Assembly (NCBI GenBank): GCA_964016885.1
Contig: OZ024742.1
Span: 71,796,001-71,860,000, forward strand
Direction: 5' to 3'
DNA from: Eledone cirrhosa
Lineage: Eukaryota
Length of the DNA stretch: 64,000 bases
The notes under the pieces: model-generated
Seen by the model: only the letters and a program-made list of their open reading frames with translations
Databases searched by the model: none
What the model was told of the DNA's origin: nothing
Made by a program: the position numbers and the translations under genes
Shown: positions 1-64,000 of the stretch, one piece after another
Layout: each line of letters begins with the position of its first letter
How positions within the stretch are numbered: position 1 is the stretch's first letter

Positions 1-559
1 TTGGATGCCTTTTGTATCACTAACCACTTTACAGTAAGAACTGGATGCATTTCATCATGCCACCAGCACTAGAGAGGTTGTCTCAACAGACTGAAAAGTC
101 CTCTCTACCTTGTGTCAGTTTTAATTTAGACAGAAGCTCACATCTACTCCATGCAGTCTTATCAATTTGGATTGACTGCTCTCTTAGACAAGCTACCTTA
201 TCTGTAGCTTATGGGGACCCCATCTAGCCCATGTCTACTCTGTGCATTCGTATGAGTTTAAGAAAGAATCAAATAGAAAGTGGGTAGATGGCCAGATAGG
301 GAGTGGGTAGGTATTCAAATAGGATGGTAGCAAATAGGAAGGTAGTAGAAAGGGGGCAGGTGTACTGGATATGGCAGCAATTGAGCAGGTTGCACACACA
401 TATACAATAAATGCAATATAATTAAGAATATGAATGGAAAAAAAAGAACATGAATAAATTATTTTTTAAAGAATGCAAAACAACAGTGGAAAAGTTCCAA
501 ATTCATATATATGTATCATCATCATAATCGTTTTATGTCCATTTTTCCTCGTTTGCATG

Positions 560-1050
560 GTTTGGATGAGTCTTTCTCAGCACAGCATTCTACTCACTGC
601 ATTCTTCATCATCTCCTCTGTGAGTCTCAGTGATTTGAGGTCAGATCTCACCACTTCTACCCAGGTCTTTCTTGGTCTACCTCTACTGCAGCTTCCTTCC
701 ACTGGCATTTCCTGACACTTCTTCACCCATTGATCATCATCTCTGTGCTTCACATGCCCATACCAATGCAGTCTTCTCTCATACACACTACCTCAGATTT
801 TACTTAAACCTAGCTTCTCCTTCAGTTCATTCAAGCTCAGCCTTTCTCTCACATTTACATTGCTCATCCGACAAATCATGGCTGCTTCATTTCTCTCCAG
901 TCTACACATGTCTTCTGCAGTCACTACCCATGTTTCACTACCATGCAGCATCAGACTTCGCACATAGGTATCAATCAGTCATCTTTTTGAACGTAGAGAG
1001 AATCTTTTGTCAACAGTGGGAGTAGCTCTCTAAACTTCTTTGACAACCAC
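560..1050 (-). mobile_element. RTE-clade LINE 3' fragment, degenerate
   Basis: ORF 577-786 reads RRLHWYGHVKHRDDDQWVKKC...GRPRKTW, a typical RTE ORF2 C-terminus. Confidence 0.75.
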
Positions 1051-1339
1051 TTTAATGGATCCTTCCTGTGACTTGAAGAGGTTTATATCACTGCTGCTCT
1101 CCCCTTCAATTACTCCTGTACATCTACATACAAAGTCTTCTTTTTTTGTTAGTCTTTTGGTACCAAAGATTTACATTGTGTACACCATATGGAGTTCATG
1201 CCTACTCCTTTTTTACTACAGCCAGTAGGCATCTCTAACAAAATACACCCCCCTCCCCACCCCATCCACACCGCCCCTTCAATGTAAAGTTATGTTGGTG
1301 CCACAACATCCAGGCCGAAACAAATGAGATCGTGTAGAC

Positions 1340-1675
1340 ACAGTCCACGCTGTAATGTGGTCGTGTAGGCAACACGGTAAAAACCTCCAGCCCCACACTG
1401 TAAATGTGGTTGGTGTTAGGAAGGGCATCCAGCTGTAGAAAACCTGCCAGACAGTCCACGCTGTAATGTGGCCGTGTAGGCAACACGGTAAAAACCTCCC
1501 AGCCCCACACTGTAAATGTGCTTGGTGTTAGGAAGGGCATCCAGCTGTAGAAAACCCGCCAGATAGTCCTATGCGAGCAAGACAAACACTCTTGCCTCAA
1601 GTGGGAAAACCCCCGTCCAAACCCATGCAAGCATGGAAGACGGACGTTAAACGTTGATGATGATGATGATGATGA
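1340..1675 (+). mobile_element. SINE with a Meta-like core (tggtgttaggaagggcatccagctgtagaa), (GAT)n tail and internal ~109-bp duplication
   Basis: Core motif occurs twice, then acccatgcaagcatgg...gttaaacg(atg)n. Related copies near 3290-3620(-), 5050-5120(-), 8470-8760(-), 42080-42300(+), 43720-43982(+), 56560-56800(-), 57835-58005(-). Confidence 0.7.
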
Positions 1676-4600
1676 GAGTAGGGCCACTTCCTTGAAGGAA
1701 TCAGGGTCCTATCTTCTTTCCTACTGACTAGCACTTTAGTTTTGGCTAAGTTTACTCTCAGACTTTTTGATTCAAAATTCAGTTTCTATAGTCAGAACTT
1801 ATTTTCTAGTTCTTTTATGGATTCGATTATAAGAACCAAATCATCTGCATAGGGAAGTTCCCATGGACAGCCAATTTTTATAGTTAACATGTAGGCTTTT
1901 TCTATGGTTTGTTAAAGTGGCAGGTGGTTTCATATTGTTAAGTGTAAATATATATTCCACTTTAATTTGTCATACATTTGCTAGGCCTGTGGCTTCAGTC
2001 CATTAGTTTGATCAATTCTAATTGTTCATTAAGTGGGTTAGGCTTTCAATTAAGTTAATGGGTGATTACAAAGATTTTGGTTTGTTAAGTGAGATAGTTT
2101 TTATATTAGGTGAATTGGTGATTCTAGTGTTTAGGTTTAGTTTGCCTGGGTTCTGAGTAGAGGATCTTGTGGTATATTTCGATGGATGTCTAAATGTCAG
2201 ATCGGCTTTATTGGGTACTAGCAGATTTACTCGGGGTTTGAAATTATGCTAAGAATATACAGCTAGGAAGTAAAAGAAGAACATTATTTGTCCCCAACCT
2301 GTCAAAATAAGCAGTCTCTTTATAAGGATTGTCAATAAAGTTGGTTATCTCCCTTTTTTTATAAGGATTGTCAATAAAGTTGGTTATCTCCCTTACATCA
2401 ATTTTGCTACCGATAATTTTGATATCGATTTTGTATTGCTCAACATGGTTCGATTGGAAAAATGTTTGTGATGTGCACAGAAAATTTGGTCAAATTCGGT
2501 TGGTAATTGTAAAAGCCTTAGGTATCCAAAGTTGTACACAGACACACACACACACATCCTCGCTTTTATATATATAAAGATGATCAGGGAATATTTCTGG
2601 TAGATTATGTGTGGGTGCATGGCCAATTGTGTAATGGGGTTGTAATCACTATAGATTATTATTTTAGAAATTATATAATATGATGGTTACAGTCTAATGA
2701 AGCCTGTCATCCCCATACCAATAATTGTTGCAAGTCTGGTTGTTTTGCTGGGAGGGTTGGACATGGTTTAGAAGGATGTGTGTGATTTTTACTTTTCCTT
2801 GTGCAGGATGGGTCTGATGAGTGAGGTAAAATGTAGGTTTATTTGTTACATGTGAGTTTGTGGAGAACTTTGGTTTATTCTAGATGTATTTAAGTTCAAG
2901 TTAAGGTAGTGGACAGTCTTCATTACACATATATATATATATATATACCATCATCATTTTTACATCCATTTTTCCATGCTCGTATGGGTCAGTGTATACA
3001 CACACACATGCATATAGCATCATCATATGTTTGTCCTGCTAGCAAAGTTTGTCACCAACCAAATCAGTACTTAATCAGAGCTACTGATCTCACAGATGGA
3101 CTGAGTTCCCGCTTCTCACTTACATGTATTTCTGCACTCTACAGGGGGCACCAGGTGCATTTAATCATGGCACCGGCACTAATGATGTTAGCATGTCATT
3201 GAGAGAGCTGAAGAGTCCTCCTGACGTTTTGTTAGGCAAGTTTTCTGCAGCTGAATGCGCTTCCTATGCCCAAACCCTACATATATATCATCATCGTTTA
3301 ACCTTCATTTTCCCATCTTAACATGGGTTAGACGAGTTGTCACATTATAAGACAAGTCAGAACTCAAGACCAACATGCTCATACAAATCTGTATTTTGGC
3401 TTGGTTTCTATAGCTGGATGGTGTTCCTAACACCAACCACATTAGTGTGGACTGGGTGCATTTTATCATGGCACCAAAACGACCACCTTAGTGTGGACTA
3501 GGTGCTTTTTGTCGTGTCACCAAGACCACCATACAGGGTGAACTGGATGCTTTTTGTCATGTCACCAACACGACCACCTTAAAGGGTGGAATGGATGTTT
3601 TTTGTTGTATCACCAATATGACCACCTTAAATATATATCCATGGTAGCGTGGAAAATGGATGTTAAACAATGATGATGAATGGTGGTGATGTTGGTGATA
3701 GTGATGGTCTTTCTGGTGTTAAAAGTGGTGGTGGATGTTGGTGGTAGTGGATCAAAGAATGGAATGGAAAAAAGACAAATAGATAGACAGATGTGTGTAT
3801 GTGAGAGAAAGAAAGAAAGAAGTAGAATGTGTGAGAAAGAGGTAGTGTGAGATAGAAAGTGGTAGTGATGTCTCGAAACATTATCAATATAATATCCGAT
3901 AAGATAAATTATTCAGTGAATTGTTTTATGAGAGTGTAAGCCACTCGAGCTCAGTTGGTTAGAATATATGGTGGATCCACTGACAGCTAAGACATAGGAT
4001 ATGTAAAGACTAGGAAAATGTACCTCCATCATCATCGTTTTTATATCTGCTTTCCATGCAGGCATATGTTGAATGGGTAGTCATGGTCTGAGATCAGACA
4101 GGTTTAAGTGACCTCATCTTGATCATATGCTCCATAGGCATGGTTTACTTTTCTTTTTTTTAATTAATTATAAATTATTTCATTACTAAGAAAATAACTT
4201 GACATATAATTCTTATATAAATAGAAACACTGTATTTCAATTAATTAATAAAGAATTTGGAGGGATACTTGGATAGTAACTTATATAAAATTATGTTGGA
4301 AGATTTTAGTTTAAATAGGAACCCTTTAAATAAACTTATGGTTCTTATATAAAATTTATAAGAAGATTTTAATTTAGAGTGTTTTTTTTTCATAGAAGCA
4401 GAGTCAATTTTAGCTGGGATGATATCAAAATGGTAAAAGAAAAAAATACCATGTAGTACATTGGTAGTTACCAAGATGGACATCATAAAAATGCTAAAAC
4501 ATATCTACAGGTGATAAATAATTTTGAAAGAATTTATTTGGTAAAAAATCAATGATAAATGTAGATTGTTGATTTTCAGCAGAAGTACAAATTACTCAGA

Positions 4601-5457
4601 TTGAATTTATAATACTATCAAAAGAATTGAATTAAAAATGGAGGTATCCACTTAAGTCATGTATATCAATATATGGATAAGCTCACTGTATTATAATTAT
4701 CTGCAACTATGCAAATCAAAATAATCTAACAAAGTGATAAATTGTGTAAAGTCAGGATAACTGAAGACAAAAGTATTACAAAGCATAATATAATATTAAA
4801 GAAAATTAACCAAAGATATCAATCAATTCAAAAACATTTATTTTTCGACAAATGTTTTAATTTCCGCCATTGTTTTAACATCTGCTTTCCCTGCTAGCAA
4901 CTGTTGGACAGGTCTACATAGACCAGAAGCAGAGCTACTGATCTCCAGAGAGGTCAGGGATCTGTATCTCACATATATTATCTTATATTCTACTAAGTGT
5001 ACAGGAGAAGTTGTCATGTCTTTGACACAAGTGAGGGTCCTCCAAATCCTTTGTTTGGCAAGATTTCTACAGTTGGATGCCCTTCCTGTCACCAACAACA
5101 TTACAGCATGTACTGGGAGTGTTTATTGTGTAGATCACCAAAACTAAAGAGGTTGCCATATCATGGCACGACTAAAAGCTCCTATCGACCCTCCCCCGTC
5201 CAAAATTAACATTAAAAATAATTGTATTATTGATGTAAACACACTGATAATGCATCAAATTATTTGCCACATTTCTTCAGGAAAAACAAAGATTTTCAAA
5301 ATTGATGTGTCAATTTATATTGACAGAAATACCAGAAAATCACGGAATAACCAGTGAAAAAACAAATTTACTGAATGGGCAAAGAATTTACTCATATTGA
5401 AGTAAGTTATATTAACAAATTACAAAGTATATATATTTACCAGTTCAGTGTAAACAT

Positions 5458-5640
5458 TAATTGTTTCTACTTTAGGCACAAGGCCAGCAATTACTCAGTG
5501 CATTACTGGTACTTTATTTTATCGACCCCGTAAGGATGAAAGGCAAAGTCAACCTCGGCGGGATTTGAACTCAGATCGTAAAGGGACGTAACTATGCTGG
5601 AAAGCATGGCGTCCGTCCCTCTACCGATACTGCCAATCCA
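5458..5640 (-). mobile_element. tRNA-derived SINE with Nin/Deu-like central domain
   Basis: Minus strand has A box TGGCAGTATCGG, B box GAGTTCAAATCC, core gcctttcatccttacggggtcgataaaataaagtacc and an aaacaatt tail. Near-identical to copies at 10122, 35395, 51398 and 53143. Confidence 0.85.
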
Positions 5641-5666
5641 TTAATAGTTTGAATTTATGAGTCTCA

Positions 5667-5814
5667 CCAAAGTCGAAACAAAAAGAGAGATAACTCTTGA
5701 TAACTGGCACCGGATACAGACAGTATCAATTAGCTGTTTACACACAAGCAACTGATACCATCTGTATCCAGTGACAATTATCTAGAGTTATCTCCCTTTT
5801 TGTTTCGGATTTGG
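5667..5814. repeat. Imperfect long hairpin (MITE-like) downstream of the ZNF stop codon
   Basis: ccaaagtcgaaacaaaaagagagataactc...gatacagacagtatca pairs with tgataccatctgtatc...gagttatctccctttttgtttcggatttgg. Confidence 0.8.
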
Positions 5815-6008
5815 CAAATTTTTTTTCTTCCTATATGAATATTATTGAGAGTAGTTAAGTTCAAAATAAAGTAAGGGTTTTCACCAGGAAAAGTAATTGG
5901 CTGTAGAATACTGTCTCAAGTAGTCTCATGTCAGCATGGAAAAAGTGGATGTAAAAACGATGAAGTTATTTTATTTTATATATAGAATGATTTTTAATAT
6001 TGACAAAG

Positions 6009-7550
6009 TTACTCTTCTGTATGAACACCAACATGTATATTTAACTGACTTTTTTGGGAGAATAACTTACCACAGATGTTACAATGATATGGCTTCTCAT
6101 GTATATGAAGACGTTTGTGTATGGTTAAATTACCACTCTGAGAAAATGATTTTCCACAGATATCACAGTGATATGGCTTCTCCCCCGTATGAATGCGTTT
6201 ATGTCTAGTTAGGTCACCTTTTACAGAAAATGAATTACCGCAGATATTGCAGTGATATGGTCTCACTTTTGTATGAATGCATACATGTACAGTTAAGTTA
6301 TTTTCAGTAGAGAATGATTTATCACAAATATCACAGTGATATGGTTTTCCTCCTGTATGAATGAGTTTGTGTTGAGTTAATTGACGATTTTGAGAGAAAG
6401 ATTTACTACAGATATCACAAAGAAATGGCTTCTCTCCTGTATGAATGCGTACATGTATAGTTAAATTATTTAACTGTGAGAATGATTCACCACAGATATC
6501 ACAGTGATATGGTTTTTCTCCTGTATGAATACGTTTGTGTCTAGTTAAGTCACTATTTCCAGTGAATGATTTACCACAGATATCACAGAGATATGGTCTC
6601 AATCCTGTATGAATACGGGTGTGTCTAGCTAGGTCACCTTTTACAGCAAATGATTTACTACAGATATCACAGTGATATGGCTTTTCTCCTGTATGAATAC
6701 GCTTGTGTCTAGTTAGGAAAACATTACCAGAGAATGATTTGCCGCAGACATCACAGGGATATGGTTTCTGTCCAGTATGAATGTGTGTATGTTTAATTAG
6801 GTTACCTTTATCAGAGAATGATTTATCACAGATATCACAGTGATATGGTTTTTCTCCTGTATGAACACGTTTGTGTCTAGTTAGATCACTTTTTCCAGTG
6901 AATGATTTACCACAGATATTGCAGTGATATGGTTTCTCTCCTGTATGAATGTGTGTATGCTTAGTGAGGTTATCTTTTTGAGAGACTGAAATATTACAGA
7001 TATCACTGTGATGTGTTTTCCCTATATGAATGAGAGTGTGTTTAGTTAGGGTAGCTTTATGAGAGAATGATTTACCACAGATATCACAGTGATATGGTTT
7101 CTCTCCTGTATGAATACGTTTGTGTCCAGTTAGGTTACTTTTTTGATAGAATGACTTCTTACAGATATCACAGTGATATGGTTTCTCTCCTGTATGAATG
7201 CGTATATGAGGAGTGAGCTCACTCTTTTGAGAGAATGATTTCTTGCAGATATCACAGTGATATGGTTTCTCTCCTGTATGAATACGTTTGTGAGTAGTTA
7301 GATTACCTTTTTGGTAGAATGATTTCTTACAGATATCGCAGTGATATGGTTTCTCTCCTGTATGAATAAGTTTGTGTATAGTTAGGTTACCTTTTTCAGA
7401 GAATGATTTACCACAAATCTCACAGGGGTATGGTTTCTCTCCTGTCTCCTCTATTATATAACCAGGAAAATCGATACTTTTAGACTCTTTTTTACTAGTA
7501 ATCTGGCTTTCACATAATCCATTTTCCATAATTTTTCTTTCAAAAGACAT
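6009..7550 (-). CDS. C2H2 zinc-finger protein, 513 aa, 17 fingers (6th degenerate), single coding exon
   Basis: Uninterrupted ORF of CxxC...HxxxH repeats with TGEKPY linkers; short N-terminus MENGLCESQ; probable splice acceptor near 7882. Confidence 0.93.
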
Positions 7551-9108
7551 ATATTTTTCTTCTATTTCTATTTATATTTTATTTCTATCGAATATTTCTT
7601 CTGCTATATTTCCATCAACAGTCGATATCTGAAGAGGCTACAAACTACTTTGTAAGTTTAATTAGAATGTAAAATTCGCTTGTATGCATTACAGACAACA
7701 AAATAGAGAAATGTTGCTATTAATTTTAGTTCAGAGAAATATTTCACAGTAATTCTACTATAGGTTTATATAAACAGAGTTATATCTGTTATGAACATCT
7801 TCCTTGAGTCATTAAAAGATGATAAATATTGATGATGGATCTCAAGTAAAACATTCCGTTATACCAATCTCATCTGATATTCTGAAACAACATAGAAAGA
7901 GTATAAGATATAGAGAATACCTAAAAAGTAGAGCTTCAATAGTAGAAATTTTATTACATTTATATATTGATATATACTACAATATAGGAAACACACTGGA
8001 ACACCTCCAACTATTATTTTTTGCCACTTTTATTGGTTATGTCTCACAGCTATAGAGGAAATTAGTGTAAAAGAAAGCTCAATAGATGTGAGCCAGCTTT
8101 GAAGATGACAATGAAGTATGTACATGATTGGTGTGAACATCTATCTCATCTTCACCTTGACCTGTGGTAGTAAAGGTGGTACCAAGATACTTGTATTGTT
8201 CATCTTCTTCCAGAATCTTGCCAGTGAATATGACAGAGATCCTTTTTGAATGTGAGATGCCATCAGACTCGACTACATTGATCTTTATACCAACATATGT
8301 CATGATACACTGAGGTGTTCAATAGCTGACTGAACATAAATTGAAATAACTATCACATGATTATTGGCATAGTCAAGATCAGCGACATTAATGTCTCATC
8401 CCACAAGTTCCTTGATTACAACATTCTATGTGAAAACGTTTGAATCACTGAGTTTTTCTTGACTTTCATTATCATCATCATCATCGTCACTGTTTAACTT
8501 CTATTTTCCATGCTTGCAAGGGTTAGGAGGGTTTTCTTGTATTGAAGCATGATTGGTCAGGTGTCCACATCTTGTATGTATGCACTGTTTTTCGCTTGGT
8601 TTCTATGGCTGGATGCCTTTCCTAATGCCAAACATTTTATAGCATGTATTGGGAGCAGTTTTTTTCGCCTCCAGCACTACCATCTTACAAGGTAGATAGA
8701 GTGATTTTACTGTGGCACCAGCACTACCACTTTACTGGATGGACTGGATGTTTTTTTTATGTGGCATCATTGTATTGTTCTCCTTTGTCCTTGTACTGTC
8801 TCCAACATTTGGGCCCTTGTGACTGAAAGAAATCATAATTATTGACCCTGGCTCCTTATGCTCTCCATTCAAATTTTGCTGAGAACAATCTTGTCTTTCA
8901 TCCTTCCAGGATTGATAAAACAAAGTGCTTGTCATGTACTGGGGTTACTTTAATTAACTAACTTTAGCCCTCAACTTTCTGGCCTTGTGCTTAAATTAGA
9001 AACAATGTCACAGAGAAAGTAAAAGAGAGATTTATAGAGAACTAACATATAGGTTGAAGGGGAAAGGATACATACTAAGCAGAATGGCTGGCAAAGAACA
9101 TGACATGT

Positions 9109-9143
<35 letters not shown>

Positions 9144-10121
9144 GGAATCCTTTGTTGAGAGAATGGCAATTACATTTTACAAAGTTACATTTTGTGTTCT
9201 TTGTTCATTTTCATGAATGGAATATATATCTATGAAATTATATAGTCCTTTTTTCAATTAATTTTGTTTCCTTTTTCTCAAATTACTACAAATACTATAT
9301 TTGTAGTGTATATTAAATTCATCTTTCAGTAACCCTCACCTTTGTCACATAATCCAAGATATGGGAAGGAGCAAAAGAGTCACTAACTGTGGTATCCAAG
9401 GGCAAAGGGTAAGACCATCTGGTCTCTTCCCATTAAACCTTTCAATCTACAGGGAAATACATAAATTCTACATGTCTATATACTCAATGAGTATAATGTA
9501 GATATGTATTTATAGTACATTTGTAATGTTACAGGTATAGTAAATTTGTTTAGTTATTTACCTACTGTTATTCACAATGGTAAATGTATGCATCCAAATT
9601 TATCTGTACTATGATGGGTAACACTCTAGTATACTGTTTTGTATTAAGAATATTCAGGCAAATAAATATTAAAAAAAATTTGAAATGTCTAATAGTCTAT
9701 CATTACATATTCAGTAGCAGAAACTTTACCTTACCATTACATTTCTATACAATTATGCATTGTAGGCAGCTCATCTTACTAAACATATCAGGTGATGCTT
9801 GCAAAAGTGCATGATTATTCTAACACCATAACCCCACAGTCACCCACAACAGTGCTGTGAGTGTATTGACTTGCTTCAAACATTATTAGTGTAAATTCAG
9901 CGCATCCTTTTCAGACATGTAATTGAGTGTACATGTCTTCTTGGATCATTTTCTGCTTGTTTTCTTCCTTTTCTGTAACCACTTTCTAACAACAAATTAT
10001 AATCTTTTGATAATTTGTGTAAATTATACTGTAGTTTAGAGAATGATCAAGAATATGCTTGTTAATTTGTCTTGTTATTGTTTAAATATGTTGATTCATA
10101 ATTTCAGGCGAATATTTGCAA

Positions 10122-10300
10122 TAATTGTTTCTACTTTAGGCACAAGGCCAGCAATTACCCAGTGCATTACTGGTACTTTGTTTTATCGACCCCGTAAGGA
10201 TGAAAGGCAAAGTCAACCTCGGCGGGATTTGAACTCAGATCATAAAGGGACGTAACTATGCTGGAAAGCATGGCGTCCGACCCTCTACCGATACTGCCAA
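10122..10300 (-). mobile_element. tRNA-derived SINE (Nin/Deu-like)
   Basis: Near-identical to 5458-5640. Confidence 0.85.
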
Positions 10301-10399
10301 TATAGCAAACGTTTTAAAGAATGCATACAAATATACACACAAAAAAAGGAGAAAAAGTGGGAGAAGATGCGCATTCAATCACACGCAACAACAAGGGGC

Positions 10400-10745
10400 A
10401 TTGCAGTGGGTGATAGGGAAGGTAAGGTGTTGGAATAACCAAGCACCTCACGAACATGACCGGATACGTTGGTAAACCGAGCCGCCATAGTTTACCGATA
10501 ATTCCTGGTATTAAACAATTTATTTCGTTCGACTATGGAAGCAGTGACCCTCACATTTACTGCAGCATCTAAGATGAGGGAAGGAGTAAAAGAGTTATTG
10601 TGGCGTCCCAAACGAGACTTCTACCTCTTACCCAGGGACAAAGCGTAAGACCATCAGGCGTCTTCCCATCAACTTTCGGCACTCTAAATTCTGCGAAGCT
10701 CGGAGATAAAAGAGTTGCTCAAAGTGCCACTACTTCTCAGAATTG
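10400..10745 (-). mobile_element. CRE-like (RLE endonuclease) non-LTR retrotransposon fragment
   Basis: Nucleotide similarity to the [12 protein letters not shown] region at 32600-32720 and 49740-49900; further fragments at 9330-9450(-) and 11730-11975(+). Confidence 0.6.
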
Positions 10746-12508
10746 AGATATCACAGTTCCGATACTACAGATGTGTAGAATGTTTCAAGAATAACCACTG
10801 GACAGATTTCACGGACAAAACCAACTGGCAGGAGACCCAGGGGTAGACCCGAGCAAGATGGTTGGATAGCCCTCATGAGCTCGGCTGATCTCACTTGGGG
10901 ATCCATCCGGCTCAACTGGAAACGGTTGCTTCTGATACGACCCACTGGAAGGCATGCTTGTGGATTCTGGACCAACGACCCTGGGAGAAGGAAGAGGTTC
11001 AGCTCGATGCTCGGTATGGCGAACAAAGCGACCTGCGTTATGTTGTAGAGAACAGAATTAATATCGATGTCTCATTAATAACAAATACTGTCCAGTTTAT
11101 ACGTTAAAAATAATGGTAAATGGTACCTAGACAAGGTATTGAAATAGATGTTAAGAAATATAAACTTTATCTTTCTGTCTATATTAACATGTTGGGACTA
11201 ATGAAAGTTGGAACGAAATGTCAAATGGAAAATGAAATAGTATTGTATTAAGGCATTTTTACTACCGTAAAATTTCTGTTTTCTTCGGTTTCTTTCATTT
11301 ATTTTACTAAACACAACAAAACAATAAGATGTATGTAAAATAACACACATATACAATACAGATATTTATATATATTAATAACACTTACATATTAATACAG
11401 ACCCAATGTGGAAGATGTCACAATATGTTGAAGTAGTCAGAACTTGTCAGTGGGCAATGACAGCTTCAAAGAAACTTCTAAATTTTACTGTAACATGTTG
11501 GTTTACATGTTCAGGTCTTCATAATAAAGAATGCTGTTACTATGTCTTTACACGGTTAATTAGCAATCATTTTTTATTTAATTAGAACCACTAATGCAGA
11601 TGTTCACCATACAGTAGCAGAAAGTGAAAAGTATTATTTGAGAAGATTTAACTATTTCAGGGGAAGTAATTCTATTTCTAGTTTCAACATAAATATTAAA
11701 AATTCTAAAGTACCAGGAAACTATTTTGTGGCCTGTGACATTCGAGATATTTAGGGGAGCTGGACCTCTGACAACGAAGTTCTTGTCATCGTTGGTGGCT
11801 TGCCTTATCGTGGTATCCAGTCATGTGAAACGCTGACAAATGAAGTTCTTGTCAGCATTGGCGGCGCACCTTACCGAGGAGTCAGGTACTGTTCGTGAGG
11901 GTGCTTGGTTATTCCAATGCCTTAGCGTCGCCATCACCTGCGGTAATGCTGCCAGTGTGTTGGCTTACCTCAAAAAGTATTAGAGGGAGGGTCCGGACTC
12001 CATTGTGGTGTGTGACCCTTGACACAATTTGTGTTGACTGAATATTTTCTTTCGCTTTGGTCCTATATTTTTATGTGAAATTTCTATGTAATTAAGTAAT
12101 GTATTAGAATGTATAATGATAAACAATGTGTCATATCTTTTTTACAGTTATGAATAAAGATCTTTCTTCACTTGCAATATTTAAATATATAATGCGGCGG
12201 AGGAGGTGGGGGCTTACTATTCTATGTTCTAAAAGATGTATATTTCATAACTCTTCATCATCACCAAAATTAATACCCTCCTATTCACACCACCATCACT
12301 ATCACCACCACTACCATCATCGTCGTCGTCATCATTACCAGAATCATTTTCATTATCTCAACTGGTGGCTCGCCTCATAGAGGTAACTGGCGAATCTCGC
12401 GAGCGCGCTTTGTTGTTCTCGAGGGAACGCTGCGAGTGTGCTGGCTTGCCTAAAAAATCATTAGAGAGGTTTCCCAGTACTCCTCGCGACGCTGCTATCT
12501 TTTACTCT

Positions 12509-12589
12509 GGTAACACTTTGAGAATGACCATTACATTTGCATGAAATGTTTAGTTAACTTCTTTCTTCGGTCATTCTCAAAGTGTTACC
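12509..12589. mobile_element. 81-bp MITE-like element with perfect 21-bp terminal inverted repeats
   Basis: ggtaacactttgagaatgacc ... ggtcattctcaaagtgttacc; no clear target-site duplication. Confidence 0.65.
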
Positions 12590-12608
12590 TTTCTTTTGTT
12601 CTGGTGAT

Positions 12609-13090
12609 GACTCGGTTGTCCACCCCTTCCTTTATATTTTCTTTAATATTGAAACATTAAAGGAATATATCCTTCTGAAAGAATCGCCAGCAATTTATAA
12701 TGTTATTTAAGCATTTGTAGTGTTATTTATGTATATATTTAAAACATATTTGTTATGTTATTCTACTGTAAATTTATTTATATGCTTTGTATATTAATTG
12801 TATTTATTTATATTTTCATTCTGTAAAGAATTATAAACAATTAAAAATGGCTCGGTTGTTCACCCCTTCCTTTACATTTTCTTTAATATTGTAACATTAA
12901 AAGAATATATATTTCTGAATGAATCGCGAGCTATTTATAATGTTATCGAAGCATTTGTAATGTTATTTATGTACATATTTAAAACATATTTGTTAGGTTA
13001 TTCTACTGTAAATCTTTTTATATGTTCTGTTTAAATTTTCATTCTGAAAGAATTGCAAACGATGTGTAATGTTATTTATACAACTATGAA
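12609..13090. repeat. Diverged ~240-bp tandem duplication, AT-rich
   Basis: ctcggttgt(c/t)caccccttccttta(t/c)attttctttaatattg at ~12611 and ~12851, with collinear downstream sequence. Confidence 0.75.
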
Positions 13091-13279
13091 TAAAAGTATA
13101 TAAATATTAAAAAAAAAACATTAAAAATAACTATAATTATCGACATCAACACCAATGTGGCATTGGTGTTGTTGCTTTTAGAATTGTTTCCATTTATTTA
13201 ATTGATTATATATATATATATAATGTAGGAAGTGAGTTTTATTGTAGTTATTCTACTGTAAATCTTTTTATACCTTGTA

Positions 13280-16200
13280 GCCTCTGATAAAGCTAGGCGT
13301 GAAAGTCGGATTGCTTTCCGAACACGTCCTGGTCTTCCACCTGATGTCCGCCCAAAGTTGCGTGCTGCAGCTTCCCTAAACCGCAGCTCGGCAGAACATG
13401 AAAGCTTCAGCCTACGAGATGATGGGCAGATATGGAAGTTTGTTAAGGCTGGCGAATCATGGAAAAGAGACACCAGCTGGTCTGAAAACACTGCACCCAC
13501 AACAACTGACAATAAAGAAACTGAAAAAACTCTGGGAAACTAAATCAGAACAACCTGCCATCCCTTGCACATAATCATAGACTGGAATCAAAGTACAAAT
13601 TGTTGTCCTTGAATGCACGTAGTCTATGCAATAAGATTCATCTTTTTGACTCCTACGTCAAAAGTATCAACCCGGACTTCATTACAGTCACGGAAACTTG
13701 GGTACATCCCTTACTCTGCGATGGGGTTTTCAGCATGACTGGCTACAACCTGTTTCGTAAAGACCGCATTAATCGTCGTGGTGGTGGTGTAATGGTCTAC
13801 GTTCGGTCAAATCTGTCGGCAATTCCTTGTGCTGATTTGAACCAATCACAGCAGGAAGTTTTTTTCTGCGATATACGTATGACCATGTCAACACTGCTAC
13901 TTGGAGTCGTTTACCGTCTCCCAAATTACCATCAGGACACTCAACTTTGTGATATCCTCAGAGCTGCTGCCAGGAAGACAGCCACTTATGTTTTCATTGC
14001 AGGTGACTTCAATCACCCTGAGATTGACTGGGAGACCTTTCGTTGGCCGCCAAGTGCAAATGACTTCCTTGAGCTGGTGCTGGACTCGAGTTGGTCCCAG
14101 GTGGTCACCTCCCCAACGAGAGGTGACAACACTTTGGACATACTCTTCACCACTACTCCTGAAACGGTCATTAGTGTTACTGCTGAGGAACCTTTAGGTG
14201 ACTCTGATCATGCTATGATCATTGCCAATATATCCCTCATGGGCAGTAACAAGAACCACAACCATCTCCAAACTGCTCACTTTGACTGGAATAAAGCAGA
14301 CTGGAACTGTTACTGCACCGAGTTGCAATGGCCAAACTGGCTTGAGTTCTACGACTCTGGTGATGTCAACACTGTACTCCAGAACATCCTGAGCTCAATA
14401 TGGACAGCATGTGCAGCATCGGTGCCACGTAAGCAGAAAAAACATCCCAAAAGCGCAATTTGGGAGACTGCAGCAGTCCGTCTTGCCAGAAAAGAACGGC
14501 GCAATGCTGAACGTGAGTACAAACTTCACAAATCAGACATTAATAGGAAGAGGCGAAATAGATCGTCCAACCATCTCAAACAGGTGACAAAAAAGGCAGT
14601 GCTTCAATTTGAGCAGCGCATAGCAACCAGCCCTGACAGTAAGGTGTTCTGGAAGTATGTTCACTCAAAGCAGAGGCCCCACTCTCCAGTTGGTCCTCTT
14701 CGCAATCCCCACACAAGCCAGGTTACTGACGACCCCAAGGAATGCGCAGAGCTCATTGCTGAATGCTATGCAGGTATTTTCACTATTGAAGACCAGAGTG
14801 TGCCACCTCCACCACCTATGTCACCGGACTCTATTACAACCATGGAATTTACACCTGCAATGCTGCGACGTCACCTAAAAAATAAACGCAACCATGCCTC
14901 TCCTGGTCTTGGTGGTGTTACGTACCTGCTTCTTAAACGTGGTGGGTACTTCCTTCTACACCAGTTATCACGCTTCTTCCAATTCTGTCTGAACAACAGT
15001 GCTACTCCAGAACAGTGGAAAACTGCCAGTGTCATTCTTCTGTTCAAAAAGGGTGACCGCACATCACCTGTGAACTATCGTCCAGTCAGTCTTACTAGTT
15101 GCATCGCCAAACTGATGGAATCCTGTGTCAGGGAAACACTTTGGAACTTCTGGAGCTCTCACAGTCTTATCCGGCCCTCGCAATTTGGATTTATCCCCAA
15201 CTCCAGCTGCTGTGATCAACTTATAGAGTTTCTTGAGGACATCACCCGGATCACTGATGGCGGCTCATGGGTAGATGTTGTTTACCTTGACTTTGCGAAG
15301 GCCTTCAATTCTGTGCCACACAAAAGGCTTATGGCAAAACTCTCTGCAATGGGTGTGAAGGATGATCTTTTTAACTGGTTGAAGTCCTTCATTCTCAGTC
15401 GAAGAGAGGTAGTCACGGTTCTGGGACAGCATTCCTCACCATATGAGATGTCATCTGGTGTACCACAGGGATCTGTTCTTGGCCCCCTATTGTTTGTGGC
15501 ATATATTAATGACATAGATGCCAACTTAAGGAATGCCACAGTACTAAAGTACGCAGACGACATCAAGCTGTACCTTGAGATAAAAAGGACAGATCCTGAA
15601 CACTATAGATCTTGCTTGACCTGGACACAATGCAACAATGGATCTCAGACTGGCAACTCAAGCTAGCTGTGGACAAGTGCACCACCATGCATTTTGGGAG
15701 TAAAAACCCAGCGTCCACATACTCCCTCCACACCACTAATATCAAGAAGTCTTCCTGTGAACGTGACCTGGGCATTACGGTCAGCAGCGATTTGTGTTGG
15801 ACGAGGCACGTCTCTAAAATTGTCAAGAAGGCCGAGGGTGTCTTAGCATCACTCAGCAAGACCTTTGTCAGCCGCTCTCCAGATATCTATTTAAGGCTGT
15901 ATACAGCTATGGTGCGACCACACATAGAATTTGCATCACCAGTCTGGAACCCCTATCTTGCTCAGAACATTGACCGCCTGGAAACTGTTCAGAGACGTGC
16001 AACCAAGCGAATACCCTCCATCAGGCATCTACCATACTCTGAGCGCCTTGCTTCCCTGGGCATGGATTCATTGAAGCTCCGACGCCTGGCAACTGACTTG
16101 GTAAACACCCACAAAATTGTTAACCATGTTGCCAACAACAACCCTGAGTACCTTTTTGATTTCCATGTGTCTAACACACGTGGACATGCCCACAAAGTAA

Positions 16201-16460
16201 GAAAACAGCACAGTTCCCATGACTTTCAGAAACATTTTTTCACGCTCAGAGTTGCTGAAGCATGGAACAAACTACCTGCATCAGTTGTTAGCTGTCGAGA
16301 TACTGCATCCTTTAAAGCCTCCATGCTTCCCGAGATCCGCCAACACTACAGCTAACACATACACACATGTACTTCCCTGACATTTGTGTATTATTCTATG
16401 TACTATATTGACGAGTTGTGGTGCACCTGAGCACTTTACACAATAATTTCATTATTATTA
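13280..16460 (+). mobile_element. CR1/L2-like LINE, 5'-truncated in ORF1, ORF2 (APE + RT) nearly intact with one frameshift
   Basis: ORF 13600-15666 has APE motifs (LNARS, VTETW, GDFN, SDH) and RT motifs (YRPVSL, DFAKAF, GVPQGSVLGP, YADD). It continues in ORF 15612-16355 (ERDLG, VRPHIE, QRRATK). Ends cacctgagcact...(att)n. Confidence 0.92.
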
Positions 16461-16559
16461 TATGTTCTGTTTAAATTTTCATTCTGAAAGAATTGCAAAC
16501 GATGTGTAATGTTATTTATACAACTATGCAAATATCGGATAAGTAGCACTCAGCAGTTT

Positions 16560-18784
16560 ATTGGACTGGAGTATATATAAGAAGATTCAGCGCAACTGAC
16601 GGACTTGGTTGGAATCTTCATTTTGAACTCTTTAAATCGGAAAATTCCTCAACTTCGCGGTGGAATCTATCGTGACGATGCCCTTTTTACTGTCTTACAC
16701 TGTAACATAGTAAACCTTATATTATCAAGAATAATATACTTGATCTATTTAAGCACCTTAACCTAAAAATTGAATTTGAGAACAACGTTAAATTATCTAA
16801 CTTCCTAGATATATCCCTTAATCTAGACACCGGACTATATTACCCATACCATAAGGATAATGAAAACCTAAATTATGTAAATTTGAAATCAAACCACCCT
16901 ATTAATGTTAAAACTGCTATAGTCAGAAATGTTGAAAAAAGAATTTCTAATCTATCTTCTAATAAACTTATCTTTGACGCTAAAGTCAATTATTACAATA
17001 ATGCGCTATCCAGAGCTGGTTATCCAGACAGAATTAAATACACTAATGAAACCAATCATGGCTGAACTTATAGTAATATAGCTAGTTATAAGCATTCCAA
17101 TAACATAAAGAGGAGACCTAGATATAAAAATATTATTTGGTACAACACTCCTTTTTCTTTTTCTATTATTAGTAATATTCCTAAATTATTTTTTAGGGCT
17201 TAGATAAGTGCTTCCCTCCTTCACATATTTATAGTAAGATCTTTAATAAGCATACAATTAAATTCTCTTATTCCACCACTTCCAACATTTCTAACATTAT
17301 CTCAAAACATAATACTAAAATATTAAATAATAACTCATATTCATCCAACCCTTAGCGTCATAGTAATAACACTATAAGGCCCGACGTCAATGTAAACTCT
17401 AGACATAAATATAAATACGACGTCAAACGTAATTTCGATGAATGCTCCTAGACAAGATAACTTAATATAAATACGACGTCAAACGTAATTTCGATGAATG
17501 CTCCTAATAATAATCTAAATCAGGAAACATTAGCACCTCCTTTAGTTAATTTCTCCACTACATTTCCTTCTATAAATAATTCTGGGTCACTTGCAAATAA
17601 CTCTGTTAATAACACTAATCGTAAATGCAATTGCCCTAATAGAACTAAATGTCCTCTTAATAATTACTGTCTCGATAAAAATTTAGTATACGAATGTAAG
17701 GTGATAACTAGTACCAATTCTTATACCTACATTGGCTCTACTTCTACTTCCTTTAAGGCAAGATTATATAACCATTCTTCGTCTTTTAAATACCCACTTA
17801 AAAGAACAAACACTGCACTCTCAGAACTCACCTAGTCCTTAAAAGACAAAAACATTAATTACAAAATTTCTTGGCGTAAAATATGCAATGCTTCTCCATA
17901 TTCCAACGCTTCCATATCTAGAACTTGTAATTTATGTCTAGCGGAAAAATTTACCATTATCTCTAATTTTAACTCTATAATAAATAGACGCACAGATTTA
18001 TTTTCGCTTTGCATCCATAAATCGCTTAGGTCATTTCACGAAGTATACAGCTAATATCTTACTCCATAATTAAAATTAAAAACTTTTTCTCACACATATA
18101 TATCTTTTTCTCACATATACCCCTTTTTTCTCGCATATTTCAGTACATTCTACAATTTTCATTCATACTATGACGTTTTTGGTCCACTCATTTTTTAATT
18201 CACTATAGCAAACTCCTTTATCTTCTTGGGGATACAATTTTTTTTTTTTATTGTTCATCTTTATATCATTTCTTCTCAATATTACTTTTTCTTAAGCCGC
18301 TATATTTCCCAATTTTTTACTTCAAATCTATTAATATTAACATTAAGTGAATTTTGTAAACAAAGTTTGACGTCATTTTTTCTTCCTCGTTTTTTTCTTT
18401 TTTCTTCTCTCTTTCCGTGCTTGTCTTTGCTTAAATAATTACTTTTTCACAGAAACACCTTTTCAATTACAATCTATTTAAACAAACTAGGACCCTATAT
18501 CGTCTTCTAAGCTTATAAATCATTTAATTTTATTTTTATTCACCTTATCTTATTTTACTTTATTTTATCTTAATAATACATTTTAATAAAACTTTTTCGC
18601 ACATCTTAAATAAATCCTTCAGTATATAAACCCTAAATAAATAGTATACTTAATTTCTATATCTGTAATCATAAACATCTTCAATCATAAACCTCATCAA
18701 TTTTTAATTATTTAATTTATTTATAAATTTACAACCGTTTTTTTTCAGTTATTTTTCAGTGGAGACAGCGTTTTTCAGTTTAAA

Positions 18785-18860
<76 letters not shown>

Positions 18861-19145
18861 ACTCTTCCTCCGTTATCCTTTCCTTCTTTTTCCCTTTCTT
18901 CCTCTTCCTTCCTTTTTTCCCCTTCCTTCCCTTTTTTCAAATCTTATATATCCTTTTAAATTTATTTATCATATGTTAATTAGTCACTACCTTGTTCACA
19001 AGTGTTTTTTTAAAGCATCATATGATGTATCCCTATTTTTTTTATCTGATGAGAACGCAAATATCGTCCTAGGATGATATTTGTTTTTGAAATGCGCAAA
19101 ATAAAATACATGGAACTTTTTTAACCATCTTTTAATTTCTTCTTA
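16560..19145 (+). mobile_element. Penelope-like element (Naiad-like), 5'-truncated and degenerate
   Basis: Translates SAQLTDLVGIFIL...GGIYRDD (RT), SNHP thumb, CNC..CPL..C and VYECKV...YIGST...FKAR (GIY-YIG). Long pyrimidine-rich 3' UTR ends in a hammerhead-like motif and TA. Confidence 0.85.
19041..19105 (+). ncRNA. Degenerate hammerhead ribozyme in the PLE 3' end
   Basis: tttat-CTGATGA-long stem II (gcaaatatcgtcc/ggatgatatttgt)-GAAA-TGCGCA palindrome-aa-ataaa; the U expected before the cleavage site is A. Confidence 0.55.
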
Positions 19146-19152
19146 TATATAC

Positions 19153-19925
19153 AAAAACAAATAACGAAACGAAATTAAATTTCGTTTCGTTTGTAACTCA
19201 CTTTTGTATGACTGACGCTTAAACAATTAAGTTAAAAATGTACATCCACATATGTATACTGAAATACTAGTATGCATATGAATACACACACGTGTACATA
19301 TGTAGATGTACCGAGTTTTTCACTGGACACTTTACTGTGAGTGTCCAGCTATTCTGTATGTAAACACACAGACAAACCGGTTTTTAGAGTCATACTGGTT
19401 TTCGAGGAAACACCTTTCCTCTATTCTCCAGAAAGCCAGACAGGAATATTGGACTAGTTTCGATGTTGTTACATCTCATCAGCAATATTTACCTATCTTC
19501 CGGCCTTTCTAGAGAATCGTAAAAGCACATATGGTTATATGCTTTTTCTATGAAAATTAGTAGTGGGCAGACTAATTTGCATAGAGCGTGAGTACGTACC
19601 GGTTCAGCGGAGACGATAAAAACAAATAACGAAACGAAATTAAATTTCGTTTCGTTTGTAACTCACTTTTGTATGACTGACGCTTAAACAATTAAGTTAA
19701 AAAATGTACATCCACATATGTATACTGAAATACTAGTATGCATATGAATACACACACGTGTACATATGTAGATGTACCGAGTTTTTCACTGGATACTTTA
19801 CTGTGAGTGTCCAGCTATTCTGTATGTAAACACACAGACAAACCGGTTTTTAGAGTCATACTGGTTTTCGAGGAAACACCTTTCCTCTATTCTCCAGAAA
19901 GCCAGACAGGAATATTGGACTAGTT
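19153..19925 (-). mobile_element. Retrozyme-like tandem repeat, family A (465-nt unit, ~1.7 copies)
   Basis: Unit starts at 19153 and 19618; contains a canonical hammerhead; flanked by (TA)n. Confidence 0.8.
19445..19489 (-). ncRNA. Type I minimal hammerhead ribozyme
   Basis: Minus strand: AATATTG CTGATGA GATGT aaca ACATC GAAA CTAG TC CAATATT. 7-bp stem I, 5-bp stem II, palindromic ACTAGT stem III, GUC cleavage triplet. Confidence 0.92.
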
Positions 19926-19986
19926 ATATTGGACTTAATTATATATATATAAGCCAGACAGGAATATTGGACTAGTTATATTGGAC

Positions 19987-21274
<1,288 letters not shown>

Positions 21275-21275
<1 letters not shown>

Positions 21276-21518
21276 AAATTCCAAACATGGAAGCAGTGCC
21301 TAGAAAGAAAGGGTCTCAAAGTCAACCTGACAAAGACTAAGGTTCTTGTAAGTAAACGAGAAAACAGAACCCAGATCCCCTCAGGGAAATGACCTTGCTC
21401 AGTATGTAGGAAAGATGTAGGTAGGAACTCCATCCTCTGCCCCAAATGCAAACAATGGGTACACAAGAGATATAGTAGGATCTCAGCAAGGCTAACTAAG
21501 AATGTAGGCTTCATATGT
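21275..21518 (+). mobile_element. RTE LINE fragment
   Basis: WKQCLERKGLKVNLTKTKVLV...CSVCRKDVGRNSILCPKCKQWVHKR, same family as 42650-43600. Confidence 0.7.
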
Positions 21519-22175
21519 AGAGAGAAGCTAACAGTCTATTTCACGCTGTTTTGCGTTCATCAGAGTCACGCAGCCCCTGCTTCCACCGAAAATGATAGAA
21601 GCTGGATTCTTATAGAATTCCAGTAATAATCAGGAGCTGATTATATAGAGCGATTGCGGGTTCAGCAAAAATTAGGTATTAGGATTGGTGCTCTGAAATA
21701 GCGATGTATACATGAGTGTATGTATAGTATATTTGGCAATATACCGTATGTTTAATTAAAAACATTTAGAAGACCATACGCTATCGGTTTTAAAGTAGTG
21801 AATATGTCACTTACTTCTTTTCGACGAAAGAAGCTATATTGCCAAATATACTATACATACATTCATGTATACATCGCTATTTCAGAGCACCAATCCTAAT
21901 ACCTAATTTTTGCTGGACTGGCAATCGCTCTGTATAATCAGTTCCTGATTATTACTGGAATTCTATAAGAATCCAGTTTCTATAATTTTCGGCGGAAGCA
22001 GGGGATGCGTGATTCTGATGATCGCCAACCAACTTGAAACAGACTGTTAGCTTCTCTCCCTTCTTTCGCCGAAAAGAAGTAAGTGACATAGTCACTACTT
22101 TAAAGCCGATAGCGTATGGTCTTCTAAATGTTTTTAATTATACATACGGTATATTGCCAAATATACTATACATAC

Positions 22176-22180
<5 letters not shown>
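21519..22180. mobile_element. Retrozyme-like family B: two head-to-head, differently permuted copies of a ~315-nt unit
   Basis: 21519-21834 is the reverse complement of sequence in 21835-22180. The right copy repeats tatattgccaaatatactatacatacatt at both ends (21835, 22150). Each copy has CTGATGA...GAAA. Confidence 0.8.
21525..21570 (-). ncRNA. Minimal hammerhead ribozyme (family B)
   Basis: Minus strand: ct CTGATGA ACGC aaaaca GCGT GAAA TAGACTG TT agct; stem I is short. The plus-strand copy at ~22010-22053 has a decayed stem II. Confidence 0.7.
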
Positions 22181-22211
<31 letters not shown>

Positions 22212-22384
22212 GAAAGGTATAGAAAGTATTGTAGCAAGAAGCCAACAGTATTCCATAATATATATATGGAGTGAAATTTAAGTAAGTTAATTACTATAAT
22301 TTTCTTATTTTACGTCTTTCATATATATATATGAAAAACGTAAAATAAGAAAATTATAGTAATTAACTTACTTACTTAAATTTC

Positions 22385-22466
22385 ACTCCAACTAATTAGT
22401 TTCTGAAAGGGGATTTACATAGTCTTCAAATGGAGATCATGGAGAAACCTTTCTTCATCAGGGAGT
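22385..22466 (-). ncRNA. Type I hammerhead ribozyme (family C, copy 1)
   Basis: Reverse complement of the motif at 23464-23545. Confidence 0.75.
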
Positions 22467-22914
22467 CATTCTCGGCTAAGGTTCCTGGCGATGCGCGGAC
22501 ACAGGAAACTTATACAAAAATAATTCAGTGGATGGAAAAGAGCAAGCACGGACTAAATTCCAAGACATTGAAAAAAATCACTGCCTTCTTGGCCGGTGGC
22601 AAATTCAAAAGAATCAATCACGTGACATCGACGTTAATCAGTGAGGAGTGGGGTTTTAAAAAGACAGTAGCCAAGCCAATACTATGAACCATAGTAGTAA
22701 TTTAGGCAAATTTTTGCTCAACAAAATAATTTGGAGATAATTATAAAGAATTAGTATATCTACCAACATATTTATACAGATGTATACTTACGCTAGCAAA
22801 TATATAGGTTTTGTCTTAGTAACTTTGTGGTTCAATGCAAAGGGATGCAGAACAATTATATGAAAGACGTAAAATAAAAAAAATTATAGTAATTAACTTA
22901 CTTACTTAAATTTC

Positions 22915-22996
22915 ACTCCAACTAATTAGTTTCTGAAAGGGGATATACATAGTCTTCAAATGGAGATCATGGAGAAACCTTTCTTCATCAGGGAGT
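22915..22996 (-). ncRNA. Type I hammerhead ribozyme (family C, copy 2)
   Basis: Reverse complement of the motif at 23464-23545. Confidence 0.75.
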
Positions 22997-23463
22997 CATT
23001 CTCGGCTAAGGTTCCTGGCGATGCGCGGACACAGGAAACTTATACAAAAATAATTCAGTGGATGGAAAAGAGCAAGCGCGGACTAAATTCGAAGACATTG
23101 AAAAAAGTTACTAAGACAAAACCTATATATTTGCTAGCATAAGTATACATCTGTATAAATATGTTGGTAGATATACTAATTCTTTATAATTATCTCCAAA
23201 TTATTTTGTTGAGCAAAAATTTGCCTAAATTACTACTATTGTTCATAGTATTAGCTTGGTTACTGTCTTTTTAACACCCCACTCCTCACTGATTAACCTC
23301 GATGTCACGTGATTGATTCTTTTGAATTTGCCACCGACCAAGAAGGCAGTGATGTTTTCAATGTCTTTGAATTTAGCCCGCGCTTGCTCTTTTCCATCCA
23401 CTGAATTATTTTTTGTATAAGTTTCCTGTGTCCGCGCATCGCCAGGAACCTTAGCCGAGAATG

Positions 23464-23545
23464 ACTCCCTGATGAAGAAAGGTTTCTCCATGATCTCCAT
23501 TTGAAGACTATGTCTATCCCCTTTCAGAAACTAATTAGTTGGAGT
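23464..23545 (+). ncRNA. Type I hammerhead ribozyme (family C, copy 3)
   Basis: ACTCC CTGATGA a GAAAGG...CCTTTC a GAAA CTAATTAG TT GGAGT. Stem I 5 bp, palindromic stem III, GUU triplet. Confidence 0.78.
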
Positions 23546-23710
23546 GATATTTAAGTAAGTAAGTTAATTACTATAATTTTCTTATTTTACGTCTTTCATA
23601 TAATTGTTCTGCATCCCTTTGTATTGAACCACAAAGTTACTAAGACAAAACCTATATATTTGCTAGCGTAAGTATACATCTGTATAAATATGTTGGTAGA
23701 TATACTAATT

Positions 23711-23778
<68 letters not shown>

Positions 23779-24851
23779 AAAAGAGGATGGTTGTGTAGTT
23801 GCTAGTAAAATTAAGCTTTAAAATGGAATGAGAATAAGAAAGCAAGAACGGGGCGGGGAGGGGGGGGGGGTCAGTTTTCCTCATGAGTTGTCTAATGGGG
23901 ATCTCGGATATTTCAACACTTTAAAGACAATATATCTACCCCCAGAGCATTCAATAACAGGGTAAGTTATTGGGAAAAATAGAGGAGGGAGAGAAGGAAA
24001 ATAGAAGGGAAAAGAGGAAAAGGGAAGAAAAGAGAAACAGAAAAAAACAAGAAACTGAAGAATGGGCAGCAACTGAAGGCAAGAGAATCCAAGACCACAG
24101 CGGTAACAGAACATAAGTTCAAGAGCGTGTGATCGAACGAAAAAAGACGTGATCGATCCAAGCGAGTGTAAATGAGAAAAAGACTGCTAGAAGGTCAGGC
24201 GGGGGAAACATTGAGGTGGCAGACAGAGAGAGGGTGAGTGAAAGTGAGAGGAAGAAAGAGAGGAAGAGTAGATAGTAACGAAATAGGTAGGTAGAGGGAG
24301 AGAGAAGACGGGTCACAGCGAAACATGGTAAAATATATGGAGAATAGGATGGCTATGTAGTTGCTAGTAAAGTTAAGCTTAAAAATGGAATGAGAATAAG
24401 AAGAAAGCAAGAACAGGGGACAAAACAAGATCGTAACAACTAACCACAGCAATATTAAATTAAATAACAACTTAACCAGCGACAGACGGATTTTACGAAT
24501 GAGCTAAGCAGATATTTCAATCATATACTAAATTTATAGAAGAACACCCCTCGATTTCCTTGGGAAAAACTTTTTTCCTCTTATTTTTGTGTGCTATCAT
24601 AGCCTCCAAGATACTCACAATTACTTGGTGGCATTTCTTTCGCTACATTAATCATGTTTGGGTCACCAAATGAAGCTAACTTTTATTTATTGTGAAATAA
24701 ATACCAACAATTCTGGTTGAATATATATCACTTCAGCAAAAAGGAAAAAATATGATTACTTTGAATCGTAAATATGTTTGATTATAGTGTTCATGAATGA
24801 ATATAGTGTTCAGTAAAGCCCCAGTGTTGTGCACGAATCCTTTATTATATA

Positions 24852-25554
24852 CTAGCTGAGGTATTCGGCTTCGCTCGGGAGAACAGTTAAGAGAAGACAG
24901 AAAAAGAGAAAACGACTGTATTGGACGTGTTGTCTGGTATGAGTTGGGACCGTAATGTGTGTGTGTATGTTAGAGAACAACCATAAAACTTCCTTATTAG
25001 GCTGGGGGAGTAAACTATCGATTAAATGGTAGCATTGGACTTGGATTTTAAATGTGAAATAACCATAGTCAGTATGATCTTTTTCAGCTCCAAAGGACGT
25101 CATCTGAAACACAGCAATATACCACATAACATTGCTTCTGAAGTGTTTAGCTTCGTTAGTACGGTCTGTAAGTAGTATATGGATAAATGCTGGAGGGTAA
25201 ATTAATTTCAAATAGTATCAATTTTTCTTTGTTCTGTAAAACGAATTTATAAAAGCTAATGCAATATTGTTAAACCTTCCTCGAGACCAAAGGATCTACA
25301 ATTTGAGCCGTTTCTAGACTTTCTTGGGAGGGACGTTACTCTCTCTCTCTTTCTCTGAATATCTAACTCTTTAATTGTATCTCTCTTTCTGTATAATGGC
25401 CTATCTCTCTCTTTCTGCCTCTCCTTCAGTGTCTGTCTCTCTCTTTAGATGTGTGAGTATATATTTGTGTGTGTGTGTGTGTATATGTATGTAGTTTCTG
25501 TGTGATTCAACCAACCAACCAATAAACATCTTTCTTTTATATTATATATATAGA
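24852..25554 (-). mobile_element. Non-autonomous Helitron with a Rep fragment
   Basis: Minus strand A|TCTAT 5' end; 3' cccgagcgaagccg hairpin followed by CTAG|T; internal FQMTSFGA...FKIQVQCYHLIDSLLP Helitron motif. Confidence 0.85.
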
Positions 25555-26221
25555 TATGTAATACATTTATCTAAGTATTCACTGTTGTATAAAAAGAAAT
25601 ACAATACAAACAAAAGCGCAAACAAATATAATACAAAGGGAAATGAAAACAAGCAAAAGGAAAAGAAAGAGTAAAGAAATAAACAAACGGTTAACACACA
25701 CAACTGAGACCACATACAACAAAAGGCAGGCGAAAGTGGTGGACAACTGAGCTGCTACCAGAGTAAAGAGTAAAAGATAACAGTATCGCAAGGAGCACTG
25801 AGAAACCTCTCTAATAATTTTTGAGGCAAGCTAGCACACTCGCGCCATTTCCCCAGGTGATGCGCTGGAACAACGAAGCACCATGGAATGTTCCCGTAAA
25901 TGAAAAGTGACAAGTTCTAGTTGATAGTACATAGCTAGCTGGCTGGTGTAGTAGTAAACCATTATGTATCCAGACTGTGTTGTGTAGCGAAGAGGCAGAG
26001 AACAGTGAGTTAGGGCCAGATGACAGCCTATTTATAATAGCCGATAGTTATTTAACTGATAGATAACAGATGACTCCAGAATATGTTCTCCATCGTATCA
26101 CTAGTGCTGTAAATCCTACCAGCAGGGAAAATTTATCTATTGTCTTCCCTACGTCGCAGATCACTTACTTGGTACCCATGAGAAAACATTTCTATTGCTA
26201 TATATATATATATATATATAT

Positions 26222-26635
26222 ATTAGAATTAGTGCTCTGAAATAGCGATATATATATGAATGTATATATATAGTGTATTTTGCAATACACTGTATGCTTA
26301 ATTAAAAGCATTTTGAAGACCATACGCTATTGTTTTAAAGTAACGACAATGTTGCTTACTTAAATTTTCAGCAAACAAGGGGAGATATGCTGACAGAGCT
26401 CTGTTTCGTACTTTTTGGAATTCTATAAGAATCAAACACATAATTTTCAGCAGACAGAGAGAGTAGTGAGCTTTGATAAGTACCAAAAAGTACAAAACAG
26501 AGCTCTGTCAGCTTATCTCCCTTTGTTTGCTGAAAATTTAAGTAAGCGACATTGTCGCTACTTTAAAACAATAGCGTAAGGTCTTCAAAATGCTTTTAAT
26601 TAAGCATACAGTGTATTGCAAAATACCCTATATAT
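26222..26635. mobile_element. Retrozyme-like element related to family B, head-to-head inverted partial copies
   Basis: 26270-26417 is the reverse complement of ~26483-26632. Shares gtgctctgaaatagcgat, gaagaccatacgctat and ggaattctataagaatc with 21519-22180. Hammerhead-like motif at 26468-26514; (TA)n flanks. Confidence 0.75.
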
Positions 26636-26639
26636 ATAT

Positions 26640-28400
26640 TGTAGTAGGAAGTGAAAGGATTTACCTTTGCGTCTTCACGTGTGTCCGGACTGAATCTCAC
26701 TGCGCGGATGTTCGCCTGTTTTACATCCGGCCAAAGAATATAGGAAGTCTCACACACTCGATCATAGCAGCCATGGACACGCACATCACATGCAGTACAG
26801 CTTTCAGACAAAAGAGAGGCCAAAAGGCCCCTTGCTTCTGGCAAGACCTCCCCTGCACTTCCAGCACCTTAGTCCCACACCACTCCTGATCTCAAGGATC
26901 AATCAACCCATCATATCACTCCATGTCAAAGTCTGTCATCCACTTGGATGAGCGGCATTCGAGTTGCGATCTCTGCACAGTTGAGGTAGTGCTTTCGTTC
27001 TCCTCTTCTCCAAAGTCCTTCAGATCAATGACTCTGAAGACATCCAAGATGTGATGCGGCATTCCATCCACAGACACATTGTTTCGGAAATTTATAGCCA
27101 TTACCATTCCCTTTCCCCATTGAGATGTGCAATGTACATTTGGGGGCTTGACCTAAACATCTTCGCCCACTTGTATGAACGCATTCTTTCTCTCTTCCAC
27201 AGGTTGTTGTAATAACGTGCACAGATGTCGCCATTCATATCTATATATTGCCCTGTGGCACCGACTCCTCAGCCTGCCCCATCCCATTTCCACTCAGCCT
27301 GTACACCACTCTGAAAACGTGGCTCACATTCCACCCACAAAGCATTTCCTTCAGTAGCTCCGAGTGAAACACCCAGCTGTTATCCATTAGCAGTTCATCC
27401 ACAAGGCCCTGCTCCAAGAATATCTCTTTCAGCATCCATGTGTTTCCTCTGTAGTTCCCATCTTCATCTCCCTCCATATTGCCATCTGCCCAGGTCTGCA
27501 ATCGACCATTGATATGTTTCCTATTGGTAGTGTGTCACATCCACTGCCAATTACTTCCAGTTGTGCTCCACTGGGATGTTACCCTTCTTGTGTATGCCCA
27601 GGCTGGGGTTAACAGACTGACATCTGTCGCTACTCCCGACCACTTTCTGGACACTCTGTCTGGTAATGTCAGAGTCGACTTTCCTGGCTAAGAACAGGGT
27701 CCTATTCACTCCCATATGATGCATGTTATGCAACCTCCTCACTTAGCCGACACACTGCAGCTATCCCATTTCTCGCATCCTCTGGTGTTTCCAGCCAGGC
27801 TTTTTTCACCCTGGTTAAGGTGTCTGCCCTATTTTTCTCTGAGACTACACTCAACTTCAGTCTGAACTCAGTAGCCAGCTCTCCCTGAGTTCCCAGGCGG
27901 CGCTTTATTAGCATTTCTGCCACCCCTCTCATTCACACCCTCCTCTCACTGGTAAGCACTGATCTAATTCATCTGAGTATAGTGGCCAAATCAGTACGAA
28001 TCTCTATGGTGCACAGTTCCCATCTCAGGGCAAGATTCACTCCCTTCAGCATGGCGTTCAATTTGGCCACATTGATGTGGTTGCAGTCCGCCTTCTTCTG
28101 AGTCCTTGACCTTGACACCCCCTATTTCCAGAGTGATCCCTAGGGCTATGCTGCTGGCAACACACCATATGGTCCTGTTTTCTGATTTGGGTATGTACAA
28201 ACTTCCTCTCACTGGGTCCTCTGCCTTTACCCTCTCCATGATCTCCCACATCATGGCTACCGTCCTCTCTCCCCAGCTCATCCCGTCTACTCGTCTCAAC
28301 ACAGCTGCATGCTGTTTGGAGCCACCCCGCGATTGTCTTACCTACCTTACTATTCCAACACCAAGTCACTTTCTTTCTCCCTATAGACCTACTCCAACCA
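26640..28400 (-). mobile_element. Gypsy-like LTR retrotransposon 3' remnant (RNase H, integrase, 3' LTR)
   Basis: HNMHHMGVNRTLFLARK...C integrase zinc finger, ELLMDN core; LTR TGTGG(26879)...CTACA(26640). Confidence 0.75.
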
Positions 28401-29229
28401 CAGATTTCATTTATTGCTTTCAGTAGGTTATCTTTCAGGAACTCCCACTGTTCTCTATATCGTATGTCTCTATTTGCTCTTCCTTACTGTTGAAGGTCAA
28501 TCAACATACTTCTAAATTTGTTACTTGTTGATGGGTCTTTTAACTTCCAGCTTGTCTTCTGCTGCCAGGTTCTTCTAGCCCTGACTATAAGTTCCCTAAT
28601 ACTAAGTTATGTTGGGAGATGCATTCTTCACTAAGGAGAGACTTTGTGTTCACAAGATTCACTCTGTCTCAACTTCTGGTAAGAATGAAATCTATCTGGC
28701 TGGCATGCTCACCCTATCTATAGGTGATTAAGTGGTTGTTTCATTTTTTGAAGTTTGTAATACATAAGGGTGTATGCTTTCATATACACCCCAATTATGC
28801 TTAAACCTATCTTAGTACTACTGCCAATTAATTATAACCTGGTAAGTTTACACTATATATCCAGCTGATATTTTCTATTTGTTATATGAAAACGAGCATC
28901 TGCAGTAAATGTTCATCATGTAAGATCTATATAGACTCTTGTCTATTTTCATCTCAGTACCAGTTGAGAGATTAATGAATCTTGAAACATCTGTCTAGCA
29001 TTCTTCTCAATGGCTATGGAGATATCTGTAAATATGAGCAAAAGAGAGAAAAATAATTTTTTCATAACGAATGCTTAACACTATTTTAGTGCTACTGCCA
29101 ATATATATATATATAAACAAATGAAAAAGATATATGTATATATAGAAAGAGAAAGAACCATATATTGTATATATACCAAATATACATATTCCATAGAAGA
29201 ATATGTACACTGGTGGAATCATTAGAGAG

Positions 29230-29345
29230 ACCTTATAGCGCTATTTCAATTGATCATTGAAGAAATCAATCAATATAATCGATCATCGAAGACAAACTAT
29301 CAATTATAATTAAATCACAAGAGACTCGGAATACTCATCAGAGGT
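29230..29345 (-). ncRNA. Hammerhead-like motif with long stem II insert
   Basis: Minus strand: ACCT CTGATGA (~87 nt) GAAA TAGCGCTA TA AGGT; lies in a ~350-bp segment between TA-rich tracts. Confidence 0.6.
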
Positions 29346-30265
29346 TATAGTCTCAGCGTTCTAAGAGAAATATAGAATCAAAATAGAACGTAAGACAATA
29401 TACTTGCCAATGTTCATAGAGACATCCAACGCAACCACCATGCTGAAAAGCACATGGTGAAATCATGTTAAACCCAAGGCAAATAGATATTAACAAGGTG
29501 GACTTGCTTATTGAGAAACACAAAATTCTAACATATTTGATATGTTTTGATTCATTATTTGTACATATATATATATATAAGTAATAAATCCAATGAAAAT
29601 TTAATAAGGTATATTTACTTACAATAAAAGGGTCACTAACACTTCACATTCTGACAATGAGACTGTGAAGGTCTAGAAAAATTAATGATTGATTTAGGAA
29701 ATGTGTTGTTCCAAACGAGCTACAAATGACTCATCAAGAAATGTGAAAAAAACAAAAACATGATAAAATAGTTGCAAGCTTTAATGACACAAATTTTAAA
29801 TACACACTCTTTAAATTATAATTGCAGATGAAAAATGATGAAATAATTCTCCAGTGGTTGTAGATGTTTCTAATTCCATTAAGAGATATCTTTCTACTTC
29901 CACATCCTCCATTTCCATGTCACAGCTATTTATATATACATTTAACAAAAATTATTACTATACTTCATTTGTTATTTACACTAACATTCTACCAAATAAA
30001 TGGTAACATTAACACATGTAAATCTAGATATAATGTTTTGTTTGAAGATTTCATTTATTTTTTAGGAGAATCAATAAAATTTAATTAAATCTCATAGGAG
30101 ATTTTTCAGTGTTTTAATGGGTCATGAAAAGCAATGTAAAACGTCCAAGATCACACCACATTGTCTGGACCAGGAATTGAACTCATGAACTTATGATTAA
30201 CACTCTATCCATTCGGCCATGTGCTTTCATGATGTAAAAATTTGCACAAATTCTTCAAAGTAATA

Positions 30266-31663
<1,398 letters not shown>

Positions 31664-32289
31664 TATTTTCTTCCTGTTTTATGATATCTTATGTATTTGT
31701 GTAATTTCCCTGACACATTCCGATAAATAATGAATTTCCAATACATTTTCTTAATATATCTTGAATCAATAATTACCATCTCATTGTAACCACAAACCCT
31801 GAAATAAGAAATATAAGGTATAAATGAACAGTTAACAGAAAAGTTATTAGAGTGGAATGACTTGACTAGAGACATGGAATGTTAGATTAACGAAAAAAGA
31901 TCTGAGAATAGACACAAAGGAAAGACACAACAGTATGGATATATGTAGTGTAAATAGATGATATAATGAGAGGATTTTATTAGAGAGTAGGGCCTTAATT
32001 AAAGACATTAATTAAGGAATCTTCTACATTCAGAATGTTCAAGGATCTAATTCCGAACATGGTACCTTTCTCACACCAAATTAAATAAATTTTTTTGCTG
32101 AGAGACGATAAAATGTTAAATATTTTGGTAGAGTTTTTTTTATTGGAGAATGAATGTGGGGAAATTGGTGATATTTTACATTTTTTTATTTTATTTTATC
32201 AAGGTGTATAAAAAAAAGAATATAATTCATTGCACAGTAATGTTAAAGGAAAGAAAAAAGAGAGGCGGGGGGCAATTCACCATCAAGTG

Positions 32290-33262
32290 CGACAATCGGC
32301 CGCACCTCACAACTTAGGGGTTAACTACACACATTGAGGCAAGCCAACATGTTCGCAGCATTACCACGGGTGATGGCAAGGCTAAGGCGCTGAGATAACC
32401 AGGCACCCTCATGGGCATCACCTGACACTTCAGTAAGGTGAGCCGCCAGTGATGACAAGAACTTTGCTGTCAGCGGCCAAACTCCTCCAAACGTCTTGAA
32501 CGCCACAGGCTGAAAAAACGATTATTTGATAAGTCCGGGTATTTCCAAATTTTATTCCGTTCGGCAACAAAAGCAGTGCCCCCCACATTTACTGCGGCGT
32601 CCATGATGTGGGAGGGAGCAAAAGAATCACTGACTGTGACGTCCCAGATGAGACACCTACCTCTCACCCAGGGACAAAGGGTAAGACCGTCTGTTCTTTT
32701 TCCATCACTTCTGGATAAACCAGCTGACCCCAGAACCGTGGGGATATTCACTCAAGCCAGGACCCGTTTGAGGATCAGGTTTAACTCGGTGTGGCGAGCA
32801 AAACGACCAGCATTCAGGCGGCAGGACAAACCATGTAAACCTATGCAGTCGAGGAACCTACCACAGCGGTATCTCAGACCCCAACAGACGTCGGCTCCCA
32901 CAAAGTGCAGAGCTCGTCCTGACTGGGAAGGCTACCAATGTTGGCCACAGGTAGAACATCAATCCAGTCCTCTGGGAACTTTGCGCTTGCAGAAAGTAAG
33001 CAGCACCTAGAAAATTGATGGGAAATTGATCAGAGAGAGTTGAAAGTTTCCCTCGAACGAAGATTGTCCCATACTCTCTACTTCGGTTTGTCCTCATCAG
33101 TAACTGGAACTGACAAACCAAGCTCTCTCTCAACTGTAGTAAAGGTTTATCCAACTCCCTGGTGGAACTATTCCAAGTTGTGAAGGAGAGGACGTCACCG
33201 ACTAAAGGGGAGCAAGCGTGGATGGAGGAAAGAAAGCAAGGTTGAGACAAAGATGTTCACAA
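32290..33262 (-). mobile_element. CRE-like non-LTR retrotransposon 3' part (CCHC + RLE endonuclease)
   Basis: GLSC...[28 protein letters not shown]...WDVTVSD, WLSQRLSLAITRGNAA. Confidence 0.8.
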
Positions 33263-33564
33263 CATTTACTTCCTGGGATGAAAAACAACGACTATAAACG
33301 CCATTTAAAGGCTACGGTGATGAATACTGAAACAAGACATGAAGGAAACATGAAACCAGCGAGTTTTTACTTTATATGACATGGGGTTTGTGACAAACGA
33401 TTGAATATATATACATATTCAGCAACCTACTGTTAAATGATTGTTAAAATATATAAACTATGAATAAATTTTCAGTAAATTATTTTGTCTAATGAAATAT
33501 ATTACATAGACAAGAAGCTGAAAACAATGATAGGAAGCATGCACAATTGGTTTAGACCCAACAA

Positions 33565-33735
33565 GTAGAGAAATGGTCAAAAGAGACGGCGGATGTCCAA
33601 ATATATGACGACTCACTACAAACTATTTGGTTGAAATGAGATAAAGCTGACAAAGAAGAATAACAATGGAGGGGAAGATTAGGACAATATGTCACAATTA
33701 ATAACAAATATTAATGTCACTATGAATTGTGGTGG
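33565..33735 (-). promoter_or_regulatory. Conserved ZNF upstream block: putative 5' UTR exon and GTGAGT donor
   Basis: gtcaaaagaga(c/t)ggcggatgtccaa...gacgactcactacaaact...ggaggggaagatt recurs at ~42445-42610 and ~51645-51875, upstream of each paralog; matching ttattt/acag acceptors at ~31800, ~41362 and ~48204. Confidence 0.6.
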
Positions 33736-33982
33736 TAACTAGTTTATAAAATTCAACATTATTGATGTTTACTTTTGAATAAAAATTTAAGTTGCATGAA
33801 AAGAACAGCTCACGATCAACATACCCTGTGGGTTGTAGAGATGTTTGCAGTAGAAATACTAAAATATGATATTTAACAACAGACCAACATACTGTGTGAC
33901 TTTCTCACTATTTAGTGAAATAATGTTGGGAGATTAATATAACTGAATTTTAACTAACATAAAACATGTCCATTATAACATA

Positions 33983-35585
33983 TGCTTTCCAGCATAGTTA
34001 CGTCCCTTTACGATCTGAGTTCAAATCCCACCGAGGTTGACTTTGCCTTTCATCCTTACGGGGTCGATAAAATAAAGTACCAGTAATGCACTGGGTATTT
34101 GCTGGCCTTGTGCCTAAAGTAGAAACAATTATAACATATGAAATAATTATCACCCGAGCCATACTTTCGTAAACTCTTTCACTTATCTCCCTTTACGTTA
34201 AGATATTGCTATTAATCCAAGCAGAAGATCAGCAATTTATGTGGAAGGTAATATCGATTATATTGACTGACTATATCTTATCGACACTGCAAGGACGAAA
34301 GGTAAAGTTGACCGTGGCGTGAGTTTCTAAATTAAGCAGAAGACCTGCAAGTTGAAGAAAGTCAGAAGTCTATTAAATTGACATCCATATTTGACTGTTA
34401 CTTTAGTTTATCAACCCTGGAAGGTTGAAAAGTTAAGTCAACCACGGTGGGATTTGAACTCGGCATGCAAAGAGCCGGAACAAATACTCAATACATTTTG
34501 ATTGACGTTCTAACAATTTTTACTGTTCAAAAAATAATTATTATTTCTGATTTAGGCACAAGGCCAACAATTTGGGGGGAGGGCAAAGTCAATTAAATCG
34601 ACTCGAGTGCCTAACTGTTGCTTTATTTTATCGACCCTGTAGAGATGAAAGGCAAAGCTAACCTCGGCGAGATTTGAACTCAGAGCACAAAGGGAAGTAA
34701 AGTATGCCTGACGCCCCACCATATAATAATAATTGTTTCTTCTTTAGGCACAAGGCCAGCAATTTGAAGAGAAGAGGAAAGTCGATTAAATCGACCCCAG
34801 TGCTTACTGGTACTTTATTTTATTGACCCCCGTAGTGATGACAGGCAAAACTAAGGAGGAAAATAATAATTGTTTCTACTTTAGGCACAGGGCCAGCCAT
34901 TTGGTGGGGTGGGATGGGGGTTGATCGATGAAATCGACCCAGTACACTACTGGTGCTTTATTTTATAGGATGAAAGGCAAAGCTAAGGAGGAACATAATA
35001 ATAAGAAAAACATCTATGCTTGTGAAATTAACGTGTAAGTGACTGAGCATTCCACAAAGCCGTACACCATTAACGTAGTTCTCAGGGAGATTCAGCGTAA
35101 CAATGTATGACATGGCTGGCTCCTTTGAATTACAGATACAACTCACTTTTGCCAGCTGAGTGAACTAGAGCAACTTGAAATAACGTACCAGGAATCGAAC
35201 TTACAATCTTATGATCTTGAACCGCACACCCTAACTACAGACCTACATGCCTCAAGCTGAAATGAAGAGAAAATACATTACTTTTGTTATACTTTGGGAG
35301 GGTCATGCTGCCAATAAAATCACGCACACCTATTGGGTTTCACTTCAATTTATTATTATAATTTCAGTCTATTAGTTTAATAAATAAATAAATAATTGTT
35401 TCTACTTTTGGCACAAGGCCAGCAATTACCCAGTGCATTACTGGTACTTTATTTTATCGACCCCGTAAGGATGAAAGGCAAAGTTAACCTCGGCGGGATT
35501 TGAACTCAGAATGGCAAGGGCCGTAACTCTATACGTCAAAGCATGGCGTCCGACCCTCTACCGATACTGCCAATCCACCGCCCTT
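33983..35585. mobile_element. Cluster of tRNA-derived SINE copies, including an intact copy at 35395-35585(-)
   Basis: Repeated tttatcgaccc...gaaaggcaaag and aattgtttctactttaggcacaaggccagc blocks. Confidence 0.75.
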
Positions 35586-35599
35586 ATTAATAAATAAAT

Positions 35600-37385
35600 A
35601 AATAATAATCTAAATTATTGCGTATAGTGCTCAGGTGCGCTACAACTCATCAAAGATACTTCGATAGTACATAGAATAGTGTACAAATGTCAGGAAAGTG
35701 AACAGTGTGTGCGTGTGTATGGAGAGAGAATATCAGGTGTAGTGTTGGCAAATTTCAGGAAGCATGGAGGTTGTAAAGGATGCAGTGTCCTGACAGCTAA
35801 CAACTGATGCAGGTAGTTTGTTCCATGCTTCAGCATCTCCAAGAGCGAAAAAACGTTTCTGAAAGTCATGGGAGCTCTACTGTTTTCTGATTTTATAAGC
35901 ATGTCCACAGATGTTAGACATAAGGAATTCAAAAAGGTGCTCAGGGTTGTTATTGGAAAGATGGTTAATAATCTTGTGTGTGTTTACCAAGTCAGTTGCC
36001 AGACGTCGGAGCTTTAATGTATCCATGTCCAGGGAAGCTAAGCGTTCAGAGTATGGTAGATGCCTGATGGAGGGTATTCGTTTGGTTGCTCGTCCCTGAA
36101 CAGTTTCCAGGAGATCAATATTCTGAGCAAGATAGAGGTTCCAGACTGGTGATTCAAATTCTAGACATGTGCTTTGTCCAACGCAAATCGCTGTTGGCAA
36201 TAATGCCCAGGTCACGTTCACAAGAAGACTTCTTGAGATTGGTGTTGTAAAGGGACTATGTGAACGTCGTGTTTTTCCTCCCAAAATGCACGGTGGTACA
36301 TTTTTCCACAACCAGCTTGAGTTGCCAGTCCTTAATCCATTGCTGCATTGTGTCTAGGTCTGATTACAAGAAAGATCTATAGCGTATAGTATCTGTCGTT
36401 TTTTTATCTCAAGGCACAGCTTACGTATTTCAGAACTGTGGCATTCTTTAAGTTGGCACCTAATCTATGTCATTAATATATGCAACAAACAAGGGGGACC
36501 AAGAACAGATCCCTGTGGTACACCAAATGCCATCTCATAGAGTGAAGAATTCTGTCCTGGAACTGTGACTACCTCTTTTCGACTGAGAACGAAGGACTTC
36601 AACCAGTTATAAAGATCATCTCTCACACCCATTGCAGAGAGTTTTGCCATAAGTCTTTTGTGTGGCACAAAATTAAAAGCTTTAGCAATGTCAAGATAAA
36701 TAACATCCACCCATGAGCTGCCATCAGTGATTCGGGTAATGTCTTCAAGAAACTCGTTGAATTGATTACAGCAGCTGGAGTTAAGGAAAAATCCAAATTG
36801 TGAGGGCCGAATAAGGCAGTGAGAGTTTCAGAAGTTTCAGAGTGTTTCTCTGACGCAGGATTCCATCAGTTTGACAATTCAGCTAGTAAGACTGACTAGG
36901 CGATAGTTGACAGGTGACATGCGATCTCCCTTTTTGAACAGAGGAATGACACTAGCAGTTTTCCACTGCTGTGGGTAACACAGTTGTTAAGGCAGAATTG
37001 AAAGAAAAGTGGAAGCTGGTGCAGAAGAAAGTACCCACTACGTTTGTGAAGCAGGCATGTAACACTACCAAAACTGGTAGAGGCATAGTTGTGCTTATTC
37101 TTAAGGTGGCTTCGCAACATTGAAAGTGTAAATTCCATAGTAGCTATAGAATTTGATGTCTGAGGTAGTGGAGATGGTACATTTTGATTTTCAACAGTAA
37201 AAATTCCAGCATAGCATTCAACAATAAGTTCTGTGCATTCTTTGGGAACGTCAATAATCCGGCCTGTGTGGGGTTTGCGAAGAGGACCAGCTGGAGAGTG
37301 AGGTCTCTGCTTTGAACGTACATATTTCTAGAACACCTTGCTGTTAGGGCTGGTTGCTATATGCTGTTCAAATTCAAGCACCAGG
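35600..37385 (-). mobile_element. Degenerate 5'-truncated copy of the CR1/L2-like LINE
   Basis: ORFs match 13600-16355 (VPHKRLMAKLSAMGV, GVPQGSVLGP, RATKRIPSIRHLPYSERL); same 3' tail. Confidence 0.88.
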
Positions 37386-38999
37386 TGGTTGTTTAGTTGT
37401 TGATTGTCAGAGCTCTTTCTCTATGACGAATGTTTGCATCTGTTTTCTTTATTGGCAACATAACCCTTCTGTTTCAACCCTCGTTTTAAGATAAAAAAAA
37501 ATCTTATAGAACAACTACAAAAGCGAAACATATTAGTTTTATTTTCTTGAAAGAAAGGCAAGGGAGTTAACTCCCAAACCCATGTTTGGGGGAGTATGAT
37601 CCTTGGTTGCCAACTGTAGGCATGTTTCTGCGTTAGACCTTATTACTCATGCGTGCAATTCTAGATTCTAGAGAAACAAAATTTATAGACATTTGAAAGT
37701 TTCCTAGCGAGGCCTTCAACATGAAGAATATATAGTTAAATTGTAACTAATGTACACCTAGAATCAATTAATTACCCAGCAACATAGCCTCTACGCATTT
37801 ATAGTTACTCCTTTTCTTTGCAATCCTACCAAACCTATCACTTCTGATAAACCTTATCTACATCATTGTTTCCACTAGCTGTTGTATACGGCATAACTGA
37901 GGTCTTGCTCTCACTGTGCACTTAATCACTGATTTACATGTTATCTTTTATCAATATCCAGTGCTCTGCTCTGCTATAATTCTCTATCTAAATCGACATT
38001 TTTAATTCCATTAGGAGAAATTTTTCAACTACTAGTTCAATTTTGAATTTATATTCTAAAGACTTAACCATGCAGGCATTATTTTAAAACTATCATATAA
38101 TAGACATTTTACCGTCCGTCCTGATTCCCATATTCTCTATTCTTACCTTTTCTGTGCCTCAGTGTCCTTTTTTGTCTGCACTTTGGACAACAATTCTTTC
38201 TCTTCCATTTTACTATTTCTCTCCTTTATATATTTTTCTCCTTTGGCTAAGTAAGCCCTTACGTACTCTATATTTGTGTAATTTGCCTAAAGGCACATCT
38301 TGTTTCTACCTGTTTTGTTATGTCCCAATGTGCACTGGAATGAATATTATTGACCTTAATGCACCGAAACTGTAGTGATTTTCAGAGGTTGACTGGGAAG
38401 ATAGGACTGTCCATCTTTCCATTATTTTTTTTCCATTGTCTTTGTCCTGTGTGCTCCCTATTTTGAATATATATATTTATATATTCTTTGATTTTTACAA
38501 AGCTTCTTTCAATTAAAATTACATCTGCATAAATAAATGATGAAGCACCATTTCCAGATTATTTATTGTAATAAAGTACATCAGTTACAAAACACCTCAG
38601 TCAACTGTTCATAACATCAAAATAGTGACAAATGTCTGTGTAACCAGACTGGGTAATAAAGTTAATCAGTGTGAAAGATTACATGTTTATATAAAGTTTA
38701 CTAGTAAATTATTACATGTAATTTCTTATTTCACTTAACTATCTACCAGATAAATGGTAACATTGACACATGTAAATCTCCATTCAGTTCCATTACCATG
38801 TTGTATAATATCCTGTAAAGAAACAAAGAAAATCTCCAGCTCATGTCTGTCTAAAATAAAACTACAAAGATATTATAGTATGACAACACAACTTGTGTCA
38901 ATTTTCTCTCCTGTTCTAGAAAATTTAATTGTGTCAGCTGCTTCACAGGAGTTCCATCATGAAGGACACTGATCCTCACAAAGAAGCCTGTACAGTGCA

Positions 39000-39580
39000 C
39001 TCTCAGTGTCTCAGGGTCATGTTCATGAGTGATGGTAGGCAGAAGGCTTAATTAAGTGCAAGAATTGCAGAAGCTGATGTAGTAATGCACAAGCTTCAAC
39101 ATTTGATAATCAGAAAAAGGGAGATAGGTAAAAGCCAACATCGCTATCTTCAATTCATGCTAACCCTTACCTGTGGTCATGAATCTTGGGTAATAACCGA
39201 AAGAATACGATCACGAATACAAGAGGCTAAAATGGAATTTCTCCATAAGGTCTTTGGAGTAATGTAACCCGAAGGTCAGTGAGTTGCTCCAGGTAGAGCT
39301 GCTACTTCTCCCAATTGAGTGATCATAGCTCCGATATTACAGGCATGTGATTATAATGTCTCAGGAAAGAATTGCTGGACAGATTTTATAAGTAAAACCA
39401 ACCAGTAGGAGACCCAGGGTTAGACACCGAACAAGATGGTTGGATGACATTCTTGAGCTCGGCAGGTCCTACTTGCGGATCCAGCCAAATCAATTGGAAA
39501 TGGTTGCTTCTGACAGGACCCACTGGAAGGAGTATTTGAGGACTCTGTCCCTACAACCTTCTCATAAATAAGTTAGCGAA
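39000..39580 (+). mobile_element. RTE-like LINE 3' fragment
   Basis: LTCGHESWVITERIRSRIQEAKMEFL...RRPRVRHRTRW; similar fragment at 10760-11010. Confidence 0.65.
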
Positions 39581-39639
39581 GAAGAAGCTTCATGAAGTAG
39601 TAAGTTGTAAAAATTCTTCATACAAATTCTCGTTTTATT

Positions 39640-41150
<1,511 letters not shown>

Positions 41151-42644
41151 TAGATGCAAACTTTATTTGAACACATGGTCAATGCTATCTTTTTAGAAAA
41201 TGTTTTTACACATATAATTTTTCTGAAACCTCAATTAACTTAACCAAGGTTATAGAGAAAAGTTACTTGTGTTCCTGATATCAGTCTTCTGGTTTTAAAA
41301 TCTGACAAATTTCTTGATATATTTTAAATCAACAATTACCATCATAATGACACCACAACCCCTGAAATAAGAAAATATAAGGCAGAAAGGACAGTGAACA
41401 GTTTAACATAAAGGTTATTAGAGTAGAGTGACTTGACTAGACATTGAATGTTTGATTAAAAAAGACTGATCAGAAAATATACCCAAAGGAATGACAACAG
41501 TATGGATATATGTAGTGCAAATAGATGATATAATGAGTGGATTTTATTACAGAAGAAGGACTTGACAAGAACGAAGCCCCAAACCAGAACAAGTGCACAG
41601 TGACAGTATGGTGGTCTGTTAAAGATTTCTCAAAACCACTTGTCAACAGACATGGCCCAATTCTTTATCTTGATCATGCTCATCCACAAGAGAAACTCAT
41701 ACCCTCCCTGATTTTTTTTCAAACACCTTGAAAGCTATACAAAAAATTAACAATTCCAAAATAAAGCAGCTGTAGGTGACTTTAAAAAATCTAATGACTA
41801 TATGGATACTGAATTTTATAGGAAATTATATAAATAATTTTATTTTACATTGAGAAAAACTTATTTAAGGAAGTATATTCAAGATAAATTACCTCAAAGT
41901 TTTGCTTAACCTCAAAGATTTTTCTCTGAAAAAAAATGACAAGAATTATGAGATAACCTAATATTTCAATTTAATTATTTTCTATTAGCCACCTCTGGCA
42001 TTACGCAGTAATACAGAAGACCTGACTTCCCACGGGTAAAACCCGAAGCTGAAGCATATAACAGTGTGCCCCCACCCTCTTCACCCACTGTAAAGTGGCT
42101 ATGTAGAAGTCACGACAAAAGCACCTAGTACTCACTCTAAATGAGGTTGACATTAGGAAGAGCATCCAGCCGTAGAAATCAAGCCAAAATCAGTTCTGTA
42201 CGAGCAAGACATGGTCACCTGACCTGGCATTGCTCACAACAGAACAACTCGTCTAACCCTTGCTAGCGTGGAAAAATGGATGTAAAACGGTGATGATGAT
42301 TATGATGTTGACATGTCTAATCAGATATATTACACATATGAGAAGCTATAAACACTGATAGGGAGCACATAGAATTGATTTGAAATGAATATAAAAGCGG
42401 CTGTTAAACAGATGATAAATTTATATGCAGATCATAGAGACAAATAGTCAAAAGAGATGGCGGATGTCCAAATATGACGACTCACTACAAACTGATTGGG
42501 TTGAAATGAGACTCAGCTGACAAAGAAAGAGATAGTAACAATGGAGGGGAAGATTGGGACACTATGTCACAATTAATAACAAATACTTCAATGTCACCGT
42601 GAATTGTGTTAGTAAATAGTTACTGACCCACCAGGTTATTTACA

Positions 42645-43610
42645 ACCCATGGGAACTCCTCTATACAGATGATCTAACCCTCATAGCTGAATCTATGGGA
42701 AGCATGGTCTAGAATCAAAAGGTCTTAAAGTGAACTTGTCAAAGACTAAAGTCCTAGTATGTAGAAAGGAAAACATGGTCCAGGCCCCTCTGGGAAATGG
42801 CCTTGCTCAGTGTGCAGGAAAGAGGAAGGTAGAAATTCTATTCTATGTCCCAAATGCAAGCTATGGGTACATAAAAGATGTAGTAGGATCACAGGCAGGC
42901 TATCAAAGAACGTAAGTTTTATATGTGGCCGATGTTCAGATGCAGTAAGCAGTAAGTGCCCAGAGGATACTAGCTCCTTCAAATGCCCAGATGGCTCTGT
43001 AGAAATAGTAGACAGTTTCTGTTACCTGGGTGACCAAATCAGCAGTAGAGGAGGGTGTTCCAAAAGTACAGTAGCCAGAGTAAGAATGGGATGGAGACAA
43101 TTCAGAGAGCAATTACCACTGCTAGCTACAAAAGGTATTCCCCTTAAAATGAGGTCAGATTATATGATGCATGTATACAAACAGCAATGCTGCATGGTAG
43201 TGAGACTTGGGTATTGTGTACAGAGGACCTGCAAAGATTGGAAAGAAATGAAGCCTGCATGCTCTGATGGATGTGTAAGAGTAAAATACACGGACAGCAA
43301 AGTGTAAAAGAACTGAGAGAGAAATTGGGCATAAGAGGGATCAGATGTAGCGTGCAAGAGAGGAGGTTGCATTGGTATTGCCATGTGATGTATATGAAGG
43401 ATGACAGAAGGAATCAGATGCAGTGTGCAAGAGGAGATTGCGTTGGTGTGGCCACGTAATGTGTATGAAGGATGACAGCTGTATAAAAAGATGTAGGGTG
43501 ATCAAAGTTGGTGGAAGCTATGGAGTAGGAAGACCTGGGATGAGGTGATAAAAGTTGACCTTGCACAATTGCAACTGTCAAAGACAATGACACAGGCGTT
43601 ATGTAGTAAT
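42645..43610 (+). mobile_element. RTE LINE 3' fragment
   Basis: PWELLYTDDL, CPKCKLWVHKRCS, VDSFCYLGD, ERRLHWYCHV. Confidence 0.8.
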
Positions 43611-43984
43611 ACAGAAGACCCGCCTTCCCATGTGCACAGATTGAAGCATACATCTAGTATGTACCTCTTAATCACTAACACCCCCCCCCCCTCACTTCCA
43701 TACACCTCCCACCCACCCTTAGACTGTAAAGTTGTTGTGTTGATATCACAAAAAAAAGCAACCAGCCCTCACTGTAAAGTGGCTGTGTAGGTGTCATGAC
43801 AAAAAGCATCCAATACTTACTGTAAATGTGATTGGTGTTAGGAAGGGCATCCAACTGTAGAAACCAGGCGCCAAACAGTTCTCTATGAGCAAGATATGGT
43901 CACCTGACCTGACGTGCCTCAAACGGAACATGTCTAACCCATGCTACCGTGGAAAATAGACGTTTAAACGATGATGATGATGAA

Positions 43985-46250
43985 TTCTGAACGAAATGCA
44001 GTGCTGTCGTCCATCAACAGGTAATTCACAGAGCCCCTCTTCAGTACCCCTGCAATTTCACTGGCAGTCTTCATTCTGACTTCCCTTCATATTCCTATTT
44101 GCTGTCAGCCCTTGAGAAATGTCTTCCACACCAGCAGTGTGTCTCACCTACTGCCAACCTTTGCCAGTTGTCTTCTATCTGAATTTTCCGTCTCAGCTAC
44201 AATTGGTGCAGTCGATGGACTGACACCTACTGCAGTCCTTGACCGTCTTTCAAACACTCACCTTGGTAACATTGGAGTCAACTTTCATGGCTAAAAATAG
44301 GGTCTTATCCAGTTATCTTAGCCCGTGGTCACTCTGCAGTCTCATCCTTCTGAATTATCTCGCACCCCTAACCAATTTTTTTTATTCAGCTTGGTGAGAT
44401 CATTTGCCTTATTCCTCTCCGAGGCAACAAAAACTATGTGCAACTTCTGGTTGAACTTGACAGCTAACTCTCCAGAATTCCCTGACAATGCATGATTATT
44501 ATCTCTGTACGCTCTTCTCATCGATGATTAATGACCCCCATCCATCCAAGAACAGTGGCTAAATCAGTTCAAATCTTAATAGTGCACAACCTCCATCTCA
44601 GGGCCAGATTCATGCCCTTTGGCACAGTGTCTAACTCGGCTACATTAATATAGTTATAGTCGTTCTTCTTTGACAGCTAGGCTGTGTCCCCTGGCCCTCT
44701 TTCTAGAACAACCGACATAGCTATAACTGTTAGCATTGGACTATACAATACCTTTCTCCAATTTAGGGCCATACCAACTTCCTTTAACCACGCCCTCCAC
44801 CCTCACCTTCATCTCTTGCATCATGGCAACAGTCTTCTTCTTCACTTTCTGGCTTCAGCTCATCTATTGACATGGCACTAAGCTGTTCAAAGCCATCCAG
44901 CAGTTGGGTGGTGACTCACCCGCCTTCCCCATACTGAGAAAAGTTTTTGCCAGTTCATACTATTGTTGTTCTGGGATCTTTTTCTCTCTCTGTGTAACAC
45001 CAGCTTTCCCACTCATGACATGATTCATGGTCATTCAGCTCCTGAAAGTCTAGTACCAGCTTCACTTTATTTTTTGATGGCTGAACTACAACCACCTGTG
45101 GCAACACTTCAACCTCCTCTTTCCAAGGCATTAGAATACCCTCATCAATCCATTTTCCTCCCTTTACCTCCCCTTTTAGGGTATGATTGTAGCAATTCAC
45201 TGTTTCTCAGTGTCAGGGACTCTCCCAGTACTATTTAACTACCCAATACTCAAACACAGCTAGTGTTTGTCTGTGATTCTGTATGCAGGATTCCTTTCTC
45301 CACTCTTCTATTGCACACGCACAGCACCCACCCCCTCCCCACCAAACAATTGCTGACTATAATGCCGCCCAGCAGACCAAATACATCCATGCCCACCGTA
45401 ATTGTTTGTTTCTTAATCGCATTTCGTATACCACCATTTCCATTTTACTGTTGCTCCTACACCTAACCCTAACCCTTCAACTGCCTTTATACAGCTCATC
45501 CCTCTCCAGGTATTAACCAGCTTTGGAGTCACAAGGTTTGAAGTGCAGCCTGTATCCACATGGATTCTCAGATCCTCCTCCCACGTGGGCAGTGAATATA
45601 GTAGTGCCTCTACTTGTTTGTAAGGGTAGCTACAAGTATGGTAGCTGCCCTTTATTCGTTTTCCTGGTTGCAATAACTGGTGATATGACCGTCCTGATTT
45701 CACCAGTAACAAATTACCACAGGTTTTGATTCTTAAACGTTTGTGGTTGCTGCCTCATTCTATTAGACACTACTGCTCAACATAGACTAGCTCTAGCCAC
45801 CAATTCGCTCCCAGGAACTGCTATGTAATTGGGGAAGCCATTAATAAACACCAAATTCACCACTCTCTCCAAAAAGTCAGCTAACCAAGCAAGCCACTTT
45901 TCCATCCATTTTGCCCTTTCTAGCTTGCCAAACACAAAGTACAGCCTTTCTGTGAACACTTCCTTCAATCAATGTTTGATTTTCTATGCATCTAGCTGGT
46001 CAGTCTTGTCCATCTCTAGGAAAAGGGCCAGCATGCCCCCTCTAAGTAAAGAGCTATGAGGCTTGTCATATATCAGTGAAACCATGTATTCTTACCACTC
46101 TCTTAATTTCCCTAATCCAAGTGGTCATGTCTCCTTTGCTTCCAGAGGATTTGATGGCATCATTGCATATTCTTTTGATACATTCCAAAATAAGCTGTTA
46201 ATTTCAATAACGAGGCTTGGATTGATTAACATAGGACCTCATGCATGAAA
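43985..46250 (-). mobile_element. Degenerate Gypsy-like LTR retrotransposon (gag-protease-RT-RH-IN remnants)
   Basis: VDTGCTSNLV protease, KNKVKLVLDFQELN RT; similar to 26640-28400. Confidence 0.7.
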
Positions 46251-46573
46251 TTGACCACACTGAGTATTGAAGTAAATTCAAAGTAAATCAGTTCAGAAAA
46301 ATCACATATTTATATAACATATACTAATAAATTATTATAACACTTCATTTGGTATTTACACTAACTTTATATCAGATAAATGGTAACACTGATACATGCA
46401 ATACTCTATTCACTTCCATCACCATGTTGTAAAATTAGATAAAAAGAAATTGTTGTATGAAAACAAAGCTTTTGTCAATTTTCTGTCTTGTTATGGAAAT
46501 ATTCATTGTATCAACACTCACATGACAGGCATTCCATTGTGGTTTCATGAAGTAATAATTTGGACAAATTCTT

Positions 46574-47833
46574 CTAATTCTCTTGTTTTATTGGTTCAAT
46601 TTCATGTACCTTTTGTTTGTGATTAGTTAAAATTTTCTTCTTAGTGTAACCTTTACCACAGATATCACAATTATATGGTTTTACACCTGTATGAATAGGT
46701 TCATGACGAGTTAAATTCTGTTTATCAGCATATGATTTACCACAAATATCACAACGGTATGGTCTTACACCTTTATGGATACGAACATGAAGTGTTAAAT
46801 GAGTATTCTGAGAGAATGATTTGCCACAGATGTCACAGTGGTATGGTTTCTCACCTGTATGAATACGTACATGTTGAGTTAAATGAGCATTCTGAGAGAA
46901 TGTTCTACCACAAATATCACAGCTGTATGGTTTCTCACCAGTGTGCATACGTATATGAGTAGTTAGTTTATCACTATCAGAGAATCCTTTTCCACAGACA
47001 TCACAGGAGTATGGTTTATCTCCAGTGTGAAGTTGTTTGTGACGAGTTAATTTATTGCATTCAGAGAAAGTTTCTCCACAGATATCACAATGATATGGTT
47101 TCTCACCAGTGTGAATACGTCTATGTATAGTCATACCACCTCTCCCAGAGAATGCTTTCCCACAGATATCACAATGGTATGGTTTTTCAATGGCATGAGT
47201 GTATTTGTGTCTTTTCAAATAAGAACTTCGGGCAAATGTTCTACCACAAACACCACACTGATATGGTTTCTCTCGTGTGTGAATATGCATGTGATCAGTT
47301 AAACTATCACGTAGAGAAAATGTTTTGCCACAGATATCACAATGATGTGGTTTCTCACCTGTGTGAGTATATTTGTGTCTACTTAAATTTCCAAATTGAG
47401 TGAATCCTCTCCCACAAATATCACAGTGGTATGGTTTTTCATCAGAATGAGTACGCTTATGAGTATTCAAAGAACCGCTCTGAGTGAAAGTTTTGTTACA
47501 GATATTGCAGCTGTAGGCTTTCTTGTTTTTTTTATTAAATTTGTGTTTAGTTAAATGAGAACTCTGAGAGAGTACTTTACCACATTCTATATCCTTTTGA
47601 TCTGAATGAATACCTTTAGAAATAGAATAGTTCTTGGCAGCTATTTTACTGTCTTTTTTAGAATATTTCAGTTTTAATCTTGTAAGAAGTACATTATATT
47701 GTGTGAATGTCTTCTTATGTATGTCAAAGTGGTATGATTTCTTCTGTGTATCTCCATATGTATCATGAGATATGTCACTAGGTTCTGACTTTATCTCATC
47801 ACAAACCAGACGTTTGCACAGTTTATCCTCCAT
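46574..47833 (-). CDS. C2H2 zinc-finger protein, 419 aa, 11 intact fingers
   Basis: Intact ORF; N-terminus MEDKLCKRLVCDEIKSEP; TGEKPY-linked fingers. Confidence 0.93.
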   Translation of the reverse strand: MEDKLCKRLVCDEIKSEPSDISHDTYGDTQKKSYHFDIHKKTFTQYNVLLTRLKLKYSKKDSKIAAKNYSISKGIHSDQKDIECGKVLSQSSHLTKHKFNKKNKKAYSCNICNKTFTQSGSLNTHKRTHSDEKPYHCDICGRGFTQFGNLSRHKYTHTGEKPHHCDICGKTFSLRDSLTDHMHIHTREKPYQCGVCGRTFARSSYLKRHKYTHAIEKPYHCDICGKAFSGRGGMTIHRRIHTGEKPYHCDICGETFSECNKLTRHKQLHTGDKPYSCDVCGKGFSDSDKLTTHIRMHTGEKPYSCDICGRTFSQNAHLTQHVRIHTGEKPYHCDICGKSFSQNTHLTLHVRIHKGVRPYRCDICGKSYADKQNLTRHEPIHTGVKPYNCDICGKGYTKKKILTNHKQKVHEIEPIKQEN

Positions 47834-48360
47834 AATCTTCTTATAAATATTCTAAAAACGTCTTATTTTAAAATGTGTCAGTTGTAAAGAAACAGTTTCA
47901 AGATTTTTATTGTGACAGCTTCTCTTCCTAGAATTCAATCTTAGAATCAACAATCAATATTTAAACTGACTTCAGTTCTCAAAATATATCCAGGTATGAA
48001 AAACATTACATATAAACTAACTGAAATTTAATTTCAAATGTTTCTATTATAATCTTTCTATCACCTCAATTTAAATTTCACACCAACTTAATCAAGGTTA
48101 TAGAGAACAGTTACTTGTGTTCTTGATCATGTCAGTCTTCTGGTTTCAATATGACAAATTCCTTGATATATCTCAAATCAACCATCAAAATGTTACCATA
48201 AACCCTGTAATAAGAAAATATAAGGTAGAAAGGACAATGTACAGTTAACATAAAGGTTATTAGAGTGACTTGAGTAGAGACATTGAATGGTAGATTAAGA
48301 AAGAAAACTATGAAAATAGGTACAGAAGAAAGACACAACAGTATGGCTATATAGTGTAAA

Positions 48361-49375
48361 TATGATGGTCGGCTGAAAAGTTAACCTAACCCTAATATTC
48401 TCATGGAATAGGAAGAAATAAGGTTTATTTTTCAACATAGTTCCACTTGCAGTCCACATACTTCTTCAATCAGTTTTGGATCCTAATGGTGAAGAAGCTA
48501 TCATCCTGTTAGTCAAAAAAGTCATCAACAGCAGATATAATATCATCATCACTGCAATACTGGTTCCCAGCCAATTGATATTTTCATGTTGAGGAACACA
48601 TTATAGTCAGATGGGGCAAAATCAGGATAATAGGGAGGGTGATCAAGCAGTTCAAAGCCACAGTCATGCACAGCAGCCATTGAAACCAAAGACCTATGCT
48701 GGAGCATTGTTCTGATAAAATGTCAGTTTTCCTAGGTGTTTGGTCTTGACAGCTTTTCATAATTGCCTCAGGAAGTTGGTATAGTACTCTCCATTGATGG
48801 TATGGCTCATTTGATAGTCAATAAACACGATACCTTTTGCATCCCCAAAACTGAGGCCATCACCTTCCCTGCAGATGAAACAACCATGGCCATCTTTGGA
48901 GCAGGTAAGGAGGGTTGTTTCCACTGCATGGATTATCTCTGTCTCTGGGGTTAGGAAATCAGCTGGACCTGTTTTAAACAATGTCAAATTTTCCCGTGAT
49001 GTGAACAGCCTAATGAGCTTTTGATCAGGTGTCAGAAGACGTGGTATCCACCAAGCAGAGACCCTTGTCATGCCAAGTGCATTATGCAGAATATTCTCAA
49101 TTCTCTCATGGAATATGCTAATAGCATTAACTATTTGATTTATCATCAATCGACTGTCATCTATCACCAGGTGGTGAACAAGATCAATGTTTTCCTTGGT
49201 GGTGGCAGTTGCAGGATGTCCAGACCTTGGGACATCTTCAAGATTCTCCCTTGCCCTCCTAAATTCAGCTGTGTTCTTTTGCATTGTTGATAAAGCTGGA
49301 GCGCCATCCTCTAATGTAGCAAACATGTCAGCACGAACTAGAAACCTTGATTGTATTTCCAAAGATCTGACTTCT
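48361..49375 (-). mobile_element. Degenerate mariner transposon
   Basis: EFRRARENLEDVPRSGHP, WIPRLLT, KGIVFIDY..TINGEYY; TIR-like tatgatggtcggctgaaaagtt at 48361. Confidence 0.8.
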
Positions 49376-49739
49376 AACTAGACACTTTTCTCAAAGTAGA
49401 ACTTTCAATTAGCAAAATTGAATAAATTTGTTCTGTGAAATGATAAAATGTTAAATATTTCAGTAGAGATGGAATTTTTGGAAATTTTTCGTGATTTACA
49501 TTTGTTCACAAACAAATGAGAAACACTACCATCAATCACTTTCTTGGATAAAAGCTACAACTATGAATATTAAGACAAGTTATGAAGGAAGCAGCGAGTC
49601 TGTTTACATCTTATAGTCATGGGGTTTATGGCAGAAACAGTTAAATATAAACATATTCAGCAGTCTATCAGTAATGCTAAAATATATATAAAATATACAA
49701 GCCATAAATATATTATTTATTTTCTGAATTTTATTCTGT

Positions 49740-50830
49740 TAGGCAATGGAAGCAGTGACCCCCACATTTACTGTTGCATTCATGATGTAGGAGGGAGCAA
49801 AAGAGTCACTAACTGCAGCATCTCAGACGAGACACCTACCTCTTACCCAGGCACAAAAGGTAAGGCCATCTAGTCTCTTCCTATCACTCCTGGATAATCC
49901 AGCTGGCTCCAGAACTGAGGGGATATTTATCCCAGCCAGGGCCGGTTTAGCTCAATGTGGCAGGTGAAACAACCAGCATTCAGGCAGCAGGATAAACCAT
50001 GTAGGCCTGTGAAGTTGAGGAACCTACCTCAGCAACATCTCAGACATCGGCTCCCACTCTAAGTGCAATGGAGATGCTGAGCTCGTCCTGACTGAGAAGA
50101 CTATCAATGTTTTCTACAGGCAGGGCATCAATCTAATCCACCGAGAACTTTGCGCTTGCAGAAAGTGGCACATAGAAAATTAATTGGAATGATTAAAGAG
50201 AGAGTTAAAAGTTTCCCTTGAACGCAGATTGTCCCATACTCTTTGCTTCTGTCTATCTTCATCAGTAACGCTCTCTCCACTGTAGTAAAGCTTCATCTAT
50301 CTCCCTGGTAGAACTAGTCCATGATGGAAAGGAGAGGATGTCACCCACAAAAGGGAACTAGCGTGGATGGAGGAAAGAAAGCAAGTAGATACAAAGATGT
50401 GCATTTGCGCAGATCAAGACCTCCAAACTGTTTGGACAAGGCAGCTTGGTTGTAGGACTCTGGAGAGAATCAGACATTGACCAGGCATTGAAGAGACAAA
50501 GAGAATTTATAAGAGTGACTAACTCTGAAGAAATACAACTTAGAGATTGACAAATATTTCCTAAGTATAAGAAAATCTTGGTGAGGCTAAATGACTTCAA
50601 GGCTTTTTAAAAGTTGCTTGAGGTTAGTCAACTTAGATCGAGTGGCGTTGGAGATGTTTGGTAGAGTTGGGCTGCTGACAGCGAAGTTCTTGTCATCGCT
50701 GGCAGACACCTTACTGAGGTGTCAGGTTATGCCCATGAGGGTGCCTGGTTGTTTCAGCACCTTAGCCTCGCCATCACTCATGGTAATGTTGCAAGCGTGT
50801 TGGCTTGCTTCAAAGTGTTCCATTGACCCT
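49740..50830. mobile_element. CRE-like fragments: 49740-50500(-) and 50635-50830(+)
   Basis: Collinear nucleotide similarity with 32290-33262. Confidence 0.7.
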
Positions 50831-51397
50831 TATTCTGTATAGCCAATTGTCGCACTTGGTGAATTGATGGTCGTTTTCTTTTTCGCCCCCGCCTTGTTTC
50901 TCACTTTTTTTTTCCTTTCTCTCGCTCTGGTCATGTGTTTTGGTGCGTTGTTTTTGTTTGTAAGGTTCCTGGCAATGGTTGGTTGTATTTGTTAAATGCG
51001 TTTATATTTGTGTTGATCAACGACAATATATTTGTAATGCAATTTATATAACTGTAAATAAAAGGAATCAATCTATTATTTAATACATTTCTTTTTTATT
51101 AACACATGCCTAATCAGAGAAATTACACATGTGCGAAGCTACAGCCAACATTAGGGAGCACATAGAATTAAGAATGGTTTTCCGAAGAACAAAGGTTAAA
51201 TGAGGTACTCAATACCTTAATAGAGAAGGACATTTATTTGATATGACTTCTACAATTTGAAATCTTCGGGAATGTTTTTGGTAATTTTAAGGAATGTTTT
51301 AGCCCTCTTTCTTCTTTCATTCATGCACACAAACACAAGAAGCATGTATCATTGTAGTGCACCTGAGCACTGTACACAATAATTTCATTATTATTTT

Positions 51398-51582
51398 AAG
51401 TGGATTGGCAGTATCGGTAGAGGGTCGGACGCCATGCTTTCCAGCATAGTACGTCCCTTTACGATCTGAGTTCAAATCCCGCCGAGGTTGACTTTGCGTT
51501 TCATCCTTACGGGGTCGATAAAATAAAGTACCAGTAATGTACTGGATATTGCTGGCCTTGTGCCTAAAGTAGAAACAATTAT
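51398..51582 (+). mobile_element. tRNA-derived SINE directly after a short CR1/L2 3' tail (51350-51395)
   Basis: A and B boxes, core; preceded by cacctgagcactgtacacaataatttcattattatt. Confidence 0.85.
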
Positions 51583-51921
51583 TATTTTAAATAATTGGTT
51601 TAAAGGCCGTTGAACATCAAATAACCCCGCCTCCCCAAGTAGAGAAATGGTCAAAAGAGACGGCGGATGTCCAAAATATATGACGACTCACTACAAACTT
51701 TCCTGATTGTTTTATTAACGATGTTGACGAAGTGGGACAGAAAGTGATGCCCCATCAACCACCTCTGGTTGAAATGAGACACAGCTGACAAAGAAGAATA
51801 ACAATGGAGGGGAAGATTGGGACAATATGTCACAATTAATAACAAATATTTTAATGTCACCATGAATTGTGGTGTTAAATAGATTAAAGTTGAATTAAAA
51901 CAGCAGCTAACTATCAACATA

Positions 51922-52355
51922 GGTAAACCTTAAGTTTCACGTCGGAAATGAAATTTATTTTCATTTTCGCGTATTTATTTTCATTTTGTGTGTGTTGAAA
52001 CAAAAAAATAACATATTGAAACGTTTATTGCACCATATAAATTTCTCGTGACCCTCAGAATAGCGGTTTAATGTGCATGCTTCATTACAAATAGGACAAT
52101 TGACACTGTTTGCCACCAATCGCCGTCTCGCCAGCCACTGTAACACAGACAGATTGACACCATGTATCGCAGGTATAAGAGTAAGAAGTGTATATTCTCA
52201 TTAAGGATGTCATTTGCATCCAAAACATCATCAACTAACGTAGTGCAAGCACGTAGTCGTCCAACCATTTTTTTGTATTCAGATAAACAACAATATTTTT
52301 TAATGAATCGAAAATGAAAATAAATTTCATTTCCCACGTGAAACTTAAGGTTTAC
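51922..52355 (-). mobile_element. Merlin (IS1016/ISXO2-like) internally deleted DNA transposon
   Basis: ~47-bp TIRs (gtaaaccttaagtttcacgt.ggaaatgaaatttattttcattttcg), ATCAACATA on both sides, and internal WLARRRLVANSVNCPIC zinc-ribbon fragment. Confidence 0.75.
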
Positions 52356-53142
52356 AATCAAATCAACATATACGCTAGGTTGTTACAGGAGAGATGTAAC
52401 TAGAAATACAGTTTTTATTTACATTGTTTAAATAACATTACAAATTATTCATAATTTTTTCAGAATGAAAATATAAACACATATAATAATACAATTAACT
52501 ATTGCTCCGCGATAATGTTGCGAGCGTGTTGACTTCCCTCAAAAATTTCTGTTGACTCTTGTGATGTGCGGCCGATTTAAAAAAAAAAAAAACTTTCTTT
52601 CGTGTTGATCGTATATTTTGGTGGTTTGTATTTGTAAGTTTACTAGCAATAGTTAATTGTAGTTTTTATGTGTTTACATTTTCATTCTGAAAGAATTGAG
52701 AACAATTTGTAATGTCACTTACTAGAAATACTAAAATATATTTAATAACACATCAACTTACTGTTCGTCTTTCTCACTATTTGGTGATATAATGTTTATA
52801 GATGAATGTATCTGTGAATTTTAACTGACATAAGATCTATTTATAACACAGAAGTTAATTAATTGATAACAAATAACCCGATTTCTTACCCATGCTATAT
52901 TTTCATAAATGGTCTACTCCGTCAGTTATCTCCCTTCATCCGGTGTAAAAGCTTCTTGAACAAATATATATATTTCCTGTGTAAATATAATAATACAGTA
53001 CGAAATGAAGAGAAGTATAATAATATTATAAATAGAAAGAAAGAAAAAATCTAACTATAATAAAGTAAGGAGCGCGGGACTGCGTGCGGTTTATAATTTT
53101 TTTTATCCCATTAGTAAAATAAGTTGGATTACTTTGAATAAA

Positions 53143-53330
53143 TAATTGTTTCTACTTTAGGCACAAGGCCAGCAAAAACCCACTGCATTACTGGTACTTT
53201 ATTTTATCGACTCCGTAAGGATGAAAGGCAATCAGCCTCGGCGGGATTTGAACTCAGATCGTAAAGGGACGTAACTATGCTGGAAAGCATGGCGTCCGAC
53301 CCTCTACCGATACTGCCAATCCACCGCCCT
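53143..53330 (-). mobile_element. tRNA-derived SINE (Nin/Deu-like)
   Basis: Near-identical to 5458-5640. Confidence 0.85.
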
Positions 53331-53809
53331 TTACTTTGAATAAATAATGAATGAATATTACATAATTTATCTACCTAATTTCGTGGCTGTTGATTAAATA
53401 TATTTTGTTTATTTAAAAATTCACTTCTTTAAAATTTCTGAAATGTAAACACTTCCGGTTGGCGATCGCTTAAATAAACATACTAATTTTCTCCTAATGC
53501 AGTTTATATATAATATCGTCTTTTTTAATTTAGCATGGATTACGTTACTGATTACATAAGACAGTGTAACGCAGTCTTCGTTCAATTTCTATGTATATTG
53601 TGAATTACGATTTTATTTGATGTATCATATCTACATGTATACATACTTGTGTTTAATATCAATATACACACTACACATGCTAGCAGAAAACCACCAGAAT
53701 GGTGGTTTTTCTGCTAGTATATATAATAATACAATGCTTACAGAACAAAAGCACAGACGGATATAATATAAAGGAAGAAGTGGACAACCGATTCACCACC
53801 AAAGCGAAA

Positions 53810-54300
53810 GACAGCAGCATCCAGGATATGGGAAGAAGCAAAAGAGTCACTAACTGTGACGTCCTAGACAAGGCCTCTCGACCAGGGGCACAGGGTAAGG
53901 CCGTCAGGTCTTTTCCTGTCACTTCTGGACAACCCAGATGGTTCCAAAATTGAGGGGATGTTCGCCCGGGCCAAAGCTCTCTTGAGAATAAGGTTTAGCT
54001 CCGTGTGGCGTGCGAAGCGACCTGCATTCAGGCGGCAAGAAAGACTGTGGAGTCGAGGAGTTTGCTGCATCGACATCTCAAACCCATACAGACGTCAGCT
54101 CTCACTCTGAGGGCAATGGAGGCATGAAATTCGTCCAGACTGAGTAGGCCATCAACGTTAACCACGGGTAGGGCATCAACCCAGTCACCTGAGTATTTGG
54201 CGCTGGCAGATAGTAAACGGCACCTTGCAAACTGATCCGACTGGACGAAGAGGGAGTCGAAGGTGGCCTTAAGACGAACATTTCTATGTGCAAATATAGA
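53810..54300 (-). mobile_element. CRE-like fragment
   Basis: [24 protein letters not shown]...[21 protein letters not shown]. Confidence 0.8.
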
Positions 54301-54842
54301 TAAGTTCCACGTTATGTGTTGATTGCTCTTTTCTTCCATTTGTACTTATACCTGCAGCTCTTGACACACGTTTACTGTATATAAATGTATATGTTTTCAT
54401 ATCTTTCCGCTGCCAGTCCAGCGCATTTCACACCCGCCCACAATGTCTAGATGGTAGTGGTCGAACTCGCGCAGCAACTGAACCAGCTTTTATTCATCGT
54501 ATAGTGTTTGTATTTTCCAAGTTCCAATCTGTGTCATTGTTTTGATGCTCAGAATCTGGCTCGTTGGATCTCCAACGTCCTTTTGGCTTTGGTTGAGTGT
54601 TTCCCACGCTTTCATCTTTACGCCGATCATTTATGGTTTTCCTTACAGTTTCTTTAGCGTTCATAAAGTGTACAGCAGTACAAAGGAAACCTGCGGAGAG
54701 CCGAGTCGTAGACAGAAGGTGGTCACGGAGCGCCGGTGCCTCCTGCCCAACAAGGCACAGAAGAACATAACACGATAAGAGATGTTTTCATATACACCCC
54801 TATTAGGCTTAAACTCTGTTTATATATACACACACACACATA

Positions 54843-56300
54843 TAGCTTTAGTAAGATATATGCAAAATAGCAACATACGGTCATTTGTTGAACTGTTATT
54901 TATTCTATGACAAACATTTACAAACGAAAGAAAGAGCGATCTACCCCTAAAGTTTAGGTTTTGTTACCCGTGTCACTGGAAGTTCCTTTTCTGCTGACCA
55001 ATTCAATAACAAATCCGCAGAAAAGGTCCTTCGTCAACAGTTCGTCTTTTACAGGCTCGCAGGCAAATCTCAACATAGCTCCCCCCCCCCCCCCCGAACT
55101 GTTGATTGTCATTGGAACTGATAAGGTGATTTGACCACCGACACGTGCATCTAGTTAATCGGTTCTTTGGCGACCATTCGTCGTCAGGGGTTGGTATGAC
55201 TTGCCTAGAACGGCCTCTGGCTAGGTGAGCTACTTGAAGGACCTATCAATGTTGAGATGGGCTGGTTTCAATGTATTGATGGAAACAGTGTCCTGCGGTC
55301 CTCCAATCAGGAGTTGAAATGGCTTGAGCCCTGGATGAATCTCTTTTAATGGTCCATCAGAAGGTGTTTTTGTTATGCATTGTGATGAATGAAAACAAAC
55401 TTAGCCTTGTTGAGGTAATTTGGTATAGTGGATCTAGGTTTACCATGTGTTGACATGGGAGTAGCGCATCACTGGCCCATGTTGATTCTCTGCTGTTCAA
55501 GATACTTTTTTGCATCCAGGTTTGACTTTGTGTTTGGAATGAATTCTTCCAGTACAGTGAGTGGAGTGCCATACATCATTTCTGTGGAAGAAGTGTTGAG
55601 GTAGTGCAGACTCCCAGCATCACCCATGGAAGTCTGGTTATGAGGGATTCCTTCAAGTGGTGGTGAAATCTCTCCACTAAGCCATTGGCATTGGGGTGAC
55701 AGGCAGTTATGTGTTTCATGTTGAAGCCATAAAGCTGACACGTCATTCCACAGCTTCGAGGTGAACTGAGGTCCGCAGTCAGCTGAGATGCTGTCTGGGA
55801 CACCGAAACGGGTGACCCAGTTTATAACGGAGAGGTATGGCCTTAGGTCATCGAATGAAGCTGTCCCCTATGGTCAGTAGGTTTGAGCAACCAAGCAAAC
55901 GTGGTAAAGGACCAATGAGGTCAATTTTGACAGGTTTGACATGAGCCTGTAGGAGTTCATTGTGCTGAGAGATGCTTTGGTATACAGCTGAATTTTGGCT
56001 TGCCGGCAGGAGATACAGGTTTTAGTCAACTTCCCTATTTGCTTGGCCATCCCATTCCAGACAAATTTGTATGGCTCTGGTATCCAGTTGGGAGAGTCTG
56101 TGAATGATGACAAAAACATTTTGGTGCCAGGCCAATGGGACAATTGGTCATAGTTTTCCCGTGGATATATCGCAAAGGAGGGGGTCACCATTTATAGCTT
56201 TAATTAAGCTATACACAAAATAACAACAAATGGTGATTTGTTGAACTGTTATTTATTCTATGACAAATATTTACAGACATAAGAATGAGTGATCTTGTTT
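54843..56300 (-). mobile_element. Internally deleted Gypsy element (partial 5' LTR, PBS, integrase, PPT, 3' LTR)
   Basis: LTR repeat at ~54843-54940 and ~56192-56295; PBS TGGTGACCCC at ~56180-56190; G-run PPT at 55081-55095; HPNANGLVERFH integrase motif. Confidence 0.8.
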
Positions 56301-58022
56301 CTTGCCTCACTGGATATATATATATATATAAATTTGCAGTAGCACTAATACATGTATATACACATACATATAAATATTCATTACATCAACTATGCTGTCA
56401 TATATCCTCAGCCCATAGTGACACCATTTTGTAATATATATTTGGATGTGACAACTTGTCCTCTGGATTGCATGCTCTCCCAATTTTGTATATTCAGAAT
56501 CAAATTACAGTATACTCTTTCACCCTCTCACTCTCTCTCTCTCTATATATATATATACATGTCATCATCATCATCGTTTAACGTCCATCTACACTAGCAT
56601 GGGTAGGACGGGTTGACTCTTAAGGAGAAAATCAGGTCAGAGGACCATGTTTAGCTCATCCGGGGCAGATTTTGGCTTGGTTTCTACAGCTGGATGCCCT
56701 TCCAAATACCAACCACATTTGCAGTGTGCTGTGTGCTTCTGTCATGTAACCTACATAACCACATTAGTGTGGACTGGGCATTTTTTGTTGTGTCGCCAAC
56801 ACGACCACTTTACAGTGGTGACTGACTGCTTTTTTCTTGGAACTAGGGAGAGGTGGAGGAAGCTTGGGGAATTTGCAGAAGTAATAGGGGCGGGATGGTT
56901 ACTGCAAAGGGAGGTGTATGGGAGGGGTGAAGGTTGAAGGTGTTGCCTGGGTGACAGTTTAGCTTGATTTCTATGGAAGGATGCTCTTCCTAATGCTAAC
57001 CACTTCACAGTGTGTACAAGGTGCATTTTCTCATAGCATCTGCACTATGTCATTATTGAGTGCTTAGTGCATCTTATCGTGGCACCAGATGGACCTACTA
57101 ATACTAATATATAAGTTGTTGATTTCAATAGGCTAGGATTGATTAACAGGCCCTGCCTGCAAGGGTTGGATGGATCTTTTACAGCACAGCATCTCTTCAC
57201 TCATTGCATTCCTTTATCATCTCTGTGATTTGGGATCATCTCACAATACCGCTGTCTAGGTTTCCCCTACAGTCTCCTGTAGGACCTTTCTAAACCTTAT
57301 TTAACCAAGAGGTCCTTTAGCTTCCACACCTTCCATCTCCATATTTTCTTGCATGTCTTGTTCTGTCTTTTGTTTATTTTGATGTCACTAATAACTAACT
57401 TGTGCTGAGCAGTGCATTCTTCCTCAGAGAAGGCCTTAGTATTTATTACAGTCCATTTGTGCTGTTGTCTAACTAAACAATTTGACTTGTGTGTCATCTG
57501 ATTGATGTGACTGGTGGCTGGCTGGTTTCCTGAAATTTGTGTTGCAGATGGTTAGTTCAGTGGCATCACAGAATTCCGGGAGTCTCAGCCCCTCTTCATT
57601 CCTTGAGCCATAACCATAGCGACCATGAACTTCAGTGAATCCATTGAAGTCACCTGCCAGGATGATGAAGTCTCTTTATATATATATGATGAAGGACTAA
57701 TGTCCGAAAAGTTGAGACTCTCTTCCTGCTATTTCAAGCGTTAAACTAATATATTCCTTCCATATACTGTACCGTTTCTGTTGTTATTTTTGTTTACCTT
57801 TTACATAATTACATATATATATATATCCTCCTCCTCATCATCATCGTTTAACGCCCATCTTCCACGCTAGCATGGGTTAGACGATTTTGTTCTATTTGAT
57901 GTGGGAATGGTCGGGAGACCGTGTCTTGCTCTTACGGAAGTGTCTCTGGCAGGTTTTTTACAGCTGGATGCCCTTCCTAACACCAACCAGATTTACAGTG
58001 TGGACTAAATATATATATATAT

Positions 58023-61000
58023 ATAGGAACAAGTATGACCCCGACGGCAGAGCTCAAGCTGTTTCGACAGCTAATTCTGGACTAAATAATAATTTTTAGC
58101 CTGGTAAATAAATAGCCGAACTTCTCAGGGGGTAATTCCATATATGAGAAGATAGTAATTGTCAAAAGGATTGGTCAAAAGTTTGTTGTAAAGACAGATG
58201 ATTCTATCATAGCATTTAGTGGGAGGTAGGGGTAGCTGAACTTGCCTGTAGAACAAAGAGGGAGTGGGGGAAACCCAGTCAGGCGTTGAAAGTGAAACCT
58301 ATACAGCAGATTCTAAGGATAGTGTATAGAAGGTCGAAAAGAGTGTACTGGAGAAGAGAGGGGGGGGGTGTGAAAGAATAGGTAAATTGAAAGGGAGTAA
58401 ACAAAAAAGCCATTATAAAAATGAGGAAATAAATATATAAAAAAACAATTTCTGGTTACTACTCCTTCCCCACAATCACCAAATCTCTAATTGGTATTGC
58501 TAAGCTATAGAAAAGTTTAATAGGTGGAGAAAAATACTAAATATGAGATTGTAGTGAAAGAATTTTATAAAGCCATCTTTACAGGGGGTCCAACACCACT
58601 GCTATAGTTAGTAGTAATCAGCCAATGCTGTCTTACAATGACAGGTTAATATGTTGAGGGCAAACATATTAAAAAACTAATACAAAATATTAATTCAGAA
58701 TACTAATACATAAATACTAATACAAGAATGCTAATGCAAAAATACCACTAAGAAATTTAGAAACCACAGAAATGGAGCAGCAACCAGAAAGAAAGCAATT
58801 ATCTGGGGTCTAACACATCTGCTATAAAAAGCGTAATCGGCCAATTCTATCTTAAAATTAGTGGGGTGGGGGTACTGAGGCTACAGAGGACCGATGTGCT
58901 GCATCAGGGTGGGCGAAAAGGTGAAAACAAAAACAAGGAAAGAGATCTGGGATGGAAGGACTAGGAAGAGATGGAGGGAAGAAGGAAATATAGAGGAAAA
59001 GATAAAAAAAATAAAGTTACGTCTACCTTTGTAAGCAGGGGTTACCCCTTACAAAATCGGCAAGTGGGGTGTTTCAGCCCTTGTCTACCCCCCCGGGTCA
59101 TTATGGGGTTTGAGGGCGAGGTAAGTCCTACGCAATCTGTGTTTGCATGCAGTTACCAGTTCGTCTTTCTTGTTTAGGAGTTGGTCCTTCGAAAACAGCA
59201 TTTGTAATGTTTCCTCCGAGCATAAGTTACATGGACGGCGTCCTCCCATGTAAGAGTTAGCTCTGGACAGTAAGCTCCAAGTGAGATTGTAGGTTATATT
59301 ATTATCTTTGAGGTCCCAGATGTGGCCCGAGAGTGTAGTGGCATGACGCCAGGCTGGGTTTCGGAAAGTATGTCTGTGTAGGTAGCGCCGGGTCTTGAAG
59401 TCACAAGCGGTTAATCCTATATAAGCTTTGTTGGAGGTGTCCGTCCTCACGTTGCACTGGTAGATCACATTACGATCTCGGCATCTGTTGTTGAGGGGGC
59501 AAAGGGATCTATCAGGACAGTTACACCTCCCGGTCGGCTCTCCACTGCTGTCTAGGTTATTTCTTCCATAGGGGTTGAGTTTTTTGTTGTTAGAGGAGAC
59601 GATGTTTTGTGCAAAGTTAGGAGAGTTTGATGGTGTTTTTGTTGATTATGTTGTGGTAGCGGTGTTGTAGTGGGAAGTGTTTTTCGATGAGCCTAAAGAA
59701 GATTTTCCCGATAGGTGTTGTCACCTCGGCATTGTGGGGAGGATTGAACCACGTTACGTTGCGTGAGCGGCGGTGTCGCCTGCTGGTTCCGCTAATGGAA
59801 GCTGGATAATAGGATATTTCCTCCCGGAAGCCACTCCGCTTGAGGGCCTGGTTGTAATAAGGTGCATGTTCGTTGAATATCTGCTCATTAGCGGACAAAC
59901 GAGATATGCGGAGGGAGATGTTTTTAACCAGGTTATTGGTGATGTTTCTAGGATGGTTAGAGCGGCGGTGGATGTAATGCAGGTTGTCGTTTGGTTTCCT
60001 GTATGGGTAGTACAGATCATTATTGAGGTTAAGGGTAATGTCCAGGAAGTTTACTCGGGTTAGGGATGTTTGTAGGGTTATTTTAAATCCCCAGTCGCGG
60101 AAGAAGCTGATTAATTGTTTACGGACCCGGTCTGTACTACTGGGGTTGTACCCTTTGAGGGTAAGGAGCCCATCATCACGGTACAATCCACCACCGAATG
60201 CAGGAAACATTTCGGTGAGTTTAAATAGTAGGAATAATCCTATAAGATCTGTGACCTCAGCCGAATTGGTCGCGCCCATACTGACGTCGAAGGGGGAGTC
60301 AGGAGCTCTCTTTATCCATTTGGAGTTGTAGAAAAATAGGACTGTCTTCCTTGCGTGGAGGATGATATTCTTTCCTGGTCGGTGATGGGCGTGAGTGTTT
60401 CGGCAAAGTCCAAGGCGGCCGTAAGGAGCGGTAAGGTAATTGAAGCATAGTAACTCTCTATGTCAAACTAGATGAATTTTGTGTCTCGTTTGTCCTCCAT
60501 ATTGCTGAACCATGAGATTACTTCCTGGGTGTTCACCCATAGGCTAAGTCTCGCGTTTTGCTTAACTTTTGGTATAACGCGGTCTAGGATTTTTTTACTG
60601 ATTCTCCCTATGTTGGACTTCGTTGGGTTTATAAGCCTGATGGATGGTTTACGGTCCAAGTCGGATTTGTGGTCCTTCAGTGTGAAGTAGGGAGTCAGTG
60701 GGTCTAGGGGTTTAGTGCGGTCGGCAACCCCGAGGCTGGAGGTAATTTGTTGTCCATCTCGATTTATGTCCTCGATACTTGAATGGTTAGCCTTTTTATA
60801 GGTGGAGTTTAGGCTGCTCCTGATCAGTGTGTGGTATCTGTCGGGGTTGACGAAGTAGAGGTTTCCAGTTTTGTCCGAGTGCACCATGATGTCGTTGGTG
60901 TTTTCATACCCTGTTAATTTGCTATGGAGTTTTTGTAGGAATCTGTTGTGTCTTGGTTTGAATTTAATGCTCTTGACCAGTTGGAAAAGGTCATTCTCGA

Positions 61001-62152
61001 AGGGTGAGAGCATAGGGTTTGGAGGGGGAGATTTGTAGGTATTAAATCCGAATCTCTCTTTGGTATCGAAGTCCTGATTGTCGCAATATCTGTCGTAGAA
61101 AAAATTTCTCCATCTTAGTCTTTTCGCAAAAAGGTCGATTTTTTGCGTGAGCATCCGAAGGTAAAGTTTTCTCGGTGGAACTGGGATGTTTTTGGTGGAG
61201 AAGTCGATGTTGTGTTTTCACATGGTACGGGTGAAAAAACTTTAGCTTAGCGGAAAATTTTAAGATAGAATTGGCCGATTACGCTTTTTATAGCAGATGT
61301 GTTAGACCCCAGATAATTGCTTTCTTTCTGGTTGCTGCTCCATTTCTGTGATTTCTAAATTTCTTAGTGGTATTTTTGCATTAGCATTCTTGTATTAGTA
61401 TTCTTGTATTAGTATTCTGAATTAATATTTTGTATTAGTTTTTTAGTATGTTTGTCCTCAACTTATTAACCTGTCATTGTAAGATAGCATTGGCTGATTA
61501 CTACTAACTATACCACTGGTGTTAGACCCCCTGTAAAGATAGCTTTATAAATTTCTTTCACTACAATCTCATATTTAGTATTTTTCTCCACCTATTAAAC
61601 TTTTCTATAGCTTAGCAATACCAATTAGAGATTTGGTGATTGTGGGGAAGGAGTAGTAACCAGAAATTGTTTTTTTATATATTTATTTCCTCATTTTTAT
61701 AATGGCTTTTTTGTTTACTCCCTTTCAATTTACCTATTCTTTCACCCCCCCCCCCCCCTCTCTTCTCCAGTACACTCTTTTCGACCTTCTATACACTATC
61801 CTTAGAATCTGCTGTATAGATTTCACTTTCAACGCCTGACTGGGTTTCCCCCACTCCCTCTTTGTTCTACAGGCAAGTTCAGCTACCCCTACCTCCCACT
61901 AAATGCTATGATAGAATCATCTGTCTTTACAACAAACTTTTGACCAATCCTTTTGACAATTACTATCTTCCCATATATGGAATTACCCCCTGAGAAGTTC
62001 GGCTATTTATTTACCAGGCTAAAAATTATTATTTAGTCCAGAATTAGCCGTCGAAACAGCTTGAGCTCTGCCGTCGGGGTCATATTTGTTCCTATTACCC
62101 ACTCTACTACCCTAAGCATACTTTGGTGCGTTCCTTACCACATTTCCTTTGT
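58023..62152 (-). mobile_element. Near full-length Penelope-like element (Naiad-like) with ~835-bp inverted pseudo-LTRs
   Basis: Broken ORF 61223-59085: STKNIP N-terminus, DKTGN, RLINP, MGATNSAEVTDLIG, YRDD, SNHP, WFNPP, IYQC..YIGLT GIY-YIG, CNLC. 58023-58859 is the reverse complement of 61256-62094; (TA)n on both sides. Confidence 0.92.
61985..62080 (+). ncRNA. Hammerhead-like motif in PLE pseudo-LTR (mirror copy at 58038-58133, minus)
   Basis: ACCCC CTGAGAA G ttcggcta...tagccgt C GAAA C...G TC GGGGT; the core deviates from CUGANGA. Confidence 0.6.
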
Positions 62153-63195
62153 TATATATATATATATATATGCATACACATAATGTGAGAGAGATAGAAG
62201 CTGATAACTGACATTGAGACCACCAATATTTTGACGTGTTTTACTTCGCAAGATACTTTTCTTCCTTTGATTGTCTTACTGGAATGGTAAGATGTTCTTC
62301 ATAATTTCCATAAATAGTACTATGACTTTACAATTTTACTCCTCATTGCATACTCCGAAAATGATTTTTAAAACATGGGGGTCCATCTGTGTAAAATAGG
62401 AATTAAAGGGGTCCATAGGTAAAAAATGTCAAAAACCGCTGTGTTAGATGAAAACTTCAGTATACTGGTGAGCCAGTAGTACTTAGTGTATGTTATAATG
62501 CAGTAGTAGAGACAGAAGAGGATATAGTATACCACATCCATTTCCATGTCACAGTACTCTTCTTAATGTTAGAAGTATTTTATACATTTATTTTGTTTTC
62601 ATATTCCTTAACCTTTTGAATGCAATAATTTACAAGAAAGCTTCTTTCAATTAAAGTTATACTTTGAAGAAATCATCCTTCTTCCAAATACACAAAGTTA
62701 AAACTGCAGAAATAAATTATGAAACTTTATTTCCAGATTATTTATTGTAATCTTAATTCAAAGACACTATAGTTCACCAGTTATAAAACACCACATACCA
62801 GAGTCAACTGTTCATAACATCAAAATAGTGACAAATGTCTGTGTAACCAGACTGAGTAATAAGGTTAATCCAAAGTAAATCAGTGGCAAATTAAATGGTA
62901 AATTATTATAAAACTTCATTTTTTATTTACACTTAACTATCTACCAAATAAATGGTAACATTGACACATGTAAATCTCCATTCAGTTTCATTACCATGTT
63001 GTGGAACATTCTGTAATGAAAGTTAAAGAAAATCTCCAGCTCATGTTTTTCTGAGATAAAACAATAAATTTATTATATTTTGAAAAAAGGGCTTTCTCAA
63101 TTTTCTGTCTTGTTATGGAAATATTCATTATATCAACAGTCACATGAGAGGCATTCCATTGTGGTTTCATGAAGTAATAATTTGGACAAATTCTT

Positions 63196-64000
63196 CTAAT
63201 TCTCTTGTTTTATTGGTTCAATTTCATGTACCTTTTGCTTGTGATTAGTTAAAATCTTCTTCTTAGTATAACTTTTACCACAGATATCACAATGATATGG
63301 TTTTACACCTGTATGAGTAAATTTGTGACGATTTAAACTCTGAATAATAGCAAATGATTTGCCACAAATATCACAACAGTATGGTTTCTCACCTGTGTGA
63401 ACAGGTTTATGACGAGTTAAATTCTGATTATCAGCATATGATTTACCACAAATATCACAATGGTATGGTCTTACACCAGTGTGAATTCGTATATGGATTG
63501 TTAAATGACCTTTCTGAGAGAATGATTTGCCACAGATATCACAGTGGTATGGATTATCTCCTGTATGAATACGTACATGTTGAGTTAAATGAGAATTCTG
63601 AGAGAATGTTTTACCACAAATATCACAGCGGTATGGTTTCTCACCAGTGTGCATACGAATGTGTGTAGTTAGTTTATCACTATTAGAAAATCTTTTCCCA
63701 CAGACATCACAGGGGTATGGTTTATCTCCAGTGTGAAGTTGTTTGTGACGAGTTAACTTATTATATTCAGAGAAAGTTTCTCCACAGATATCACAATGAT
63801 ATGGTTTCTCACCAGTGTGAATACGTCTATGTATAGTCATACCACCTCTCCCAGAGAATGCTTTCCCACAGATATCACAATGGTATGGTTTTTCAATGGC
63901 ATGAGTGTATTTGTGTCTTTTCAAATAAGAACTTCGGGCAAATGTTCTACCACAAACACCACACTGATATGGTTTCTCTTCAGTGTGAATATGCATGTGA
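63196..64000 (-). CDS. C2H2 zinc-finger protein, 5' part outside the window, 9 fingers visible; close paralog of 46574-47833
   Basis: Open frame to the window edge; identical C-terminus [19 protein letters not shown]; shared 3' UTR. Confidence 0.9.
   Translation of the reverse strand, partial: HMHIHTEEKPYQCGVCGRTFARSSYLKRHKYTHAIEKPYHCDICGKAFSGRGGMTIHRRIHTGEKPYHCDICGETFSEYNKLTRHKQLHTGDKPYPCDVCGKRFSNSDKLTTHIRMHTGEKPYRCDICGKTFSQNSHLTQHVRIHTGDNPYHCDICGKSFSQKGHLTIHIRIHTGVRPYHCDICGKSYADNQNLTRHKPVHTGEKPYCCDICGKSFAIIQSLNRHKFTHTGVKPYHCDICGKSYTKKKILTNHKQKVHEIEPIKQEN

Follow-up and report, generated by a model that had tools for sequence, protein, structure and literature searches.

We examined a stretch of 64,000 nucleotides of the Eledone cirrhosa genome (contig OZ024742.1, positions 71,796,001 to 71,860,000 of the forward strand), referred to below as the window, in which two copies of a short repeat lie head-to-head between runs of TA dinucleotides (Table 1). 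Positions in the repeat are given as unit 1–315, corresponding to window positions 21835–22149, and arms were assigned by BLAST of this 315-nt monomer and its doubled form. The cassette had been described in the original prediction as two circular permutations of one unit joined head-to-head, and the match of the left arm to the doubled monomer (E = 3e-135, far above chance) bears this out. The ends of the left copy are adjacent in the right copy, as proposed, except for one base (unit 225, window 22059). Likewise, the proposed ~30 nt of terminal redundancy in the right copy is present as 29 identical bases, and can be extended to 40 nt at 93% identity into the TA run. The CTGATGA and GAAA elements are found in both copies. 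The arms are 93% alike, and their differences amount to ~6% (16 of 269 non-CpG sites). Two features absent from the earlier description are a LINE fragment at the 3′ end of the left arm and the TA runs that flank the whole cassette.

Table 1. Features of the head-to-head cassette, in window positions.
Feature	Position	Strand	Description
(TA)n run	21183–21273		Left flank of cassette; target microsatellite, probably its left half
LINE ORF fragment	21273–21520	+	Internal, 248 bases, from the RT end to a PHD-like finger, both ends cut; 94–95% identical to other LINE copies
Left arm	21520–21833	-	Unit 226–315–1–224, unbroken, 314 of 315 bases, 93.3% identity (BLAST against monomer and doubled monomer); 3′ end at unit 224, which is atypical
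Left hammerhead motif, type I	21520–21577	-	Core CTGATGA 21563–21557, GAAA 21542–21539, helix II ACGC/GCGT; predicted cut after GTT between 21530 and 21529; A-C mismatch in helix I, distal strand cut short
Hairpin, unit 226–245	21814–21833	-	Site of the left arm's 5′ end; family hot spot for 5′ ends
Head-to-head junction	21834		One base between the two 5′ ends, assigned to neither arm
Right arm	21835–22178	+	Unit 1–315 followed by unit 1–29; ends at the family's short 3′ end (BLAST, direct reading)
Tail, unit 33–67	21867–21901	+	~35 nt between the two family 3′ end sites; minus-arm equivalent 21711–21677
Right hammerhead motif	22001–22060	+	CTGATGA 22015–22021, GAAA 22036–22039, helix III a palindrome, ACAG-A-CTGT; cleavage predicted between 22048 and 22049, after GTT; substitutions interrupt helices I and II
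Terminal redundancy	22150–22178	+	29 bases identical to 21835–21863 (direct reading)
(TA)n run	22179–22209		Right flank of cassette; target microsatellite, probably its right half

Public contigs match parts of this locus. One contig of 93 bases, seen in two runs of one study, possibly on the assembly's own sample, is identical to 21457–21549 and spans the junction of LINE fragment and left arm, with ~30 bases on one side, just below the 31 required. Others show loose ends running into TA at 21871, 21901 and 21677. Among the matches listed in four contig runs, none bridges the junction at 21833–21835.

Related copies were surveyed in the 3.0 Gb genome. The monomer query returned 2651 first-look candidates, 40 of which were scored, and this number is a rough lower limit rather than a count of copies. 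With three queries placed in different registers, 79 distinct loci were recovered, holding 125 arms of at least 80 nt, and addition of a fourth, long query (729 bases) brought the set to 98 loci and 170 arms. These sampled loci are the best-scoring hits, and are biased towards long, young copies and not random; the median non-CpG distance of copies to the majority letter is 3.7%. The unit is non-coding, with a longest stop-free frame of 76 codons, a period of 315 nt and no LTR. Copies are mostly dispersed in microsatellites at lengths of 0.3–2 units, about half of them in head-to-head pairs, and no target duplication was seen in the family copies. A literature search found no report of the 315-base family, which is a weak negative.

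The ends of the copies follow a consistent pattern. In 107 of 125 arms the 3′ end lies within unit 27–77, compared with 20 expected if ends were uniform, and contact with a microsatellite, such as the TA run to the left of the cassette, is seen in 82 of these 107 normal-end arms versus 4 of the 18 others. There are two 3′ end modes ~35 nt apart, one after ...TTCAT (unit ~32) and one after ...CCTAAT (unit ~67), and each moves by a few bases in agreement with the target (TA, CA or CAT). The 5′ ends are scattered over the entire unit, with an excess in unit 222–240 (19/133 versus 8.0 expected); aberrant 3′ ends are also enriched in this region (unit 222–245; 6/20 versus 2.1 expected). No pile-up of 5′ ends occurs at the predicted hammerhead cut site (3/133 versus 3.4 expected). 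More than half of the arms (68/125) exceed one unit, and the longest whose laps have decayed independently reaches 3.5 units (L124). The cut site is crossed two or three times by 32 of 133 arms, a proportion enriched by the choice of queries. Unlike such tandem copies with two or more hammerheads, each arm of the cassette holds one, and the ~35-nt tail is internal in both.

With fixed 3′ ends and variable 5′ ends, the copies belong neither with MITEs nor with freely permuted monomers. Free permutation as a rule for the family fails on the survey of genomic copies, and the fixed linear ends of a MITE are likewise not found, since 5′ ends occur across the whole unit and only one end is fixed. 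The suggested reverse transcription of a circular or concatemeric template fares better in part: the template was longer than the unit, as the multi-unit arms indicate, but free permutation does not hold and the register of the left arm is no proof of a circle. Together, the ends point to 5′-truncated products that begin at fixed internal sites, on a template exceeding one unit. A separate process is apparent at four loci (L036, L122, L123 and L125), where laps of long arms have numerous private mutations in common, nested in a way that indicates DNA-level tandem duplication after insertion.

Back-to-back pairs make up 42 of the 79 loci, and 52 were found in the larger set of 98. Where both ends fall in the normal zone, one end is short and the other long in 34 of 37 pairs (permutation p = 5e-5); in the remaining 15 of the 52 pairs, one end or both are aberrant. 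The same rule is kept by a sister family, represented at window positions 26221–26640, in all seven pairs for which both ends were listed. Among the 52 pair junctions, 26 overlap by 1–20 nt, six are blunt and 20 carry 1–35 inserted nucleotides. Arm partners share subfamily markers in 189 of 230 comparisons, versus 52% between loci, and rare variants are common to both arms at 1.97 per 1000 sites, compared with 0.43 between loci. Unless gene conversion has homogenised them, paired arms therefore share a single template or source. Short- and long-ended arms do not differ in length (18/34, p = 0.64); a negative length correlation between paired arms was disregarded, since it probably results from the way queries were selected. 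The sister pair itself has a period of ~317–320, is 74–80% alike, and carries a hammerhead with a U3-A8 core, a G-C closed helix II and a longer palindromic helix III, along with the identical two 3′ ends; its query gave 2395 first-look candidates.

These features point to Penelope-like elements (PLEs) as the likely mover of the back-to-back pair. PLE insertions are described with an inverted, 5′-truncated copy adjacent, a tail of 30–40 bp that is often present at one end only, and (TA)n targets (Craig, 2021; PMC8557442). The PLE protein, a predicted dimer, is reported to cut and extend both strands, initiating at two sites inside the RNA that delimit the tail (Frangieh, 2024; PMC11167929). 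Autonomous PLEs are present in the genome: a search for GIY-YIG domains gave 10,597 candidates, and among the 150 scored were frames of up to 938 aa with Pfam hits to RT and, at the C terminus, to a GIY-YIG nuclease preceded by a cysteine-rich linker. By comparison with the description in PMC8557442, and not by a tree, this linker suggests membership of the Neptune or Nematis clades. One autonomous family has 3′ ends ~121 and 161–183 nt after its own hammerhead cut, compared with 133 and 168 nt in the 315-base family, and two of its kind form a head-to-head pair with one short and one long 3′ end (L184:3387 on the minus strand and L184:6398 on the plus strand). Another PLE family (L151, L152, L154, L162, L201 and others) carries a hammerhead-like core, TTGATAA (U3-A8), with a CCGG palindrome 3′ of the GIY-YIG frame. 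We found no PLE sharing sequence with the unit in the 60 GIY-YIG loci fetched, out of 150 listed and 10,597 candidates; BLAST and local alignment of these gave nothing above shuffles except family copies inserted near PLEs. The partner is thus assigned by anatomy.

Given this anatomy, we consider it quite probable that the cassette is a decayed hammerhead-bearing non-LTR retrozyme, inserted into (TA)n by a PLE reverse transcriptase-endonuclease, and probably copied from an RNA monomer in circular form. Where a copy holds two hammerheads, its transcripts would self-cleave to a monomer, which might then be closed to a putative circle. The PLE enzyme would cut both strands of a TA run, and each freed DNA end would prime cDNA synthesis at one of the two internal start sites of the RNA. 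Each cDNA could then run back through the unit and across the hammerhead cut site, stopping at variable positions and often at the hairpin, and the joining of the two cDNA ends, often through short overlaps, would produce the back-to-back pair. On this model, the pairing of short and long ends ties two RT start sites known in vitro to both DNA strands of a single in vivo break. The family's thousands of short copies allow the PLE end rule to be counted.

The hammerhead is a type I motif, and in 96 aligned copies 89% of the cells are paired. Its helix I, GGCT/AGCT, is extended by GGGAG/CTCCC through an internal loop; helix II is (A or T)CGC/GCGT and helix III is the palindromic ACAG-A-CTGT. Cleavage is predicted at unit 214, after GTC or GTT, and GUU precedes the cut in 49 of the 96 rows. 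Two linked types can be distinguished among 163 motifs, one with A-U at the helix II base and GUC (54 motifs) and one with U-U and GUU (80 motifs). The core and stems are kept in 59 of 150 sampled motifs, and neither copy in the cassette is among them. The U-U/GUU combination is the commonest intact form (28/59), and it may cleave poorly.

Comparison with the sister family supports the view that the hammerhead fold has been kept by compensatory changes. Between the two families the core pair C3-G8 is replaced by U3-A8 and three helix II pairs are changed on both sides, so that 96% of cells remain paired, compared with 10–39% in slid controls. The alignment holds 16 hand-chosen rows from two families, and these changes therefore count as four events and not 27. 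Covariation within the 315-base family alone was at shuffle level, as expected for decaying copies. At the gathering score, Rfam found nothing in the window; the left motif matched the HH9 model at 17 bits (E = 0.4), below that score, and matches to miRNA families were rejected because they reflect the inverted arms. Minimum-energy folds of the hammerhead region did not yield the active fold, with window copies not significant (z = -0.7 and +0.8), and a hammerhead pattern search of metagenome contigs gave no matches. When 14 genomic monomers were folded as circles, 60–67% of bases were paired, with z scores of -3.0 to -13 against 15 shuffles each. The unit is hairpin-rich on both strands, and because the antisense strand folds about as well, this stability is not strand-specific evidence.

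We considered two forms of template longer than one unit, a circle and a linear multimer. In the least biased set of arms, picked by the 3′ segment alone, 26 of 32 cross the cut site, and 172 of 174 crossings show no deletion, which argues against jumps of the enzyme from end to end of successive templates. A cleaved linear monomer would cap the cDNA at 133–168 nt and pile up 5′ ends at unit 215, contrary to what was observed. After the four loci with post-insertion duplications were dropped, laps within an arm differ at 5.1% of sites (143/2819), arms at the same lap at 5.6% (227/4032) and crosswise comparisons at 5.4%, over 26 loci. The upper 95% bound on any excess divergence between laps is ~0.6 percentage points, as an estimate over sites that are not independent. 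Because lap and arm divergence are equal, the laps were alike at insertion, a result predicted by a circle and by a young, uniform multimer alike. Subfamily markers (units 188, 214 and 291) differ between laps in 16 of 146 comparisons, which is somewhat above decay alone and speaks against one circle as template for every arm; some arms may therefore be chimeric. No editing scar of the A-to-I type was detected, as A>G and T>C occur at 9.55 and 9.48 per 1000 with no strand bias.

The strongest competitor to the circle retains PLE-driven insertion and supposes that the template was a linear transcript left uncleaved, made from a multi-unit locus that is young, uniform and renewed by tandem duplication of DNA. 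To this reading we assign somewhat less than an even chance. It agrees with the finding that uncleaved RNA is the dominant PLE substrate in vitro (PMC11167929), and the loci with post-insertion duplications could renew multimeric sources; the prevalence of weak-looking hammerhead variants and the differences of some laps at subfamily markers also fit. However, no array longer than 3.5 units was present among the 40 scored of 4670 candidates from the 729-base query, and no 5′ boundary common to the long arms was found. The source would also have to be nearly uniform, given that laps are no more different than arms, and the ribozyme core kept by compensatory change speaks against this reading too. 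On balance we lean slightly towards a circle over a linear multimer on these sequence comparisons. Copying of circles by PLE enzymes was proposed in 2014 (PMC4209133) and 2020 (PMC7229834), and no demonstration was found in the literature examined; the 315-base unit offers a small substrate for asking whether such enzymes do so.

A more specific scenario, which we offer as tentative and rather unlikely in its entirety, is that a dimeric PLE enzyme engages one circular RNA at two starts 35 bases apart, one per cut strand, and rolls round it, with the left arm representing a full lap after a template switch from the LINE. If true, a dimeric enzyme acting on a circle would have left its genomic record in three features: the pairing of short with long ends, the rare variants that arms have in common, and a divergence that is equal for laps and for arms.

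The left arm of the cassette warrants separate consideration. With a short end and a length of 1.09 units, the right arm is a normal product; by the pairing rule, the left arm was expected to end at the long site, unit 67, beside the left TA run. Instead, the LINE piece sits between that run and unit 224. It has no continuation within window positions 19001–28000, and its homologue at 42765–43304 matches Pfam PHD. Among the 40 scored of 3453 candidates, the junction between LINE and arm is unique, and neither transduction nor segmental duplication of it was found. This end could have arisen when the enzyme, having first copied a LINE template, switched to the unit, or else by subsequent deletion or repair with loss of the last ~157 bases.

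The register of the left arm could also be explained if each arm were a freely permuted monomer copied from a circle by random entry, the left arm being exactly one lap, and we judge this improbable. The length of 314 of 315 bases is what such an origin would give, a locus with a similar arm is known (L049, unit 230–233, 319 nt), and a switch from LINE to circle could yield one full lap. As a rule for the family, free permutation is refuted by the fixed 3′ ends, and L049 came from a query that itself had this register. As unit 222–245 attracts both 5′ ends and aberrant 3′ ends, the fact that the arm falls one base short of a full unit carries little weight. The left register is weak evidence for a circle because its atypical 3′ end adjoins the LINE piece near this breakpoint hot spot.

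There is very little probability that the unit is a mere terminal repeat (pLTR) of a 5′-truncated autonomous PLE. In its anatomy, a hammerhead with two 3′ ends after it, the unit resembles a pLTR, and retrozymes are derived from pLTRs by Li (2026; bioRxiv 10.64898/2026.07.22.740005). Descent of the unit from a pLTR is likely. However, arms longer than one unit re-enter the unit and not an ORF, the stop-free frames are short, and none of the PLE 3′ regions examined matches the unit. Least credible of all is a MITE- or satellite-like DNA repeat paired by DNA-level inverted duplication or by assembly fold-back: the hairpin-rich strands and the DNA-level duplications in the family are compatible with it, but it is refuted by the short/long rule and the variable 5′ ends, with only a single fixed end, single copies that lack terminal inverted repeats, strand-specific hammerhead covariation, and arms that differ from one another, end by rule at different sites and recur as pairs on many contigs.

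The 315-base family is new, and its kind, the non-LTR retrozyme, is already known; the retrozyme class, the proposed circle and the link to PLEs are all in print (PMC7229834; bioRxiv 10.64898/2026.07.22.740005; PMC4209133). What is added is modest: a count behind the short/long rule, and the lap test. As in metazoan non-LTR retrozymes, the unit is non-coding, within 150–450 bp and below 50% GC, carries a type I hammerhead, has a stable predicted fold and no LTR, and occurs alongside PLEs (PMC7229834; bioRxiv 10.64898/2026.07.22.740005). The axolotl retrozyme HHR_Amex2 shares the U-U mismatch at the helix II base, and its activity is described as modest (PMC7229834). Unlike the metazoan retrozymes described there, the present family occurs mostly as dispersed copies and not as long tandem arrays. 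The terms 'inverted' and 'microsatellite' are absent from the main text of Cervera and de la Pena (2020; PMC7229834).

With GIY-YIG PLEs the family shares 5′ truncation, partial tandem structure, an inverted 5′-truncated neighbour, a tail of 30–40 nt confined to one end, targets that are AT-rich or (TA)n, and two RT starts downstream of the hammerhead (PMC8557442; PMC11167929). Unlike PLEs, the unit has no ORF, and its ends match the target repeat by 2–3 bases or more, whereas the anole PLE is reported to start at a site non-homologous to the cut DNA (PMC11167929). The palindromic helix III, suited to a dimeric fold, resembles that of PLE-type hammerheads, in which U3-A8 core covariation, here present in the sister family, is also known, and opposite-strand motif pairs 100–700 bp apart have been noted (PMC4209133). 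In contrast to the usual PLE hammerheads, the motif lacks the G10.1-C11.1 pair (A-U or U-U here) and has GUU at the cut in half of the copies (PMC4209133). Like non-autonomous Chlamys elements such as MRC1, the family appears as a non-coding PLE dependant with pLTR-like partial tandems; elements of the MRC1 type usually match an autonomous family at their 3′ end, according to the account in PMC8557442, and no such match was found for the 315-base unit among the 60 loci examined.

Other repeats lie around the cassette and in the flanks of the surveyed loci. To its right, positions 22267–23717 hold an inverted and tandem family in TA runs, with a period of 529–530 bases and a TTGAAGA...GAAA motif with palindromic CTAATTAG that could be a U3-G8 hammerhead variant. 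To its left, a 465-base direct repeat at 19153–19925 includes, at 19482, a minus-strand hammerhead core, and a minus-strand frame of 268 aa at 20374–21177, which has no Pfam hit, ends at the left TA run; by eye this frame resembles a fragment of a Tc1/mariner transposase. At least six further hammerhead families occur in the fetched flanks (L011, L034, L057, L021, L125, L179, L181 and others), with short palindromic helix III sequences of CTAG, GTAC, GAAC, CATG, CG and CACTG, and several of them have U at the cut position and U-U at the helix II base. Elsewhere in the window are a LINE with endonuclease and RT domains in a 713-aa frame (13525–16352, plus strand), and C2H2 zinc-finger arrays with an 84-base period at 6012–7571 and 46577–47851 (minus strand), to which the repeats at 30300–31460, 39730–40190 and 63270–64000 are similar.

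Follow-up and report, generated by a model that had tools for sequence, protein, structure and literature searches.

Do the hammerheads of Penelope-like elements (PLEs) and of retrozymes cut RNA in vivo, and how are the head-to-head insertions of PLEs made? Both questions are debated, and both are raised by an insertion in the window analysed here, a 64-kb stretch of the genome of Eledone cirrhosa (contig OZ024742.1). The original prediction had called three hammerheads in a 530-nt unit, arranged in tandem and inverted, and had suggested that a fragment at 22268-22324, which begins with the first base after the predicted cut, records an RNA 5' end made by the ribozyme.

The insertion in the window

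The predicted arrangement was confirmed: the insertion is built from a non-coding unit of 529/530 nt (copies 97% identical) with the same hammerhead core in all three copies. It consists of a minus arm with two hammerheads and a plus arm with one, joined head-to-head, with (TA)n at both outer ends. The unit was numbered from the G after the predicted cut (c1, position 23541), which puts site A at c62 (23602) and site B, 115 nt away, at c178 (23717). The minus arm (22328..23104, minus strand, 777 nt, 1.47 units) has its 3' end, site A, at (TA)n and its 5' end at the inverted junction. It carries type I hammerheads at 22385..22466 (core at 22461, predicted cut 22390/22389) and 22915..22996 (core at 22991, predicted cut 22920/22919), both on the minus strand, and thus a complete cut-to-cut monomer of 530 nt (22390..22919, minus strand), which has no ORF of more than 95 codons and folds more stably than 100 of 100 shuffles (z −3.65). 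The head-to-head junction (23102..23106) lies within an A run common to both arms. The plus arm (23104..23717, plus strand, 614 nt, 1.16 units) has one hammerhead, and its 3' end is site B, joined to (TA)31, so that the right end of the insertion moves from the predicted 23715 to 23717. The "tail" from site A to site B (23603..23717, plus strand) contains a long hairpin (~23652-23704); this region has a z of −3.8, with 0 of 200 shuffles equally stable, and is a candidate recognition element.

The solo arm of 58 nt (22268..22325, plus strand) runs from the first base after the predicted cut to site A and is flanked on both sides by (TA)n. It does start at GGAGTG, as had been noticed; it ends at 22325 and is not isolated, a short TA run being all that separates it from the minus arm. 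Because the two differ by a 4-nt indel and one substitution, the 58-nt piece probably arose as an insertion of its own. The T at 22267 is compatible with the (TA)n flank as well as with U17 of the element, and the fragment therefore starts at the cut or one base before it. Taken alone, this fragment could be background, as about 1 in 3-4 ends in the cut window (see below) would be.

Several other features were seen in the window. Another head-to-head insertion adjoins at 21520-22189, with a hammerhead-like core at 21563 (minus strand) and a decayed core near 22015 (plus strand), and a compact canonical hammerhead with a GUC triplet, of a different family, lies at 19452-19482 (minus strand). 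The retrozyme insertion sits inside a cluster of 84-bp-period arrays typical of C2H2 zinc-finger genes (6051-7445, 30325-31411, 46652-47465 and 63274-63895). The GC content is 0.33 in 22001-24000, and no tRNA was found in 20000-26000. A frameshifted PLE remnant at 59085-61217 (minus strand) comprises N-terminal, RT-thumb and GIY-YIG pieces of the Hydra type (DKT, CxCX5C), and a second one, detected by tblastn at 16847-18024 (plus strand), comprises the thumb and the endonuclease end; Pfam gave no match for three PLE frames of the window, including the remnant at 59085-61217.

A hammerhead with two core-flanking insertions

All three window hammerheads show the type I order CUGANGA ... GAAA ... 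NUH and the predicted GUU triplet, and each has a stem I of 5 bp, a stem II of 6 bp, 51 nt between the core halves and a palindromic helix III. GUU is a weaker yet allowed hammerhead triplet. In the plus-arm copy (23464..23545, plus strand, core 23469-75, predicted cut 23540/23541), stem I is formed by 23464-68 and 23541-45 and stem II by 23477-82 and 23520-25, with an internal loop and a second helix on stem II; an extra base is found at 23476 and an extra A at 23526, followed by GAAA (23527-30), and the 12-nt palindrome occupies 23529-40. This palindrome is perfect, ends exactly at U17, i.e., at the cut, and has a self-pairing energy of −11.4 kcal/mol.

Rfam gave no hammerhead match at the gathering score in the window, likely because of the long helix II and the two insertions. 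A hammerhead descriptor gave four matches in 64 kb on both strands, three of which are these copies; since there are just four, and since stem II covaries, the motif is not due to chance. The covariation, proposed at the outset as a check across genomic copies, was seen among 248 distinct motifs from 260 loci. Because alignment by sequence alone put stem II out of register, its pairs were located by their fixed distances from the core. Stem II was 94.5% paired; 1000 shuffles reached no more than 83.4%, and sliding the strands no more than 65%. Pair 2 is A-U in 153 motifs, U-A in 53, C-G in 31 and G-C in 5, and pair 5 is G-C in 155 and U-A in 51. These counts are not independent events because the copies are related; the haplotypes indicate a minimum of four double changes that arose independently. 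Helix III does not vary and is therefore uninformative for covariation. In a subfamily with one added base on each side of stem I, a U and a G are co-inserted (15 motifs).

The collection tolerated at most one change, and the exact CUGAUGA occurs in 197 of the 248 motifs. The base after A9 is C in 188, A in 56 and U in 4, the pair G10.1-C11.1 is G-C in 232, and the base preceding G12 is A in 247. The "A.A mismatch" originally placed at the base of stem II has to be redrawn as two insertions around this normal pair. Likewise, the supposed loop II of ~37 nt is an internal loop plus a second helix: the 35-38 nt of this region fold with a median z of −2.5 against base shuffles (−0.9 for the window copy alone), and the internal loop measures 6-7 x 7.

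Much of this architecture has been described for PLE hammerheads. Passages of PMC4209133 report the extra base after A9 (A9/10.1) as a hallmark, together with the pair G10.1-C11.1, a long helix II, a helix I of 5 bp, a palindromic helix III suited to dimer cleavage, and covarying subfamilies. The retrozyme hammerhead differs from that account in the invariant extra A between C11.1 and G12 and in the 6-7 x 7 loop with its second helix. No description of an insertion before G12 was found in the main texts searched, passages of PMC3088659 included. The family adds to the natural hammerheads one in which the extra A preceding G12 is invariant and for which self-cleavage is predicted.

An abundant non-coding family

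In the genome of 3.0 Gb the anchor that follows the cut was matched 9,766 times, which gives at least 9,766 motif copies; a DNA search with the unit gave 2,991 candidates. The unit is 510-556 nt long. Monomers are 72-99.8% identical and have no conserved open frame; in 55 of them the longest stop-free frame has 37-107 codons, and an RT/GIY-YIG ORF is absent from the unit. A protein-like antisense frame was considered and rejected, its openness not being conserved among monomers. Contigs from three runs of one sample, aligned to the stretch, show no more than that the family is abundant. Tandem arrays of the unit of several kb were noticed at G000:C1:152493891-152499368 and C1:94666548-94672301.

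With the metazoan non-LTR retrozymes, as characterized in parts of PMC7229834 and of 10.64898/2026.07.22.740005, the family shares a non-coding tandem unit with one type I hammerhead, a low GC content (<50%), the lack of a tRNA-derived part, thousands of copies, mostly as monomers to short multimers, and PLEs in the same genome; both sources regard retrozymes as PLE derivatives. A unit of 510-556 nt is above the typical 150-450 bp (PMC7229834) and within the range of 51-972 bp (10.64898/2026.07.22.740005). The insertion is a copy of an abundant non-coding animal non-LTR retrozyme, a class that is itself known and that the original prediction had not named; retrozymes of the cephalopod type are not described in the literature searched.

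Two fixed 3' ends, one per arm

From contig 1, 140 loci were picked by an exact site-A or site-B end (60 + 80), the partner end being left free, and 238 distinct arms were kept after matches that were shorter than 39 nt, below 88% identity or TA-like had been dropped. The 3' end is at site A (103 arms) or site B (120) in 223 of the 238 arms, with TA next in 208 of these 223. Inverted pairs are A+B in 75 cases, B+B in 2 and A+A in none, and 14 more have a non-standard end; the arms of a pair thus use one site each in 75 of 77 pairs (P ~1e-20 against independent use). The 5' ends (n = 219) abut the inverted partner (165), a TA run (22) or other DNA (32), and at most inverted junctions the overlap is 0-8 nt. 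Two fixed 3' ends, one per arm, in (TA)n are a signature of PLE insertion.

The layout of an inverted copy plus tail and the bias for (TA)n are on record for PLEs in passages of PMC8557442 (the layout also in PMC3846280), and for the anole PLE it has been reported that in vitro both strands are nicked and the RT starts at two internal sites (PMC11167929, in part). The retrozyme insertion has in common with the insertion unit of EN+ PLEs, as given in the relevant passages of these three sources, the 5'-truncated inverted copy, the tail on one arm, junction microhomology, (TA)n and two RT start sites. It differs in having no ORF, in a tail of 115 nt rather than 30-40 nt (PMC8557442), and in the strict one-site-per-arm rule counted here.

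5' ends at the predicted cut

Genome-wide patterns were designed that demand non-native bases upstream of the anchor; the rows were classed by eye, and the strength of the filter varied among the control windows. An initial cut-site pattern was dominated by the subfamily with the extra G (~79 of 89 rows), and the pattern was then redesigned. The cut window (c529-c1) gave 195 matches, and 90 of 100 among the matches listed were true junctions, which corresponds to ~175 of the 9,766 anchors. The next 3 nt upstream gave 33 true junctions of 42, a window 13-15 nt upstream of the cut ~50 of 52, and the window c2-4 112 matches with 70 of 100 true among the matches listed (~78). The rate in the cut window is 3.1x and 2.3x that of its neighbours (Fisher P 3e-14 and 1e-10), and immediately upstream of it the 5' ends fall ~5-fold. 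A fourth, distant control window (29 matches) is ~2-fold below the cut window, its denominator being uncertain. After filter correction, stops in the cut window amount to ~3% of the anchors, against 0.8% expected. The enrichment of 5' ends of the GGAGTG type, for which the original prediction had suggested a count, is thus found genome-wide.

The largest peak lies 5-7 nt downstream of the cut (window c5-8, 336 matches, double counts included); on contig 1, 28 arms start in c5-8, with half as many anchors, against 23 in the cut window. In an unbiased sample of arms, 4 of ~220 stop in the cut window where 1.8 are expected (P 0.10); the highest bin is c1-20, and the second-highest hazard bin is in the hairpin of helix II. 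Read-through of a cut site was seen in 57 of the 74 A arms and in 42 of the 74 B arms. Since most arms read through, the usual template would be an uncleaved multimer or circle.

In 3 of 74 pairs both arms stop no more than 8 nt from the cut, where 0.6 are expected (P 0.012). In the minimal elements L152, L157 and L176 the two arms run from c1 to A and from c1 to B, and loci of the L157 type are exact palindromes of 178 + 61 nt (c1 to B and c1 to A). Something stops both cDNAs at c1, and a cut RNA end would be the simplest cause.

The alternative is that element and route are the same and that the pile-up reflects a stall of the RT at RNA structure, either at U17, which bounds the intermolecular 12-bp duplex of helix III, or at the entry into stem I. 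Because the 12-nt palindrome ends exactly at U17, stalling predicts the same position as a cut. The stability of the self-paired palindrome favours a stall, as do the hazard bin in helix II, the read-through in most arms, and the TT kept before the G in 28 of the 90 cut-window junctions. A T precedes the G in 56 of the 90 and could equally be a further templated base or an untemplated one; 34 of the 90 junctions lack any templated T, which speaks against a stall. So do the sharp drop to background within 3 nt upstream, the blunt A+B palindromes with both arms starting at the cut, and the preservation of the core and of the shifted stem I register across subfamilies 72-99% identical, for which a mere stall site has no need. 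We regard a stall as unlikely and a cut at the predicted site as clearly the more probable of the two. It is likely, to judge from these junctions, that the retrozyme RNA is cut by its hammerhead in a minority of template molecules, and likely that the excess of starts at and just after the cut records RNA cutting in living cells before insertion by a PLE-type enzyme. Of the original claim of a ribozyme-made RNA 5' end, the ends at the predicted cut stand; the cleavage is what we infer from them, a stall predicting the same position and the top peak lying 5-7 nt downstream.

A second alternative takes the family for a DNA-level repeat (a satellite or fold-back element) in which cut-site ends arose later by deletion of palindrome centres. 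Long perfect palindromes are unstable, which counts for this proposal. It does not fit 3' ends that are fixed while 5' ends vary, nor the compensatory changes in an RNA helix, nor the surroundings of the cut-site starts, about 10 of 90 of which abut a TA run directly and many others unrelated unit positions. We disfavour it as very improbable.

Among related systems, the anole PLE inserted in vitro without needing its hammerhead, and reads starting at the hammerhead cut were absent (PMC11167929), whereas the genomic ends of the retrozyme are enriched at the cut; eight of nine dimers of Xenopus retrozymes were without cleavage in vitro (10.64898/2026.07.22.740005). The two-site rule and ends at the cut were not found described in the main texts of the literature searched.

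Fold-backs near the cut

Fold-backs were found at 84 loci at a weak 8-nt palindrome just downstream of the cut, at 20 at the cut itself (spacer 0-3 nt, without homology) and at 6 at the stronger 12-nt palindrome just upstream. At an 8-nt palindrome in mid-unit none were detected: the pattern, too short to avoid chance matches, gave 36 matches against 34 for the control, and 0 of the 15 checked belonged to the family. The frequency of fold-backs follows the position relative to the sense-strand cut, not the strength of the palindrome.

This bears on a further proposal, namely that self-priming by fold-back, with antisense RNA as template, produces the head-to-head arms and that the cut site is irrelevant. 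Palindromes at inverted junctions led to such a proposal for the Penelope elements of rotifers (PMC3846280, in part), and perfect fold-backs are common in the present family. Self-priming does not account for the dependence on the sense-strand cut just described, for outer ends that lie at different fixed sites in all but two pairs, or for the distance between the arm 5' ends, which are within 25 nt of each other in only 19 of 74 pairs, most junctions joining differing unit positions. We consider it quite improbable.

A candidate mobiliser

At one locus (L224, G000:C1:82322800-82326300) the endonuclease end of a PLE runs directly, with no TA between them, into the unit (c242 to site B), and the other arm consists of the 3' end of this PLE, terminating at the site A of the PLE, so that the A+B rule is kept across the chimera. 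This is what a template switch would give, to which the single locus points; the alternative is a later deletion. The one chimera also points to a Hydra-clade PLE as candidate mobiliser of the retrozyme.

The family of the L224-type PLE is young (1,407 candidates, the best 40 of the 1,407 at 96-97%), and its two ends, ~133 nt apart, occur one per arm in all 8 readable of 30 loci. Single copies (L274, L288, L268) show DKT, a CxCX5C linker, CxxC and CxH around the EN end, a C-terminal GIY-YIG and the target (TA)n, features that, as given in passages of PMC8557442, they share with the Hydra clade of C-terminal EN+ PLEs. Neither Pfam nor PDB had a match to the 609-aa frame of the candidate PLE. 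A sense-strand scan of the 3' regions of 12 copies, at loci that exclude the N-terminus and RWK region, revealed no convincing canonical hammerhead, and the tail of the candidate PLE has no significant similarity to that of the unit (38 of 500 shuffles score as high). L224 is the only unit-PLE fusion among 260 loci screened with five ORF pieces, and none of 29 further copies of that PLE has the unit in place of the fusion.

An autonomous element with the unit as pLTR was not found among the flanks and ORF ends examined. If the unit were the pLTR of an unsampled autonomous PLE, the copies would be its 5'-truncated ends; layout, tail and target are indeed those of PLE ends (PMC8557442, in part), and the searches covered the best 40 candidates or the first 100 matches listed. 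Long arms, by contrast with this expectation, wrap into a further unit copy (79 distinct cut-to-cut monomers; 8 matches spaced ~530 nt on contig 1). No ORF-bearing flank recurs on the 5' side of the unit, 156 flanks sharing only unrelated repeats, and at 19 of 20 GIY-YIG ORF ends examined direct continuation by the unit is absent; at two of these ends a unit copy follows several hundred bases on, behind the PLE's own 3' UTR. This origin of the copies is improbable.

PLE ORF pieces near unit copies were also considered as autonomous parents and rejected, most being neighbours in the same TA tracts. In a different PLE family (L214, L248, L021, L106) the 3' UTR starts with a 13-nt word, which in L214 is identical to the sequence that immediately precedes site A in the unit; at two of these four loci the PLE end is followed at once by a copy of the unit.

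Proposed mechanism and its meaning

With a probability of about three in four, we propose from the genomic copies that the retrozyme is moved in trans by PLE machinery, which would join two target-primed cDNAs at their 3' ends, the hammerhead cut limiting some of them. Tandem copies would be transcribed to a multimeric, perhaps circular, RNA. A PLE protein with RT and GIY-YIG domains would nick both strands of a TA tract, and each nick would prime reverse transcription on the sense RNA at its own internal site, A or B. Both cDNAs would extend toward the RNA 5' end, running off at the cut if the RNA is cut and reading through if it is not. Cleavage would most likely occur in a dimeric form, via the palindromic helix III. 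The cDNA 3' ends would then be joined, bluntly or via the nearest short self-complementary word, which would explain the head-to-head junction and the main peak 5-7 nt downstream of the cut. On this model the short solo arm of the window would derive from a cDNA that was primed at site A and terminated by run-off at the cut.

A more comprehensive reading, which we put forward tentatively and at slightly less than even odds, combines all parts: a variant hammerhead with two core-flanking insertions would cleave in the germline and leave a countable genomic record; a Hydra-clade PLE would prime a cDNA from each DNA strand, both on the same sense RNA and each at its own fixed site, and would join their 3' ends; the blunt palindromes of 61 + 178 nt would be the product of a cut monomer; and L224 would be a template switch that names the mobiliser.

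The metazoan retrozyme papers, in the parts consulted, contain no head-to-head two-site insertions, cut-site 5' ends or PLE chimera. To these accounts the present family adds a genome-wide count with controls, the asymmetry of the fold-backs, a variant of the core and a candidate partner. Statistically, its ~10,000 copies bear the imprint of a barrier that acts at the cut on both arms at once, and the same copies provide a near-absolute rule of one site per arm. They also define a small test system, consisting of a 530-nt RNA, two start sites, a TA target and a young candidate enzyme.
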